NCBI GenBank assembly: GCA_045545475.1
Contig: JAZQAZ010000008.1
Span: forward strand, 32,001-96,000
Length of the DNA: 64,000 nucleotides
Direction of reading: 5' to 3'
DNA from: Clostridia bacterium
Lineage (GTDB): Bacteria; Bacillota; Clostridia; CAKSNL01; HGM11501
Below the pieces are notes generated by a model. The model was not told where the DNA came from, made no database searches, and worked only from the letters and a program-made list of their open reading frames with translations. Position numbers and translations under genes: made by a program. The stretch's first letter is position 1, and each line of letters opens with the position of its first letter. Below, in pieces: positions 1 through 64,000 of this stretch.

Positions 1-8
1 GAAGCGAA

Positions 9-3000
9 ATGATTAAAAAGATAATTTCAATAATTTCTGCGGTTTTAATGCTTTTAACCATATGCGTGATGGCTCCATCTTTGGCTTCCGGTGCCGTATG
101 CTATGTGGACAGCGAAGCAAACACCTTTGAATCATTAGCAGAAGCCCTTAAAGCGGGAGGAGAAATCCACCTTTTAAGTGATGCCGAGCTTGATTGCTCA
201 TCACATTTTTACAACCTCAATGCAAAGCTTTACGGTCACGGTCATACCGTAAAAGTACTTAACGGCGAATGGCACGTTGACTTAAAGTGCAACCTTGCAC
301 TTTACGATGTGACAATCGACTTAAATCAGAAGAGCATGGTTGTATCGGGTAACACCACCGTTCTTACAATAGGGAAGGGCACAACCATCAAAAACGGTCT
401 TGCCAACAACGGCGGTGCCGCAATAATGTATGTTCAGAGTAAAATTATAATGGAAGACGGTGCACTAATCACCGATTGTAAGGCAAACTACGGCGGTGGT
501 GGTATCCACACCCATCAGGGAACCTTTGAAATGAAGGGTGGTAAAATCACCAACTGCACAGGCGGCGGTGTAAACGTTGCGGCAGGAAGCACATTTATCG
601 TAAGCGGAAATGCAACCGTTACAGGCAATAAAAAATCTGACGGAAGCACTCTTAACGTAAATGTGCAGACGCCTATAAAGGTAACCGGCACTCTTACAGG
701 AAGAATCGGCGTAACGGTAAAAGCTGACCTTGGAAATCAGTTTGGTGTAATTGAAGGAACTGCATCCGGGCTTAACGCTATTGTAAGCGATACCGATTCC
801 TCGTTGGTTGGAACACAGAGCGGCACAAACGTGGTGCTTGGAAACGGAAAGGCGTCTACTCCTGTTGAAACACCCGCAGGAAACACAACACCTGCTACAC
901 CGTCTGTTCCTTCCGCACCTGCGTATACCGGCGAATACGGAAATACATCAGCAAATTCCAAGGGAAATATTTCCTATGACGGAACAGGTTCTGTGTGCTA
1001 TGTGGGAAGCGAATCCAACACCTTTGACAGCCTTAATGATGCTCTTAAAGCAGGAGGAGATGTCCACCTTTTAAGACACGCTGAGCTTGATTGTTCCGCT
1101 AATTTCTACAACCTTAATGCGAAAATTTACGGTCACGGATATTCAATCAGAATAAGCGGAGAATGGCACATCGACTTAAAGTGTAATGTTGCACTTTACG
1201 ATGTGACAATCGACTTAAATCAGAAGAGCATGGTTGTATCCGGTGACACCACCGTGCTTACAATCGGTAAGGGCACAACCATTAAAAACGGTCTTGCCAA
1301 TAACGGCGGTGCCGCAATTATGTATGTTCAGAGTAAAATCATAATGGAAGAAGGCTCACTCATCACCGACTGTGCGGCAAACTACGGCGGTGGCGGCATC
1401 CATACCCATCAGGGAACCTTTGAAATGAAGGGCGGTAAAATTACAAACTGCACAGGTGGCGGTGTAAATGCGGCATCCAGCGGTACATTCATCGTATCCG
1501 GCGGTGCAACCGTAACAGGAAACAAGTCTAAAGACGGCAGTGCCACACTTAATGTAAACGTACAGAATCCCATAAAGGTAACAGGAGCACTTACAGGTAA
1601 AATCGGCGTAACCGTAAAGGCTGACCTGGGAAATCACGTTGGCCTTATTGAAAATTCGGCATCCGGTCTTACTAATATCGTAAGTGATTTAGATGCAAAT
1701 ATGGTAGGCTCTGCTGACGGTACAAAGGTTGTGCTTGTAAAGAAATCCGAAGCTGTGTCAAGCGGTGAAGCCTTCAAGGAATCAGGCGATGCCTGCTATG
1801 CAGGAAGCGAAACTAATACTTTTGCATCTGTTGACGAAGCCATCCGTGCAAAAGCAGGGGATATATACCTTCTTCGCGATGCAAAGCTTGAATGCTATAA
1901 AAACTATTACGGTGCTTCTGCTGCCATCTACGGTAACGGCCACACCTTAAAGCTTGAAGCAAAGTGGAATATCGACCTAGGAAGTGATATTAAGCTTTAT
2001 GATATCACTGTTGACTTAAATCAGAAAAACATCGGCCTTTCCGGTGCAAAGCTCACATTGGGCAAGGGCACAACCCTTAAAAACGGTCTTGCCGATAACG
2101 GCGGTGCAGTTCTTTTATACTCTGCAGGCGAAGGCAAGGAAGCAATTTTAACAATGGAATCAGGCTCCCTTATCACCGACTGTAAGGCAAACTACGGCGG
2201 TGGCGGTGTCCACGCTCATAACGGTATATTTAATATGATGGGCGGCAGTATTAAAAACTGCGTTGGCGGCGGTATCAATGTACCCAAAACATCCAAGGTT
2301 AAAATTTCCGGAGATGCTGAGGTAGTTGACAACAAGGACTCTAAGGGTCAGATATTCAATGTTTCCGCAAAGGAAGATGCATCGGCACTTACCTTTGAAG
2401 GCAAGCTTACAAAGAAAATCGGCGTAACAAATAACCTTTCAGAAGGCGAAAAAATTGCCAATGCAATTAATGTGGAAGGTGCAGAAAACATAACACTTGA
2501 TCCCAAGGGTGCATATATGGCGAAGGCAGACGGGGATAAGCTTGTATGGGTTAAAAATCCCAACTCCACAGCCAAGGCTCCCACGGAAGGCTATGTTCCG
2601 AAGACCGGCTGGACAATTGAAGTTAACTCAAGAAATGAACAGGCATCAAGAATGATTGACGGTGATAAAAACACCTACTGGCACTCCAATTACAGAGCGG
2701 AAGCAGGCTCAATCGTTGAAAAGGACGACCTTCCTTTTATAATCGACGTTACACTTCCCAAGGCGACACTTGTTTCCGGCGTTGAAATTCTTCCCAGACA
2801 GGACTCCAATTCATCCGGTGTACCAACAAGAGTTAAGTATTATGCCGAGCAGGACGGGGAATGGGTACTTCTCTTTGATGCCACATATCCCAGCGGACAC
2901 GGCGTAAAGAGACAGGCTTTTGTAAGAAATATTGAAGTTACAAAATTCAGAATAGAATTCGTTGAAGCTGTGGCAAACTATGGTACACTTGCTGAAATTG

Positions 3001-3923
3001 ACTTCCTTTCAAAGGATGATAAAAAAGAAACAGTTACCGCAAAAGAGCTTGTGGTAATTGAAGAAAAGGAAGCACTTTATCCTCTTGATAAGAGCCAGGC
3101 ATCCGTTTCATACACTTATGACTGGTGGGGCAATAACCATATAGACAAAGTAATTGACGGCGTGGATGCAACCTTCTGGCAGGTTGGTACTGCAAGAGTG
3201 CCTAATGACTTTGAATTCACAGTTGACCTTGGCGAAGTTAAGAAAATGTCTGCAATTTCATACTTCCCCAGACAGTCTGCAGACATGGACGGTTACTGGG
3301 TTGAATACTCCGTAATGACAAGTATCGATGGCGTTGATTTCATAATTGATGTTGATCACGCAAGAATTGAGGAAAGCGAAAGACATTTCGGCCGTCATTA
3401 CAGCTATTTTGAAGAGCCTATAGAAGCCCGTTATGTAAAGTTCTTTATCCATAAGGGTAAAGGAAATATCGCATCCTGCGGTGAGGTTGACTTCTACGAA
3501 AATTATGAAATCCGTAAGGAGAGACTTGAAGCAGAAGCCGAGGAATACAAACTTGTAATAGGAAGTACGGAGATTACTCATAAGGGCGGAACTGCAAACC
3601 TTGACGTTGCACCTTATATCGAAAATGGAACAACCTTTATTCCTTTGAGAGGATTGCTCGAACTCATGGGTGCTGAAATTGCCTGGGATGGAGAAGTTCA
3701 GGGTGTAACAATCAAGAAGGGCGATACGGAAATTTATCTCCAGATACGCTATAAAAATGTATATGTAACGACTACAAAAAACGGAAAGCTTATGTATACG
3801 CTCCTCGCACCACCCAGAATTACGGATAATCGCACATTTGTTCCGATACGTTTTATTTCAGAACATTTAGGATACAATGTTTCGTGGGACGGTGCTACAC
3901 AGACAGTTACAATAACAAAATAA
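9..3923 (+). CDS. Secreted modular surface protein: signal peptide, three ~250-aa beta-helix-like repeats, Pro/Thr linker, two discoidin (F5/8 type C, CBM32-like) domains, C-terminal copper amine oxidase N-terminal-like domain
   Basis: Hydrophobic N-terminus; NGLANNGGA..ITDCxANYGGGG repeated three times; MIDGDKNTYWHS and VIDGVDATFW discoidin motifs; DVAPYIENGTTFIPLR...RTFVPIRFISEHLGYNVSWD C-terminal motif. Confidence 0.75.
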   Translation: MIKKIISIISAVLMLLTICVMAPSLASGAVCYVDSEANTFESLAEALKAGGEIHLLSDAELDCSSHFYNLNAKLYGHGHTVKVLNGEWHVDLKCNLALYDVTIDLNQKSMVVSGNTTVLTIGKGTTIKNGLANNGGAAIMYVQSKIIMEDGALITDCKANYGGGGIHTHQGTFEMKGGKITNCTGGGVNVAAGSTFIVSGNATVTGNKKSDGSTLNVNVQTPIKVTGTLTGRIGVTVKADLGNQFGVIEGTASGLNAIVSDTDSSLVGTQSGTNVVLGNGKASTPVETPAGNTTPATPSVPSAPAYTGEYGNTSANSKGNISYDGTGSVCYVGSESNTFDSLNDALKAGGDVHLLRHAELDCSANFYNLNAKIYGHGYSIRISGEWHIDLKCNVALYDVTIDLNQKSMVVSGDTTVLTIGKGTTIKNGLANNGGAAIMYVQSKIIMEEGSLITDCAANYGGGGIHTHQGTFEMKGGKITNCTGGGVNAASSGTFIVSGGATVTGNKSKDGSATLNVNVQNPIKVTGALTGKIGVTVKADLGNHVGLIENSASGLTNIVSDLDANMVGSADGTKVVLVKKSEAVSSGEAFKESGDACYAGSETNTFASVDEAIRAKAGDIYLLRDAKLECYKNYYGASAAIYGNGHTLKLEAKWNIDLGSDIKLYDITVDLNQKNIGLSGAKLTLGKGTTLKNGLADNGGAVLLYSAGEGKEAILTMESGSLITDCKANYGGGGVHAHNGIFNMMGGSIKNCVGGGINVPKTSKVKISGDAEVVDNKDSKGQIFNVSAKEDASALTFEGKLTKKIGVTNNLSEGEKIANAINVEGAENITLDPKGAYMAKADGDKLVWVKNPNSTAKAPTEGYVPKTGWTIEVNSRNEQASRMIDGDKNTYWHSNYRAEAGSIVEKDDLPFIIDVTLPKATLVSGVEILPRQDSNSSGVPTRVKYYAEQDGEWVLLFDATYPSGHGVKRQAFVRNIEVTKFRIEFVEAVANYGTLAEIDFLSKDDKKETVTAKELVVIEEKEALYPLDKSQASVSYTYDWWGNNHIDKVIDGVDATFWQVGTARVPNDFEFTVDLGEVKKMSAISYFPRQSADMDGYWVEYSVMTSIDGVDFIIDVDHARIEESERHFGRHYSYFEEPIEARYVKFFIHKGKGNIASCGEVDFYENYEIRKERLEAEAEEYKLVIGSTEITHKGGTANLDVAPYIENGTTFIPLRGLLELMGAEIAWDGEVQGVTIKKGDTEIYLQIRYKNVYVTTTKNGKLMYTLLAPPRITDNRTFVPIRFISEHLGYNVSWDGATQTVTITK
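96..2560 (+). repeat. Intragenic tandem domain repeats (copies at about 96-840, 993-1740 and 1790-2560)
   Basis: Copies 1 and 2 align at an offset of 894-897 nt with long identical DNA runs (gcactttacgatgtgacaatcgacttaaatcagaagagcatggttgtatc at 297 and 1191); copy 3 is more diverged. Confidence 0.9.
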
Positions 3924-3927
3924 ATAT

Positions 3928-3960
3928 AAAGAAGCTGCGGATAACCGTGGCTTCTTTTTT
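3928..3960 (+). terminator. Intrinsic terminator
   Basis: aaagaagctgcgg-ataa-ccgtggcttcttt followed by a T run. Confidence 0.8.
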
Positions 3961-3971
3961 GCAAAAATATA

Positions 3972-4000
3972 TTGTCAAACTGTGAAAAAAATAGTATAAT
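3972..4000 (+). promoter_or_regulatory. sigma-A promoter of the SPFH gene
   Basis: TTGTCA-17 nt-TATAAT. Confidence 0.65.
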
Positions 4001-4039
4001 TATCTACTGAGTTGTATACTTGGAAAGGAGATAGAGATT

Positions 4040-5347
4040 ATGGGATTGTTAAAAGCAGGTATCGGAGCACTCGGAGGAGTTTTGGCTGACTCCTGGAGAG
4101 ATTATTTTTATTGCGAAAGTATGGACGCTGATGTTCTTGTGCAAAAGGGCGAAAAGAAGGCGGGGGGCAGAAGCTCTAATAAAAAAGGAACAGATAATAT
4201 TATTTCAAACGGCTCGATTATTAATGTAAACGAAGGTCAGTGCATGATTATCGTAGAATCCGGCAAAGTTGTTGAAGTTTGTGCAGAGGCGGGCGAGTTT
4301 GTCTATGATACTGGAACGGAGCCCAGCGTTTTTTACGGAAACCTTGGCGAAAACATTAAAAAGAGCTTTGCTGAAATAGGTAAGAGATTTACCTTCGGTG
4401 GTGAGCCTGCGAAGGATCAGAGGATTTACTTTTTCAATACCAAGGAAATTATGGGAAATAAGTACGGAACACCATCGCCGATTCCTTTCAGAATTATGGA
4501 TCAGGCAATAGGATTTCCTCTTGATATAAAAATCCGTTGTCATGGAGAATATTCTTATAAAATTACAAATCCCTTGCTCTTCTACACCAATGTCTGTGCC
4601 AATGTGAAAGACTGCTTTACAAGAGATGAAATTGACGGACAGCATAAGTCAGAATTACTTACAGCACTTCAGCCTGCTCTTTTCAAAATATCACAGAATA
4701 ACATTTATTATGCGGCAATTCCGGCTTATACAATGCAATTGTCCGGAGAACTCAATGAACTTTTGTCATCCAAATGGAGAGACAGACGAGGCGTTGAAAT
4801 AGTTGAATTCGGAGTGTCAGGAGTAAATGCTACAGAAGAAGATGAAGCAAGGATTACAGAGTATCAGAGATCTACTGCTATGGGAAGAAATGCTGATATG
4901 CTGAGAGGCCATATGGCAGGAGCAACCGCTCAGGCAATGAATACTGCTGCAGCAAATGAAAACGGAGCCATGACAGGTTTTATGGGAATGGGAATGGCAC
5001 AAAATGCCATGGGTAATATGGCAGGCTTTGCACAGGGGAATCAGACAAATCAGCCCACAATGAATGAGCAGCCTGTTAATAATGGATGGACTTGCTCCTG
5101 CGGTAAAATAAGTACCGGCAAATTCTGTCAGGATTGCGGAAAGCCTCAGCCGTCTCAGGTTATCGGATGGACTTGCGCATGCGGTGAAACGAATCAAGGA
5201 AAGTTTTGCCAGGAATGTGGGAAACCGAAGCCTGCAGGTGCTCCTTTATACAAGTGCGATAAATGCGGATGGATTCCGGCTGATCCTACGAATCCTCCTA
5301 AGTTTTGTCCTGAATGTGGAGACATCTTTGACGAAAACGATAAATAA
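4040..5347 (+). CDS. SPFH/Band-7 domain protein (YdjI-like) with C-terminal zinc ribbons
   Basis: IISNGSIINVNEGQCMIIVESGKVV SPFH-type start; Gly/Met-rich linker; WTCxCG..GKFCQxCG twice plus CDKCG..FCPECG; RBS ggaaagga. Confidence 0.8.
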   Translation: MGLLKAGIGALGGVLADSWRDYFYCESMDADVLVQKGEKKAGGRSSNKKGTDNIISNGSIINVNEGQCMIIVESGKVVEVCAEAGEFVYDTGTEPSVFYGNLGENIKKSFAEIGKRFTFGGEPAKDQRIYFFNTKEIMGNKYGTPSPIPFRIMDQAIGFPLDIKIRCHGEYSYKITNPLLFYTNVCANVKDCFTRDEIDGQHKSELLTALQPALFKISQNNIYYAAIPAYTMQLSGELNELLSSKWRDRRGVEIVEFGVSGVNATEEDEARITEYQRSTAMGRNADMLRGHMAGATAQAMNTAAANENGAMTGFMGMGMAQNAMGNMAGFAQGNQTNQPTMNEQPVNNGWTCSCGKISTGKFCQDCGKPQPSQVIGWTCACGETNQGKFCQECGKPKPAGAPLYKCDKCGWIPADPTNPPKFCPECGDIFDENDK

Positions 5348-5353
5348 GGTAAA

Positions 5354-5410
5354 TAAAAGCACCCAATGGGTGCTTTTATAATAATAAATACCGCCGAACG
5401 GCGGTATTTT
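5354..5410. terminator. Two adjacent hairpins between convergent genes
   Basis: taaaagcaccc-aat-gggtgctttta (5354-5378) and aaataccgccg-aa-cggcggtattt (5386-5409). Confidence 0.75.
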
Positions 5411-6248
5411 ATTTTATTGATTCCTTTCTGTATTTAAGCGGTGATTTTCCGGTTTTCTCCTTGAATATTTTACCAAAATAGGAAACGCCGGAAAAACCGG
5501 TCATTTGAGAAATATTCACTATTGATAAATCGGTTGATAAAAGTAATTGTTCAGCTTTTTTTACTCGCTTATCATTTATATAATCTTTTACTGTGGTTTT
5601 ATAGTTTTCGTGAAACAAGTTATAAAGTACACTTTTTGAAATATTTGTATGGACTGAAATTCCCTGAACAGTCAAGTTTGTTCCAAGGTTTTCGTCGATA
5701 TATGAATTAATCATGGATAGTCTTTCGTCGGTTTTTAAAGTGAGAGTTTTTTCAAGAAGAATGTGTTTTGCTATAATTTCTGCAATACGTGATATGCTTT
5801 CTATTCTGTTTATGTCCGATGGAGGTATTTCGTTAAAGAGCATTTCGGCAACGGCCGGGTTTATACCAAGGCATGCAATATGATTTTTTACGTCTGAGAA
5901 AGAAGTATCACAGCGAATCTGGCCAAACATAATGTATCCTATGACGGTATCCTCAAAAATTATGGGAACTGCAACATCGATTAATCCTGCATGGCAAACA
6001 TGCGGAACCGACACTTTCTTTTCACAGCATTCTTTTAAAATATATTTATCAGACCTAAGACACATTTTTTTGCCGTTTTTTGTTCCCTGAATGGCTTTAC
6101 AGTATAAGTTTTTTTCCCAGTGGAATCTGTCGGTCAAAGGCGTGAAGTCACTCTTTAACAGAACCATATTAATTCCTGTGGCGTTATAAAAGTCGTTAAG
6201 AATTTTATTGGCTTTTTCATAATCGTAATTAATAATCATATATATCAC
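5409..6248 (-). CDS. AraC-family regulator with PocR ligand-binding domain
   Basis: DFYNATGI..YCKAI..CLRSD..HVCHAGLIDVAVPI PocR pattern; C-terminal AraC HTH GFSGVSYFGKIFKEKTGKSPLKYRK. Confidence 0.85.
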   Translation of the reverse strand: MIYMIINYDYEKANKILNDFYNATGINMVLLKSDFTPLTDRFHWEKNLYCKAIQGTKNGKKMCLRSDKYILKECCEKKVSVPHVCHAGLIDVAVPIIFEDTVIGYIMFGQIRCDTSFSDVKNHIACLGINPAVAEMLFNEIPPSDINRIESISRIAEIIAKHILLEKTLTLKTDERLSMINSYIDENLGTNLTVQGISVHTNISKSVLYNLFHENYKTTVKDYINDKRVKKAEQLLLSTDLSIVNISQMTGFSGVSYFGKIFKEKTGKSPLKYRKESIK

Positions 6249-6390
6249 CGTTTCCGTTATATCATACTAAAGTGCTTTTGTCAATAAATTATCTAGAAAA
6301 GGAATTTAGTTATAAAATTCGGGAAATATACATCTTTTTTTAGCATAAACACTGTGTTAATATGCAGGTAAAAGAAAAGGAGGAATAAAT

Positions 6391-7698
6391 ATGGGTAAAG
6401 CAACGGATTTCCGTTATAACACCGGAGATACAAATGTACCGTGGGCGGCGGTAGGTGAAAATTATAATGCAGAGGATTTAATGGAAATAATAAAGTTCCT
6501 CATGCAAGGAGAAGGAAAAGAATATGAGGAAGCAATTACGGCAATAAAGGATCAGATTGAAAAGCTGGATAAAATTTCCACACCTCCGGGGAAGCTTTCA
6601 CTGGGAAGTAAGGTCGAAGAAGCAGAGAAGAAGTGTAACGAATATCTTGGGACCGAAAGTTCCACTTTTGTTACCAATGCAACGGCGGGATTTGAAATTG
6701 CATATAAATATGCGAATCTTAAAGAAGGGGATGAGGTTATTGTTCCGGCAATAACTTTTGTTGCAACTATGGCATATCCTCTGGCGGTGGGAGCAAAACT
6801 GGTTTTTGCAGATGTTGATCCTGTTACTATCAATATGAATCCTGATGACGTTGCAAGAAAAATTACCGATAAGACAAAAATGATAGTTCCTGTGCATATA
6901 GGAGGCTATCCTGTGGATATGGAGCCTATAATGAAACTTGCAAAAGAACGCAATATTTTAGTGCTTGAGGATGCCGCACATGCATTCGGTGCAATGTATA
7001 AAGGTAAGATGGTGGGCACCATCGGAGATTTTGCGGCTTTTTCCATGCACGAGGTGAAAAATATCACTTCGTTCGGTGAGGGAGGTATTCTTACAACCAC
7101 CGTTCCCGGCTTTGAAAATGAAATGAAGCGTGCAAGATTTTTAGGACTTGATTTTACCTGTCCCATAAAGGATTGGCTTTATAATATTACTCCGATTAAG
7201 GGAAAGGAACATCCTTTTGTTCCGGGAAATGCATCAACTACGGAAATTCAGGGCCTTGGATTGACACTTCAGATTGCAAGAAATGAGGCGATTATTGCAG
7301 AAAGAAAGGCGGCAGCGGAATACCTTAATAAGCGTTTTTCAGAAAATGATGCAATAATTCCGCAGGATTTGGGAAATGCTGAAATTAAGCCTACCTTCCA
7401 TCTTTATCTTTTACAAATAGATCCGGAAAAAGCAGGAGGAGATGTTCAAAAGTTAAAGAAAAAGCTTGCTGAAAAAGGCGTTACCCAGATTGCACATTTC
7501 GGCCCCTTATACCGCTTTAAGATTGTTCAGGACATGGGATATGATTCTGATGAAATTGCAAAAACATGCCCTGTATGTGAAGAGGTATTTTATAAGAGAT
7601 ATACTCATCTGCCGCTTTACGGACTCTCGGAAGAGCAGCTTAAATATATGGCTGATGCTGTTTTATCTTCTGTTTCTGAAATGCAGAAAGGCGATTAA
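6391..7698 (+). CDS. DegT/DnrJ/EryC1/StrS-family PLP-dependent aminotransferase
   Basis: GDEVIVPAITFVAT, VLEDAAHAFGA, FSMHEVKNITSFGEGG (PLP lysine); RBS aggagga. Confidence 0.85.
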   Translation: MGKATDFRYNTGDTNVPWAAVGENYNAEDLMEIIKFLMQGEGKEYEEAITAIKDQIEKLDKISTPPGKLSLGSKVEEAEKKCNEYLGTESSTFVTNATAGFEIAYKYANLKEGDEVIVPAITFVATMAYPLAVGAKLVFADVDPVTINMNPDDVARKITDKTKMIVPVHIGGYPVDMEPIMKLAKERNILVLEDAAHAFGAMYKGKMVGTIGDFAAFSMHEVKNITSFGEGGILTTTVPGFENEMKRARFLGLDFTCPIKDWLYNITPIKGKEHPFVPGNASTTEIQGLGLTLQIARNEAIIAERKAAAEYLNKRFSENDAIIPQDLGNAEIKPTFHLYLLQIDPEKAGGDVQKLKKKLAEKGVTQIAHFGPLYRFKIVQDMGYDSDEIAKTCPVCEEVFYKRYTHLPLYGLSEEQLKYMADAVLSSVSEMQKGD

Positions 7699-7701
7699 AT
7701 C

Positions 7702-7739
7702 AAAACAAGCTCATCCGCTTCGGATGAGTTTGTTTTTTT
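7702..7739 (+). terminator. Intrinsic terminator
   Basis: aaacaagctcatccg-ctt-cggatgagtttgttt plus T run. Confidence 0.85.
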
Positions 7740-7750
7740 ATTATGTATAC

Positions 7751-7779
7751 TTGACTTTGATGATTAGATATGGTATCAT
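7751..7779 (+). promoter_or_regulatory. sigma-A promoter of the RyR-PrsW-YitT unit
   Basis: TTGACT-17 nt-TATCAT with TG extension. Confidence 0.55.
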
Positions 7780-7867
7780 TTTTTAATAAACAGAAATATA
7801 AAATTAGCGGAATTTATGTTGATTTAAGAAAGTGTTTATTGCGTTATAAGACAGAAGGAGGAATAAT

Positions 7868-8158
7868 ATGTATAAACCAAATCCTATAGATACAAGCGAT
7901 ATAGTAATTCCTGAGGGATTAATGGAGTTAACTGAAAAAATCGCTGAAAATGTTCACGAGAACTGGGCCGCAGGCAGAATTGCCGAAGGGTGGACTTATG
8001 GAGAAAAAAGAGACGATAATAAGAAAACCACACCATGTCTCGTGCCTTATTCTGAATTGTCGGAATCGGAAAAAGAATATGATAGAAATACGGCTATTCA
8101 GACAATAAAGTTGATTGTTGCTTTGGGATATAAATTAGAAAAAGAAAGTGATATATAA
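7868..8158 (+). CDS. Stand-alone RyR (ryanodine receptor repeat) domain protein
   Basis: YKPNPIDTS..EKIAENVHENWAAGRIAEGWTYGEKRDD.KKTTPCLVPYSELSESEKEYDR matches the RyR repeat consensus; RBS aaggagg. Confidence 0.85.
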   Translation: MYKPNPIDTSDIVIPEGLMELTEKIAENVHENWAAGRIAEGWTYGEKRDDNKKTTPCLVPYSELSESEKEYDRNTAIQTIKLIVALGYKLEKESDI

Positions 8159-8183
8159 ATAAAGTTTGCTTGGGGGATGAAAA

Positions 8184-9080
8184 ATGGGGATTGAGAGTTG
8201 GCTTTTGATTGTCGCTGCAATTGCACCGGCAGTAGTTTTAGGCGGATATATTTTTAAGAAAGACAGGGTAGAAAAAGAACCTTTAAGCCTTTTGGCTTTG
8301 ATTTTTGCCATGGGCGTTTTCTCTTGCTTTCCCGCAATAATACTTGAAGAAATCGGAGAAGGATTGATTCTCGGGTTTATGGGAGACAGTATTAAAGTTA
8401 CAGAAGATGGTATTTACAGCATCGGAACAGGGGCATATTATATATACCAGGCACTGACTGCCTTTTTGGGAGTTGCTCTTATAGAAGAATTTTGCAAATG
8501 GTTTGCGATGAAAGGTGTTACGGCCAAACATAAAGAATTTGATAATATTTTTGATGGTGTTGTATATGGTGCTTTTGCGGCGTTGGGATTTGCTACTCTG
8601 GAAAATATATTGTATGTGCTTAATTACGGTTGGGGTACAGCTTTTACCAGAGCGTTTCTTTCCGTTCCGGGACACTTATCGTATGGAGTTATAATGGGAT
8701 ATTACTATAGCTTGTGGAAAATAGCTGAAAAAGCTAATTCACTGGAAAAGAATCTTAAAATCCAAGGAAAAATTCCTATGTATGCCAAAGAAATTTCGTA
8801 TAAGAAATTTGCATGGCTTAGTGTAATAGTGCCGACATTTTATCACGGAGCATACGATTTATGCTGTTTTTTGGGAAACGAAGCGGCAACATATACTATG
8901 GTTGGACTTGTAATATTCTTATACATATATTGTTTTGGGAAAATCAAAAAGATGTCGAGGGCAGACGGCTCAATAAGGAATTATTATATCAATGTAATAT
9001 TGGAAAAATATCCCGGACTTTCTGCTGATGTGGAAGCATCAGATAAAGAGATTTTGCGGGAAATCATTGAAAAGGCGTAA
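8184..9080 (+). CDS. prsW: PrsW-family intramembrane glutamic protease
   Basis: KKDRVEKEP, ALIEEFCK, GFATLENILY, SVPGH, FYHGAYD motifs; multiple TM segments. Confidence 0.85.
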   Translation: MGIESWLLIVAAIAPAVVLGGYIFKKDRVEKEPLSLLALIFAMGVFSCFPAIILEEIGEGLILGFMGDSIKVTEDGIYSIGTGAYYIYQALTAFLGVALIEEFCKWFAMKGVTAKHKEFDNIFDGVVYGAFAALGFATLENILYVLNYGWGTAFTRAFLSVPGHLSYGVIMGYYYSLWKIAEKANSLEKNLKIQGKIPMYAKEISYKKFAWLSVIVPTFYHGAYDLCCFLGNEAATYTMVGLVIFLYIYCFGKIKKMSRADGSIRNYYINVILEKYPGLSADVEASDKEILREIIEKA

Positions 9081-9097
9081 TGCCGGGAGGATTGCAA

Positions 9098-9937
9098 GTG
9101 AAATTTGCGAAAAGATTTTCTGTTATGACCTTGGGCTGTATACTTCTGGCTCTCGGAGTATATTTCTTTAAGATACCAAACGGTTTTGCAACAGGAGGAG
9201 TAACGGGTATTGCAACTGTTCTTGCGAAAATTATTCCTGTTTCGCCGGCTGTGCTTATCTGGGGCTTTAACATTATTTTAATGATTGTAGGATTTGTCTT
9301 TTTGGGAAAAGAGAGTGGTTTTAAAACGGTTTATTGCTCCATGCTTTACTCTGCAATAACCTATCTTCTTGAACTTATCGTTCCGTTAAATGCTCCGCTT
9401 ACGGATCAGCCGTTTCTTGAACTGTTTTACGCCATGATTCTTACATCCGTCGGATCCGCGATGATTTTTAATGCAGATGCATCAAGTGGCGGAACTGACA
9501 TTGTGGCTCTGATACTAAAAAAATATACTTCGATAGATGTCGGAAAAGCTTTGCTGATAGTTGACTTTTTTGTAGCGGCAAGTTCGTTTGCAGTTTTTGG
9601 AATAAAAACAGGATTATATTCTCTCTTGGGACTTTTTGCAAAAGCGTTCATTGTGGATGCTGTAATAGAAAACCTTAATACGTGTAAGTATTTTGTCGTA
9701 ATAACTGCAAAAAGAGAAGAAATTGCAGAATTTATTATAAAAGAACTTCATCACGGTGCAACGGTAAATACTGTTATCGGCGAATACACAAAAGAAGAAA
9801 AGTCCATGATACATACTGTATGTAAAAGAAGCGAAGCAATTAAACTTAGAAATCGCATAAGGGAAATTGATCCTCATGCATTTATGATAATTACAACCAG
9901 CAGTGAAATAATCGGAAGAGGCTTTAAGAGCGTCTGA
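9098..9937 (+). CDS. YitT-family membrane protein
   Basis: GFATGGVTGIA, ASSGGTDIVALI, IDPHAFMII motifs; likely GTG start at 9098 after ggagg (ORF track starts at 9080). Confidence 0.85.
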   Translation: MKFAKRFSVMTLGCILLALGVYFFKIPNGFATGGVTGIATVLAKIIPVSPAVLIWGFNIILMIVGFVFLGKESGFKTVYCSMLYSAITYLLELIVPLNAPLTDQPFLELFYAMILTSVGSAMIFNADASSGGTDIVALILKKYTSIDVGKALLIVDFFVAASSFAVFGIKTGLYSLLGLFAKAFIVDAVIENLNTCKYFVVITAKREEIAEFIIKELHHGATVNTVIGEYTKEEKSMIHTVCKRSEAIKLRNRIREIDPHAFMIITTSSEIIGRGFKSV

Positions 9938-9940
9938 GAT

Positions 9941-9968
9941 AAAAAAGCATGCATCGCATGCTTTTTTT
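9941..9968 (+). terminator. Intrinsic terminator
   Basis: aaaaaagcatgc-atc-gcatgcttttttt. Confidence 0.8.
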
Positions 9969-10002
9969 ATTTATGGGAAAGCAAAATTTGCAAAAAGAAG
10001 GG

Positions 10003-10116
10003 TTGAAAAACCTTGGACTTAATGATAATATATAAAAAAAGAATAATGATGCAACTTTTAGTTGCGGAATATTCAAGCTTTGGTTGGTTGTAATAATTGA
10101 ATAATTTTGGTAAAAT
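10003..10116 (+). promoter_or_regulatory. Tandem sigma-A promoters with two candidate XRE operator boxes between them
   Basis: P1 TTGAAA(10003)-17-TAATAT; P2 TTGTAA(10088)-17-TAAAAT; palindrome GCAACT-ttt-AGTTGC (10051-10065) and degenerate copy caagctttggttg (10074-10086). Confidence 0.6.
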
Positions 10117-10147
10117 CCGAGTAGAATAATTAAAAAGGGATGATTAT

Positions 10148-11761
10148 ATGACTATAGGTGAAAAAATTGCAAGCCTCAGACAGAGAGCGGGACTTTCGCA
10201 AGAAGTTCTGGCTGAAAAAATGGATGTTTCACGTCAATCAGTTTCTAAATGGGAAATGGATCAGGCGTTGCCGCAGATTGATAAAGTACTTATGCTTTGT
10301 GAACTTTTCAATGTATCTTCGGATGAATTGTTGAGAGGTAATATTGAAATTGAAAAAAACATAAAAGAACATAACAGATATTTCGGTACAGACGGATTCA
10401 GGGGAGAAGCGAACATCAGCCTCACTTCTGTGCAGGCATATAAAGTCGGACGCTTTCTGGGATGGTATTTTTCTTCTGAACTTTCAGGGTGCAGCAAAGC
10501 AGGATATAAGCCTAAAATAGTAATAGGTAAAGATACAAGACGTTCCAGCTACATGCTGGAGTATTCAATCGTTGCCGGAATAACCGCATCAGGTGCCGAT
10601 GTGTATATGCTTCATGTTACAACAACTCCCAGTGTTTCTTATGTAACAAGGCAGGATGACTTTGATTGCGGCATAATGATAACGGCGTCGCATAATCCGT
10701 ATTATGATAACGGCATTAAAGTAATAAACAGATACGGAGAAAAGCTCGACGATAAGACGACAGCACTGATAGAAGCGTATCTTGACGGGGATATAAAATC
10801 ACTGGGAGTTTCGGGAGAAGATTTACCTTTGGCCAGCCGTGAACATATCGGATGCATTGTGGATTATGTATCCGGAAGAAACAGATATGTTGGATACTTG
10901 ATTTCACTGGCATCAAATTCTTATAAAAATCTTCGTATCGGACTTGATTGTGCCAACGGTGCATCATGGATGATTGCAAAGGCGGTATTCGGAGCACTCG
11001 GAGCACAGACTTTTGTTATCGGAGCGGAACCGGACGGATTGAATATCAATGCCGAGTGCGGTTCAACGCACATAGAGAAGCTTTCAAGGTTTGTTAAAGA
11101 AGAACATCTTGATGTGGGTTTTGCATTTGACGGAGACTGCGACAGATGTATTGCCGTGGACGGAAACGGAAATGTTGTTGACGGAGATGCAATGCTTTAT
11201 ATATTAGGAAAGCGATTAATGGCGAGGGGAATGCTCAATAAAAATACAGTGGTTGCAACTGTAATGTCGAACAGCGGATTTGTAAAATGCCTTAATGAAG
11301 CGGGAATGAAATGTGCACAAACCACAGTAGGAGACAGGTTCGTTTATGAATGTATGCAGGAGAACGATTATAGTCTTGGCGGTGAGCAGTCTGGCCACAT
11401 AATACTTAAAAAATATGCAACTACCGGCGACGGACTTCTTACAGCCATAATGATTTCCGAGGAAATTTGTGACAGTAAGCTTTCTCTGGCAGAACTTGCT
11501 GAGCCTGTTAAGCTTTATCCGCAGTACACCGTAAATGTAAAGGTAAAGGATAAAAATGTGGTTATGAAGGATGAACGTGTATTGGCGGAGGTTAAGAATG
11601 TGGAAAAACTGATTAACCATAATGGAAGAGTACTTTTAAGAATGAGCGGAACAGAGCCTGTTATCCGTGTAATGGTTGAGGCTGAAAGTGAAGAAAAAAG
11701 CATAGAATATGCAGAAATGGTTGCATGCAGTATAATCGAAGGGGGTCACAAAGTTGAGTGA
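10148..11761 (+). CDS. glmM: XRE-family HTH domain fused to phosphoglucosamine mutase
   Basis: aa 1-65 MTIGEKIASLRQRAGLSQEVLAEKMDVSRQSVSKWE (XRE HTH); then YFGTDGFRG, ITASHNP, DGDCDR, GGEQSGH, RMSGTEPVIRVMVE. Confidence 0.9.
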   Translation: MTIGEKIASLRQRAGLSQEVLAEKMDVSRQSVSKWEMDQALPQIDKVLMLCELFNVSSDELLRGNIEIEKNIKEHNRYFGTDGFRGEANISLTSVQAYKVGRFLGWYFSSELSGCSKAGYKPKIVIGKDTRRSSYMLEYSIVAGITASGADVYMLHVTTTPSVSYVTRQDDFDCGIMITASHNPYYDNGIKVINRYGEKLDDKTTALIEAYLDGDIKSLGVSGEDLPLASREHIGCIVDYVSGRNRYVGYLISLASNSYKNLRIGLDCANGASWMIAKAVFGALGAQTFVIGAEPDGLNINAECGSTHIEKLSRFVKEEHLDVGFAFDGDCDRCIAVDGNGNVVDGDAMLYILGKRLMARGMLNKNTVVATVMSNSGFVKCLNEAGMKCAQTTVGDRFVYECMQENDYSLGGEQSGHIILKKYATTGDGLLTAIMISEEICDSKLSLAELAEPVKLYPQYTVNVKVKDKNVVMKDERVLAEVKNVEKLINHNGRVLLRMSGTEPVIRVMVEAESEEKSIEYAEMVACSIIEGGHKVE

Positions 11762-12416
11762 TAATATTAAGAATAAAGATTTGTTTGATATCAAAAATTC
11801 TTACATTGCACCGATTTTTGATGACTGCGAGTATCCTTGGGAGATAATATGCAAAATTAAAAGTTATATAGAAAATTTGATAAAAGAAGGAATACCCGGA
11901 TATACATTGCTTAAAGATGGCGTTCTTGTGGGTGAAAATGTTAAAATATACGATACCGTAACGATAGAGCCTCCTGTTGTGATAGGAAGCGGTACAGAAA
12001 TACGCCCCGGAGCTTTTTTGAGAGGAAACGTAATAACGGGAGAAAATTGTGTTATCGGAAATTCAACTGAAATAAAAAATGCTGTATTGCTTGACAAAGT
12101 CCAGATTCCTCACTATAATTATGTAGGAGATTCTGTGTTGGGAAATCATGCACATATGGGTGCCGGTGCGGTTTGCTCAAATCTTAAATCCGACGGAAAA
12201 GATGTGGTGATACACGGAAATGGCAACTATGAAACTCATCTTCGAAAGCTTGGCGGAATTTTAGCTGACGGAGCGGATGTTGGTTGCGGTTGTGTTCTTA
12301 ATCCCGGCACGGTAATCGGGAAAAATACCTCGGTTTATCCGCTTACGGCATTAAGAGGGATTTATCCCGAAAACTCTATAGTAAAAGGACAAAACACAGT
12401 CGTTAAAAGAAAGTGA
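11754..12416 (+). CDS. Stand-alone left-handed beta-helix acetyltransferase resembling the C-terminal (glucosamine-1-phosphate N-acetyltransferase) half of GlmU
   Basis: Hexapeptide repeats, EIRPGAFLRG, GNSTEIKN, PHYNYVGDSVLG; no N-terminal nucleotidyltransferase GxGTR motif. Confidence 0.7.
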   Translation: MSDNIKNKDLFDIKNSYIAPIFDDCEYPWEIICKIKSYIENLIKEGIPGYTLLKDGVLVGENVKIYDTVTIEPPVVIGSGTEIRPGAFLRGNVITGENCVIGNSTEIKNAVLLDKVQIPHYNYVGDSVLGNHAHMGAGAVCSNLKSDGKDVVIHGNGNYETHLRKLGGILADGADVGCGCVLNPGTVIGKNTSVYPLTALRGIYPENSIVKGQNTVVKRK

Positions 12417-12426
12417 GGATTTTTTT

Positions 12427-13137
12427 ATGAAGTATATTATCGCAAAGGATTATGAAGAATTAAGCCGTAAAGCGGCAAATATCATTGCATCTCAGGTTAT
12501 AATGAAGCCTGATTGTGTTCTCGGCCTTGCAACGGGTTCATCTCCGGTGGGAACATATACGAGGCTTAGCGAAATGTGTACCTCAGGTGATGTGGATTTT
12601 TCTTTGGTTACAAGTGTTAATCTTGACGAATATGAAGGACTTGACGGTACAAATGACCAAAGTTACAGATATTTTATGGATAAGAATCTTTTCGAAAAAA
12701 TAAATATTGATAAGAAAAATACTCATGTTCCAAACGGATGTGCAAAAGACCTGAAAAAAGAAGGCGAGGAATATGACGCCTTGATTAAGAGCCTGGGCGG
12801 AATTGATATTCAGCTTCTGGGTATCGGTCTTGACGGACATATCGGCTTTAATGAGCCTGATGAATTTTTCACCAAAGAAACCCATGCGGTTGAACTTGAT
12901 CCTTCCACAATCGAGGCAAATTCCAGATTTTTTGCTTCAATAGAAGACGTTCCTAAGCGTGCAATAACAATGGGAATGATGTCAATCATGCAGGCAAAAA
13001 AGATTTTGCTTATAGCTAACGGAAAAAATAAAAAGGAAATTCTTGACAAGGCATTAACAGGTCCAATAACTCCTATGGTGCCTGCATCAATTTTACAGCT
13101 TCATCCGGATTTAACTGTAATATATACAGAAAATTAA
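12427..13137 (+). CDS. nagB: Glucosamine-6-phosphate deaminase
   Basis: LGLATGSSP, NLDEY, LGIGLDGHIGFNEP, VPASILQLH. Confidence 0.93.
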   Translation: MKYIIAKDYEELSRKAANIIASQVIMKPDCVLGLATGSSPVGTYTRLSEMCTSGDVDFSLVTSVNLDEYEGLDGTNDQSYRYFMDKNLFEKINIDKKNTHVPNGCAKDLKKEGEEYDALIKSLGGIDIQLLGIGLDGHIGFNEPDEFFTKETHAVELDPSTIEANSRFFASIEDVPKRAITMGMMSIMQAKKILLIANGKNKKEILDKALTGPITPMVPASILQLHPDLTVIYTEN

Positions 13138-13141
13138 ATGT

Positions 13142-13173
13142 AAACTCAGACGCATCAGGCGTCTGAGTTTTTT
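13142..13173 (+). terminator. Intrinsic terminator
   Basis: aaactcagacgc-atcag-gcgtctgagttt plus T run. Confidence 0.85.
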
Positions 13174-13197
13174 ACTTAGACAAAATTTTGCTTTTTG

Positions 13198-13226
13198 TAA
13201 TAAGCGTAAGATATCTTTCATAAGTT
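13198..13226 (+). promoter_or_regulatory. Putative sigma-E (mother cell) promoter of spoIIID
   Basis: taATAag-14 nt-CATAagtT resembles the SigE consensus; spoIIID is a known SigE target. Confidence 0.5.
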
Positions 13227-13256
13227 ATAATAAATAATTTATGGGAGATGCTTTGA

Positions 13257-13538
13257 TTGAGAGAATATATCGAAAACCGAACATTGACTCTTGGCGAATA
13301 TATTGTGGAAAATAAAAGCACGGTTCGCACGGCGGCAAAGAAATTCGGCATTTCTAAATCCACAGTACATAAAGATGTTTCCGAAAGACTCAGAGAAATT
13401 GACAGAGGACTTTTTGAGGAAGTCAGAGCTATCCTTGACGAAAATAAAGAAGTAAGGCATATAAGGGGCGGATTGGCTACAAGAAAAAAGTATTCGGAAA
13501 AAAGAAAAAATAGTATTGTTAAGAAGGAAAAAATGTGA
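13257..13538 (+). CDS. spoIIID: Sporulation transcription regulator SpoIIID
   Basis: YIENR..YIVENKSTVRTAAKKFGISKSTVHKDVSERL..RHIRGGLATRKKY. Confidence 0.95.
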   Translation: MREYIENRTLTLGEYIVENKSTVRTAAKKFGISKSTVHKDVSERLREIDRGLFEEVRAILDENKEVRHIRGGLATRKKYSEKRKNSIVKKEKM

Positions 13539-13568
13539 TATACTGTTAGAAATACACTAAAAGATACG

Positions 13569-14699
13569 GTGATTTTATTGAAACGACGCGGATTTAAGTA
13601 TTTTCTGAATAATTTCGACTGGAGCATTTTTGTTCCTGCATTTTTGTGCAGCCTTTTCGGACTTGCACTTATTTATAGTGCAGGTCTTGCTGCGGGAACC
13701 AGTACCAGAGATATTACGGTGCAATCAATCGCTCTTGCGATAGGCATTCTCGCCATGGCTTTTACGTGTTATATTGATTATGATATTTTGGATGCTTTGG
13801 GATGGGTTATCGGAGGATTTGGCATAGCTGTACTCGTTTTGGTACTTGTAATCGGTACAGGCGGAGAAGAGGTTGGTACCAAAGGATGGATTAATTTGGG
13901 GACTGTCAGCGTGCAACCTTCTGAGTTTGCAAAAATTGCTTTTATAATTTCCATGTCAAGCCATATAACTAAGGTTGAAGAAAAAATTAACGAGCCAAAA
14001 AATTTGTTTTTCCTTTTGCTTCATTTTGGAATTTTTGCGGGCCTTGTGCTTTGTCAGCCTGACTATGGAACGACCATGGTTTTTGCGTTTACATTTATAG
14101 GTATGCTTTTTATGGCCGGAGTGCGACTTAAATATTTCGGTATGGCGATTTTAACGGCTGTTGTTGCGGCCGTTCCGGTATGGACGTTTGTATTAAGTGA
14201 TTTCCAGAGAGCAAGAATATTTACATTCCTGAACCCCGAACTTTCGCCTCTTGATGATGGTTATCAGGTGCTACAATCAATGCTCGCCATAGGCTCGGGG
14301 CAGCTTACCGGAAACGGATACATGAAGGGAAATCAAACCCAGATGGGATATCTTCCGCAAGCGAGAACGGACTTTATCTATTCTGTTGTAGGTGAAGAAT
14401 TTGGTTTTCTTGGCTGTGTTTTGGTGCTTTTACTTCTTCTTTTTATAATTTACAGATGCTTTGCAGCATCTAAAAAGGCTAAAGATACTTTCGGAAGTAT
14501 GTTGTGTATAGGAGTGGGATGTTTTCTTTTATTCCATACGATAGAAAATATCGGTATGTGCCTTAATCTTTTGCCGGTAACGGGAATTCCGCTTCCGTTT
14601 TTCAGTTCGGGAGGATCTAACCTTTTGGCTTCTTATATGGCGATAGGTCTTGTTCTTAATGTTAAGTTCCGCCATAAGGTATATGGACTGTGGTTATAG
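13569..14699 (+). CDS. rodA: SEDS-family peptidoglycan polymerase (RodA/FtsW/SpoVE), most like RodA
   Basis: VQPSEFAK, QPDYGT, GYQVLQSMLAIGSG, TDFIYSVVGEEFG, PVTGIPLPFFSSGG. Confidence 0.8.
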   Translation: MILLKRRGFKYFLNNFDWSIFVPAFLCSLFGLALIYSAGLAAGTSTRDITVQSIALAIGILAMAFTCYIDYDILDALGWVIGGFGIAVLVLVLVIGTGGEEVGTKGWINLGTVSVQPSEFAKIAFIISMSSHITKVEEKINEPKNLFFLLLHFGIFAGLVLCQPDYGTTMVFAFTFIGMLFMAGVRLKYFGMAILTAVVAAVPVWTFVLSDFQRARIFTFLNPELSPLDDGYQVLQSMLAIGSGQLTGNGYMKGNQTQMGYLPQARTDFIYSVVGEEFGFLGCVLVLLLLLFIIYRCFAASKKAKDTFGSMLCIGVGCFLLFHTIENIGMCLNLLPVTGIPLPFFSSGGSNLLASYMAIGLVLNVKFRHKVYGLWL

Positions 14700-14728
14700 A
14701 AAAATGCTTGCACGGCAAGCATTTTTTT
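14700..14728 (+). terminator. Intrinsic terminator
   Basis: aaaaatgcttgc-acg-gcaagcattttttt. Confidence 0.8.
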
Positions 14729-14786
14729 GTTGTGATTTTGGCATATAAACGGGGAAGAAAACGGAGTATAATAAGCAATAATACTA

Positions 14787-14815
14787 TTGAAAAAAATGTC
14801 ATTTTGTGTTATGAT
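14787..14815 (+). promoter_or_regulatory. sigma-A promoter of the MATE-prmA-citrate synthase unit
   Basis: TTGAAA-17-TATGAT with TG extension; the TTG start used by the ORF track is this -35 box. Confidence 0.6.
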
Positions 14816-14834
14816 ATATATTGAGGTGGATTAC

Positions 14835-16208
14835 ATGCTGAAAAAATTATTTGCACCGACGGATATGACGGTTGGATCTCCGTGGAAGAGCATACTTATT
14901 TTTACTCTGCCAATGTTAATAGGAAACGTTGCTCAGCAGCTTTATAATACGGTAGACAGTATAGTGGTTGGTAAATATATAGGTGATAACGCATTTGGTG
15001 CGGTAGGAACAGCTATGCCGCTGCTTAATCTTCTTTTGGTACTCTTTATGGGTGTTTCCACAGGTGCCGGGGTAATGGTTGCACAGTATTTCGGAGCTAA
15101 AAGCAGGGAGAAGCTTTCATACACTGTGGGAAATGCCATAACGCTTACGGCAATTTGCAGTATATTGCTTATTGTAATAGGTGTGCCGGGACTAAGACCT
15201 ATGATGAGTCTGCTTAAAGTTAAACCGGAACACTTTGAGTGGTGCTATGATTATCTCATGATTTCCATTATCGGAATCGCCGGAATGGGATATTACAATA
15301 TATTAAGCGGAATTATAAGAGGTATGGGAGACTCGGTATCTGCCCTTATATATCTTCTTGTTGCTGCAGGAACCAATATTGTTTTGGACGTATTGTTTGT
15401 GGCACAGATTGGAATGGAAGTTGGCGGAGTTGCTCTTGCAACAATTATTTCTCAGATTTTATCTTCGGCGTTATGCCTTGTGAAACTCAGCAAAATGAAA
15501 AACAATTTTGATTTCGGATTTAAGTACTTAAAACCCAAGAAAGAGTATATGATGAAAATAATAACTCTTGGCGTTCCTTCAGGCTTAACCCAGGCTATAT
15601 TTTCTTCAGCAATGCTTATTGTGCAGGGACTTACCAACAGCTTCGAAACAAACTTTGTAAATGCAAATATAATTATCATGCGTGTTGACGGTTTTGCGAT
15701 GATGCCGAACTTTTCATTTGGTATGGCTCTTACTACTTATGCAGGACAAAATGTGGGGGCAAAGTTATATGACAGAGTAACAAAAGGTGCGAAGCATGGT
15801 ACTTTGATGGCCTTTGCTTGCTCTGCGATAATTACGGTAGTAATATTGTTTTTCGGAAAAGGCCTCATGGGAATATTTACGGAAACCAAGGAACTTGTTG
15901 ATTTAAGCTATTATCTTATGCTGATTCTTGCTCCGGGTTATCTTGCAGTTGCAATAACTCAGGGACTTTCGGGAATAATGCGAGGTGCGGGAGATACAAT
16001 GACTCCCATGTGGATTTCACTGATTACCACGGTTGCACTCAGAGTTCCTTTGGCTTACGGAATTTGTGAGTTTACAAAGACACCGCTGCTTCCTGAGGGA
16101 AGATATGAATGTATACAGATTTCGCTCCTTGCTTCATGGGTAATAGGTGCGGTTTTGACGGTTATATTCTATGCACGGGGAAAATGGAAAACGAAGGCTA
16201 TAAAATAG
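14835..16208 (+). CDS. MATE-family efflux transporter
   Basis: DMTVGSPWKSILIFTLPMLIGNVAQQLYNTVDSIVVG, RGMGDS, GQNVGA, RGAGDT; ATG at 14835 after gaggtgg. Confidence 0.9.
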   Translation: MLKKLFAPTDMTVGSPWKSILIFTLPMLIGNVAQQLYNTVDSIVVGKYIGDNAFGAVGTAMPLLNLLLVLFMGVSTGAGVMVAQYFGAKSREKLSYTVGNAITLTAICSILLIVIGVPGLRPMMSLLKVKPEHFEWCYDYLMISIIGIAGMGYYNILSGIIRGMGDSVSALIYLLVAAGTNIVLDVLFVAQIGMEVGGVALATIISQILSSALCLVKLSKMKNNFDFGFKYLKPKKEYMMKIITLGVPSGLTQAIFSSAMLIVQGLTNSFETNFVNANIIIMRVDGFAMMPNFSFGMALTTYAGQNVGAKLYDRVTKGAKHGTLMAFACSAIITVVILFFGKGLMGIFTETKELVDLSYYLMLILAPGYLAVAITQGLSGIMRGAGDTMTPMWISLITTVALRVPLAYGICEFTKTPLLPEGRYECIQISLLASWVIGAVLTVIFYARGKWKTKAIK

Positions 16209-16234
16209 TCTTGGTAATATAAAGGAGATAAACT

Positions 16235-17179
16235 ATGGATTATACAAAAGTTACGATATACACAAACAGCGAAGGCGTTGAATTAGTTGGTGCTGCTCTT
16301 TACGACCTTGGAATAGTAGGGCTTCAGATAATGGATAAAAATGATTTTGAAGATTTTATGAAGCAAAATCTTCGTGCATGGGATGTTGTAGATGAAGAAC
16401 TTATGAATTCCATGCTCTCGCAGGAAACACAAATATCTTTTTATCTTGAAAATAATGACGATAAAGAAGAAACTGTTGCAAAGGTAAAAGACGAAATGCA
16501 AAAGCTTTCCCTTCAAGGCTCTTTCGGAAGATTAAAAGTTGAAGAAACCGGAGTCAAGGAAGAGGACTGGGCAAACAACTGGAAAAAATATTATAAGCCT
16601 TTGCGAATAGGAGAACATATAATAATAAAACCTACCTGGGAAAAAGTAACACCCGGCGACAATGATGTGATAGTTGAGCTTGACCCGGGAATGGCATTCG
16701 GAACCGGCGGACATGCCAGCACGCATATGTGCCTTGAGTTTCTTGAAAAAATCGTAAAGAAGGGCGACAGAGTTTTAGATATCGGAACAGGAAGCGGAAT
16801 ATTGGGAATTGCAGCATTAAAGCTTGGAGCAGCAAGCGTCACAGCTGTGGATATTGATCCTCTGGCTGTTAAAATTTCAAAGGAAAATGCAAATCTTAAC
16901 GGATATGCCGAACCGGATTTTACGGTTTTCGAGGGAGACCTTGCCGATAAGGTTTCCGGAGAGTATGATATAGTTCTTGCCAACATTGTGGCTGACATTA
17001 TCTGCGAACTTTCAAAATCTGTTTGCAAATATATTAAACCGGATGGTAAATTTATTACTTCGGGAATTATAGATTTTAAGTCTGATAAAGTGAGAGAAGC
17101 ACTTAGGGAAAACGGGGTAAAGATTCTTGATGAAAAGACAAAAAATGACTGGTATTCGTTCTTTTGCGAAAAAGCATGA
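16235..17179 (+). CDS. prmA: Ribosomal protein L11 methyltransferase
   Basis: EEDWANNWKKYYKP, LDPGMAFGTG, VLDIGTGSGIL, ANIVADII. Confidence 0.93.
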   Translation: MDYTKVTIYTNSEGVELVGAALYDLGIVGLQIMDKNDFEDFMKQNLRAWDVVDEELMNSMLSQETQISFYLENNDDKEETVAKVKDEMQKLSLQGSFGRLKVEETGVKEEDWANNWKKYYKPLRIGEHIIIKPTWEKVTPGDNDVIVELDPGMAFGTGGHASTHMCLEFLEKIVKKGDRVLDIGTGSGILGIAALKLGAASVTAVDIDPLAVKISKENANLNGYAEPDFTVFEGDLADKVSGEYDIVLANIVADIICELSKSVCKYIKPDGKFITSGIIDFKSDKVREALRENGVKILDEKTKNDWYSFFCEKA

Positions 17180-17195
17180 CGCTAAATGAAAGGAT

Positions 17196-18542
17196 TTGAT
17201 GACATTGGATATTTTTGACAGTGCGTTTATAGAAAAGCTTAAAGGGGTATATTCAATAAGTCCCGAAACATATGAAAAATATGATGTTAAAAGAGGACTT
17301 CGTAACAAGGATGGCACAGGTGTCCTTGTTGGTTTGACTTCAATAGGTGACGTTCGTGGTTACATAATTGAAGAAAAGGATAAAATAAATGTACCCGGTA
17401 AACTTACTTACCGTGGCGTAAACATGGTCGATATTTATAAGGAAAACGAAAAAAGGGGAAGACATGCTTTTGAGGAAACCATGTATCTTATTCTTATGGG
17501 TGAGCTTCCTACGGATGAAGAGCTTGCGGAATTTAAAAAAATTCTTGCGGACAACAGAGAGCTTCCTCCCGGTTTCACAGAGGATATGATATTGAAAGCA
17601 CCCAGTCCAAATATTATGAATAAGCTTGCAAGAGCGGTGCTTGCATCCTATTCCTATGATAAAAATCCCGACAGCTTATCTCTTGAAAATCTTCTTCGTC
17701 AATCTATTGAGCTTATAGCAAGATTTCCGTCAATGGCGGCGTATGGTTATCAGGCCAAAAAACATTATTATGACCATGACAGTTTGTATCTTCACAGCCC
17801 CAGACCGGATTATGATACCGCTGAAAACATACTTCATATGATAAGACGTGATAACAAATTTACCGAGCTTGAAGCAGAAATTCTGGATCTTCTTTTGGTT
17901 ATTCATGCTGAGCACGGTGGTGGTAACAACTCTACATTTGCAACTCATGTTGTATCCTCAAGCGGAACAGATACCTACAGTGCCATAGCTGCGGCGGTGG
18001 GTTCATTGAAAGGACCTAAGCACGGTGGAGCAAATGCAAAAGTGACGGGAATGGTTGATGAAATTAAAGCTTCCTGTAACTGGAAAGATGAGGGAGAATT
18101 AAAAGATTACCTTGTTAAAATAATACGTAAAGAAGCCTATGACAAGACAGGTCTTGTTTACGGTATGGGACACGCCATTTATACTTTGAGTGACCCGAGA
18201 TCCATGCTCCTTAAAGAAAAAGCAAAAGAGCTTGCATATCACATCGGAAAAGAAAAAGAGTTTGAAATGTATGACAGGATAGAAACTATGACGCCTGAAA
18301 TTTTCAACGAGCTCAGAGGAAATAAAAAGCATCTGTGTGCCAATGTTGACCTTTATTCAGGATTTGTTTACAGCATGCTGGATATACCTGAAGAACTCTA
18401 TACACCTCTCTTTGCCATAGCAAGAGTGCCAAGCTGGTGTGCACACCGTATGGAGGAAATTATTGCGGGCGGAAAGATAATTCGTCCTGCATATAAGAGC
18501 GTAAGTGTTAAAAAATCTTATGTTCCGGTGGAAGACAGATAA
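17196..18542 (+). CDS. gltA: Citrate synthase (Si-type)
   Basis: HAEHGGGNNST, LKGPKHGGAN, YGMGHAIY, ANVDLYSG. Confidence 0.9.
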   Translation: MMTLDIFDSAFIEKLKGVYSISPETYEKYDVKRGLRNKDGTGVLVGLTSIGDVRGYIIEEKDKINVPGKLTYRGVNMVDIYKENEKRGRHAFEETMYLILMGELPTDEELAEFKKILADNRELPPGFTEDMILKAPSPNIMNKLARAVLASYSYDKNPDSLSLENLLRQSIELIARFPSMAAYGYQAKKHYYDHDSLYLHSPRPDYDTAENILHMIRRDNKFTELEAEILDLLLVIHAEHGGGNNSTFATHVVSSSGTDTYSAIAAAVGSLKGPKHGGANAKVTGMVDEIKASCNWKDEGELKDYLVKIIRKEAYDKTGLVYGMGHAIYTLSDPRSMLLKEKAKELAYHIGKEKEFEMYDRIETMTPEIFNELRGNKKHLCANVDLYSGFVYSMLDIPEELYTPLFAIARVPSWCAHRMEEIIAGGKIIRPAYKSVSVKKSYVPVEDR

Positions 18543-18547
18543 AAAAG

Positions 18548-18566
18548 GGGCGTGCAAAGCACGCCC
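18548..18566. terminator. GC hairpin after citrate synthase (no T tail on the + strand)
   Basis: gggcgtgc-aaa-gcacgccc. Confidence 0.45.
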
Positions 18567-18590
18567 TCAATCATATAAGGAAGTGATTGT

Positions 18591-20237
18591 ATGCCTCTTG
18601 ACGGCATAACTTTATGTGCGGTAGTGAAAGAACTGTCGGCTCTTTCAGGTGCTTCGGTTCAGAAGGTACATCAACCTGAACGTGATGAGATTCTTTTGTT
18701 GCTTCATACAAAAAATGGAAATAAAAAGCTTCTTATAAGTGCAAGCCCTCAAAGTCCGAGGTTGCATCTTACAGAGGGGAATTATAAAAATCCTGAAACA
18801 TCACCGATGTTTTGCATGCTTTTGAGAAAACATTTTACGGGAGGAAAAATACTTTCTTTTAATCAGTTGTCGTTGGACAGAGTCGTAGATATTGCGTTTG
18901 AATGTCACAACGAGCTTGGGGATACTGTGCAGAAGCATATTATTGTGGAAATCATGGGACGTAATTCAAATCTTATTGTGACGGATGAAAATTACAAAAT
19001 TTATGATTGTCTCAGAAAAAATGACTTGTCTTTTGAAACAGAACGTATGATGATGCCGGGATTTACCTATTCGTTTCCTGAAAGTAGCGGAAAGTGCGAT
19101 ATAGCGGAAACCTCAGAAGAAGAAATAAGAAACCTGCTTAAAGGTGCTGAGGGTAAAGATTTGATAAATATCTTTACGGGATTTTCTCCGCTTTCAGGCA
19201 GAGAGGCGGAATGCTATGGAGATATAGCAGAATACGTAATCTGGATAAAAAGAAAAATAGAAAATAACGATTTCTCACCAACGCTGGTGTTGGGAGAAGA
19301 TAAGCCCGTTGATTTTTGGTGCTTTGACATTATGGAATATGGCACAGCTTTTAAAATCAAAAAATACTCTTCAATGGGAGAAGCGATGGAAGAGTACTAT
19401 TATGAAAAATCCTTCGCAGAACATATGAAGCAAAAAAACTCTGCACTTACCAAACTTGTAACCAATCTTATCGGAAGAGCTGAAAGAAAGCTGAAACTTC
19501 AGTACAAGGAACTTTCTGAGGCAGGAAAAAAAGAAGAGTTCAAGGTTATGGGGGATCTTATTACGGCAAATCTTTATAAAATCAAAGAGGGAGAAAAAAT
19601 TGCTGAGGTTTCGGACTGGTCAAGCGGAGAAGAGGAGATTTTGCATATACCGCTTGATGAAAGCATTTCACCTGCCGATAATGCACAAAGGTATTATAAA
19701 AAGTACAGCAAGGCAAAACATGCAGAACAGGTTATCGGAGAGCAGATAGAAAGTACACTTAAAGAAACAGAATATTTAAGAAGCGTACTTCAGTCTGTGG
19801 CGGATGCGGAAAATATGGAGGACATTGCCCAGATAAAAGAAGAATTGGCAGAAGGCGGCTATATTAAGGCAGAAGGCGGTAAAAGGAAGAAAGAATCGCA
19901 GTCGAAACCTTTGGAATTTCTGTATGAAGGATTTAAGATATATGTCGGAAAAAATAACAAGCAAAACGATTTTCTTACATTGAAAACCGCAAGAGCCATG
20001 GACATTTGGTTGCATGTAAAAAACAATGCAGGTAGCCATGTGATAATCGAAACAAAGGGAAAAGATGTTGCACCTTCCGTAATAGAATATGCTGCAAAAC
20101 TGGCGGCCACTCACAGTAAAGCAAAGGGAGCACCAAAGACGGAAGTCGACTATACTTTTGTTAAGTTTGTTAAAAAGCCTCAGGGAGCTAAACCCGGTAT
20201 GGTAATTTATACCGATTATAAGACTTGTGTAATATGA
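18591..20237 (+). CDS. rqcH: NFACT/RqcH (FbpA/PavA-like) ribosome quality control factor
   Basis: MPLDGI, PMFCMLLRKH, EIMGRNSN, NAQRYYKKYSKAK, VGKNNKQND, WLHVKNNAGSHV. Confidence 0.9.
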   Translation: MPLDGITLCAVVKELSALSGASVQKVHQPERDEILLLLHTKNGNKKLLISASPQSPRLHLTEGNYKNPETSPMFCMLLRKHFTGGKILSFNQLSLDRVVDIAFECHNELGDTVQKHIIVEIMGRNSNLIVTDENYKIYDCLRKNDLSFETERMMMPGFTYSFPESSGKCDIAETSEEEIRNLLKGAEGKDLINIFTGFSPLSGREAECYGDIAEYVIWIKRKIENNDFSPTLVLGEDKPVDFWCFDIMEYGTAFKIKKYSSMGEAMEEYYYEKSFAEHMKQKNSALTKLVTNLIGRAERKLKLQYKELSEAGKKEEFKVMGDLITANLYKIKEGEKIAEVSDWSSGEEEILHIPLDESISPADNAQRYYKKYSKAKHAEQVIGEQIESTLKETEYLRSVLQSVADAENMEDIAQIKEELAEGGYIKAEGGKRKKESQSKPLEFLYEGFKIYVGKNNKQNDFLTLKTARAMDIWLHVKNNAGSHVIIETKGKDVAPSVIEYAAKLAATHSKAKGAPKTEVDYTFVKFVKKPQGAKPGMVIYTDYKTCVI

Positions 20238-20242
20238 TGATG

Positions 20243-20281
20243 AAAACCTTTTTGGCCCTAAACGGCTGAGAAGGTTTTTTT
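20243..20281 (+). terminator. Intrinsic terminator
   Basis: aaaacctttttggcc...ggctgagaaggtttt plus T run. Confidence 0.7.
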
Positions 20282-20291
20282 AATTTAACGA

Positions 20292-20320
20292 TTGACAAAC
20301 AATTAACAAGGTGATATAAT
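20292..20320 (+). promoter_or_regulatory. Consensus sigma-A promoter
   Basis: TTGACA-17-TATAAT with TG extension. Confidence 0.85.
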
Positions 20321-20370
20321 AATTAATCATTTTATAGTGAATTATTTAACAAATTTTGTGGAGGCAAAAA

Positions 20371-22359
20371 ATGACTAATGTATTATATTTTTCTGTTGTA
20401 TCTGCATTGATAGCTTTGTTTTTTGCGGTTTTCACAGCCATACATATTGCAAAGCAGGATGCAGGCAATGAAAAAATGAAAAAAATTGCAAGATACATTG
20501 CAGATGGAGCTATGGCCTTTATAAAGCGGGAATATTCCGTTATTTTTGTTTTTATGGTTTTATTAGCGGTTGTTATTGCCCTTTTTCTTGGCTTGGGAAC
20601 TTCCTTTTGCTTTGTTTTCGGGGCGTTGAGCTCAATGCTGGCAGGATTTATTGGCATGAAGGTTGCAACACTTGCAAATGTCAGAACGGCAAAAGCTGCT
20701 GAAAAAGGATTACATCCTGCACTTAAGGTGGCTTTTTCAGGCGGAAGCGTTATGGGACTTTGCGTAGTAGGCTTGGGACTTTTCGGAATTTCTTTATCAT
20801 GGATTCTTTTCAGAAACAGTCTTGATGCGGCGAATATTATAACCGGATATTCTCTCGGAGCAAGTTTTATTGCATTGTTCTCCAGAGTCGGAGGCGGTAT
20901 ATATACCAAAGCGGCCGATGTTGGTGCCGATCTTGTGGGCAAGGTTGAAGCAGGAATTCCTGAGGATGATCCGAGAAATCCCGCTGTTATAGCCGATAAC
21001 GTGGGAGATAATGTGGGTGACGTGGCAGGAATGGGTGCTGACCTTTTTGAATCCTATGTGGGTTCTGTAATATCTGTGATTTCGCTTGCAATGCTTGCAC
21101 TGGGTAATGCATCGCAGATTAAAGATGGCTATATTATATATACATTTGCTCTTGCGGCAGCCGGAATACTTTCCTCTGTTATAGGTACTGTTTTTGTTAA
21201 GCTGTTAAAGAAAACTCTGCCTCAGACAGCACTTAATGTTGGAGAATATAGCTCGATGCTTATTTTTGCTGTTGCGGCTTTAATATTAAGCGGAAATATA
21301 CTGGAGTCTTTTAATCCGGCGATAGTTGTAATATCTGGTCTTTTGGCCGGCGGAATAATAGGCAAGGTTACAGAAATTTACACTTCTTCGGATTACGGCA
21401 GTGTAAAGAAAATAGCAGAACAGTCAAAAACAGGATCGGCCACGAACATAATTTCCGGACTTTCTGTAGGAATGATGAGTACAGCAATTCCGATTTTAAT
21501 AATAGGTTTGGCGATTTTTGTGGCAGACTTTTTTGATCCAGAGATGGGAGTGGGCCTTGTTGCGGTCGGCATGCTTGCAACTACCGGAATGACTGTTGCG
21601 GTGGATGCATATGGGCCTATTGCTGACAATGCCGGTGGTATTGCGGAAATGTCAGGACTTTCTTCTGATGTCAGAAAAAATACCGATAATCTTGATGCTG
21701 TAGGAAATACTACTGCGGCTATAGGAAAAGGCTTTGCAATTGGAAGTGCGGCACTTACGGCAATTGCTTTGTTCAAGTCATATTGTGCGGCATCGGGACT
21801 TTCCGGAATTGATATTTCTGAACCTAAGACAGTTATCGGACTTTTAATAGGAGCGATGCTTCCTTTCCTTTTTTCAGCACTTACCATTAATGCTGTTTCA
21901 AAGGCGGCAAATGCAATGATTATTGAAGTTAGAAGACAGTTTAGAAAAATTGCAGGAATACTGGAAGGAACAGCCGAGCCTGATTACGTGAAGTGTGTCG
22001 ATATAAGTACAGGTGCAGCGTTGAAAAGTATGGTGCTTCCTGCAATTTTAGCCGTGGCAGCTCCGCTTCTTACCGGTATGGTTATTGGAGCTGAAGCTTT
22101 GGGTGGCCTTTTAGCAGGTGCACTTGCAAGTGGCGTAATGCTTGCGATATTCATGTCCAATTCGGGTGGAGCGTGGGATAACGCTAAAAAGTATATTGAA
22201 ACCGGCGAAAGTGAAGGAAAGGGCAGTGAGGCACATAAAGCTTCGGTTATCGGAGATACAGTGGGTGATCCTTTGAAAGATACAGCAGGTCCTTCGATTA
22301 ATATACTGATAAAGCTTATGAGCATTGTTGCTTTGGTATTTGCCCCCTTGTTCATGTAG
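20371..22359 (+). CDS. hppA: Membrane-bound ion-translocating pyrophosphatase, K+-dependent type (probably Na+-pumping)
   Basis: [64 protein letters not shown]; ATG at 20371 after ggagg. Confidence 0.92.
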
Positions 22360-22361
22360 AT

Positions 22362-22387
22362 AAAAAGAGCCCTAACAGGCTCTTTTT
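22362..22387 (+). terminator. Intrinsic terminator
   Basis: aaaaagagcc-ctaaca-ggctcttttt. Confidence 0.75.
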
Positions 22388-22402
22388 AATTTGCTCTATA
22401 CC

Positions 22403-22431
22403 TTGACATTAATTCCGATATTTGGTATAAT
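22403..22431 (+). promoter_or_regulatory. Consensus sigma-A promoter
   Basis: TTGACA-17-TATAAT. Confidence 0.85.
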
Positions 22432-22464
22432 CAAAAGCAGAATGAAGCGGAAAGAGGGAGTTTT

Positions 22465-23556
22465 ATGAAGACAGTTATGCTGGTTTTCGGCACAAGACCG
22501 GAAGCTATTAAAATGTGTCCGTTAGTAAATGAACTTAAAACAAGAGAAAGTATAAAAACAGTGGTTTGTGTAACCGGTCAGCACAGACAGATGCTTGATC
22601 AGGTATTGGAGGCTTTTTCTGTAGTTCCTGATTATGATCTTTCGATAATGAAAGACAAGCAGACTCTTTTTGATATAACAACAAATATATTAAACGGAAT
22701 AAAAGGCGTACTTGAAGAGGTTAAGCCTGATGTTGTATTGGTACACGGAGATACATCCACTACTTTTGTAACAGCTCTTGCTTGCTTTTATCTTCAAATA
22801 CCGGTTGGTCATGTTGAAGCAGGACTTAGAACATATAATATATATTCACCGTTCCCGGAAGAGTTTAACCGTCAGGCGGTAGGGATTGTTGCAAAGTATA
22901 ATTTTTCGCCTACAGAGCTTTCAAAAGAGAATCTTCTTAAAGAAGGAAAGGATCCTGAAAGTATTTATGTAACGGGAAACACAGCAATAGATGCTCTTAA
23001 GACAACGGTAAGAGAGGATTATACACATCCTGAACTTGAATGGGCCGAAGGTTCCCGTCTTATAACAATCACAGCACACAGAAGAGAAAATCTCGGAGAA
23101 CCGATGCATAATATGTTTCGTGCAATACGAAGAATAATGGACGAGCATCCGGATGTTAAAGCAATTTATCCAATTCATATGAATCCTGCAGTAAGAAAGG
23201 CAGCGGAAGAAGAACTGGGCGGATGTGACAGAATCAGAATTATTGAGCCGCTTGAAGTGCTTGATTTCCATAATTTTCTCGCCAGAAGCTATCTTATTTT
23301 AACCGACTCCGGCGGAATACAGGAAGAGGCCCCTTCGCTTGGAAAGCCGGTTCTTGTAATGCGTGATACCACAGAACGACCGGAGGGAATAGCGGCAGGG
23401 ACGTTAAAGCTTGTCGGAACCGATGAAGCTTTTATATATCAAAACTTTAAAGAACTTCTGGAAAATGAGGAAGCGTATGAAAAAATGAGCAAGGCATCCA
23501 ATCCTTACGGAGATGGATTTGCATGTAAGAGAATTGCAGATATACTTGAAAAATGA
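22465..23556 (+). CDS. wecB: UDP-N-acetylglucosamine 2-epimerase (non-hydrolysing)
   Basis: FGTRPEAIKM, TGQHRQML, VHGDT, HVEAGLR, TDSGGIQEEAP, ERPEG, NPYGDG. Confidence 0.95.
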   Translation: MKTVMLVFGTRPEAIKMCPLVNELKTRESIKTVVCVTGQHRQMLDQVLEAFSVVPDYDLSIMKDKQTLFDITTNILNGIKGVLEEVKPDVVLVHGDTSTTFVTALACFYLQIPVGHVEAGLRTYNIYSPFPEEFNRQAVGIVAKYNFSPTELSKENLLKEGKDPESIYVTGNTAIDALKTTVREDYTHPELEWAEGSRLITITAHRRENLGEPMHNMFRAIRRIMDEHPDVKAIYPIHMNPAVRKAAEEELGGCDRIRIIEPLEVLDFHNFLARSYLILTDSGGIQEEAPSLGKPVLVMRDTTERPEGIAAGTLKLVGTDEAFIYQNFKELLENEEAYEKMSKASNPYGDGFACKRIADILEK

Positions 23557-23596
23557 AAAATAAATGCAACATTTCTAATGTTGCATTTATTTTTTT
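23556..23596 (+). terminator. Intrinsic terminator
   Basis: aaaaataaatgcaacatt-tct-aatgttgcatttattttt. Confidence 0.75.
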
Positions 23597-23703
23597 GAAA
23601 ATATGTAAAAAAAGTCTTCCATATTTGAAAAAAATGTAGTATAATAATAGTTAGTAAAATTATTTTTTTTAAAATGACATCAGGGATATGAGGAGGGGTA
23701 TTT

Positions 23704-24558
23704 ATGAGTGAGTTTTTCTCGTCTGTATGGATGCATATTACACAATTTTTCGGCATGCTTAAAATCAATGACATTATAGATATGCTTATAATTGCCGTGG
23801 CATTTTACTATATTGGTACATATATGATTGAGACAAAAGCATGGCAGTCTCTTAAGGTGGTAATGGTAATTATAGTTCTTACGCCTATCAGTGCTTTTTT
23901 GCAACTTAATACAGTTAGTTTCTTGTTGGAAAGCGTTTTGCAGATAGGAGCAATCGCTGTTATTATCGTATTTCAGCCGGAACTAAGAAGTTTCCTTGAC
24001 AGATTGGGAAGAGGAACGAATTTGCGTAAAATGTTAAGTCCCGGAATTATGATTGAAAAGGACAGTATTGATTCTATTGTCCGTGCGGTGAGCAATATGT
24101 CCGTTGCGTCCACCGGTGCTCTGATTGTATTTGAAAAACAAAAGAAGCTTGATTCGGTAATAAGCGTAAAAGGAACGGAGATTGATGCGGAAATTTCTCA
24201 GGGTCTTCTTGAAAACATATTTGTTAAAAATACACCACTGCATGATGGTGCCGTAATTATAAAAAATGAAAAAATTGCATATGCCCAGAGTATACTGCCA
24301 CTTTCTGAAAATGCTGTAATAAGCACCGAGCTTGGCACTCGACACAGAGCGGCCATAGGCGTTACCGAAAAAAGCGATGCAATTGCTGTTGTGGTATCTG
24401 AAGAAACCGGAAAAATATCCTATGCGAAGGACGGAGGACTTCACCGAGATATAACCCCTGAAAACTTAAGAGAGGTTTTAACCATTGAATTTTCCGGCAA
24501 GACTCCGGTGGAAAGCGATCTTAAAGGGATCTTTAAGCGAGGTAACGGAAATGACTAA
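23704..24558 (+). CDS. cdaA: Diadenylate cyclase CdaA
   Basis: Three N-terminal TM helices, FQPELR, NTPLHDGA, LGTRHRAA, VVVSEETG. Confidence 0.93.
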   Translation: MSEFFSSVWMHITQFFGMLKINDIIDMLIIAVAFYYIGTYMIETKAWQSLKVVMVIIVLTPISAFLQLNTVSFLLESVLQIGAIAVIIVFQPELRSFLDRLGRGTNLRKMLSPGIMIEKDSIDSIVRAVSNMSVASTGALIVFEKQKKLDSVISVKGTEIDAEISQGLLENIFVKNTPLHDGAVIIKNEKIAYAQSILPLSENAVISTELGTRHRAAIGVTEKSDAIAVVVSEETGKISYAKDGGLHRDITPENLREVLTIEFSGKTPVESDLKGIFKRGNGND

Positions 24559-25525
24559 AGAACATAAAAATATGAAAAATGCGGAAGAAAAGTCAAGTGG
24601 CGGAAGAAAATTTTTAGGTAAGGCACTTTGTGTATTGCTTGCAGTTATTTTATGGGTTTATGTATCATACGATAAAAAACCCGATACAGCGAAGGAGTTT
24701 ACAAATATTCCTGTTACACTCACGGGAATTGAGGTTCTTGAAAGTAGAAATTTAACCGTTTTAAGCAATGATATGTTCGTTAAAGTTAAACTTTCGGGTA
24801 CAAGAAGCATTCTGTCCAGAGTAAATAAAAAAGATATTAAGGCGATAGTGGATTTATCCGACACGACCTCATTGGGAGAACAGTATCCGATGGTTACAAT
24901 AGCGGGAATTCCTGATGCTCTGAGTGTGGAGGAGAAAAAAATCGTCTCCGGTAAATTGCTTATTGATAACCTGGTAAAGAAAAACCTTGATTTGAATATT
25001 GAGGTTACGGGAAAGATGGCGGACTCGGTTGTTGAAGGAGAAAAAACAGTCAGTCCGACCCAGGTGACCATACGCGGACCTGAAAGCACATTAAAGAGTG
25101 TGACAGCGTGGACAACAGCAGTGGATGTAAGCAAAATTAGTCAAAGCGTAAACACATTTACAACAGGTATTGTGCTGAAAAGTGCAAGCGGAGAAGCGAT
25201 AGATACAGACATGATAACGCTTTCTGAAACATCTGCCACTGTTACAATGAAGTGCAGAGGGAAAAAAGAACTGGAAGTAAATATTCCTGAGATTATAGGA
25301 AGTAAGGCAGGGTATAATATAACTGTTGAAAAGATAGAGCCTGAAACGGTTATGGTTGTAGGCCCAATTGAGGAAATAAGCCTTTTAGGATCTGTTAACG
25401 TTGAGCCTATAGATGCATACAGTGCAACAGAAAATGTAAGAACTGAAATAATCTTGCCTGAAAATACCGAATGTGAAACAACAAAAATAAATGTAAAATT
25501 AAACTTCACGATGGTGGGAGAATAA
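24551..25525 (+). CDS. cdaR: CdaR/YbbR-repeat protein
   Basis: Directly follows and overlaps cdaA; single TM anchor LLAVILWVYV; YbbR-like VKLSG, VTIRGP, VMVVGP repeats. Confidence 0.8.
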   Translation: MTKEHKNMKNAEEKSSGGRKFLGKALCVLLAVILWVYVSYDKKPDTAKEFTNIPVTLTGIEVLESRNLTVLSNDMFVKVKLSGTRSILSRVNKKDIKAIVDLSDTTSLGEQYPMVTIAGIPDALSVEEKKIVSGKLLIDNLVKKNLDLNIEVTGKMADSVVEGEKTVSPTQVTIRGPESTLKSVTAWTTAVDVSKISQSVNTFTTGIVLKSASGEAIDTDMITLSETSATVTMKCRGKKELEVNIPEIIGSKAGYNITVEKIEPETVMVVGPIEEISLLGSVNVEPIDAYSATENVRTEIILPENTECETTKINVKLNFTMVGE

Positions 25526-25583
25526 TAATCCTGTATTAATAAGGGAAAAAGATTAAAATATATATGTATTGGCAAAAAAAGTA

Positions 25584-25612
25584 TTGACAATTAAAGAAAA
25601 AGATTGTATAAT
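25584..25612 (+). promoter_or_regulatory. Consensus sigma-A promoter of yceD-rpmF
   Basis: TTGACA-17-TATAAT. Confidence 0.8.
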
Positions 25613-25639
25613 ATACTTTGCTTGCAGAGAGGAATTTGT

Positions 25640-26128
25640 ATGATTGTTGATATTAGCAAAGTAAAAAATTCTGAAGGCAAGATAACCTTGAACGAAATTG
25701 CTGAATTCGGGACGGTCACTTTTAGTGGCGGAACATATAAGTTTTCAGAAGTTTCTGTTAAAGGTTCAATTATAAATATCGGCGGAAGTCTGGAGCTTAA
25801 AGCAACAGTAACCGGAGAGTACGAAACTCCATGTGCAAGGTGCTTGAAGCCTGTAATGAGCAGCTTTGACGCAGATATTTATGAGGATCTTACCGGGGAA
25901 GATGCAAACGAAGAGCTTATTGTCAAAAATGGCAATGAGTGGAACTTGGCGGAACTTGTCTTAAGTGATATTTTACTTGAGTTGCCGATGGTTGTATTGT
26001 GCTCGGAAGACTGTAAAGGTTTTTGCCCTACATGTGGGAAAAATCTTAACAGTGGGACCTGTTCTTGCGAAAGTGAAGAATGGGATTCAAGATTCGACAT
26101 ATTAAAAAACTTCAAAGCTGACTTATAA
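25640..26128 (+). CDS. yceD: DUF177/YceD-family protein
   Basis: CARCLKP, LPMVVLCSEDCKGFCPTCGKNLN; conserved position upstream of rpmF; ATG at 25640 after agagg. Confidence 0.9.
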   Translation: MIVDISKVKNSEGKITLNEIAEFGTVTFSGGTYKFSEVSVKGSIINIGGSLELKATVTGEYETPCARCLKPVMSSFDADIYEDLTGEDANEELIVKNGNEWNLAELVLSDILLELPMVVLCSEDCKGFCPTCGKNLNSGTCSCESEEWDSRFDILKNFKADL

Positions 26129-26146
26129 TTTATGGAGGTGTAGAAA

Positions 26147-26326
26147 ATGGCAGTACCGAAGGGTAAAATCTCTAAAGCAAAAAAGCATTCCAGAAGAGCT
26201 AATTGGAGACTTAGCGTTCCCGGAATGATAAAGTGCGCTCAGTGCGGCGAATATAAAATGCCTCACAGAATTTGTCCTGCTTGCGGTTATTACAACGGCA
26301 AGGAAATCGTAAAGAAAGAAGCGTAA
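26147..26326 (+). CDS. rpmF: 50S ribosomal protein L32 (zinc-binding form), 59 aa, missing from the ORF track
   Basis: Hand translation MAVPKGKISKAKKHSRRANWRLSVPGMIKCAQCGEYKMPHRICPACGYYNGKEIVKKEA; RBS ggaggtg. Confidence 0.95.
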   Translation: MAVPKGKISKAKKHSRRANWRLSVPGMIKCAQCGEYKMPHRICPACGYYNGKEIVKKEA

Positions 26327-26330
26327 GTGA

Positions 26331-26365
26331 AATAAAAAGAACACCAAAGGTGTTCTTTTTTATTT
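26331..26365 (+). terminator. Intrinsic terminator
   Basis: aaaaagaacacc-aaa-ggtgttcttttt. Confidence 0.85.
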
Positions 26366-26462
26366 TGGTTTGACATATGGAAAAATAGGGTTATAATATA
26401 CTTATAGAGAAAAAATTTAATGCTTGGAAAATACTAAAAATAAAATGAAAGGAAGCATTAGT

Positions 26463-27536
26463 GTGTATAATCTTTTGGATTACATTAATTGGCGCGGAGA
26501 TTTAAGTTTCTCGGATAATCCCTTTAACGAAGTTGATAATCTGATTTTCACTCAACTTTCATACCTGGATTTTTCGGGGATAGTTTCGGGAAATTTAACA
26601 GAATATATAACTCTCGAAGAGGCATGGAATAAATATAGCAAAATCGGGAGAAGGCCTGAAAGTATTATTTTGCCTGAAGAGATTTACGGAATGTTTAAGT
26701 CTATGGCTCACACTAACCGTTTCTCAAAGATAAAACTGTCCGGATTTGTTTCTAACCATGACGAAGAAACAGAAAAACAGTTTGCGGCACTTTGTATAAG
26801 TTTTGATAAAAAGATATATGTTTCGTTCCGTGGAACAGATGACAGCCTGATAGGCTGGAAGGAGGACTTTAATCTTGCTTTCATGGAATCAGTTCCTGCA
26901 CAGAGAGATGCATCTTCCTATCTTAACAAGGTGATGAAAGATATTTTGTTTCTTCCCGTATATATAGGAGGTCATTCCAAAGGAGGAAATCTTTCTGTAT
27001 ATGCGGCGATGCACTGTAAAAAAATTCATAAAAGAAGAATTAAGAAGATTTTTACAAACGATAGTCCGGGGTTTCTTGAGAAAGTTGTTAACAGTAAAGA
27101 ATATTTTGAAACTGCCGAAAAAATCTTCAGTATTGTTCCGGAGGGTTCAATAATAGGCCAGCTTTTAAGCCATGGAAGGATGGATGACGTTTTCGTAAAA
27201 AGTAAAAGCTCGATGCTGCGTCAGCATGATCCCTTTACTTGGGAAGTTTTGGGAAACGAATTTGTAAAGGCCCCGGGATTGAACGAGCAAAGCAAAAAGG
27301 TGGACAATGTTATCTCCTCATGGCTGTCAAAATTGAATAAAGAGGAAAGAGAAAGTCTTGTTGAAGCTATATTTGAACTTTTCACGGTGACAGAGGCAAA
27401 AAATCTTGCAGATATTATGAATGATAAACTGGGATTTTTAAGAGCATTAGGAAAGCTCAGCAAGGAATCCAGAAAAGATATAGGGAAAAATATTGGGCAA
27501 ATAATTGAAGAAATAGCAAAAATTAAGGCAAGATAG
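26463..27536 (+). CDS. DUF2974 (Mbeg1-like) alpha/beta hydrolase
   Basis: DYINWRGD, FNEVDNL, FRGTDDSLIGWKEDF, GGHSKGGN; probable GTG start at 26463 after aaagga. Confidence 0.85.
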   Translation: MYNLLDYINWRGDLSFSDNPFNEVDNLIFTQLSYLDFSGIVSGNLTEYITLEEAWNKYSKIGRRPESIILPEEIYGMFKSMAHTNRFSKIKLSGFVSNHDEETEKQFAALCISFDKKIYVSFRGTDDSLIGWKEDFNLAFMESVPAQRDASSYLNKVMKDILFLPVYIGGHSKGGNLSVYAAMHCKKIHKRRIKKIFTNDSPGFLEKVVNSKEYFETAEKIFSIVPEGSIIGQLLSHGRMDDVFVKSKSSMLRQHDPFTWEVLGNEFVKAPGLNEQSKKVDNVISSWLSKLNKEERESLVEAIFELFTVTEAKNLADIMNDKLGFLRALGKLSKESRKDIGKNIGQIIEEIAKIKAR

Positions 27537-27608
27537 TAATAAAAGTTTTGACTTGTAGGAAAAAAGATGATAGAATAAAATGGTAAATTTAGTATGAGAG
27601 GTCTTTTT

Positions 27609-28736
27609 ATGAAAAAACTTGGATTGGGACTCATGCGTCTTCCGCTTATTGAAGAAAATAATTCGGCTAAAATTGATATTGAAGCCACAAAAGTGATGGT
27701 TGATGAGTTTCTTGAAAACGGCTTTAATTATTTTGATACTGCCTGGATGTATCATTCTTATATGAGCGAAAATGCAGTAAAAGAAGTTCTTACAAGCAGA
27801 CATAAAAGGGATGAATTTCTTCTTGCAACAAAGCTTCATGCAAATTATGTTAAATCTTTTGAAGACAGGGATAGGATATTTGCCGAACAAAAAGAGAAAA
27901 CAGGAGTGTCATATTTCGACTACTACCTTTTGCACGATGTAAGAGAAGCTCATCTTTCTATATATGAAAAATACGATTGCTTCAACTGGCTTTGCGAAAA
28001 GAAAAATGCCGGAGAAGTTAAAAATATAGGTTTTTCTTTTCACGATAATGCCGAATTTCTTGACAAGGTTTTAACTAAGTATCCGTTTGTGGACTTTGTT
28101 CAGTTACAGCTTAACTATCTTGATTGGGACAATGAGTCTATTCAGTCACGAAAGTGTTATGAAGTTGCGGAAAAGCACGGCAAAAAAATAATAGTCATGG
28201 AACCTGTAAAGGGAGGAACTTTAGCTAAACTTCCAAATGAAGCGGAAGAACTTTTGAAATCATATAACTCTGAAGTATCTGTGCCCTCATGGGCATTACG
28301 CTTTGTGGCATCGCTTCCAAATGTTATTATGGTTCTTTCAGGAATGAGTAATTTATCTCAGCTTAGGGATAATATGAAAACTTTTGATAATTTAACTCCT
28401 GTATCAAAGGAGGAAAAAAGACTTCTTAAAGAGGTCGTAGCGATAATTAACAAGGATTCGGTAATCCCGTGTACCGGATGTGCATACTGCATTGACGGAT
28501 GTCCGAAAAGGATTGCTATACCAAAATATTTTGAACTTTATAATGCAGAAATGCAGGAAGCGGAGGGGAAGGGTTGGAGTCCGCAGATTGCATATTATGA
28601 AAATATGATAAAAACTTTCGGAAAAGCCAGCGACTGTATAGGTTGCGGTACCTGTGAAGATGTCTGCCCGCAGAATCTTCCCATAACAAGGTATCTTAAA
28701 TCTATTGCAAAAAGCTTTGAAGAAGTTGAAAATTAA
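27609..28736 (+). CDS. Aldo/keto reductase with C-terminal 4Fe-4S dicluster domain
   Basis: LGLGLMRLP, YFDTAWMY, MEPVKGG, CTGCAYCIDGCP and CIGCGTCEDVCP. Confidence 0.9.
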   Translation: MKKLGLGLMRLPLIEENNSAKIDIEATKVMVDEFLENGFNYFDTAWMYHSYMSENAVKEVLTSRHKRDEFLLATKLHANYVKSFEDRDRIFAEQKEKTGVSYFDYYLLHDVREAHLSIYEKYDCFNWLCEKKNAGEVKNIGFSFHDNAEFLDKVLTKYPFVDFVQLQLNYLDWDNESIQSRKCYEVAEKHGKKIIVMEPVKGGTLAKLPNEAEELLKSYNSEVSVPSWALRFVASLPNVIMVLSGMSNLSQLRDNMKTFDNLTPVSKEEKRLLKEVVAIINKDSVIPCTGCAYCIDGCPKRIAIPKYFELYNAEMQEAEGKGWSPQIAYYENMIKTFGKASDCIGCGTCEDVCPQNLPITRYLKSIAKSFEEVEN

Positions 28737-28760
28737 TAAATTTTTAAGGAGGAATAATAA

Positions 28761-29300
28761 ATGGCAAACAAGTATGCAGGAACAAAGACAGAGAAAAATC
28801 TGGAGGCGGCTTTTGCAGGTGAATCCCAGGCAAGAAACAAGTATACATATTTCGCTTCCAAGGCTAAGAAAGAGGGCTTTGAGCAGATAGCGGCTCTTTT
28901 CTTAAAGACAGCGGACAACGAAAAGGAACATGCTAAAATGTGGTTTAAGGAGCTTAACGGAATCGGCGATACCGCTGAAAACCTGCTCCACGCTGCCGAG
29001 GGCGAAAACTATGAATGGACCGATATGTATGACGGATTTGCAAAAACTGCAGAGGAAGAAGGCTTCACCGAGCTTGCAGCAAAGTTCCGTCTTGTTGCGG
29101 CAATTGAAAAGCATCACGAGGAAAGATACAGAGCGCTTCTTAAGAATGTTGAAACTGCCGAAGTTTTCAAAAAGAGCGAAGTTAAAGTTTGGGAATGCAG
29201 GAATTGCGGTCACATCGTGGTTGGAACGGACGCTCCTGAAATTTGTCCCACATGTGCTCATCCCCAGAGCTATTTTGAAGTTCACGCAGAAAATTATTAA
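28761..29300 (+). CDS. rbr: Rubrerythrin
   Basis: [51 protein letters not shown]. Confidence 0.95.
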
Positions 29301-29337
29301 TAAAATAAAAAACGCCCATGGGGCGTTTTTTATTTTA
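29301..29337. terminator. Bidirectional terminator
   Basis: aaaataaaaaacgccc-atg-gggcgttttttatttt between convergent genes. Confidence 0.85.
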
Positions 29338-30160
29338 TAACACATTTTGATTTAACATCACCGTCAAGGATGATTTCGCCGTAGGAATCGGCACTTATTA
29401 GTCCTGAAAGAGGGTTCTTCACACTTTCGACGTTTCCCTTTATAGTTGCATTAACGTGGCTACGTTCAAATGAAAGGTCACATCCTGTCATTTCGCAATC
29501 TTCTAATATAAGTCCTTTTGCATAGCAAAGGGGCTGTGTGCCTTCTATGCGGCAACGGATAAGGTGAAGGTTTTCTGAATACCAACCAAGATATTCTCCT
29601 TTTATAACACTGTCTTCTACTGTTACGTTCTTTGCATGCCAGAAAGCATCTTTCGTATCAAGAACGGAATTTTTTACAGTGACATTTTTTACATACTGGA
29701 ATGAGTACTTTCCTTTAAGAGAAAAGTTTTTAAAAGTCAAATCACGACTTTGAAAAAACGGATATTCCCCTTTAAGAAAGGTATCGGTTAAAGAAACGCT
29801 TTTGCACATCCATCCGAATTCGGAAGAGATGATTTGAGAGGATATGACGGAAATATTTCTGCACTCTCTTAAAGCTTTGACTCCTGAAATTTTGCAGTTT
29901 TGGACATTGAGTTTTTTTGAATACCATAATGGAGCACGACAGGTTTCTTTCATTTCGGAATTTTTGATTTCTGCACCTGTAACGTGCCATAGAGGATAAC
30001 GAAGAGCAAAGGTACAATTATCGACAACAATGTTTCTGCATTCCTTGAGGGCAGATTCTCCATCGGAAGGGCCATCAAATATACATTCACTTACTTTAAT
30101 GTTTTTAGTTCCGTATAATGATCTTTCTTCGTCTAATACTAATTTTTCAACTGACTTCAT
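29330..30160 (-). CDS. DUF3737-family beta-helix protein
   Basis: ERSLY, DGESALKE, LRYPLWH, TKDAFWH, GEYLGW, GTQPLCY. Confidence 0.85.
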   Translation of the reverse strand: MKSVEKLVLDEERSLYGTKNIKVSECIFDGPSDGESALKECRNIVVDNCTFALRYPLWHVTGAEIKNSEMKETCRAPLWYSKKLNVQNCKISGVKALRECRNISVISSQIISSEFGWMCKSVSLTDTFLKGEYPFFQSRDLTFKNFSLKGKYSFQYVKNVTVKNSVLDTKDAFWHAKNVTVEDSVIKGEYLGWYSENLHLIRCRIEGTQPLCYAKGLILEDCEMTGCDLSFERSHVNATIKGNVESVKNPLSGLISADSYGEIILDGDVKSKCVIK

Positions 30161-30189
30161 AATTAAACCGCCTTATATGTAGTGAATTT

Positions 30190-30254
30190 ATTATACTCTA
30201 TAGTAAAAAATCTGTCAATATTCAATTGACAGAAGGATTTTAATGTGATAAAAT
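30190..30254. promoter_or_regulatory. Back-to-back sigma-A promoters for DUF3737 (minus) and csoR-copA (plus)
   Basis: Minus strand TTGACA(30218-30213)-17-TATAAT; plus strand TTGACA(30226)-17-TAAAAT(30249). Confidence 0.75.
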
Positions 30255-30272
30255 ATACCCACCCGGGGTATA
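30254..30272. promoter_or_regulatory. CsoR operator
   Basis: TATACCC-acccg-GGGTATA, the C/G-tract pseudo-palindrome typical of CsoR sites, directly downstream of the -10 box. Confidence 0.8.
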
Positions 30273-30289
30273 ATGACGGAGGTGTAAAT

Positions 30290-30586
30290 ATGCATGATTG
30301 TTGTAAGAAAACAAAAATAAGAACAGAGGAAGAATATAAAAGTCTTATAAATCGTTTGAACAGAATCGAAGGGCAGATAAGAGGTATAAGGAAAATGGTG
30401 GAGTCTGATGCTTATTGTGTAGATATTTTGACTCAGGTTTCTGCAGTCAGTTCCGCTCTTCATGGCTTTAACAAAGAAATATTGGAAAGCCACATAAAAA
30501 GCTGTGTGACAGAAGATATTAAAGCAGGCAAGGAAGAAGAAACAGTTTCTGAGCTTCTTGTGACGCTCAGAAAGCTTATGAAATGA
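30290..30586 (+). CDS. csoR: Copper-sensing transcriptional repressor CsoR
   Basis: RLNRIEGQIRGI, YCVDILTQ, HIKSCV (Cys-His-Cys ligands); ATG at 30290 after ggaggtg. Confidence 0.92.
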   Translation: MHDCCKKTKIRTEEEYKSLINRLNRIEGQIRGIRKMVESDAYCVDILTQVSAVSSALHGFNKEILESHIKSCVTEDIKAGKEEETVSELLVTLRKLMK

Positions 30587-30594
30587 GGCGTATT

Positions 30595-33069
30595 ATGAAA
30601 CAGTTTAATGTTACGGGAATGAGCTGTGCAGCTTGCTCTGCGAGGGTCGAAAAGGCGGTATCAAAGGTTGAAGGAGTCACTCTGTGTTCTGTCAACCTTT
30701 TAACCAATTCTATGATGGTTGAAGGCACGGCGGATGACAGGATAATAATTTCTGCTGTAGAAGAAGCAGGATACGGTGCATCTGTAAAGGGAGCAACCAA
30801 AAAAACTGAAACAATTAAGGATGACACAGAAGAAAAAAATCTTAAATTAAGACTTATATCATCTTTGGTCTTTTTGATTGTTTTGATGTACATTTCCATG
30901 GGGCACGTTATGTGGGAATGGCCGTTGCCAAACTTTTTATCAAAAAATCCAATGAACATCGCGCTTATACAGCTTGTTTTGGCAACTGTTATAATGGTTA
31001 TAAATCAAAAGTTTTTTAAGAACGGATTTAAGGGACTTGTAAAAAAAGCACCTAATATGGATACTTTGGTATCTTTAGGTTCTGCTGCATCGTTTGTATA
31101 TAGTATGTATGCACTTTTCGCTATGTCGGATGCGATGCTTAACGGGGATATTAATCATGCTGAGCATTTCCTTCATGAATTGTACTTTGAATCAGCGGCA
31201 ATGATTTTAACACTTATTACCGTGGGTAAAATGTTGGAAGCAAGAAGTAAGGGGAAAACCACAGATGCCATTGAAAGTCTTATAAGGTTGACGCCTAAGA
31301 CTGCGAGTGTTATAAGAGACGGAAAAGAAATTATAATCGAAGCATCGGAAATGTTTGTTGGAGATGTCTTTGCAGTTAAACCCGGCGAAAGTATTCCGGC
31401 CGACGGAATAGTTATTGAGGGAAGCAGTTCTGTAAATGAATCAGCTCTTACTGGAGAAAGCGTTCCTGCTGATAAGAAGGAGGGCGACAAGGTAACAGCC
31501 GCAACAATAAATCAGGAGGGATTTATTTTGTGTCGTGCCACTAAGGTTGGGGAAGACACAGCCCTCGGAGAAATTATACGACTTGTAAGTGAAGCTTCGG
31601 GATCAAAGGCACCCATTGCAAAAGTGGCAGACAAGGTGTCAGGTTTTTTTGTTCCGGTAGTTATGGCTATTGCGTTACTTACCGTTTTTGTATGGCTTAT
31701 ACTGGGAGAAAGTGCAGGATTTTCTCTTGCAAGAGGAATTTCAGTTCTTGTTATAAGTTGTCCTTGTGCTCTTGGGCTTGCAACACCGGTTGCCATAATG
31801 GTAGGAAGCGGAAGAGGAGCTAAAAGCGGAATTCTGTATAAAAGCGCCGCAGCGTTGGAAGAGGCGGGAAGATGTTCTGTTATTGCCCTTGATAAAACCG
31901 GTACTGTTACAAAAGGTGAAATGAAAGTAACGAATTTAAGTCTTGCAGAAGGAATTGCGGAGGAAGAACTTTTGAAGCTTTCCTATGCTCTTGAGGCAAA
32001 GAGTGAGCATCCGCTGGCAAAAGCCATAGTTAATTTTGCGAAAGAAAAAAGCGTACCTCTTTTGGAGGCGGAAGATTTTTCTGCAGTTTCCGGAAACGGT
32101 CTCACAGGCATAATTGAAGGAAACATGGTGTATGGCGGCAAAGAAGAATTCATAGCTGAAAAAACAAAAATTCCCGAAGATATAAAGAGGAAAGCAGAGC
32201 TTCTTCGTGCGGGAGGAAAAACAGTGATGTTTTTCGCAATTAAAGAAAAGCTTTTAGGTCTTATAGCTGTATCAGATGTAATAAAGGAAGACAGCAAAGA
32301 GGCTATTGAAAAGCTTAAAAAGATGGGACTTTCAGTTGTAATGTTGACGGGGGACAACGAAATCACTGCAAAAAGCATAGCCAAAGAAGCGGGAATTGAT
32401 TATGTTCGTGCAAACCTTCTTCCTGAAGATAAGGAAAAGGCCATAGCGGAGCTTTCTGCGAAAGGAAAGGTTATGATGGTTGGCGACGGCATTAATGATG
32501 CTGTGGCCCTTACAAGAGCTGATATCGGCGTCGCCATCGGCACAGGGACAGACGTGGCAATTGATTCTGCGGATGTGGTTATCATGAAAAGTAGCCTTAA
32601 AGATGTCTGCCGTCTTATTTCTCTGTCCAGAGGTACTCTTAAGAATATTCATGAAAATCTATTTTGGGCATTTTTCTACAATGCTATCGGGATTCCTGTT
32701 GCGGCAGGTGCTTTTGCAGGATTCGGACTTACACTTAATCCGATGCTGGGGGCCCTTGCAATGAGCCTTTCAAGCTTCTGCGTCGTAAGCAACGCCTTAA
32801 GGCTTAATTTCTATGATATTGATAAAATATATTATAAAAGAAAATATAAAAAGGAGGACAAAACCATGGAGAAAACAATGAAAATTGAGGGCATGATGTG
32901 TACTCACTGCTCGGGAAGAGTAAAGAAAGTTTTAGAAGAGCTTCCCGGTGTTAGTGAGGCAATCGTAAGTCACGAGGAAGGAACGGCGATAGTAAAGCTT
33001 TCTTCTGAAGTAACGGATGAAACGTTAAAAAAGACTGTTGAAGACCAGGGCTATAAAGTTATTGGCTGA
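30595..33069 (+). CDS. copA: Cu(I)-translocating P1B-type ATPase with N- and C-terminal HMA domains
   Basis: GMSCAAC, TGES, CPCALGLA, DKTGT, SEHP, GDGINDA, YN..MSLSS; C-terminal GMMCTHC. Confidence 0.93.
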   Translation: MKQFNVTGMSCAACSARVEKAVSKVEGVTLCSVNLLTNSMMVEGTADDRIIISAVEEAGYGASVKGATKKTETIKDDTEEKNLKLRLISSLVFLIVLMYISMGHVMWEWPLPNFLSKNPMNIALIQLVLATVIMVINQKFFKNGFKGLVKKAPNMDTLVSLGSAASFVYSMYALFAMSDAMLNGDINHAEHFLHELYFESAAMILTLITVGKMLEARSKGKTTDAIESLIRLTPKTASVIRDGKEIIIEASEMFVGDVFAVKPGESIPADGIVIEGSSSVNESALTGESVPADKKEGDKVTAATINQEGFILCRATKVGEDTALGEIIRLVSEASGSKAPIAKVADKVSGFFVPVVMAIALLTVFVWLILGESAGFSLARGISVLVISCPCALGLATPVAIMVGSGRGAKSGILYKSAAALEEAGRCSVIALDKTGTVTKGEMKVTNLSLAEGIAEEELLKLSYALEAKSEHPLAKAIVNFAKEKSVPLLEAEDFSAVSGNGLTGIIEGNMVYGGKEEFIAEKTKIPEDIKRKAELLRAGGKTVMFFAIKEKLLGLIAVSDVIKEDSKEAIEKLKKMGLSVVMLTGDNEITAKSIAKEAGIDYVRANLLPEDKEKAIAELSAKGKVMMVGDGINDAVALTRADIGVAIGTGTDVAIDSADVVIMKSSLKDVCRLISLSRGTLKNIHENLFWAFFYNAIGIPVAAGAFAGFGLTLNPMLGALAMSLSSFCVVSNALRLNFYDIDKIYYKRKYKKEDKTMEKTMKIEGMMCTHCSGRVKKVLEELPGVSEAIVSHEEGTAIVKLSSEVTDETLKKTVEDQGYKVIG

Positions 33070-33070
33070 A

Positions 33071-33108
33071 TAAAAAAATCGCATGGCTTTCGCCATGCGA
33101 TTTTTTTA
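33071..33108. terminator. Bidirectional terminator
   Basis: aaaaaaatcgcatggc-tttc-gccatgcgattttttt. Confidence 0.9.
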
Positions 33109-33831
33109 TTTGTTTTTAAGTCTCTTATCGCTCTTTTTTGCAAGATAATTACCGAGAGACTGAAAGGCTATAACAAGGAGGACCAAAAGCACAACGGATA
33201 TATACATTTCGGCATCTCTGTAGCGGTAATAACCATAGTTTATTGCAATTTTTCCGAGACCGCCGCCGCCTATAATACCGCTCATTGCAGAATATCCTAA
33301 AACGGTGGTTATTGCAATTGTAAAGTTAGAAATCAATGACGGTACACTTTCAGGAATCATTACCTTTACAATAATCTGAAAAGGTGTAGCTCCCATACTT
33401 TCAGCAGCTTCAATAATGTTGGGATTGATTTCGCGTAAACTGCTTTCAACAAGTCTTGCAACAAAAGGAAATGCCGCAATTACAAGAGGAACTATCATTG
33501 CAACAGTACCGATTCTGGTGCCTAAAATGAGCTCTGTAAGAGGGAAAGCCATAATCATAAGTATCAAAAACGGGATTGATCTTAAAAGATTGATTACGGT
33601 ATTTATTATGCTCATAAGCCATGAAGGAAGGGGCATAACGCCATTCTTCTCGCCTGCTACGAGCAACACTCCCAAAGGAAGTCCTAAAACAACTGCAAAA
33701 AGTGTGGAAAGCACAGTTACATAAACTGTTTCCCAGATTGCAAAGGGAACTTCGTTTACAGTAACCCATATAGCATCGTGAAGAAGCTTGTTATCAATGG
33801 TTTCTATATAGGCATTTATATTATTGAGCAT
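33106..33831 (-). CDS. metI: Methionine ABC transporter permease
   Basis: WETVY, NLLRSIPFLIL, PFVARLVES, EAAESMGA, GYSAMSGIIGGGGLG. Confidence 0.92.
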   Translation of the reverse strand: MLNNINAYIETIDNKLLHDAIWVTVNEVPFAIWETVYVTVLSTLFAVVLGLPLGVLLVAGEKNGVMPLPSWLMSIINTVINLLRSIPFLILMIMAFPLTELILGTRIGTVAMIVPLVIAAFPFVARLVESSLREINPNIIEAAESMGATPFQIIVKVMIPESVPSLISNFTIAITTVLGYSAMSGIIGGGGLGKIAINYGYYRYRDAEMYISVVLLVLLVIAFQSLGNYLAKKSDKRLKNK

Positions 33832-33833
33832 AA

Positions 33834-34829
33834 TTAAACCTCCTCCACAATGATATTTTCCTGTGATGTTAAATAGTCTTTTACTTTAGCGAAATCAGCA
33901 TCGGCAGGAATGCTTAAGAGGATGCTTCCAAAAGCCTTTTCTCCGATAGCTTTGGTTGAAGCACCCAAGATGTTTGCGGTAACTCCCAAATCAACAGCCA
34001 TATTTGTAATGGCAGGAGAGCTTGCGGCAACAGCACCGTTGTATACAACTCTGAAAATTCTCTGGTTTGTAAGTTCGGGAAGGAGGGTTTCTGCTCCGTC
34101 AGGAAACACAAGTCTTTTTGCGGCTTCAGATTTGGGGTTGGAAAATACATCTGTAACAGTTCCTTCCTCAACGACATATCCGTTGTCAAGTATTGCCACA
34201 CGGTTGCAGATGTCCTCCACAACGCTCATCTGGTGTGTGATTATAATCACTGTGATACCGAGACGCTTATTTATATCCTTTATTAGGGATAAAATTGACT
34301 GTGTGGTTTTGGGATCCAGGGCACTGGTTGCTTCGTCACATAAAAGAACTTCAGGATCTGTGGCAAGTGCTCTTGCGATGGCGATTCTTTGCATCTGGCC
34401 GCCGGAAAGCTGTGCGGGATATGCATTTGCTTTGTCGGGAAGGCCTACAATTTCAAGAAGTTCCATGGCTCTCTTTTTAGCTTCCGTTTTGTTTACACCG
34501 GAAAGTTCCAGGGGGAAACAGATGTTATTAAGGCAGGTTCTTTGCATTAATAGATTAAAGCTCTGGAAAATCATGGTAACCTTTCTCCGCATTTCACGAA
34601 GTTCAGAAGGCGAAAGCGTAGTTAAGTCACTTCCGTTTATAATTACCTTGCCTTCGCTGGGACGCTCAAGCATATTTATGCATCGTACCAGTGTACTTTT
34701 TCCGGCACCGCTCATGCCGATAATTCCGTAGATATCACCTTTTTCTATATTTAAGCTGATGTCGGTAAGGGCATGGACTTCTCCTCCGGCAGTATTAAAT
34801 GTTTTTGTCAGGTTTTCGATTTTAATCAT
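33834..34829 (-). CDS. metN: Methionine ABC transporter ATP-binding protein
   Basis: GMSGAGKS, LSGGQMQR, LCDEATSALDP, C-terminal NIL domain. Confidence 0.93.
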   Translation of the reverse strand: MIKIENLTKTFNTAGGEVHALTDISLNIEKGDIYGIIGMSGAGKSTLVRCINMLERPSEGKVIINGSDLTTLSPSELREMRRKVTMIFQSFNLLMQRTCLNNICFPLELSGVNKTEAKKRAMELLEIVGLPDKANAYPAQLSGGQMQRIAIARALATDPEVLLCDEATSALDPKTTQSILSLIKDINKRLGITVIIITHQMSVVEDICNRVAILDNGYVVEEGTVTDVFSNPKSEAAKRLVFPDGAETLLPELTNQRIFRVVYNGAVAASSPAITNMAVDLGVTANILGASTKAIGEKAFGSILLSIPADADFAKVKDYLTSQENIIVEEV

Positions 34830-34850
34830 AATTTACTCCTGTACCGTAAT

Positions 34851-34890
34851 TTGAAAATACGCCGGTTGCAAGCAACCGGCGCTTTTTCAA
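34851..34890. terminator. Hairpin between metQ and metN (partial terminator or stabiliser)
   Basis: cgccggttgc-aa-gcaaccggcg flanked by ttgaaaa/tttttcaa. Confidence 0.6.
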
Positions 34891-34899
34891 AGATTTTAA

Positions 34900-35754
34900 T
34901 TATTCAGCTTTGATAGCGTCAAGTGTTGTCTGTTTGCCACCGTAAATACCCATGGGTTCTACGTGTATAGCAGATACTGAAACAACCTCTGTTCCGTTTT
35001 CTGCATTAAAGTCTTCAAGATAGGGAAGATGCTGGAAATAGTTAGCATCAACTTCACCTGAGTTTACAACATTGTTGGGCTGAACATAATCTGTGTATTC
35101 GATTATTTCGAGAGTGATTTCCTTTGCTGCAAGAATATCCTTTGCAATTGTAAGAATTTCAGCATGGGGTGTGGGAGAAGCTGCAACGGAAACGGTAGTG
35201 CCCTTAAGTGCTTCATAATCAATTGATGCATCATAACCGTCTGTTGTGTTTTCGATTGTGCTTACAACTGCACCTTCGTAAGTTTCTGCAATAAAGTCAG
35301 CAACTGCCTGGCTTTCAAGTGCTGCAATTAAAGCCTTGATAACGGGGTTTTCTTCGTTACCTGCCTTAACAGCTAAAATGTTGCTGTATGCAGAAAAAGC
35401 ACCTTCCATAGCAAGTGAATCAGCTACAGGATTCAAATCGGCAGAAATTGCATAGTTTGAATTGATTACTGCATAGTCAACACTGGAAAGAACATTGGGA
35501 AGCTGAGCTGCTTCAACTTCTTTGAACTCAATACCATAAGGATTTTCAACTATATCACGGATAGTAGCTGTGATGCCTGCACCGTCAGCCAATGTGATGT
35601 AGCCGAGTTCTTCAAGGAGAAGGAGAGCACGAGCCTCGTTTGTTGTGTCATTGGGAACTGCGATAGTGATTGCCTTTTCTCCGCAACCTGTAAAGAGAGC
35701 TAAAGATGCAACCAACATTACAAGTGCGAGTGCGATGGATAAAAATCTTTTCAT
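34900..35754 (-). CDS. metQ: MetQ/NlpA-family lipoprotein, circularly permuted
   Basis: Lipobox FTGC; IAVPNDTTNEARAL near the N-terminus and AASPTPHAEIL..DYVQPN..DANYFQH..HVEPMGIY near the C-terminus. Confidence 0.9.
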   Translation of the reverse strand: MKRFLSIALALVMLVASLALFTGCGEKAITIAVPNDTTNEARALLLLEELGYITLADGAGITATIRDIVENPYGIEFKEVEAAQLPNVLSSVDYAVINSNYAISADLNPVADSLAMEGAFSAYSNILAVKAGNEENPVIKALIAALESQAVADFIAETYEGAVVSTIENTTDGYDASIDYEALKGTTVSVAASPTPHAEILTIAKDILAAKEITLEIIEYTDYVQPNNVVNSGEVDANYFQHLPYLEDFNAENGTEVVSVSAIHVEPMGIYGGKQTTLDAIKAE

Positions 35755-35783
35755 TATAATACCTCCTAAAGTATATTAAATTA

Positions 35784-35812
35784 ATGATAGCATTTTTTGC
35801 CTTATTTGTCAA
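35784..35812 (-). promoter_or_regulatory. sigma-A promoter of metQ
   Basis: Minus strand TTGACA-17-TATCAT with TG extension. Confidence 0.65.
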
Positions 35813-35814
35813 GA

Positions 35815-36741
35815 TTAATCGAACATTTCGCTTGAAAGATAACGCTCGCCGGTATCTGGAAGCAAAACAACAATGGTTTTACCATCGTTTTCAGGACGCT
35901 TTGCAAGGGTGAGAGCCGCAAACAAAGCAGCTCCGGAGGATATACCCGATAAAACGCCTTCTTTTTTAGAAAGGAAGTTTCCCATTTCATAAGCCTCTTC
36001 GGTTTTCACGGTTATTACTTCGTCGTAAATGCTTTTGTCAAGTGTATTTGGAATGAAATTTGCACCGATTCCCTGAATTTTATGAGGGCCGGCTTTTCCT
36101 TCTGATAAAAGAGGGGAGTCAGTAGGCTCTACGGCCACTACTTTAATGGTGGGATTTTTTTCCTTAAGGTATCTTCCGGTTCCGCTTAAAGTTCCGCCGG
36201 TACCTACGGCAGAAACAAAGATATCAACTTTACCTTCGGTATCTGTATAAATTTCCGGTCCTGTTGTACGGTAATGAGCATCGGGATTTGCCTTGTTTTC
36301 AAATTGCGAAGGGATAAAACTTCCTTCTATTTCCTTTGCGAGTTCCTCTGCTTTTTCGATGGCACCTTTCATGCCTTTTCCGCCATCGGTAAGATAAAGT
36401 TCTGCCCCGTAGGCTTTTAATAAATTCCGGCGTTCTATACTCATGGTGTCCGGCATGGTTAATATTACTCTGTAGCCTTTAACCGAACCAAGGCAGGCAA
36501 GCCCTACACCAGTGTTTCCGCTGGTGGGTTCAATTATAACTGAACCTTCCTTTAATAAACCTCTTTCCTCGGCATCTTTAATCATTGAAAGAGCAACTCT
36601 GTCCTTTGCACTTCCTGCAGGATTGAATGATTCAAGCTTTGCGAGAACTTTTGATTTAAGGGAATACTCCTTCTCGAGACGAGTAAGCTCCAAAAGAGGC
36701 GTTTTTCCGATTAACCCTTCGATTGTTTGATAAATATTCAT
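35815..36741 (-). CDS. cysK: Cysteine synthase A
   Basis: KLESFNPAGSAKDR, EPTSGNTG, GTGGT, PHKIQGIG, LPDTGERYLS. Confidence 0.95.
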   Translation of the reverse strand: MNIYQTIEGLIGKTPLLELTRLEKEYSLKSKVLAKLESFNPAGSAKDRVALSMIKDAEERGLLKEGSVIIEPTSGNTGVGLACLGSVKGYRVILTMPDTMSIERRNLLKAYGAELYLTDGGKGMKGAIEKAEELAKEIEGSFIPSQFENKANPDAHYRTTGPEIYTDTEGKVDIFVSAVGTGGTLSGTGRYLKEKNPTIKVVAVEPTDSPLLSEGKAGPHKIQGIGANFIPNTLDKSIYDEVITVKTEEAYEMGNFLSKKEGVLSGISSGAALFAALTLAKRPENDGKTIVVLLPDTGERYLSSEMFD

Positions 36742-36772
36742 AAAATTACCTCCTTAAGATGTGTACTTTTAA

Positions 36773-36801
36773 AGTTTATCACTTAAAAATTTCTTTGTCA
36801 A
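36773..36801 (-). promoter_or_regulatory. sigma-A promoter of cysK
   Basis: Minus strand TTGACA-17-TAAACT with TG extension. Confidence 0.65.
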
Positions 36802-36868
36802 TTGCATTTTGTGGCAAAATTGCACAAAGTACATGCCGTTGCAATGGCAATATTGGCAAATATGCCGA

Positions 36869-36897
36869 TTGAAAGGATGACGCAATTATTGTATAAT
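36869..36897 (+). promoter_or_regulatory. sigma-A promoter of the aro operon leader
   Basis: TTGAAA-17-TATAAT. Confidence 0.7.
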
Positions 36898-36926
36898 TAT
36901 ACGAAATATGAAAGGGGATGCCGCAA

Positions 36927-37094
36927 ATGACTAAAATGATGAGAAAATCAGGTAAAAGTGCGGTATCTTTATGCGAAAATGCTGTTAAAGACACTTTTTT
37001 TGAAGTGTCTTTTTTTGCATGCTTCCGATTTTTTTACTACTATTATTTTATGAACAATATGTGCCGAAAAGTTAAAACTGCTGTAATGGTTTAA
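36927..37094 (+). CDS. Putative Phe/Tyr-rich leader peptide (55 aa), not in the ORF track
   Basis: Hand translation MTKMMRKSGKSAVSLCENAVKDTFFEVSFFACFRFFYYYYFMNNMCRKVKTAVMV*; SD-like aaagggg at 36911-36917; 8 Phe and 4 Tyr in 18 codons. Confidence 0.75.
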   Translation: MTKMMRKSGKSAVSLCENAVKDTFFEVSFFACFRFFYYYYFMNNMCRKVKTAVMV

Positions 37095-37145
37095 TTAAAG
37101 TTATTTCAGCGTTTTCGCTTTTCGGCGGAAACGCTTTTATATTTT
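37063..37145 (+). promoter_or_regulatory. Attenuator: alternative antiterminator (37063-37126) and terminator (37108-37145)
   Basis: gccgaaaag (37063-71) is the exact complement of cttttcggc (37118-26); terminator agcgttttcgc/gcggaaacgct followed by tttatatttt. Confidence 0.7.
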
Positions 37146-37163
37146 CTGAAAGGTTTTGATACG

Positions 37164-38270
37164 ATGAATAAGCTTGATATTGCGAGAAACGAGATTAATG
37201 AAATAGATAAGGAAATGGCATCCCTCTTCGAAAGAAGAATGAAGGCAGCTAAAATGGTAGCTGAATATAAAAAGGAAAACGCACTTCCTATTTTTGATTC
37301 GGGAAGAGAAGCTTTTCTGATAGATAGAAACTCTTCATATATAGAGGATGCGGTGCTTAAGGATTACTATGTTGAATTTATAAAAAGCACTATGGATATT
37401 TCAAAATCCTATCAGAGAAGGCTGCTTGACGGTATGCGGGTAGCGTATTCGGGAGTTCCGGGGGCTTTTGCCCATATTGCGGCAAATAAAATTTTCGACA
37501 GTGCAAACCCGATTGCTTATGACAGCTTTAAGTCAGCGTACGAAGCTGTTGAAAAAGGCGAATGTGACTGTGCGGTGCTTCCCATCGAAAACAGCTATGC
37601 AGGCGACGTTGCTCAGGTTATGGATATAGCATTTTTCGGATCCCTTCATATAACAGGGATATATGATCTTGAGGTAAGCCATAATCTCCTTGCTAAAAAA
37701 GGCACAAACAAAGGCGATGTTAAAAAAATAATAAGCCATTCTCAGGCATTAAGCCAGTGTGCAGGATATATTGAAAAGAATAATCTTTTAAAGGAAGAAG
37801 CTACAAATACAGCGGTTGCGGCAAAGACGGTTGCGGAATCTTGCGATAATACTCTTGCGGCAATAGCAAGCAAGGAAGCGGCATCTCTTTACGGCCTTAC
37901 GGTAATTGAAGAAAATATTAATCAGAGTGCCAACAATACCACACGTTTTGCTGTGTTTTCAAGAAGCACCGGTAAAGAAAATAAGGGTAATAATCATTTC
38001 GTATTTTTCTTTACGGTTAAAAACGAGGCAGGTGCCCTCGGTAAGGCAATTTCAGTAATCGGAAAATATGGATTTAACTTAAAGGCGTTAAAGAGCCGTC
38101 CCACAAAAGAGCTTATCTGGGATTATTATTTCTTTGCAGAAGGCGAAGGCGAAATTAACGGAGAAAACGGAGATAAGATGCTTTCCGAGCTTAAAGAAAG
38201 TTGTAATGAAATTAAGGTTGTGGGAAGCTTTGCCAATGAAATCCTGTTAAGAGAGAAGGATAATAAATGA
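37164..38270 (+). CDS. pheA: Bifunctional chorismate mutase / prephenate dehydratase with ACT domain
   Basis: ARNEINEIDKEM..FERRM (chorismate mutase); VAYSGVPGAF, LPIENS, SHSQALSQC, NTTRF, KSRP. Confidence 0.9.
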   Translation: MNKLDIARNEINEIDKEMASLFERRMKAAKMVAEYKKENALPIFDSGREAFLIDRNSSYIEDAVLKDYYVEFIKSTMDISKSYQRRLLDGMRVAYSGVPGAFAHIAANKIFDSANPIAYDSFKSAYEAVEKGECDCAVLPIENSYAGDVAQVMDIAFFGSLHITGIYDLEVSHNLLAKKGTNKGDVKKIISHSQALSQCAGYIEKNNLLKEEATNTAVAAKTVAESCDNTLAAIASKEAASLYGLTVIEENINQSANNTTRFAVFSRSTGKENKGNNHFVFFFTVKNEAGALGKAISVIGKYGFNLKALKSRPTKELIWDYYFFAEGEGEINGENGDKMLSELKESCNEIKVVGSFANEILLREKDNK

Positions 38271-39271
38271 GTCTTTATATGAATCTCGGAAAAGACAGTT
38301 ATGATATAATTATAGAACGCGGAGCCTTAGCTAAGGCTGGTGAATATTTTGATCTGGACAGAAAAGTACTTGTTGTAACCGACTCAGGCGTTCCCGAAGA
38401 ATATGCAAAAACTGTTGCAGAAAAGGCAAAGGATGGCTATATTGTTACATTTCCCCAGGGTGAAGAAAATAAAAACTTTGAAACCTACAAAACCGTTTTA
38501 AGTGCTCTTACGGAAAATGGCTTTACGAGAACAGACTGCGTTGTTGCGGTAGGCGGCGGAGTTGTGGGAGATTTAGCGGGCTTTGCAGCTGCAAGCTACA
38601 TGCGAGGAATTGATTTTTACAACATCCCCACAACCGTGCTTTCTCAGATTGATTCTTCAATCGGCGGTAAAACTGCTATTGATTTTTACGGATACAAAAA
38701 TATAATCGGAGCATTTCATCAGCCGAAAAAGGTTATAATCGACGCCGATGTAACAAAAACCCTTACGAAAAGACAAATCGTATCGGGACTTGCAGAAGCC
38801 GTTAAAATGGCAGTTACAAGCGATAAGGAACTTTTCTCTATTTTTGAAAACGGCGACTATGAAGAGCGTTTTGATGAAATAATCGAAAAATCCCTTATGA
38901 TTAAAAAAGCGGTGGTCGAAGAGGATGTGGATGAAAAGGGGCTTCGTAAGGTTCTTAATTTCGGTCACACAATAGGCCACGCCATAGAATCAAATGCGGG
39001 ACTCGGAAGTCTTTATCACGGCGAATGTGTCGCACTCGGAATGCTTTATATGGCGGATAAAGAAGCGAGAGAAAGAATATTTAATGTGCTTAAAAAGCTT
39101 GGACTTCCCACAAAGGCAGAGTTTGATAAGGACGAAATAATAAATACAATAAAGCACGACAAAAAAGCATCGGGAGACAAGATTACGGTTATTTACGTTA
39201 AAGAAATCGGAAGCTTTGAAATGAGAAAAATTGATATATCTGAGCTTTACGGATATATAAATGAGGTTTGA
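38267..39271 (+). CDS. aroB: 3-dehydroquinate synthase
   Basis: GGGVVGDLAGF, YMRGI, PTTVLSQIDSSIGGKT, LNFGHTIGHAIE. Confidence 0.95.
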   Translation: MSLYMNLGKDSYDIIIERGALAKAGEYFDLDRKVLVVTDSGVPEEYAKTVAEKAKDGYIVTFPQGEENKNFETYKTVLSALTENGFTRTDCVVAVGGGVVGDLAGFAAASYMRGIDFYNIPTTVLSQIDSSIGGKTAIDFYGYKNIIGAFHQPKKVIIDADVTKTLTKRQIVSGLAEAVKMAVTSDKELFSIFENGDYEERFDEIIEKSLMIKKAVVEEDVDEKGLRKVLNFGHTIGHAIESNAGLGSLYHGECVALGMLYMADKEARERIFNVLKKLGLPTKAEFDKDEIINTIKHDKKASGDKITVIYVKEIGSFEMRKIDISELYGYINEV

Positions 39272-39273
39272 TT

Positions 39274-40365
39274 ATGAAAAATACATTTGGTGATAACATA
39301 ACCCTTACGGTTTTCGGAGAAAGCCACGGAAGTGCCATAGGCGTTATCATTGACGGTCTTGCCCCGGGAATTAGCGTTGACGAGGAAAAAATAGCGTATA
39401 AGCTTCTTTTAAGGAGACCTTCAGGCGGTATTTCCACATCAAGGGTTGAAGCGGATAGATTTAAGATTGAAAGCGGAGTGTACGAGGGAAAGACAACCGG
39501 AACACCCGTTACAATTATAATTCCCAACGAAAACACAAAAAGCGGTGATTATAAGGCAACGGAAAACCTTGCAAGACCTGCCCACGCCGATTACACGGCT
39601 TATATGAAATATCACGGCTTTGAGGACAGACGTGGCGGCGGTCACTTCAGCGGAAGAATAACCGCAGGGATTGTTGCGGCAGGTGCAATTTTTATAAGTG
39701 CCCTTGAAAACAAAGGTATATATATCGGAACTCATATGAAAAAGTGTGCAGGAGTTTCGGACAGAGAATTTTCTGATCTTACAGAAGACGTTAAAAAGCT
39801 CGTGAATATGCGTTTTCCCGTTTTATCAGAGGAAGCAGGAAGCTTAATGCAGGAAAAAATCATGCAGGCAAGAGAAGATAAGGACAGCGTCGGCGGAATA
39901 CTGGAAACGGCAATCATCGGCGTTCCCGCAGGCCTTGGAGAGCCTTATTTTGACAGCATCGAAAGTAAAATTTCCCACGCCATGTTTTCAATCGGCGGAG
40001 TTAAAGGCATCGAATTCGGAAAAGGCTTTGCTCTTTCGGATATGACGGGAAGCGAGGCAAACGATGCCTTCAGAATGGATAATGGCGTTGTTATAACAGA
40101 AACCAACAACAACGGCGGAATAAACGGCGGTATTACAAACGGAATGCCCATTTTATTCTCACTTGCCGTAAAGCCTACACCTTCCATATTCAGAGTGCAG
40201 AAAACTGTGGACTTCGTAAAAGGCGAGGACGCGGAGATTGAACTTAAGGGCAGGCACGATCCTTGTATCGTCCACAGAGCAAAAAGCGTAGCAGATGCAC
40301 TTTCAGCATTTGTCATTGCCGATGTACTTACGGGACGCTACGGAACGGACTATCTGGCAGATTAA
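39274..40365 (+). CDS. aroC: Chorismate synthase
   Basis: FGESHG, RPAHAD, RGGGHFSGR, NNNGGINGGITNG, KPTPSI, GRHDPC. Confidence 0.95.
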   Translation: MKNTFGDNITLTVFGESHGSAIGVIIDGLAPGISVDEEKIAYKLLLRRPSGGISTSRVEADRFKIESGVYEGKTTGTPVTIIIPNENTKSGDYKATENLARPAHADYTAYMKYHGFEDRRGGGHFSGRITAGIVAAGAIFISALENKGIYIGTHMKKCAGVSDREFSDLTEDVKKLVNMRFPVLSEEAGSLMQEKIMQAREDKDSVGGILETAIIGVPAGLGEPYFDSIESKISHAMFSIGGVKGIEFGKGFALSDMTGSEANDAFRMDNGVVITETNNNGGINGGITNGMPILFSLAVKPTPSIFRVQKTVDFVKGEDAEIELKGRHDPCIVHRAKSVADALSAFVIADVLTGRYGTDYLAD

Positions 40366-40379
40366 TTTGGAGGAAGAAA

Positions 40380-41615
40380 ATGCAGTACGGTTGTATAGGT
40401 GAAAAGCTTGGTCACAGCTTTTCAAAGGAAATTCACGGTAAAATTGCCGATTATGAATACGAACTTAAGGAGCTTAAAAGGGAAGATGTTGCTTCCTTTA
40501 TAATGGGACGATGCTATAAAGCCCTTAATGTTACTATTCCTTATAAAGAGGTGGTAATCCCTCATCTTGACGAAATTGACCAGGCGGCAAGAAAAATCGG
40601 TGCGGTAAACACAATAGTAAATAAAGAAGGCAGACTATACGGATATAATACGGATTTTTACGGTATGATGGAACTACTTTCTTATATCGGTGTAGCTCTC
40701 GAAAATAAAAAGGTGCTGATACTCGGTACCGGCGGCACAAGCAGAACAGCTTATGCATTAGCTGAACACCTTAAGGCAAGAGAAATTATAAAGGTATCAC
40801 GAAGCGAAAAGGACGGAGCTGTAAGCTATGAGGCGGCATATCGCAATCACTATGATGCAGAAGTCATAATAAATACAACGCCCTCGGGAATGTACCCAAA
40901 TTCTGAGGAGGCTCCAATTTCACTTGATACATTTACAAAGCTTGAAGGCGTAATTGATGCAATTTATAACCCCTTAAGAAGTAATCTTATATCAGAAGCG
41001 TTAAGGCGAGGAATAAAGGCATCCGGCGGGCTCTATATGCTGGTTGCCCAGGCTGTTTTGGCATCAGAATATTTCCTTGATACCAAATATCCTGAATCGC
41101 TTTTGAACGAGGTCTATAAAGATATACTTTCTGAAAAAGAAAACATCGTTCTTGTGGGAATGCCGGGGGCAGGCAAAACCACAATCGGTAAAATACTTGC
41201 TGAAAATCTAGGTAAAACCTTTATGGATTCCGATGATGAAATAAAAAAGAGCGGGAAGACGCCCGATGAAATAATTAAAAGCCGTGGTGAAGCGGCATTC
41301 AGGGATATTGAGGCGGAAACTATAAAAAATCTTTCCGATAAAAACGGTCTTGTCATAGCAACAGGCGGCGGAGCGGTATTAAGAGAAGAAAATATAAAAA
41401 GACTTAAAAGAAACGGAAAAATCGTTTTCCTTGACAGAGATTTAGCTGATATTCTTCCAACTCCTGACAGACCCTTATCCCAAAACAGAGAGCTTCTTAA
41501 AAAGCGCTATGATGAACGTTTACCCATTTATACTTCTGTTTCGGATGTTGAAGTAAAAATCGGAAACGATGCAAATGAAAATGCAGAAAATATTATAAAA
41601 ATGCTTAGAGGTTAA
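40380..41615 (+). CDS. aroE: Shikimate dehydrogenase - shikimate kinase fusion (AroE-AroK)
   Basis: LGHSFS, NVTIPYK, GAVNT, NTDFYG, GTGG; then VGMPGAGKTT, GEAAFRDIE, ATGGG; ATG at 40380 after ggagg. Confidence 0.9.
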   Translation: MQYGCIGEKLGHSFSKEIHGKIADYEYELKELKREDVASFIMGRCYKALNVTIPYKEVVIPHLDEIDQAARKIGAVNTIVNKEGRLYGYNTDFYGMMELLSYIGVALENKKVLILGTGGTSRTAYALAEHLKAREIIKVSRSEKDGAVSYEAAYRNHYDAEVIINTTPSGMYPNSEEAPISLDTFTKLEGVIDAIYNPLRSNLISEALRRGIKASGGLYMLVAQAVLASEYFLDTKYPESLLNEVYKDILSEKENIVLVGMPGAGKTTIGKILAENLGKTFMDSDDEIKKSGKTPDEIIKSRGEAAFRDIEAETIKNLSDKNGLVIATGGGAVLREENIKRLKRNGKIVFLDRDLADILPTPDRPLSQNRELLKKRYDERLPIYTSVSDVEVKIGNDANENAENIIKMLRG

Positions 41616-41619
41616 AGCT

Positions 41620-42069
41620 ATGAAAATACTTGTAATTAACGGCCCCAACTTAAATATGCTGGGAATAAGAGAACCTGATATTTACGGAAAATCCACCTAT
41701 AAGGATCTAACCGATATGATAGAAGATTACTGCAAGGAAAAGAATGTAGAGGTTAAGTGCTATCAGTCAAACCATGAGGGGGCACTGGTTGACGAAATCC
41801 AGTCAGCCTACGGCTCAAAGGACGGAATTGTAATAAACCCCGGTGCTTACACCCATACAAGTGTGGCGTTGCTTGATGCCCTAAAGGCAGTCGGCATTCC
41901 TGCAGTTGAAGTGCACATCTCAAAGGTTGACGAAAGAGAGGACTTCAGACAGATAAGCTATATAAGAAACTACTGCGAAAAAACCATAACCGGCCTTGGC
42001 TTTGACGGATATATAAAGGCAATTGAGTATTTAATTGAAAGGGACGGTAAAAATGATAGCGGAAATTAA
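41620..42069 (+). CDS. aroQ: Type II 3-dehydroquinate dehydratase
   Basis: INGPNLNMLGIREPDIYG, QSNHEG, NPGAYTHTS, EVHIS. Confidence 0.95.
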   Translation: MKILVINGPNLNMLGIREPDIYGKSTYKDLTDMIEDYCKEKNVEVKCYQSNHEGALVDEIQSAYGSKDGIVINPGAYTHTSVALLDALKAVGIPAVEVHISKVDEREDFRQISYIRNYCEKTITGLGFDGYIKAIEYLIERDGKNDSGN

Positions 42070-43252
42070 AAAAGGAGCTTTATCCGGAACGGTTAAAGCA
42101 CCGCCATCAAAAAGTATGGCACACCGCCTGATAATTTCTGCGGCACTGTCAGAGGGAGAAAGCAGGATAAGCAATGTCGCACTATCTGAGGATATAAAAG
42201 CCACAATCGGATGTATGGAAGTCCTGGGTAAAACGGCGATTTACAATGACGGAGTGCTTACCGTTAAGGATGCGGAAATTCCTTCGGGCGATAAAAAACT
42301 TTTCGTAAACGAAAGCGGAAGTACGCTTCGGTTTTTCACCCCCCTTTGTCTGACCGGCGATGAGGTCACATTATACGGAAGCGAAAGGCTTTTTGAAAGA
42401 CCGCTTGCCGTATATGAAGAAATTTTTGAGCGTCAGGGAATCTTCTTTGAAAAGGGAAAGGGTTACTTAAAGCTCAAGGGCAAGCTTGAGGGCGGAAGCT
42501 ATGAAATAAGAGGCGATATAAGCAGCCAGTTTATAACAGGGTTACTTTTTGCATTGCCGATACTTTCCGGCGACAGCGAAATTAAAATAACCGGTAAATT
42601 TGAAAGCAAAAGCTATATTTTAATGACGCTTTCGGCACTAAAAACTTTTGGTATAGACATTTATTTTGACGGCGACAGAGTCTTTAGGATAAAAGGCGGA
42701 CAAAGCTATAAAAGCTGTGATGCCGAAGTTGAAGGGGACTGGTCAAACGCGGCATTTTTCGAAGCCTTAAATTACCTTGAAAGTAATGTATTTGTCATGG
42801 GAGTTGACGAAAATTCACTTCAAGGCGATAAAATATGTAAAAAGTATTTTGAAGATATAAAAAACGGTAAAAAGGAATTGTCCTTAGCTGATTGCCCCGA
42901 CCTTGCACCCATACTTTTCACCGTAGCGGCATACCTTGGCGGAGCAGAATTTACCGATACCGCAAGACTTAAGATAAAAGAGTCTGACAGAGCGGAGGTT
43001 ATGAAGGAGGAGCTTTCAAAGTTCGGAGCGGAAATTTTAGTTTTTGAGAATTCCGTAACGGTTAAAAAGAGTGACCTTCATTCGCCAAGTGCTCCCTTAA
43101 ACAGCCATAATGACCACAGAATTGCAATGAGTCTGGCGGTTTTATCCACCGTTTACGGCGGCATAATCGAGGATGCGGGAGCGGTAAAAAAGAGTATGCC
43201 TGACTTTTATGAAAAGCTTGCAGCATTAGGAGCAAAGGTGGAATTGAAATGA
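42053..43252 (+). CDS. aroA: EPSP synthase
   Basis: PPSKSMAHR, NESGSTLRF, SSQFITGLL, RLKIKESDR, NDHRIAMS. Confidence 0.93.
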   Translation: MIAEIKKGALSGTVKAPPSKSMAHRLIISAALSEGESRISNVALSEDIKATIGCMEVLGKTAIYNDGVLTVKDAEIPSGDKKLFVNESGSTLRFFTPLCLTGDEVTLYGSERLFERPLAVYEEIFERQGIFFEKGKGYLKLKGKLEGGSYEIRGDISSQFITGLLFALPILSGDSEIKITGKFESKSYILMTLSALKTFGIDIYFDGDRVFRIKGGQSYKSCDAEVEGDWSNAAFFEALNYLESNVFVMGVDENSLQGDKICKKYFEDIKNGKKELSLADCPDLAPILFTVAAYLGGAEFTDTARLKIKESDRAEVMKEELSKFGAEILVFENSVTVKKSDLHSPSAPLNSHNDHRIAMSLAVLSTVYGGIIEDAGAVKKSMPDFYEKLAALGAKVELK

Positions 43253-44106
43253 TAGTAGACGTAAGTAAAAAAATACTGATAGTGGGACTCGGTCTTCTTG
43301 GCGGAAGCTATGCAAGGGTACTAAAAAGATTCGGGTTTCATATTTCGGCAATAACGAAGGAGCAAAGCTCCATCGATTATGCCCTTAATGAAGGGATGAT
43401 TGATGAAGGAACAACTCACCTTGACGAAAGAATAATAGGCGAGGCTGACCTTGTGATATTTGCCCTTTATCCCCATGTATTTATTGAATGGATAGAAAAA
43501 AATCAGAAGCTTTTAAAAAGCGGAGCGACTATAACGGACGTAACCGGTGTAAAGAGAAGCATCGTTTATAAAATTCAGGATATGCTTCGTGACGATGTTG
43601 AGTTTATAGCTGCACATCCTATGGCGGGGCGTGAAGTGTCTGGCGTTGAAAACAGCACCGATAAAATGTTTGCTGGAGCAAACTATATCGTTACGCCTAC
43701 GGATAAGAACAGCCCTGAGGCAATTAACACCTGTCTTGAGCTCGGAAGGCTTTTAGGCTTTTCCAACGTAACAACTCTAAGCCCAGAAGAACACGATGAA
43801 ATGATAGGCTTCCTTTCCCAGCTTACACATTGTATCGCAATCACACTTATGACCTGCAACGATAAAGAGGATATGGAAAAATTCACGGGTGACTCCTTCA
43901 GGGATTTAACCAGAATTGCCCGCATCAATGACCTTATGTGGAGCGAGCTTTTTTTAGCAAACAAAGATGCTCTTCTTTCCCAGATGGATATGTTTATAAA
44001 TAAATTCAATGAGCTTAAAACAATGCTTGAAACTGAGGATATTGACGCTATGAGAGAAATGATGCGTCATTCCACAAGCCGCAGAGCATTATTTGACAAA
44101 AAATAA
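43249..44106 (+). CDS. tyrA: Prephenate dehydrogenase
   Basis: VGLGLLGGS, TDVTGVK, HPMAGRE, EEHDEMI, SFRDLTRIA. Confidence 0.92.
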   Translation: MIVDVSKKILIVGLGLLGGSYARVLKRFGFHISAITKEQSSIDYALNEGMIDEGTTHLDERIIGEADLVIFALYPHVFIEWIEKNQKLLKSGATITDVTGVKRSIVYKIQDMLRDDVEFIAAHPMAGREVSGVENSTDKMFAGANYIVTPTDKNSPEAINTCLELGRLLGFSNVTTLSPEEHDEMIGFLSQLTHCIAITLMTCNDKEDMEKFTGDSFRDLTRIARINDLMWSELFLANKDALLSQMDMFINKFNELKTMLETEDIDAMREMMRHSTSRRALFDKK

Positions 44107-44133
44107 AACACAATTTGAAAGGACGTATTTATT

Positions 44134-45165
44134 ATGAAAAACATGAACTTCTTAAGAAAATTACCCATTCCTATGGATATAAAGGCACAGTACCCCATAA
44201 CTCCCGAAATGGAGAAAATCAAAGCTGACAGAGACGAGGAAATTAAAAAGGTTTTCACAGGCGAATCCGATAAATTCATTCTTGTAATCGGTCCCTGCTC
44301 TGCGGATGATAAAACCGCAGTTATGGATTATATCGGAAGACTTAAAAGGGTGGAGGAGCAGGTTAAGGATAAAATCATAATCATCCCCAGAATTTACACA
44401 AACAAGCCCAGAACAACAGGAAGCGGCTATAAGGGAATGCTTCATCAGCCCAATCCCGAGGAAAAGCCCGATATGCTTAAGGGTATCGTTGCAATAAGAG
44501 ATATCCATATGACGGCGTTAAAGGACTATGGCTTCTCCTGTGCGGATGAAATGCTTTATCCTGCAAACTACCGTTACCTTTCTGACCTTCTTGCATATGT
44601 TGCAATCGGTGCACGTTCCGTTGAAAATCAGGAACACAGACTTGCCTCCAGCGGATTTGACGTTCCCGTTGGTATGAAAAACCCCACAGAGGGTGACTTC
44701 TCTATTATGATGAATGCAATAAATGCCGCACAGCACGGCCATACCTTCATCTACAGAGGATGGGAAGTTGAGACAGCAGGTAACCCCCTTGCACACGCAA
44801 TACTCAGAGGCTATATGGATAACTACGGAAGAAGTCTTCCCAACTATCACTATGAAGACCTTGAAAGACTTGACGAAGCATATAAGAAGGACGGTCTTTT
44901 AAATCCTGCGGTTATTGTTGATACAAACCACGCAAACTCCGGCAAGAAATATCTTGAGCAGATTCGTATTGCAAAGGACGTTTTATACAGCTGTTCAAAG
45001 AATTCCGACATCAAGAAGCTTGTTAAGGGCCTAATGATTGAAAGCTATATTGAAGACGGTGCACAGAAGATTGGAGAAAACGTTTACGGTAAGTCTATTA
45101 CAGACCCCTGCCTCGGTTGGGAAAAGACCGAAAAGCTCATCTTAGACCTTGCAGACGAGCTTTAA
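44134..45165 (+). CDS. aroF: DAHP synthase (class I-alpha)
   Basis: IGPCS, KPRTT, AIGARS, VGMKN, ILRG, DTNHANS, GKSITDPC. Confidence 0.92.
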   Translation: MKNMNFLRKLPIPMDIKAQYPITPEMEKIKADRDEEIKKVFTGESDKFILVIGPCSADDKTAVMDYIGRLKRVEEQVKDKIIIIPRIYTNKPRTTGSGYKGMLHQPNPEEKPDMLKGIVAIRDIHMTALKDYGFSCADEMLYPANYRYLSDLLAYVAIGARSVENQEHRLASSGFDVPVGMKNPTEGDFSIMMNAINAAQHGHTFIYRGWEVETAGNPLAHAILRGYMDNYGRSLPNYHYEDLERLDEAYKKDGLLNPAVIVDTNHANSGKKYLEQIRIAKDVLYSCSKNSDIKKLVKGLMIESYIEDGAQKIGENVYGKSITDPCLGWEKTEKLILDLADEL

Positions 45166-45172
45166 TATGCAT

Positions 45173-45201
45173 AAAACGACAGGCATTGTCTGTCGTTTTT
45201 T
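45173..45201 (+). terminator. Terminator of the aro operon
   Basis: aaaacgacaggc-att-gtctgtcgtttttt. Confidence 0.85.
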
Positions 45202-45308
45202 AATTGGCCGAAAGTACTCAATAAAAATCAATATAAGTCTTGATTTTTTGTTGTATAAGTGTATAATAAACGTATAGTAATTTTTCATTATAAAATGGAG
45301 GAAGTGTA

Positions 45309-46007
45309 ATGGAAATAAAAGAAATTCTAAGAGAAACATATTTGAAATATGGAGACACTCTATTTTTAGATAATAAGAAATTAATAGGGAATATTCGAGA
45401 TTTGCTTTCTGATTATCCGTCTGAGGTTAAAAAGATTGCTTTGATTATAAATGAAAATATAGTATCAAAGATAATAAAAGAGGTGGATGCTAATACTATA
45501 GAAAGAAACATGATTTATGCTCAAATGCTTGTTGATAATTACTCAATGGATTACGAAGTAGCGCGAAGATTTATCGGTTACTTTATTTATGCTACAAAAG
45601 GTATAGATTGTGTGCAAAATACCGGAAAATATCCTAAAGCAAGCAATACTGATCAAGCGGCAAAAGATAAACTGAAAACGCCATGCAGCAATGCAATGGA
45701 CATAGCTATGCAGAAAGAAGATATAAGTTATGATTCCGGATATGCAGAACTTCCAATCGAGATTGTATTTTCTATTTTCGGAAGAGGTGTTGTTATTGCT
45801 GGCAAGATTTCAAAAGGGAAAATATCAATCGGAGATGAATTGACTATTGGTTACCGTAAATGTGTTGTATCGGCCATAGAAAAAAACGGAAAGCTTATAG
45901 AAAATGCGACGCATGAAGATGGTGAAATAGGTCTACTCATAAAAAATATTAAAAAAGCTGATGTGAAAATAGGTATGGTAGCTAAAAAAAAATATATGAA
46001 ATTTTAA
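45309..46007 (+). CDS. Hypothetical protein: helical N-terminal domain plus C-terminal EF-Tu domain-II-like beta-barrel
   Basis: LPIEIVFSIFGRGVVIAGKISKGKISIGDEL..VSAIE..EIGLLIKNI..VKIGMV resembles EF-Tu PIEDVFSI.GRGTV.TGR..RG...VGDEV; RBS ggagg; visibly AT-rich. Confidence 0.6.
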   Translation: MEIKEILRETYLKYGDTLFLDNKKLIGNIRDLLSDYPSEVKKIALIINENIVSKIIKEVDANTIERNMIYAQMLVDNYSMDYEVARRFIGYFIYATKGIDCVQNTGKYPKASNTDQAAKDKLKTPCSNAMDIAMQKEDISYDSGYAELPIEIVFSIFGRGVVIAGKISKGKISIGDELTIGYRKCVVSAIEKNGKLIENATHEDGEIGLLIKNIKKADVKIGMVAKKKYMKF

Positions 46008-46068
46008 TTTTTGAATTTATAGAAGTTAAATGATATTAAAATGAAGATATATAATAAGGAGAGATATT

Positions 46069-46902
46069 ATGAATAACAGAATAAGTTTTTACACACCGCC
46101 GTACCCCCGTGCAAAAAGCTACATAGATATGATTGATTTAGCGGTAGAACACGGACTTTCCCTGGTTGAGGGCTTAAACACAATGGAATTTTCTACGCCC
46201 GATCTAGAAAAGGCAAAAAAAATAAAGGAATATGCCGACAGTAAAAATATAAAATTTCCTTGTTTTTCAATATTTGCAAATTTAGGAACGGAAGATAACT
46301 CTGAAATGATTAAAAAGCTTAAAGCCTATGCGGATGTTGCGAAGGCTTTGGGTTCACCTTATCTTCATCACACAATTATTCCTGAATTCAGTCATCCCGA
46401 CAGGGTACTTCCGTTTAAGGAAGAACTTTTCGAAAAAGGAATAAAAGCAGTTCGTGAAATTTACGATTACTGTGAAGAAATCGGCATAAAAGCCATATAC
46501 GAGCCTCAGGGCTTTATATTCAACGGCATTGAGAATCTTAAACGCTTTGCAAATGAAGTTGAAAGAGACATAATGTTCGTGGCTGACTTTACAAACATCT
46601 GCCAGTCGGGAGACTGTATTGAAGACTTTATCAAAGCATTCAAGGGCAAAATCGCTCACGCTCACATTAAGGATGCGGTTTTAAGCGATGAGGATTTCAG
46701 TAACTCAAGGGAAGTAAACTTAAAGGGCGGATATGTATGCGAGGTTGAAACCGGAAAGGGCGAATTTGATATAAAGGGAATAATAAAGCTTTTGGATTCC
46801 TTTGGCTACACGGGAGCTTACGCCCTTGAATACGGCGTAAAGGACGATAACTCCGACGGAGTTAGGAATGCACTTAAAGTAATTGACGAAGCACTTAGCT
46901 AA
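46069..46902 (+). CDS. Sugar phosphate isomerase/epimerase (xylose isomerase-like TIM barrel)
   Basis: IYEP, VADFTN, HAHIKD, GKGEFD, ALEY metal-binding pattern. Confidence 0.75.
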   Translation: MNNRISFYTPPYPRAKSYIDMIDLAVEHGLSLVEGLNTMEFSTPDLEKAKKIKEYADSKNIKFPCFSIFANLGTEDNSEMIKKLKAYADVAKALGSPYLHHTIIPEFSHPDRVLPFKEELFEKGIKAVREIYDYCEEIGIKAIYEPQGFIFNGIENLKRFANEVERDIMFVADFTNICQSGDCIEDFIKAFKGKIAHAHIKDAVLSDEDFSNSREVNLKGGYVCEVETGKGEFDIKGIIKLLDSFGYTGAYALEYGVKDDNSDGVRNALKVIDEALS

Positions 46903-46903
46903 A

Positions 46904-47157
46904 AGGAGATGTAAAAAAAGTCCAGACCGCAAAAAGGCAAAGAAATTAATAAACCGTCGTTTACACAAACTCCAAAGTGTAAAATAGTGTTGAAAAATCG
47001 CATGTTATGCGATTTTTCTTTATTTTAAGCCTTTTTGCTATGAACAAACTTCGCCACTCGACGTATCTATATACGCCTTCGGGCAAATCTCGAAAAGTCT
47101 GAAACAGACTTTTCTCAACTCAGTTTGTCCATTCTGAAGCATTTTTTCCTATCTCCT
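46904..47157. other. Highly structured intergenic element (nested inverted repeats; possible MITE-like repeat or ncRNA)
   Basis: Outer aggagat/atctcct; inner gcaaaaaggc/gcctttttgc and atgaacaaact/agtttgtccat, each closing two small hairpins. Confidence 0.5.
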
Positions 47158-47160
47158 AAA

Positions 47161-47189
47161 AAAGGAACTGTATATAATACAGTTCCTTT
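47161..47189. terminator. Terminator hairpin of the minus-strand AraC gene
   Basis: aaaggaactgtat-ata-atacagttccttt preceded by an A run. Confidence 0.75.
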
Positions 47190-47985
47190 AATATGTCTTT
47201 TTATGCTGCATAGGCGAAAGCCCGCCTTGCTTTTTGAAAGCAACCGTGAAATAGTGCTGGCTTGAATAATTCAATATATCACTTATTTCCGCCATACTTT
47301 TACCTTCGTTTATAAGCTCGATTGCCTTTAGGTATCTTAAGCTGTTATAATATTTTTTAACGCTTATTCCCGAATATTTTTTGAAAGTCTTTTTAAGGTT
47401 TGAAAGGCTCATTCCGCAGTGCTTTGCAATTTCTTCGGAGGATAGGTTGTCGTAAACAGCTTCATTTAAAAACTTAACTATAAGCTTATAGTTTTCAGTT
47501 GTTGTGGTTTTTATATGCTTATTAAATGGCGTCTGTGTTTCAAGAAGCGTAAGTAACAATTCTTCTGTTTTAATTGCGGCAAGCTGCTTTTTTAACGGCA
47601 TATCGAATTTTGTGCCGTCTTCATAGGCATTAAGTGCAGCTTTAATAAGATCATGTTCTTTAATCCCAACCTTGAAAACGCCGTTTGTAAGGACGTTATA
47701 AATATTTTCATCGCCTGTCATGGAAAATGACATTATTATAATAAGGGGATCGGTACCCTTGGCAGAGCGTATACTGTGAAATTCCATAGGGGAATAGAAA
47801 ATCATTTCGCCCGAATTCAATTCGTAAATTCTGTCCTCTTCAAACACATCCATAGTGCCTTCGATGACATATAAAAATTCCCAAAAATCATGTCTTTCAC
47901 CCGTAAAAATAAAGGAACTGTCATATCTGTGCTCAAAGCCTGAGTAGAAGGAATTGATATTTACTGTTTTTGTAACGCTGAACAT
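47188..47985 (-). CDS. AraC-family regulator (cupin sensor domain)
   Basis: FTGERHDFWEFLYV..EFH; C-terminal LNYSSQHYFTVAFKKQGGLSP; ATG at 47985 after ggagg. Confidence 0.88.
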   Translation of the reverse strand: MFSVTKTVNINSFYSGFEHRYDSSFIFTGERHDFWEFLYVIEGTMDVFEEDRIYELNSGEMIFYSPMEFHSIRSAKGTDPLIIIMSFSMTGDENIYNVLTNGVFKVGIKEHDLIKAALNAYEDGTKFDMPLKKQLAAIKTEELLLTLLETQTPFNKHIKTTTTENYKLIVKFLNEAVYDNLSSEEIAKHCGMSLSNLKKTFKKYSGISVKKYYNSLRYLKAIELINEGKSMAEISDILNYSSQHYFTVAFKKQGGLSPMQHKKTY

Positions 47986-48108
47986 AACGCCTCCGTAAGT
48001 ATCTAAAATAATAAAAAATATATCTTTTATTGCATTGTTTTTTACTTTTTGATATAGTATTATTAATTTATCATATAATTTAAATAAAGTCAAGAAAGGA
48101 TTTTGATT

Positions 48109-49119
48109 ATGCTTAAATACGGTTTAATCGGTATGGGCGGGCTTGGAAAGCTCCACCTTTCAAATCTTGACAAGATAGGAAAAGAACGAGGTGACATTTG
48201 CCTTAAGGCAATCTGCGGTGCAACGAAAGAGGATTTGAAAAAAAGCGTAGGTCTTAATATCGGAACGGTTGATGTATCAAAAGTAAATGTTGACGACTGC
48301 AATTTCTACCAGGATTATAAGGAGCTTTTTGAAAACGAAGAGCTTGATTTTGTGGTGGCGGCAATTCCCACATACCTTCACAAGGAAATTGCTGTTTATG
48401 CTCTTGAACACGGTGTAAGCATCCTTTCTGAAAAGCCCATGGCGTTAACGCTCGATGGCTGTGACAGAATGATTGAAGCGGCAGAAAAAAGCGGAAAGCA
48501 TTTAATGATTGGCCATTGCATGCGTTTTTATTCGACCTATGCAAAGCTTAAGGAGCTTGTTGAATCGGGAATTTACGGAAAGGTTTACAGGGCAGAATTT
48601 ACAAGATATTCTCAGATGCCGAAGTGGACCTGGAACAACTGGATACTGGATCCCGAAATGAGCGGCGGATGCCCCCTTGATTTGCACGTTCACGATGTTG
48701 ATATGATGAACTATCTTTTCGGGTCGCCCAAGTCGCTGTTTTCTACGGCAACAAATAAAAAAGTGGAGCTTGAAAGCATATTTACTCAGTATTATTACGA
48801 GGACGGAATGGTGGTAATAAGCGGAGCTGATTGGTCACTTCCCGACACATACAGATTTAATGCACAGTGTATGGTGAATTTTGAAAAGGCTGCCGCAGTT
48901 ATTAAAGATGATAAGCTCACCATATATACGGACGATGAGGTAATTACACCCGAGCTTTTAGAAGAAAGCGAATTCGTTTTGGAGCTTAATGCATTTATTG
49001 ATATGGTAAAAACAGGTGAGAAGAGTAAGGTTACTTCTCCTGAATCCATCAGAGAAACGGTAAGAATCATAAAAGCCGAGGTTGAGTCGGCAAAAACAAG
49101 AAAAATAATAGAACTTTAA
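48109..49119 (+). CDS. Gfo/Idh/MocA-family oxidoreductase
   Basis: GLIGMGGLG, PTYLH, SEKPMA, GGCPLDLHVHDVD. Confidence 0.9.
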   Translation: MLKYGLIGMGGLGKLHLSNLDKIGKERGDICLKAICGATKEDLKKSVGLNIGTVDVSKVNVDDCNFYQDYKELFENEELDFVVAAIPTYLHKEIAVYALEHGVSILSEKPMALTLDGCDRMIEAAEKSGKHLMIGHCMRFYSTYAKLKELVESGIYGKVYRAEFTRYSQMPKWTWNNWILDPEMSGGCPLDLHVHDVDMMNYLFGSPKSLFSTATNKKVELESIFTQYYYEDGMVVISGADWSLPDTYRFNAQCMVNFEKAAAVIKDDKLTIYTDDEVITPELLEESEFVLELNAFIDMVKTGEKSKVTSPESIRETVRIIKAEVESAKTRKIIEL

Positions 49120-49154
49120 AATAAGAGCCGAAAGCAAATTTCGGCTCTTATTTT
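49118..49154 (+). terminator. Intrinsic terminator
   Basis: aaaataagagccgaaa-gcaaa-tttcggctcttatttt. Confidence 0.85.
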
Positions 49155-49160
49155 ATAAAA

Positions 49161-49224
49161 GTCAATATTGTTCAAGAAAATGTCAATATTCTATATTGCA
49201 CGGAAGCCGAAATTTTGTTATACT
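49161..49224 (+). promoter_or_regulatory. Promoter with upstream direct repeat (candidate activator site)
   Basis: gtcaatatt at 49161 and 49182 (21-nt period); TTGCAC(49196)-17-TATACT. Confidence 0.55.
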
Positions 49225-49249
49225 TAATTATAGACAAGGGGGAATAAGT

Positions 49250-51997
49250 ATGAAAAAAACATTATCTTTCATTCTGGCAATTATTCTTGTTTTATCATCA
49301 ATGGCATCATCCTTTGCAGCAGATATAACGCTTTTACCGAAGGATGTAGCAGAAACATCAAAAAGCGGTGTTTCTGTATCCGGCGAAAAAATCGCAGGAT
49401 GGAACGAGGACGGATATATCGGCTTTAAGAATGTGGATTTTACCGGTGCAAAATCCGTCAGAATAAAGGCAAGAATCAACTATATGAGAGGAGACAACGG
49501 CGAAGCTTTCGGCGTTTATATTGACGATCCCATAAAGGGTAAGTGCCTCGGCTATATTGTTGTTAATGAGCAGAGGGACGATTTTACCTATTACGGTGTA
49601 AACATTCCCGAAGTTACAGGTAAGCATAACCTTTACATAAAGCAGAACTATACCCATACAAACTATCTTCAGGTGGAAGAAGTTATAGTATCGGCAGATA
49701 CCTGGGTTGACCCTAAGGCTGTTACTCCCGTGCCCGACGAAAAGGTTGTAGATACATATTCCGATACCTGGGTTGCGGTTGACAATGTGGGCCGTCGACT
49801 TGCAGATTATGAAGAAGTTGGAGAAGTAAAGGAAGGCAAGCACGACGTAATTATTTTCTATCATGACTGGCATATTCACGAAACAGAAGCGGTTAATGCT
49901 ATAGATGTAATAAACGCTCATCCTGATGCAAAGGACGATTATTACCATGAAGCGTGGCCGTCAAGTGGCCCCATCTATTGGGGTGAGCCTATTTACGGTT
50001 ATTATACCGGAATGGACTACTGGCATTACAGAAAAGCGGCAGAGTTAATGGCCTCAGCCGGAATTGATGCAGTTTATCTTGACTATACAAACTCCGATGC
50101 CGCATACATAAAGGCTCTTGATGTGATGATGAGAGCATATCATGACGCAAGAGAAGACGGCGTTGATGTTCCGAAAATCGGCGGATATCTTCAAATGGGC
50201 GGAACTCCGGAAAACAAGCTTCGTATGATAAAGGCACTTTATTTCAATCTTTACGAGAATGAGTATTATAAGGATTTGTGGTATTATGTTGACGGAAAAC
50301 CCCTTGTTATCCAGGGAGCACACAAGGAAATAATAAAGGCGGCTAACAGCGAAGATGCAGAAGAAGTAAAGCTTGTAAATGAAATGCTTGACTTTTTCAC
50401 ATTCCGTGCAACTGGAGGCGAAGACAGAGACTATCCCGGAAGAGACAATACATATTGGCATTGGCTTGTTCCGTATCCTCAGCCTGCATTCGGAACAACG
50501 GAATCCGGCAGAGTTGAAATGGTGAATCTCGGTATGGCCATAAACCGTTCATACATAGGCGAAGTTTCAAGCTACTGGATTTTCTCAGGCAAATATGCGA
50601 AAACCAAAAACTATACAGAGGCATTTGGTGACGATTACCGTCCCGAGGCTGTTCACGAAGGCTATTTCTTCCGCGAGCAGGCATCCCGAGTACTTGACCT
50701 TGACCCCGAACACGTAATGGTTGACGGCTGGAACGAATGGAATACTCAGAGAAGCGAAGAGCTTTATGGCTATAAAAACGTATTTATAGACCTTTATGAC
50801 AATGTGGGAAGCCGCGACTTTGAGCCTCACAAGGGCGAGCTTAAGGACGATTATTATATGCTTCTTACAGATTTTATAAGAAAGTATAAGGGCGTACGTC
50901 CCGCACCTGTCGCAAGCACGGATAAGACCATTGATATAAATGGCGACACCTCACAGTGGAATGATGTATCGCCTGAATTTATCAACTATTTCGGAAACTA
51001 TGAAAGAGACGAAGTCGGATACAAAAAGTATAAGTCCAATGAGTTTCACCATTATACAACAGAGGTTGAAAACTCAATTGCGAGTGCAAAAATTGCAAAG
51101 GACAGCGAAAACTTCTATTTCTATGTGCTTTCGGAAGAGAATGTAAAAGAGCACGAAAACGGCTTTATGAATATTTATATAAATGCCGACAGAAACAAGG
51201 CGACAGGCTGGGAAGGCTACGATTATGCAGTAAACGTAAATGGAAAAGGTATAGTTTCCGCATTTAATTCTAATGAATGTTTACTTACAGATATAGGTAC
51301 TGCGGAAATTAATATTACCGGCAAGGCTCTTTTAATTAAGCTTCAGAGAAGTCTTTTAGGAGAAACGGACAAGGCTGATTTTGAGTTTAAGATAACAGAT
51401 AATATAAAGCCGGAAGGCGACCTTATGCTCTTCTATACAGAAGGAAATTCCGCACCCGTAGGAAGATTTAACTACCTCTATACAGAAATTCCCCAGACGG
51501 CACTTACAAAGGAAGAAAGGGCAGCTCTTTCCGATACCACCGTATTAAAGGGCGGAAGTGCAAAAATGATAGTTGACGGCGGAAAAATGTATGTATATGA
51601 CAAGGATACAAGAGTTACCGCATTTTCAGAAAATGGCACGGTTTATGTGCCAATGAATGCCCTTGAGGATATTATGGGCTACGGTGAAACAAAGGTAACC
51701 TACGATTACACCAAGAATGTGGTATACATTAAAACCCACGAGCTTACCGGTAGAGAAATTACGGACTATCAGTGGATTTACACCTACCTTGGCACAAACG
51801 AGGCGAGAGTTGACGGAAAAGTGCAGGCACTTTCCAATCCGGTAAAGGCAGTAAACGGAATAATTTATGTTCCCGTTAGCCTTCTTTCAGAGTGCTTCGG
51901 CTGGGAAGTAATATCACTTGGTGACGGTGCTTTTGCCATAAGTCAGAGAACAGCGGACAGAGAAACTGCCAAGGCTGTACTCGGTCACTTAAATTAA
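49250..51997 (+). CDS. Secreted modular glycoside hydrolase-like protein: CBM6-like domain, GH99/GH71-like barrel, beta-sandwich, copper amine oxidase N-terminal-like domain
   Basis: Signal peptide; YIGFKNVDF..TGKHNLY (CBM6-like); IFYHDWH, YWGEPIYGYY, VDGKPL, DGWNEW; C-terminal VYVPM..NGIIYVPVSLLSECFGWEV. Confidence 0.55.
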   Translation: MKKTLSFILAIILVLSSMASSFAADITLLPKDVAETSKSGVSVSGEKIAGWNEDGYIGFKNVDFTGAKSVRIKARINYMRGDNGEAFGVYIDDPIKGKCLGYIVVNEQRDDFTYYGVNIPEVTGKHNLYIKQNYTHTNYLQVEEVIVSADTWVDPKAVTPVPDEKVVDTYSDTWVAVDNVGRRLADYEEVGEVKEGKHDVIIFYHDWHIHETEAVNAIDVINAHPDAKDDYYHEAWPSSGPIYWGEPIYGYYTGMDYWHYRKAAELMASAGIDAVYLDYTNSDAAYIKALDVMMRAYHDAREDGVDVPKIGGYLQMGGTPENKLRMIKALYFNLYENEYYKDLWYYVDGKPLVIQGAHKEIIKAANSEDAEEVKLVNEMLDFFTFRATGGEDRDYPGRDNTYWHWLVPYPQPAFGTTESGRVEMVNLGMAINRSYIGEVSSYWIFSGKYAKTKNYTEAFGDDYRPEAVHEGYFFREQASRVLDLDPEHVMVDGWNEWNTQRSEELYGYKNVFIDLYDNVGSRDFEPHKGELKDDYYMLLTDFIRKYKGVRPAPVASTDKTIDINGDTSQWNDVSPEFINYFGNYERDEVGYKKYKSNEFHHYTTEVENSIASAKIAKDSENFYFYVLSEENVKEHENGFMNIYINADRNKATGWEGYDYAVNVNGKGIVSAFNSNECLLTDIGTAEINITGKALLIKLQRSLLGETDKADFEFKITDNIKPEGDLMLFYTEGNSAPVGRFNYLYTEIPQTALTKEERAALSDTTVLKGGSAKMIVDGGKMYVYDKDTRVTAFSENGTVYVPMNALEDIMGYGETKVTYDYTKNVVYIKTHELTGREITDYQWIYTYLGTNEARVDGKVQALSNPVKAVNGIIYVPVSLLSECFGWEVISLGDGAFAISQRTADRETAKAVLGHLN

Positions 51998-52010
51998 AGG
52001 AGGGGATAAT

Positions 52011-54479
52011 ATGAAAAAAATATTTTCGGTATTTTTGGCACTTTTAATTGCTGCTGCGTTTATTCCATCCTCCTTTGCTTCAAACTATACCTATCTTGAT
52101 AAGGCAGGCTGGAAGGCAAGTGCAACAAGCACAAATCAAAAATTCACCGCAGATAAAATGATTGACGGCAATTCCGAAAGTTACTGGCATTCTGATTACA
52201 GAAACGAAAACGATATGGATAAACCGCCATTTTACCTTACATTCACTCTTCCTGAAAATGTAACTATCGGCGGATGGCGTTATGTCCCGAGAACAAGTAA
52301 CGCATCGGGAATTGTGACGGCGTATAATATTTATGTGTCGGAGGAAGCCTCCGGAAAAGCATATCTTATCCATACCGGCAGAATGGAAAATTCCTATGAG
52401 ACGAAGGAAGTACCGTTTGATTTTAATGTAACAAATGTAAAAACAGTTATACTTGAAATAACCGAAGGTATGTATAACTACGGAGTAGTTGCAGAATTCG
52501 ACCTTATGGCGTCTGTTTCAGGACAGGCTGATAAATCGATTTCCGAAGCATCACTCGGAAGCACAGTTACAATCGGCAAAGAGGATGAAGATGATACACC
52601 TTTAATTCCTAAAACAGGTTGGAAGGCAACTGCCACAACAACAAACAAAAACTTCACGGCGGATAAGATGATTGACGGAAACCCGGATTCCTACTGGCAC
52701 TCTGACTACAGATCAGAATCAGACATGGATAAACCTCCTTTTTACCTTACATTCAATCTTCCGGAAAAGGTAACGGTTGGCGGCTGGAGATATACACCCA
52801 GAAGCGATAACAGTGCGGGAATAGTGACAGAATATAATCTTTATGCATCGGATGCCGATAGCGGAAAAGCAAGGCTTATTTATTCTGGAAAAATGGCAGG
52901 GGACTTTAAGAAAAAGGTAATTCCCTTCGGTCATAACATATCCGGCATAAAAACGGTTATTTTAGAAATCACAAGCGGTGCATATAACTTCGGTACCTGT
53001 GCGGAGTTTGACCTGCTGGCAGAGCTTCCCGAACAGCAAACGGGAACAATTTCCGATTTTGCAATAGCAAGCAAAACCGTTGAAATAGGAACAAACAAAA
53101 TTGAAGGCTATGCAAGCGACTTTTATGAGGACAAAGCATCCTGGACAATAGTTGCATCTTCTGCACATAAGGGAAGTAAAGCAGAGCGTGTCATTGACGG
53201 TAAAAGGGACACCTACTGGCATACCGATTATACGGATGACGGTGTTGCGACAATACTTACCAAGGTAAACGGCCCTCACTGGTTTGAAATAACTCTTCCC
53301 GAAGCAAGGGAAATTTCGGGCTTTACCTATGTTCCGAGACAGACAAGTCAGAATACAGGTGTGTTTACGGGCTACGAGTTTTACGGAGCTGCTACTGATG
53401 ATGGAGATTGGGTGCTCTTAAAATCAGGCTCCTGGGCAAGCGATACAAGCGATAAAAAAGAAGCTCTGCTCAAAAACGTAAGGGTCAAGAAAGTAAAGCT
53501 TATATCGGACGGTTCGGTTGCTGATTTTGGAACCTGTGCAGAATTTGACTTAAAAATTCCTGATGAGAAATTGGAAACAGAAGAAAATCTTTCTTCCTAT
53601 ACTGAATTTTTTATGGCAAATAAGGTTACGGAAATTGATTTATCGGGTGCAAGTGCAACTGCAACCTCAGAGTGGGTGAACAATCCCGTAAGAAACTTAC
53701 TTGACGGAAATCAGAGGGTTGCATATCACTCAGATCCCGAAGACAAGGATAAATTCCCCGTAGTAATTACTGTTGACCTTGGAGATGTGTATACGGTGTC
53801 TGAAATTGAATACATTCCGAGAATTGACGATACCACAAAGCACGGTATCTGGACAGACTTTGCCGTATGGGCAAGCGTTGACGGGGAGGAATATGTTCCC
53901 GCTCTTGAAAACGGAGCTCTTGAACTTCACCTTAACAATCAGAAAATCAAGTTTGAACAGCCTGTAAAGGGAAGATATTTCGAGTTTGAAGTAAACGAAG
54001 GTTACAGAGGATATGTTACCTGCGGCGACCTTAAGTTTTTTGAAAGAGCCGCTGATACCGACGAGAGAGAAGCTGAAGTAAAGGAAAAATATGTTCTTCA
54101 AATTGGCTCAAACGTAATAAAAACCGAAAAGGATGGAGAAGCAAGCGAGAAGACCATTGATGTTGCCCCCTTCATTGATTCGGGTTATACCCAGATTCCC
54201 TTAAGAGGACTCTTGGAAGAAATGGGAGCGAGTCTTACATGGGACGGTGAAAGACAGAAAATTGACATAATAGGCGACGGCATAAAAATAGAAATGCAGA
54301 TAATGAACGATGCCGTTTACGTTACGAATGACAGACTGGGACGTGTAAGATATACCCTTCAGACACCTCCGCAGATTAAAGATTCAAGAACCTTTGTGCC
54401 ACTTCGTTTCATATCTGAAAACCTTGGCTATAATGTGGCATGGAACGGAGAAACACAGGAAATTACAATTACAAAATAA
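52011..54479 (+). CDS. Secreted protein with four discoidin (F5/8 type C, CBM32-like) domains and a C-terminal copper amine oxidase N-terminal-like domain
   Basis: MIDGNSESYWHS, MIDGNPDSYWHS, VIDGKRDTYWHT, LLDGNQRVAYHS; DVAPFI..IPLRGLLE..SRTFVPLRFISENLGYNVAW. Confidence 0.8.
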   Translation: MKKIFSVFLALLIAAAFIPSSFASNYTYLDKAGWKASATSTNQKFTADKMIDGNSESYWHSDYRNENDMDKPPFYLTFTLPENVTIGGWRYVPRTSNASGIVTAYNIYVSEEASGKAYLIHTGRMENSYETKEVPFDFNVTNVKTVILEITEGMYNYGVVAEFDLMASVSGQADKSISEASLGSTVTIGKEDEDDTPLIPKTGWKATATTTNKNFTADKMIDGNPDSYWHSDYRSESDMDKPPFYLTFNLPEKVTVGGWRYTPRSDNSAGIVTEYNLYASDADSGKARLIYSGKMAGDFKKKVIPFGHNISGIKTVILEITSGAYNFGTCAEFDLLAELPEQQTGTISDFAIASKTVEIGTNKIEGYASDFYEDKASWTIVASSAHKGSKAERVIDGKRDTYWHTDYTDDGVATILTKVNGPHWFEITLPEAREISGFTYVPRQTSQNTGVFTGYEFYGAATDDGDWVLLKSGSWASDTSDKKEALLKNVRVKKVKLISDGSVADFGTCAEFDLKIPDEKLETEENLSSYTEFFMANKVTEIDLSGASATATSEWVNNPVRNLLDGNQRVAYHSDPEDKDKFPVVITVDLGDVYTVSEIEYIPRIDDTTKHGIWTDFAVWASVDGEEYVPALENGALELHLNNQKIKFEQPVKGRYFEFEVNEGYRGYVTCGDLKFFERAADTDEREAEVKEKYVLQIGSNVIKTEKDGEASEKTIDVAPFIDSGYTQIPLRGLLEEMGASLTWDGERQKIDIIGDGIKIEMQIMNDAVYVTNDRLGRVRYTLQTPPQIKDSRTFVPLRFISENLGYNVAWNGETQEITITK
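52107..53020 (+). repeat. Recent duplication of a discoidin domain (510-nt offset)
   Basis: GWKASATSTNQKFTADKMIDG..DMDKPPFYLTF vs GWKATATTTNKNFTADKMIDG..DMDKPPFYLTF. Confidence 0.85.
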
Positions 54480-54510
54480 GAAATTGCAGAGCCAGAGGCT
54501 CTGCAATTTC
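54480..54510. terminator. Bidirectional terminator hairpin
   Basis: gaaattgcagagcc-aga-ggctctgcaatttc between convergent genes. Confidence 0.8.
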
Positions 54511-55329
54511 TCATTTTTTGATGTTCTTTTTATATTTCAATGGAGTTATTCCGTAATGCTTTTTAAATAGTGCGATAAACCAGGAATAATCGGGAAATCC
54601 GCTTTTGTCCGATGCTTCTGTAACCGTTGCTCCTTTTGATAAAAGCTTTGCGGCATTGGCAAGGCGTTGCTTTTTTAAATAGTCCGAAGGGGATATATTA
54701 AGTGTGGTCTTAAAGTGTCTTTCGAGTGTGTTTACACTAACGTTTGCTTCCCTTGAAATTTCTTCAACGGTTTTAATTGTTGAAAAGTTTTTATTTATAT
54801 AATCCACGGTAAATATAACGTCATCGGGATACGCCTCGGCTTTCACTTCAACTTCCGTTGCGTTATCGAGGAAGTGTAAAAGCGAAAAGAAATTTTTATA
54901 TTTCTTGATTTCGGATTTTTCCGGGTAGGTGAGGGCATTACAAAGCGCAAAAAATGCATCTGAATCCGAAGGGGCGATAGTGAGAAGATTGCCTTCTCCT
55001 GCCTTGCGATTATAAAACGTATCTAAAAAGCGTTCGTTGCCTTTCGGGTCAAACCATATACAAAAGTTCCTGTGTAATTTTTCCGAATGGTAAACACAGT
55101 GGTGGTATTCAAAAGGGCGCGATATTATTATATCTCCGGGCTTTACGGGATAGATTTTGTTTTCTGCAATAAAGGAAACATCTCCGCTTAAATTTACATA
55201 AATCTCACACTCATCGTGGATGTGGGAGTGGTTTGTATTTTCGATTGATTCCTTTGTCAGCTCGGAGTAAACCGCTCTTAATGAAAATGCTGAGACGGCA
55301 GGTAAGTTTTCTTCTTTGTATCTTCGCAT
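54511..55329 (-). CDS. AraC-family regulator (cupin sensor domain)
   Basis: HSHIHDECEIYVNLSG..EYHH; SGFPDYSWFIALFKKHYGITPLKYK; RBS gaggtg. Confidence 0.88.
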   Translation of the reverse strand: MRRYKEENLPAVSAFSLRAVYSELTKESIENTNHSHIHDECEIYVNLSGDVSFIAENKIYPVKPGDIIISRPFEYHHCVYHSEKLHRNFCIWFDPKGNERFLDTFYNRKAGEGNLLTIAPSDSDAFFALCNALTYPEKSEIKKYKNFFSLLHFLDNATEVEVKAEAYPDDVIFTVDYINKNFSTIKTVEEISREANVSVNTLERHFKTTLNISPSDYLKKQRLANAAKLLSKGATVTEASDKSGFPDYSWFIALFKKHYGITPLKYKKNIKK

Positions 55330-55505
55330 AAAAACACCTCTTTTGGTGATTATACAATGTTTTGCGGTGAAAAGTCAATATAAACAAAAGAAAATCTGTG
55401 CTATTATCTTTTTCGGAGGTGCTTTTTATGTACTAAGAACCGTATATTTGAGATATTAAAATAGAACAGTCAGGAGAAGATTAAGAGTAAATGGAGTAAA
55501 ATGAT

Positions 55506-56543
55506 ATGAGAGTTAAAATTGATGATATAAGAAACAGAACAATTGCTGCTTTTGAAAAAGTCGGAGTCGGCAATAATGATGCTCGAATTATAACAGATGT
55601 CCTTTTGGAGACAGAAATGAGAGGCGTTTTCACACATGGCTTTATGCGGCTTGAAAGATACATAAACTGTATTAAAAGCGGCGGAATTAAAACGGACGGC
55701 AACTACGAAACAGTATATGACAGTCCTTCGTGGGTTTCTATTGACGGCAAGGATAATTTGGGCATTGTAATTTCATATAAGGCTATGAAACTTGCTATGG
55801 AGAAAGCAAAGCAAACAGGTGTAGGTATTGTCAATGTAAAAGGCAGCCACCACTTTGGTGCAGCCGGATATTATACCTCTATGTGTGCGGATAATAATAT
55901 GGTTGGTATGTCTATGAGCAATGGTGATATACTGATTGCAGCAACGGGCAGCGGAGAAAAAACAATAGGCAACAACCCGTTTTCTTATGCTTTTCCGGCT
56001 AATAAATACGGTAAAATTGTATATGATATTGCAATGAGTTATACCTCTGACAGAAAGGTAGTTCAGATGGACAAGGAGGGCAAAAAGCTTCCTGAAGGCT
56101 GGATTATTGACAGGAATGGAAAAGCTACGACAGACCCGGGCGAATATGAAAAAGGCGGGACACTTCTGCCCTTTGGCGGTTATAAGGGTTATGGACTTGC
56201 GATGATGGTAGAAACATTGGCAGCAACCCTTTCTGGTGCTGCAATGACCAAAAATGTTCACGCATGGAATGAGGATGAAAATTGTGGCGGAAATGTTGGT
56301 CACTTCTTTATGGCACTTGATATATCAAAACTTGGAAACCCGGATGAATACAAAGAACGGGTTGATGAAATGATTGATGAAATTAAGAACTCAAAGAAGG
56401 CAGAAGGCGTTGAAAAAATTTACTATCCCGGTGAAATAGAAACGGGAAAACTGGCACTCTGCAAAGAAACAGGATATGTTGAGATTTTGGACGAAACAAT
56501 GGAGTCTGTTGAAAGAACAGAAAGAGAATTAGGGCTAAGATAA
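55506..56543 (+). CDS. Ldh_2-family (malate/L-lactate/ureidoglycolate dehydrogenase-like) oxidoreductase
   Basis: RGVFTHG, SHHFGAAGYY, IGNNP, DIAMS, LLPFGGYKGYGL, IYYPGE. Confidence 0.88.
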   Translation: MRVKIDDIRNRTIAAFEKVGVGNNDARIITDVLLETEMRGVFTHGFMRLERYINCIKSGGIKTDGNYETVYDSPSWVSIDGKDNLGIVISYKAMKLAMEKAKQTGVGIVNVKGSHHFGAAGYYTSMCADNNMVGMSMSNGDILIAATGSGEKTIGNNPFSYAFPANKYGKIVYDIAMSYTSDRKVVQMDKEGKKLPEGWIIDRNGKATTDPGEYEKGGTLLPFGGYKGYGLAMMVETLAATLSGAAMTKNVHAWNEDENCGGNVGHFFMALDISKLGNPDEYKERVDEMIDEIKNSKKAEGVEKIYYPGEIETGKLALCKETGYVEILDETMESVERTERELGLR

Positions 56544-56665
56544 TACGGAGGGCTGAATGTGATACAAAAGTATGTGGCCAATAAAAGAGGTAAACACAAA
56601 GGATTGGGATATAATGATTAAGAAAAATCCATTAAAAATTCTGGATATTTAGGAGGCGCAATAAA

Positions 56666-57463
56666 ATGCAAAAACCATGGCTTGGATATGTAAAACCTCT
56701 AAGAATATGGGGAAATCTGTATTTTGTGGGGACAAGACCTGCATCTACACATATTATCGATACGGGAGAAGGACTTATAATGCTTGATTCAGGATATCAG
56801 CAATCACTGTATCTTGTGCTTCACAATATGCATCTATTGGGGCTTAATCCACTTGATTTGAAGTACATAGTTCACACCCACGGTCATATTGACCATTTCG
56901 GAGCAACAAGAGCTATTGTTGAACTAACAGGGGCAAAGACATTTCTTGGCAGAGCAGACAGAGGATATGCAAACGGAAAACTTGACCTTTCCTATGCAAA
57001 AGAACTTAATATGAATTTTTCAGAAACCTTTGAGCCGGATATTCTGCTTGATGACGGTGATGTAATTGAGCTTGGAAACACAAAAATAACTGCTGTTGCA
57101 ACTCCGGGACATACACCGGGAGCAATGTCATATTTCTTTAATGTATATAAAAAAAACAAAGTTATGCGCGCAGGGCTTCATGGAGGTATGGGAATTAATA
57201 CACTAAGCCGTGAATTTCTTGATAAATATTGCCTTCCATATTCACTACGTGATGACTTTGTAAAATCAATGAAGAAATTAAATGAAGAGAAGGTTGATAT
57301 TTTTTTAGGCAACCATATGCAGCACAACAAAACCGAGGAAAAAGCAGAAAGAGTAGTAAAAGGCGAGACTGATGCTTTTATAAATCCTGACGAGTGGAGA
57401 CTGTATAATTTGTGGTGTATAGAAAATTTAAAGAATATGATTGAGGTGGAAAGTAAAATTTGA
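56666..57463 (+). CDS. Metallo-beta-lactamase-fold hydrolase, subclass-B3-like
   Basis: KPLRIWGNLYFVGT, HTHGHIDH, TPGHTPG, FLGNH; no signal peptide; RBS aggagg. Confidence 0.8.
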   Translation: MQKPWLGYVKPLRIWGNLYFVGTRPASTHIIDTGEGLIMLDSGYQQSLYLVLHNMHLLGLNPLDLKYIVHTHGHIDHFGATRAIVELTGAKTFLGRADRGYANGKLDLSYAKELNMNFSETFEPDILLDDGDVIELGNTKITAVATPGHTPGAMSYFFNVYKKNKVMRAGLHGGMGINTLSREFLDKYCLPYSLRDDFVKSMKKLNEEKVDIFLGNHMQHNKTEEKAERVVKGETDAFINPDEWRLYNLWCIENLKNMIEVESKI

Positions 57464-57538
57464 TTTCAGCCTGAAGTATAATAATCAAGTATAGTTTATT
57501 ACTTTGCTTTATAGGCACGCTTATGTTTTTATAATACG

Positions 57539-57563
57539 AAAGAGAGCTAAAGGCTCTCTTTTT
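57539..57563 (+). terminator. Intrinsic terminator
   Basis: aaagagagct-aaa-ggctctcttt plus T run. Confidence 0.7.
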
Positions 57564-57565
57564 GT

Positions 57566-57594
57566 TTGACTTTAACTTAAGCGTGTGGTAAAAT
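57566..57594 (+). promoter_or_regulatory. sigma-A promoter
   Basis: TTGACT-17-TAAAAT with TG extension. Confidence 0.6.
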
Positions 57595-57643
57595 TGTAAA
57601 GGATTAATCGTTAAGATAAAATACTTAAACCGGAGTTTATATT

Positions 57644-58099
57644 ATGATAAAAATTTTATTTATATGCCACGGAAATATATGTCGTAGTCCGATGGCGGAA
57701 TTTGTTTTCAAAAATATCGTAGAAAAAGCAGGATTGGGTGATAAATTCCTTGTGGCATCCGCTGCCACAAGCTTTGAGGAAATCGGTAATCCCGTACATA
57801 GAGGTACAGCAAGGATACTGGACAGACTTAAAATATCATACTCAGAAAAAAGAGCCGTACATTTAGAAAAAACTGACTACGAAAAATACGATTATTTAAT
57901 ATGCATGGACAGTGCTAATGTCCGGAACACCCTTCGGATAGTTGGAAATCATCCTGACAACAAAATATATAAATTAATGGAATTTGCAGGTTCTGATAAG
58001 GATGTGGCTGATCCGTGGTACACAGGGGACTTCGAGAAAACGTATGAAGATATTTTAGCAGGATGCACGGGACTTTTTAAAAAACTTAAGAAAGCGTGA
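57644..58099 (+). CDS. Low-molecular-weight protein tyrosine phosphatase
   Basis: FICHGNICRSPMAE P-loop; VADPWYTG. Confidence 0.93.
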   Translation: MIKILFICHGNICRSPMAEFVFKNIVEKAGLGDKFLVASAATSFEEIGNPVHRGTARILDRLKISYSEKRAVHLEKTDYEKYDYLICMDSANVRNTLRIVGNHPDNKIYKLMEFAGSDKDVADPWYTGDFEKTYEDILAGCTGLFKKLKKA

Positions 58100-58902
58100 G
58101 TATTTTGTTTACCAAAGAAGAATTGATAAAACAGCTTGAAGAAATGAACGCCCCGAAAAATTCGGTGGTATTAATGCACACTTCCTTAAAGGCAATAGGC
58201 GAAACCGAAGGAAGGGCAGAGGGACTCCTTGAAACCTTGATTGAATATTTTACAGCCGATGGCGGTCTTTTCTTAATCCCCACACACACCTGGGCTAATC
58301 TTAAGAACCCGGACAAAATAACAATGGATGTAAAAAGCGACGAAAGCTGTATCGGGGTTTTCCCTTCCGTTGCACTTCGCCATCCTTCTGGCGTAAGAAG
58401 CCTTCATCCCACTCATTCAATGGTGGTGTTCGGAGACAGAAAAAAAGCTGAGGAATATGTAAAGGGTGAAGAAAATATAACTACATCCACAAGCGGAAAA
58501 GGTTGTTATGGAAAGCTTTATGATTATGACGGATATGTTTTCCTTGTGGGTGTGGGGCAGGAGAGAAACACTTACATTCACTCGGTTGAAGAGATGCTTG
58601 ATGTTCCCTTCCGTCTTTCCGAGAAAGCGGTAAGGACAACCATAAAGCTTGAAAACGGTGAGATTGTGGAAAGATTTATCCACCATCACGACGGAATTCC
58701 TCATATCTCCGAGCGTTATGTAAAGTATGAGCCGGCGTTCCGCCATTTCGGAATAGTGAAAGACGGAAAACTCGGCAATGCCGACACAATGCTGATCAGC
58801 GCAAAGAAAATTTACGATGTGGTAAAATTAATCAGAGAGCGCTCGGGCGGAGCCGAGCTTATGGCAGATTTTGAGCCTCTGGATGAAGCACTTTATAAAT
58901 AA
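58096..58902 (+). CDS. AAC(3)/YokD-family N-acetyltransferase
   Basis: VLMHTSLKAIG, LIPTHTW, RSLHPTHS, VGVG..NTYIHSVEE. Confidence 0.82.
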   Translation: MSILFTKEELIKQLEEMNAPKNSVVLMHTSLKAIGETEGRAEGLLETLIEYFTADGGLFLIPTHTWANLKNPDKITMDVKSDESCIGVFPSVALRHPSGVRSLHPTHSMVVFGDRKKAEEYVKGEENITTSTSGKGCYGKLYDYDGYVFLVGVGQERNTYIHSVEEMLDVPFRLSEKAVRTTIKLENGEIVERFIHHHDGIPHISERYVKYEPAFRHFGIVKDGKLGNADTMLISAKKIYDVVKLIRERSGGAELMADFEPLDEALYK

Positions 58903-58938
58903 AATCCCCCCCCGATGCCCTTCATCGGGGGGGATTTT
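58901..58938. terminator. Bidirectional terminator
   Basis: aaaat-C run-gatg-ccctt-catc-G run-atttt between convergent genes. Confidence 0.85.
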
Positions 58939-59839
58939 ATGCTTTGACGATAACGGATGAATCGTTTTCCACATTGATTTTATCGGGTGATGTTTTGAAA
59001 TATGCACTTTCGGGAAAGTCGTAATTCTGTTTAAGAAATTCTGTTGGTGTGCTTCCGGTTATTGATTTGAATACACGGTTAAAAGTTCTTATATTGTTAA
59101 AGCCGGAGCTTAAGGCAATATCTAAAACGGATGCCCTGTTTTCGCGAAGAAGCCTTACGGCATTTTCTATGCGGAGCATATTTATATATCCTGTATAGCT
59201 TATGCCAAGCATTTTTTTGAAAAGTCTTGAAAAGTGACATTCGCTCAACCTCAGTTTTCCTGCAGGAATACTTAACGGTATTTCTTCAGAAAAATGCTCG
59301 GAAAGAAAAATAAGCACATTTTGCATATCGGAAAAAAGACGGCTTCTTTTGCTTTTCGGATTTTCTGTATTATCCTCAGGGATTACCCGCTTTACCGAAT
59401 ACCACAAAAGAGATATTTTAGCTTTCACAATATCTTTATAATAGCTCTTTTTTTCGTTAAGCTCTGTTTTTGCATCGTGGAAGATATTTTTTACTTCTTC
59501 GGAAAGTCCGTTTTTTTTAAGAGTTTCTTCGCATATAAGATGAGAGGAGGATTCAGGACGGTAGGATTTTATGAGGGATGGATCGATGAGCATAAAGTTA
59601 AGGGTATTGTTCGCGTTTACAGCTGGGCTTAAATGTGTTTCTCCGCTGTTTACGATGATTAAGTCGCCCTTTTTGGCATAAAAGTTTTTTCCCGAAATAT
59701 TAACGGTGGTGTTGCCTTCTTTGACATATATAAGTTCGATCTCCTTGTGCCAATGAGGGAGAAAACCCATGTTTTCATACTCTCCTGTCCATACGGGAAA
59801 ATCCTCGGCATATTTTCTGACTTCGTTAAAAATTTTCAC
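58937..59839 (-). CDS. AraC-family regulator (cupin sensor domain)
   Basis: LPHWHKEIELIYV; SGFNNIRTFNRVFKSITGSTP; probable GTG start at 59839 after gaggtg. Confidence 0.88.
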   Translation of the reverse strand: MKIFNEVRKYAEDFPVWTGEYENMGFLPHWHKEIELIYVKEGNTTVNISGKNFYAKKGDLIIVNSGETHLSPAVNANNTLNFMLIDPSLIKSYRPESSSHLICEETLKKNGLSEEVKNIFHDAKTELNEKKSYYKDIVKAKISLLWYSVKRVIPEDNTENPKSKRSRLFSDMQNVLIFLSEHFSEEIPLSIPAGKLRLSECHFSRLFKKMLGISYTGYINMLRIENAVRLLRENRASVLDIALSSGFNNIRTFNRVFKSITGSTPTEFLKQNYDFPESAYFKTSPDKINVENDSSVIVKA

Positions 59840-59871
59840 AGGTATCACCTCACTTTGATTATAGCAAAAAC

Positions 59872-59934
59872 AACAAAAAATGTCCATAGTAAAACATAAA
59901 TTGACGAGATTTGTTAAAAAAATGATGATATAAT
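59872..59934 (+). promoter_or_regulatory. Activator-type promoter with 21-nt-period direct repeat
   Basis: aacaaaaaatgtcca (59872) and aacataaattgacga (59893); TGaTATAAT at 59926-59934. Confidence 0.55.
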
Positions 59935-59959
59935 GGTAATGTGGAAAGAGGTGATGGGA

Positions 59960-61534
59960 TTGATTAAAGAAAAAATCAAATCGGGAAAAACATTTTTGGG
60001 AATAGAACTTGGCTCAACCAGAATAAAAGCTTCTTTGATTGATGACTCTTTTTCTCCCGTTGCAAGCGGAAGCTTTGAATGGGAAAACCGTCTTGAAAAC
60101 GGCTATTGGACATATTCTTTAGATGACGTTGATAAAGGGATAAAGGCGTGCTATAAGGTACTTTCCGAGGAAGTATCGGAAAGATACGGTGTAAGAATAG
60201 AAACCTTTGGGGCAATCGGAGTTTCTGCAATGATGCACGGCTATCTGGCTTTTGACAAAGAGGACAATCTGCTTACGCCTTTCAGGACATGGAGAAATAC
60301 AACAACGGAAGAAGCGGCAAAGATACTCTCTGATGCCTTCGATTTCAATGTTCCGCAAAGGTGGAGCATAGCACATCTTTATCAGGCAATTTTAAATAAA
60401 GAGGATTATATTGATAAAATTTCTTATATAACAACCCTTTCGGGATACATTCATTATCTGCTTACGGGAAAGCACGAAATAGGCATCGGCGACGCTTCTG
60501 GAATGTTTCCTGTTGATGGTGCGGACTATGATAAAAAAATGCTTGATAAATTCGATTGCCTCGTTAAGGAAGAAAAGCTTATTTGTAAAGCGAGAGAAAT
60601 GCTGCCCGTGGTTAAAGTGGCAGGAGAAAATGATTCGTATCTTACCGAAAGGGGAGCTTTGTTTTTAGATCCCACGGGAACTTTGAAGCCGGGAATTTTA
60701 ATGTGTCCTCCGGAAGGAGATGCAGGAACCGGAATGGTTGCGACAAATTCGGTTTTGCCTAAAACGGGCAATATCTCTGCTGGAACATCGGTTTTTTCAA
60801 TGCTTGTCTTGGAAAAACCGCTTAAGGAAAGACATCCTGAGGTGGACATAGTAACCACTCCTTCAGGCGAAAGTGTGGCTATGGTTCATTGCAATAACTG
60901 CAGTAACGAGCTTGACTCCTGGGTAAATATATTTTGCGAGTTTTCGGAGCTTATGGGATATAAAGAAGATAAAAGCACGGTTTATGAAAAGCTATACAAT
61001 CTTGCTTTAAGCGGAAACAGTGACGGATTGGTGGCTTATAATTATTTGTCCGGCGAGCATATAACTGATATAAAAAAAGGCAAACCTATGTATTTCAGAT
61101 TGCCTGAAAAGAAAATGCATCTTGCCGATTTTATTAAAGCACAGCTCAATTCCGCATTTGCAACTTTATCCATCGGTATGGACATTCTTTTCCGCGAGGA
61201 AAATGTCAGGGCAGAGCTTTTTACGGCTCACGGTGGGATTTTCAAAACTAAGGGTGTTGCACAGAAAATTCTTGCAGACGCTCTTGATACTCCCGTATCC
61301 GTAATGGAAACCTCCGGAGAAGGAGGAGCATGGGGAATGGCTCTTTTGGCCGCATATGCAGTGCTTGGCAGGGATAAAACTTTGGGCGAATGGCTTGAAA
61401 GCGAAGTTTTTAAGAATGATAAAGGCACAATCATAAATCCCGATAAAGAAGCAGTAAGGGATTTTAATAATTATAAAAAATTATTTTTATCAGGACTTAA
61501 AGCAGAAAGTGCTTTGGAAGAAATAAAAGGTTAA
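59960..61534 (+). CDS. FGGY-family pentulose kinase (ribulokinase/xylulokinase-like)
   Basis: [49 protein letters not shown]; start probably TTG 59960 or ATG 59954 after gaggtg. Confidence 0.85.
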
Positions 61535-61550
61535 TCAGGAGGCGTTGAAA

Positions 61551-63344
61551 ATGGCTGTTAACAGACTTATAGGAGACTATCCGGTAATAGGAATAAGACC
61601 GACAATTGACGGAAGACGAGGTGTCTTGAAAGTAAGAGAATCATTGGAAGAGCAGACAATGAATATGGCGAAATCCGCTGCAAAATTACTTTCTGAAAAT
61701 CTCAGATATACAAACGGAGAACCCGTTAAGGTAATAATTGCCGACACCACCATAGGAAGAGTGGCGGAAGCCGCTGCCTGCGAGGAAAAATTCAAAAAAG
61801 CGGGCGTTGATATAACATTGACCGTTACACCCTGCTGGTGCTACGGCTCCGAAACTATGGATATGAATAAAAATACCATTAAGGCTGTATGGGGCTTTAA
61901 CGGAACGGAACGTCCTGGTGCTGTGTACCTTGCATCTGTCTTGGCATCCCATGCACAGAAAGGGCTTCCTGCCTTCGGAATTTACGGACACGATGTTCAA
62001 AATGCCGACGACACCGAAATCCCCGAAGATGTAAAAGAAAAAATCCTCCGTTTCGGCAGAGCGGCAATTGCCGTTGCAACAATGAGAGGGAAGAGTTATC
62101 TTCAGATTGGCTCAATCTGTATGGGCATTGCAGGCTCTATTATAAGCCCCGAATTTTTTGAGGAATATCTGGGTATGCGTGTTGAGTCTGTTGACGAGGT
62201 TGAAATAATCCGCCGTATGAGTGAAGGCATTTATGATGAAGAGGAATACAATAAGGCACTTAAATGGGCAAGGGAAAAGTGCAAAATCGGCTTCGACAAA
62301 AATCCCGGAGAATTTCAGATTTCCGAAGAGAAAAAGGAAGAACAGTTTGCCTTTGTGGTAAAGATGATGTGCATCATTAAAGACCTTATGAACGGAAACG
62401 AAAATCTTCCGGGAGGATGCGAGGAGGAAATGGTTGGGCATAATGCTATTGCCGCAGGTTTCCCCGGACAGCGCCAGTGGACAGACTTTTACCCCAACTG
62501 CGACTTCCCCGAAGCTATGCTTAACACTTCCTTTGACTGGAACGGTGCAAGAGAGCCTTATATCCTTGCAACGGAAAACGATACGTTAAATGGTGTGGGT
62601 ATGCTTTTCGGTAAGCTTCTTACAAACACCGCACAGATTTTCGCCGATGTAAGAACCTACTGGAGTCCCGAAGCCGTTAAAAAGGCAACCGGCTATGACA
62701 TTGAAGGAAAAGCAAAGGAAGCAGGCGGTTTTATTCATCTTATCAATTCGGGTGCTGCAGCTCTTGATACCACAGGTGCATCAAAGGATGAAAACGGAAA
62801 CGGCTGCATAAAGCCCTGGTATGAAATGAGTAAATCCGATATAGATGCCTGCCTTTCCGAGACCACTTGGAATATGGCTGATCTGGGCTATTTCAGAGGC
62901 GGAGGATATTCATCGAGATTTTTAACAAGAGCCGAAATGCCGGTTACAATGATGAGATTGAATCTTGTAAAAGGTCTCGGGCCCGTAATCCAGATTGCAG
63001 AAGGATGGACGGTTTCTCTTCCTGACGAGGTATCGGATATCCTCTGGAAAAGAACAGACTATACCTGGCCCTGCACATGGTTTACACCCAGAGTAACAGG
63101 CGAGGGTGCTTTCAAAACTGCATATGATGTTATGAATAACTGGGGTGCAAACCACGGTGCAATCAGCTACGGTCACATCGGTGCGGATTTAATAACAATG
63201 TGCTCGATGCTCAGAATACCTGTTTGTATGCATAACGTACCAGAAGAAAAAATCTTCCGTCCCGCAAGCTGGAATGCTTTCGGTATGGATAAAGAAGGTG
63301 CAGATTACAGAGCCTGCACTGCATACGGACCTCTTTATAAATAA
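61551..63344 (+). CDS. fucI: L-fucose / D-arabinose isomerase
   Basis: [51 protein letters not shown]. Confidence 0.95.
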
Positions 63345-63347
63345 CAT

Positions 63348-63378
63348 AAAAAAATGCAGACAAAAGTCTGCATTTTTT
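63348..63378. terminator. Bidirectional terminator
   Basis: aaaaaatgcagac-aaaa-gtctgcatttttt. Confidence 0.85.
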
Positions 63379-64000
63379 ACTTTGTGTGTTTTTTCCGCCA
63401 TACACTTGGGGAAAGACCTGTTTTTGATTTGAATACGGTGGCAAAGTGGGTGCCGGATGAAAAGCCTGTATCTTCAGCAATGGCATCTACAGTGGCGTTG
63501 GTATTAATAAGCCAACGGCAGGCAATTTTTATTCGCTCTTCAATAATTGCCGTGTGTAGCGTTTTGCCCGTAGCCTTTTTGAAAGCCGATTCAAGATAAA
63601 CGGGGTGATAGCCGAAATGCTTTGCAATTTCCTTGGTTGATTTTATTTCGGTTGCGTTAATTGCAATATAACCGTTTATTTTTGAGGCAAGGAGTGTTTC
63701 GGGATTTTCATTTTTGTTACTTATACTTGCAAGAATAACTTTAAGCTTTCCGGAGCAAAGAGCATCGGTAGAATCATCCTGATTTTTGAATGAACCTGTT
63801 ATATCTTTAAGGTCCGATTCCAAATGCTGTAGATTATGAAGAACTGTCGGTTTTTCAAATCCTTTTATAAGCATAGGGTCAAAGAGGAATTTTTCATCAA
63901 ACTGATTTTCGGGTGGAGGCGAAAGAAAAGTTTTGTTATAATCAAGAGAGCGGGTTACGTCAAAATTTATAACAATAACCTTCATTTTACCTCTGAAATG
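63377..64000 (-). CDS. AraC-family regulator, probably truncated at its 5' end by the window edge
   Basis: IAKHFGYHPVYL..TGFSSGTHFATVFKSKTGLSP; the frame stays open upstream of ATG 63985 (HFRGKM) to the window end. Confidence 0.8.
   Translation of the reverse strand, partial: HFRGKMKVIVINFDVTRSLDYNKTFLSPPPENQFDEKFLFDPMLIKGFEKPTVLHNLQHLESDLKDITGSFKNQDDSTDALCSGKLKVILASISNKNENPETLLASKINGYIAINATEIKSTKEIAKHFGYHPVYLESAFKKATGKTLHTAIIEERIKIACRWLINTNATVDAIAEDTGFSSGTHFATVFKSKTGLSPSVWRKKHTK

Follow-up and report, generated by a model that had tools for sequence, protein, structure and literature searches.

A probable Phe/Tyr-gauging leader-peptide attenuator upstream of an eight-gene aromatic amino acid operon in an uncultured Clostridia bacterium

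Aromatic amino acid biosynthesis in Firmicutes is usually described as being controlled by T-boxes or by TRAP. The DNA described here, a stretch of 64,000 nucleotides from an uncultured gut Clostridia bacterium (hereafter the window), raises the question of how an operon of eight aromatic biosynthesis genes is regulated when no T-box is detected at its leader. A script scan places a terminator-like site (45174-45198) right behind the last of these genes. No Rfam family, T-box included, was detected in the whole window at the gathering score, and at E <= 10 the only leader family in the region 36700-37250 was L10_leader (E = 0.71), which is unrelated. The leader matches no Rfam family model, amino-acid leader families such as Phe_leader included, and the absence of a T-box, noted in an initial annotation of this DNA, was confirmed. 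Elsewhere in the genome the T-box model (RF00230) finds seven sites, and pheS and a trpB-like gene carry T-boxes.

The leader consists of a promoter, a small open reading frame and a set of RNA hairpins, two of which exclude each other (Table 1). Its promoter, SD-like sequence with a 55-codon ORF, terminator and competing antiterminator had been proposed in the initial annotation, and all were recovered; the 8 Phe and 4 Tyr codons ahead of pheA...tyrA-DAHPS were likewise confirmed by translation and gene content. Transcription would start at approximately 36905. A further in-frame ATG (36918) leaves no gap to the SD, which makes position 36927 the likelier start. Codons 24-41 form the stretch FFEVSFFACFRFFYYYYF, in which 12 of the 18 codons are aromatic (8 Phe, 4 Tyr); for a leader, 55 codons is unusually long. 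Two hairpins, P1 and hairpin A (the latter with a U7 tract and situated inside the ORF), had been overlooked initially. The 5' arm of P1, GAUGCCGCA, fills the spacer between the SD and the AUG, while its 3' arm, UGCGGUAUC, corresponds to codons 11-14. Hairpin A has a folding energy of -11.9 kcal/mol (-19.0 in an extended form); its loop contains Phe codons 24-25 and its U tract Phe codons 29-30. At 36959-36975 and 37002-37019 there are two modules of similar make-up, in both of which U-rich sequence and UGC come after a hairpin.

Table 1. Elements of the leader and the operon downstream of it, with positions in the window.
Feature	Position	Strand	Basis and remarks
Sigma-A-type promoter TTGAAA-17-TATAAT	36869..36897	+	11/12 consensus matches; both hexamers invariant across 6 aligned leaders
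SD of leader ORF, AAAGGGG	36911..36917	+	9 nt ahead of ATG 36927; GGAG in relatives
Hairpin P1	36917..36967	+	-16.8 kcal/mol; 7/9 outer pairs never vary
Leader ORF MTKMMRKSGKSAVSLCENAVKDTFFEVSFFACFRFFYYYYFMNNMCRKVKTAVMV, 55 codons + stop	36927..37094	+	ATG 36927, TAA 37092-37094; in frame and open in 6/6 orthologous leaders
Hairpin A, terminator-like, within ORF, with U7 tract 37010-37016	36987..37016	+	11 pairs; stem-loop 36987-37012
Main control run F R F F Y Y Y Y F, codons 33-41	37023..37049	+	translation; codon class conserved
Antiterminator hairpin	37063..37126	+	-25.3 kcal/mol; MFE fold when free or with ribosome on F/Y run
Intrinsic terminator, U-rich tail 37136-37145	37108..37145	+	stem 37108-37119/37124-37135, loop UUUC; -16.6 kcal/mol
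SD of pheA, GAAAGG	37148..37153	+	sequence
Operon pheA (CM-PDT-ACT), aroB, aroC, aroE-aroK fusion, aroQ, aroA, tyrA, DAHP synthase	37164..45165	+	eight genes downstream of leader

Of the 1,902 small ORFs in this genome that follow an SD and lie within 250 nt ahead of a gene, the leader uORF alone reaches 8 aromatic codons in a 10-codon window and ranks first. The same density occurs in 21 of the 102,146 stop-to-stop frames found in all six frames of the genome; thus, aromatic density by itself is not unique, while the location of the dense uORF is. A crude scan of this genome found no other amino-acid leader peptides, and no paralogous leaders were present, only short chance matches. On contig C48, a Trp-rich candidate was in fact the tail of a reading frame for a membrane protein, ahead of a DegV-like gene (a name read from the sequence).

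Frames that are dense in Phe and Tyr by chance would fit another reading, in which the ORF is incidental to T-rich sequence and the leader is a structured RNA whose choice between terminator and antiterminator is set by an RNA-binding protein, uncharged tRNA or a metabolite. The leader RNA is indeed far more stable than its shuffles (z = -5.18, with none of 200 shuffles equally stable), and the two hairpin/UGC modules could be repeated binding sites. Against it stand the lack of any Rfam family at the leader and the conservation described below, and we consider this reading unlikely.

The decisive structures are the last two hairpins. The antiterminator pairs GCCGAAAAG with CUUUUCGGC (37063-37071 with 37118-37126), AAAAC with GUUUU and GCUG with CAGC. 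Its 3' arm contains the 5' arm of the terminator, the two sharing 37108-37126, and the terminator stem comprises 12 pairs, 6 of them G-C. The antiterminator 5' arm lies inside the ORF and, as the initial annotation had noted, starts 13 nt downstream of the last Phe codon (37047-37049); the stop codon is found at the apical loop. In constrained folds, the antiterminator formed in the free RNA and also with a ribosome footprint placed on codon 37 or 41. A ribosome at the stop codon had been expected in the initial annotation to mask the antiterminator; with a footprint there, covering 37077-37106, the terminator was obtained, but with a narrower mask (37080-37104) the MFE fold retains the outer antiterminator helix. 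Therefore, termination at the stop codon also requires the assumption that this helix cannot close around the ribosome. No 1:2 anti-antiterminator helix was found, as 37063-37085 has no pairing partner further upstream in the folds, and the default fold of the untranslated leader RNA is the antiterminator.

The E. coli pheL leader is a peptide of about 15 codons with control codons for Phe only. The resemblance to the pheL/trpL geometry claimed in the initial annotation holds for the positions of stalling and stopping, and the present leader shares with the trpL/pheL/hisL class an SD with a start codon, a run of end-product codons and the exclusivity of terminator and antiterminator; it differs from that class in lacking the 1:2 helix which gives termination when the leader is untranslated. 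As in E. coli pheL-pheA (and also pheM-pheST; PMC3082878 and the accessible text of PMC11802643), a small ORF with Phe codons precedes pheA, a terminator competes with an antiterminator and stalling would favour read-through. Unlike pheL, however, the present leader is 55 codons long, carries 4 Tyr codons besides 8 Phe codons, stands before the whole common pathway plus tyrA, folds by default into the antiterminator and carries a terminator-like hairpin within its ORF, and the two leaders have no sequence or Rfam relation.

Taken together, the conserved uORF (6/6), the base changes that keep its aromatic codons, the masked folds and the independent analogues discussed below support the view, already put forward in the initial annotation, that this is probably a ribosome-mediated (leader-peptide) transcription attenuator which senses how much charged tRNA-Phe and tRNA-Tyr is available and governs the eight genes of the pheA-aro-tyrA-DAHPS operon. 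A single leader peptide seems to sense both amino acids here and to control the entire common pathway together with the Phe and Tyr branches. In the model that we propose from these sequence features, a ribosome would load at the SD and AUG of the nascent transcript and translate the 55-codon ORF, while hairpin A and its U7 tract would pause or abort RNA polymerase until the arriving ribosome melts the hairpin. Polymerase and ribosome would thereby be synchronised, in a lineage whose transcription and translation may otherwise be uncoupled. The ribosome would next encounter the 12 aromatic codons (36996 to 37049). If either charged tRNA were scarce, it would stall at least 13 nt upstream of 37063, and the RNA from 37063 to 37126 would then form the antiterminator, hold the 5' arm of the terminator and allow read-through into pheA. 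If both charged tRNAs were plentiful, the ribosome would cross the antiterminator 5' arm and reach the stop codon, where it would block the antiterminator, so that the terminator stem and its U tail could form and transcription would end.

In this model hairpin A would act as a pause or translation-licensing site. It may supply a pause but not an anti-antiterminator, and without a functioning hairpin A the switch would be leaky. A comparable arrangement is known from the B. subtilis tlrB (yxjB) leader, in which, according to the accessible text of PMC6851288, polymerase and ribosome are synchronised by a pause that depends on NusG and occurs at a hairpin with a T-rich tract, and whose 3' ends were formerly mistaken for a terminator. 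In both leaders a hairpin followed by a T-rich tract holds, or in our case would hold, the polymerase, and a ribosome on the leader ORF would decide between terminator and read-through. As far as that text describes it, however, the tlrB leader is antibiotic-induced, has 9 codons and pauses polymerase downstream of its ORF, whereas hairpin A is located inside the ORF and its role is a proposed one. A hairpin with a U7 tract within a leader ORF offers a testable idea of how such a switch might be kept synchronised where transcription and translation are loosely coupled.

Conservation of the leader within the genus. Of the 14 genomes of the order, six carry the leader; they belong to one genus (six species), in which PheA identity goes down to 70%. 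All six leaders retain SD, AUG and open frame, and indels near the end of the ORF measure 3 nt. In codons 36-41 there are at least seven base changes among four distinct sequences, and 7/7 keep TTY or TAY; by our own arithmetic, the class of such a codon would survive just 2 of its 9 possible single substitutions. In the adjacent codons 42-45 just 5 of 12 bases are identical to this genome in each of three distant species. Hence, in the F/Y run it is only the codon class that is conserved, which is not what an incidental ORF in a structured RNA would predict, and the same is true of the SD, AUG and frame kept in every leader and of the F/Y-rich uORFs that unrelated leaders, one of them GC-rich (L111), carry before these genes in other lineages. 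In favour of an RNA switch operating without a ribosome, the DNA of P1, hairpin A and the terminator hardly varies, even at third codon positions, which indicates a constraint on the RNA and not on the peptide. Near-invariance of P1 and of CUUUAUGC is a feature that the simple attenuation model does not require.

The relatives were also expected to show covarying stems. While the F/Y-rich uORF was found in all six leaders, covariation within the genus fell short of significance (the observed measures are reached by 112 to 378 of 500 shuffles), and the key helices show no compensatory change there. The structures therefore rest on conservation and on one-sided compatible changes. Hairpin A is identical to this genome in 30-33 of 33 bases and the terminator in 39-41 of 41, and the identity of pheA DNA is 73-89% (51-72% at third codon positions); the RNA arms are thus more conserved than the pheA coding sequence. 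All aligned cells of hairpin A are paired (100%), with three one-sided wobble-compatible changes. In the antiterminator the outer and middle pairs are kept with three one-sided compatible changes, and those in the 5' arm are all wobble-compatible. No RNA run is listed as containing the region. DNA contigs were available from four runs, three of which carry a variant that is 95% identical; of its 19 differences in 411 nt, none lies in hairpin A, in the terminator or in the F/Y run, and one is a synonymous Arg change at 37026. A search of 185,579 species genomes for the exact terminator 20-mer gave 12 matches, five being known relatives; the remaining seven were chance matches in coding or unrelated sequence.

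Could the ORF be an ordinary gene? In public assemblies gene callers annotated the ORF in six peptide relatives (P0002-P0007), and a hydrophobic product of 48-66 residues would be consistent with a small-protein gene that has its own leaky terminator, pheA being transcribed by constitutive read-through. However, both termini of the peptide are free to vary, two relatives stopping earlier, in a different C-terminal sequence (...SEK or ...SGK). Only 18 nt separate the terminator tail from the pheA ATG, which leaves no room for a pheA promoter of its own; the terminator 5' arm has a conserved competing partner; and the leader family stands next to pheA at 6/6 loci for which DNA is available. We regard this explanation as very improbable. 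The F/Y run is retained, with varying make-up, in P0003, P0005, P0006 and P0007. Weak matches to a leader-peptide profile within the order (E 0.001 to 0.9) and among a sample of the class (4) all turned out, when inspected, to be antisense or coding artefacts.

TnaC is an arrest peptide that acts together with free Trp. By analogy, the nascent VSLC...TFFxVSFFAxF might act in the exit tunnel, with stalling dependent on free Phe/Tyr or on general translation capacity. The peptide is long enough to fill the tunnel, and residues 13-16 and 27-31, invariant over eight peptides with identity down to 39%, would presumably sit in it during decoding of codons 37-41. Where DNA is available, however, the conserved residues coincide with RNA helices and U tracts that are invariant at third positions as well, so that selection on the peptide need not be invoked. 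Moreover, analogous leaders of 20-25 residues do without such a motif, and arrest by abundant Phe/Tyr would turn the operon on when it is not needed. An arrest peptide is, in our estimation, quite unlikely here, and attenuation through charged tRNA remains the preferred reading.

The mechanism itself is classical, and the initial suggestion that a two-amino-acid attenuator of this kind was not known for a clostridial aro operon went too far. Enterobacterial thr and ilv leaders are multivalent, one peptide holding codons for two or more pathway amino acids; the present leader differs from them in amino acids, phylum and RNA layout. Among Gram-positive hosts, Corynebacterium glutamicum has an aroR leader peptide before its aroF operon, reportedly described by Neshat et al. 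in 2014. The aroR leader was first noted in PMC4046766, as far as its accessible text goes, and according to the accessible text of PMC11802643 this Phe-Tyr-Phe leader peptide responds to Phe limitation, the Tyr supply being irrelevant. Like the present leader, it places Phe and Tyr codons before an aromatic operon; on the same account, however, it belongs to the Actinobacteria and has three control codons as against twelve, with four to five consecutive Tyr and tyrA in the operon here, and its architecture is different and unrelated. In Firmicutes, the accessible parts of two reports describe His leader-peptide attenuators predicted in Peptostreptococcaceae, Lutispora, Erysipelotrichales and the B. 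cereus group (PMC9413887), and the Listeria Rli60 ilv leader peptide, tested by mutation (PMC5864092). Leader-peptide attenuation of amino-acid operons is therefore on record in this phylum, Clostridia included, though for other amino acids and with short leaders, and aromatic operons are not among the cases reported in those parts. The uORFC-13-1 motif (Brewer et al. 2021, PMC8632094), found before aroF in Acholeplasma and environmental sequences, is also similar in that a U-run uORF encoding Phe lies directly ahead of a terminator upstream of a DAHP synthase gene; it differs from the present leader in that the published description gives it one or more Phe codons but not a run of Tyr. For Clostridia, no Phe/Tyr leader peptide was found in the literature searched, which covered few subscription journals and so does not prove absence; the present leader family and its layout are not described there.

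Analogous leaders occur elsewhere in Clostridia. Non-homologous F/Y-rich uORFs with terminators were found upstream of pheA or DAHP synthase genes in other Clostridia and on metagenome contigs. Among 21 loci of the PheA clade (48-56% identity), seven carry an F/Y-rich uORF with a terminator before pheA or DAHPS-pheA, one (metagenome locus L077, before DAHPS-pheA) has a T-box (110.4 bits), seven have neither and six could not be judged. When 40 related loci were compared with Rfam, only one TPP riboswitch and one T-box were detected. In masked MFE folds of eight analogous leaders, 7/8 keep the terminator in every state and only L075 shows an antiterminator; a consensus fold found one for the G057-type leader that the simple masked MFE folds had not revealed. 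A second leader family, M..NKF[F/Y]run..KGCP, was recognised on inspection in 4 of 400 sampled Clostridia genomes, representing four families, after three of seven matches had been dropped as antisense or coding artefacts. In 7/7 copies of this family a helix connects the region just past the F/Y run with the 5' arm of the terminator, with one compensatory pair change, and a covarying inner hairpin contains the stop codon. The second family, whose stop codon lies inside a covarying antiterminator, thus shares the layout of the present leader.

Together, the two families suggest that Clostridia of gut and rumen have repeatedly adopted ribosome-sensed attenuation for their aro operons, a solution that is under-annotated and alternates with T-boxes in close relatives. 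Since gene callers and Rfam miss these uORFs, the regulation of the operon is mis-annotated in such MAGs. It is possible, although we put it forward only tentatively, that the present leader is a two-checkpoint attenuator of a lineage in which polymerase outruns ribosomes: a translation-licensed pause or terminator (the hairpin and U7, with Phe codons in the loop and U tract) would be followed by a decision at an antiterminator that has the stop codon at its tip. The second part, in which the antiterminator has a coding 5' arm and contains the stop codon, recurs in the unrelated F/Y family and might then be a general way for Firmicutes to attenuate aromatic operons without the enterobacterial 1:2 helix. 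Among further loci inspected, the F/Y-rich ORFs of L136 and L138 proved to be the antisense of a gene, and L137 has a possible F/Y uORF without an SD.

The leader of the pheA-aro-tyrA-DAHP synthase (DAHPS) operon had been read in the initial annotation as a Phe/Tyr ribosome-sensing attenuator, and the parts named there were all recovered: a sigma-70-type promoter, a Shine-Dalgarno (SD) sequence, a leader ORF whose codons 24-41 (FFEVSFFACFRFFYYYYF) comprise 8 Phe and 4 Tyr, a terminator with its tail, and a long antiterminator hairpin, which is part of the minimum free energy (MFE) fold and captures the terminator 5' arm. The claimed lack of a T-box also stood, as no Rfam family, T-box included, matches the leader. 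The 264-nt leader folds at -75.6 kcal/mol (z = -5.18), and none of 200 shuffles was equally stable. Two elements had been overlooked. Hairpin A, a second terminator-like hairpin (-11.9 kcal/mol, -19.0 in its extended form), lies inside the leader ORF, with Phe codons 24-25 as its loop and Phe codons 29-30 as its U tract. The other, hairpin P1 (-16.8 kcal/mol), occupies the SD-to-AUG spacer with its 5' arm.

Features of the leader and its surroundings (window coordinates)
Feature	Position	Strand	Description
Inverted repeat	36845-36875		TGGCA-N4-TGCCG
Promoter	36869-36897	+	TTGAAA-17-TATAAT, 11/12 consensus matches
Inferred transcript start	36905-36914	+	first 10 nt, AAUAUGAAAG
SD	36911-36917	+	AAAGGGG
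P1	36917-36967	+	predicted fold
Leader ORF	36927-37094	+	ATG 36927, 55 codons, TAA 37092-37094
First module	36959-36975	+	GUAUCUUUAUGC
Hairpin A	36987-37012; U7 37010-37016	+	11 pairs
Second module	37002-37019	+	GUGUCUUUUUUUGC
Antiterminator	37063-37126	+	MFE fold
Terminator and tail	37108-37135 and 37136-37145	+	12 pairs, T-rich tail
Pairing part of U-rich tail	37133-37142	+	CUUUUAUAUU
Operon	37164-45165	+	eight tightly packed genes, pheA to DAHP synthase
aroE-aroK fusion	40263-41615	+	single reading frame
Downstream ORF	45309-46007		232 residues

The operon encodes, in order, PheA (chorismate mutase, prephenate dehydratase and ACT domains), 3-dehydroquinate synthase, chorismate synthase, a shikimate dehydrogenase/shikimate kinase fusion with the dehydrogenase as its N-terminal domain, type II dehydroquinase, EPSP synthase, prephenate dehydrogenase and DAHP synthase. 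The terminator tail is separated from the pheA ATG by 18 nt, and since this leaves no space for a pheA promoter past the terminator, transcription of the operon must begin at the leader promoter and pass a conditional terminator. Upstream of the leader, the other strand carries a gene for a PLP-dependent (cysK-like) enzyme and an NlpA/ABC methionine-type transporter.

Folding with and without a masked ribosome footprint gave the alternation that had been expected. The antiterminator formed in the free RNA and with a footprint placing codon 37 or 41 in the A site, and the terminator formed when a footprint at the stop codon (37077-37106) was masked. Under a narrower mask (37080-37104), the MFE fold retained the outer 10-pair antiterminator helix; termination would then additionally require that this helix does not close around the ribosome, which is a reasonable assumption. 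Because the stop codon lies at the apical loop, a ribosome completing the ORF must have opened the whole antiterminator 5' arm.

We consider it probable that the leader is a ribosome-mediated attenuator reading both Phe and Tyr codons, a prediction backed by comparison, namely by the conserved codon class and by analogous leaders. A ribosome stalled on the aromatic codons would allow the antiterminator to fold and the operon to be transcribed, while unhindered translation to the stop codon would keep it open, so that the terminator forms and transcription ends. Hairpin A may hold or abort the polymerase until the ribosome arrives; it would thereby block unlicensed read-through and align ribosome and polymerase just before the main run of aromatic codons (F/Y run). 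The unusual length of the leader (55 codons) and the steric assumption in the fold argument speak against this reading. So do, as detailed below, the non-significant covariation within the genus, the outcome of simple masked folds of analogous leaders, the failure of a crude scan to detect further amino-acid leader peptides in this genome, and the genome's use of T-boxes. Neither P1 nor the invariant CUUUAUGC that follows it has a role in the proposed mechanism.

The source genome, G000, falls in a small order made up of uncultured Clostridia; its relatives are MAGs recovered from faeces, goat colon and rumen. PheA relatives are present in 55 of 61 genomes searched, and 6 of the order's 14 genomes, all members of one genus, carry the leader DNA. 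Among members of the genus without it, pheA is preceded by another coding sequence in G005 and G008, and is split at contig ends in G003 and G006; no PheA match was obtained in G001 and G011. A leader-peptide profile run against 400 sampled genomes of the class recovered only the six leader-bearing genomes; four weak matches proved to be artefacts on inspection. In public protein collections (1.84 billion sequences), five representatives were found at E <= 0.001. All peptide homologues retain VSLC, SFFA and an aromatic run (FFYYYFF, YYFYYYF, YYYYY), and their N and C termini vary freely. Two 48-aa forms, P0003 and P0005, end in ...HSEK and ...HSGK, which is the antiterminator arm CCGAAAAGUAA read in another frame; judging from the peptides, translation of these forms may stop within the arm.

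Conservation was compared block by block between G000 and the leaders of G010, G004, G009 and G007, whose PheA proteins share 97, 86, 72 and 70% identity with the G000 protein. Bases shared with G000 numbered 30-33 of 33 in hairpin A with its U7, 39-41 of 41 in the terminator and tail, 16-21 of 22 in the antiterminator 5' arm and 14-16 of 16 in the P1 3' arm block (36960-36975). The counts were 11-24 of 30 in N-terminal codons 2-11, 7-19 of 20 in the apical part of the antiterminator, and 5 of 12 in codons 42-45 in each of three distant species; pheA coding DNA is 73-89% identical overall and 51-72% at third positions. Therefore, the RNA elements are under tighter hold than the adjoining coding sequence. 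The ORF is open in the same frame in all six leaders, its sole indels being of 3 nt near the end. At codons 36-41, at least seven base changes occurred among four distinct sequences (Phe to Tyr, TAC to TAT, TTC to TTT), and all seven retain TTY or TAY. At random, 2 of 9 single changes would do so, and seven in a row would be expected about 3 times in 100,000 by our own arithmetic. Judged from these changes, codons 36-41 are under selection for codon class, the mark expected of control codons. The predicted leader structure rests on conservation, not on covariation. Changes in the antiterminator 5' arm (U to C, C to U, A to G) retain a standard pair in every case, and the 3' arm, which has to fit both folds, is invariant. 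No compensatory double change was found in any key helix among the six leaders, and covariation within the genus did not reach significance, the observed measures being attained by 112 to 378 of 500 shuffles.

An aromatic-rich frame could also arise incidentally. A six-frame scan of the 2.74-Mb genome yielded 102,146 stop-to-stop frames, of which 21 attain 8 Phe/Tyr per 10 codons, so aromatic density by itself does not single out the leader ORF. When the comparison is limited to the 1,902 small ORFs with an SD-like motif, outside larger frames and no more than 250 nt upstream of a gene, 8 aromatic codons in 10 occur in the leader ORF alone. The three runners-up reach 7, and the one of these inspected was an artefact. 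An incidental ORF is unlikely, since an unrelated family of leaders arrives at the same design. This second family, with the pattern M..NKF[F/Y]run..KGCP (G057 type), precedes DAHPS-pheA and occurs as tandem pairs in G057 (L066, 2015-2086 and 2197-2268) and L070 (1546-1623 and 1751-1825). Its profile matched 7 of the 400 class genomes at E <= 0.01, of which four, from four families, were genuine on inspection, each preceding a DAHP synthase gene; apart from L066 and L070, the loci of the family are L174, L175 and L176 (genomes G155, G256 and G352). In the consensus fold of seven copies, GGGCUG.CCG, just past the F/Y run, pairs with CGG.CAGUCC. The helix has 9 pairs in all seven copies, with one compensatory change, overlaps the terminator 5' arm and surrounds a covarying hairpin that carries the stop codon in its loop region. 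As predicted from this fold, the design is that of the window leader, reached via unrelated sequence.

Analogous leaders were sought in 80 fetched metagenome loci encoding PheA relatives, scanned alongside the genome loci. The nearest PheA clade (48-56% identity) comprises 21 loci (L068-L085, L111, G023 and G057). In seven, an aromatic-rich upstream ORF (uORF) and then a terminator precede pheA or DAHPS-pheA: L070, G057 and, directly before pheA, L072 (1-168, cut by the contig end), L075 (3303-3380), L076 (3159-3305), L085 (3180-3242) and L111 (605-712). One locus, L077, carries a T-box (1283-1534, 110.4 bits) in place of the leader peptide before the same operon type; seven have neither despite upstream sequence being present, and six cannot be judged. 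T-box and leader peptide appear to substitute for one another in a single PheA clade. The analogous peptides are unrelated in sequence (e.g., MLNKKIYNRFYYYHHCGLSAFAKIG, MSSSRMFNSTFWFYFYYLPL, and MNQIIRKNAAHGFFGFTQVCFFAGYYFIAPEIARA in GC-rich DNA). In simple masked folds, seven of eight analogous leaders retained the terminator in every state. The L085 uORF includes a Trp codon (FWFYFYY), in that of L075 FYYY is followed by two His codons, and in L111 the terminator U tail could pair with the pheA SD.

Classical leader-peptide attenuation is described for the E. coli pheL and pheST leaders (PMC11802643). The Corynebacterium glutamicum aroR leader peptide (Phe-Tyr-Phe) before aroF, first noted in PMC4046766, is reported to respond to Phe and not to Tyr (PMC11802643, citing Neshat et al. 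2014). Among Firmicutes, mutations were used to test the Listeria ilv leader Rli60 (PMC5864092), predicted His leader peptides are described for Peptostreptococcaceae, Lutispora, Erysipelotrichales and the B. cereus group (PMC9413887), and a Phe-coding uORF before aroF, uORFC-13-1, was proposed for Acholeplasma (PMC8632094). Our literature search, with most subscription journals outside its reach, found no Phe/Tyr leader in Clostridia. The window leader represents a new family of narrow distribution, and its layout is new for a known type of switch. Unlike in the enterobacterial model, no anti-antiterminator helix was found, and untranslated RNA would therefore adopt the read-through form; a hairpin with U7 within the ORF is a further departure. 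B. subtilis polymerase outruns ribosomes (PMC13323073). In the B. subtilis tlrB leader, polymerase and ribosome are synchronised by a NusG-dependent pause at a hairpin and T-rich tract, which Term-seq data had been misread as showing to be a terminator (PMC6851288), a precedent, by analogy, for the role suggested for hairpin A.

A crude scan of G000 found no other amino-acid leader peptides. Seven T-box matches, four above the family cut-off (contigs C47, C9, C41, C6 and C34; loci L039-L045), precede a leuA-like gene, a sodium:solute symporter, an HTH-cupin-AMP-binding protein, thrS, pheS, a trpB-like PLP enzyme and ileS; those of pheS (86.5 bits) and the trpB-like gene (68.9 bits) fall below the cut-off.

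Some further features of the region were noted. The two modules listed in the table resemble each other: in each, the 3' arm of a hairpin runs into a U-rich stretch and UGC. They hardly vary, and the simple attenuation model gives no account of them. The inferred transcript start can pair with the U-rich tail, and does so in MFE folds, which may be chance. Downstream of the operon, the 232-residue ORF has a weak EF-Tu domain 2 match (E = 7.7e-5, below the Pfam cut-off). The short inverted repeat is conserved and overlaps the -35 region of the leader promoter, and ATGCCGATTGAAA is invariant in the six leaders; the repeat could be a candidate operator for a second, protein-based control layer.
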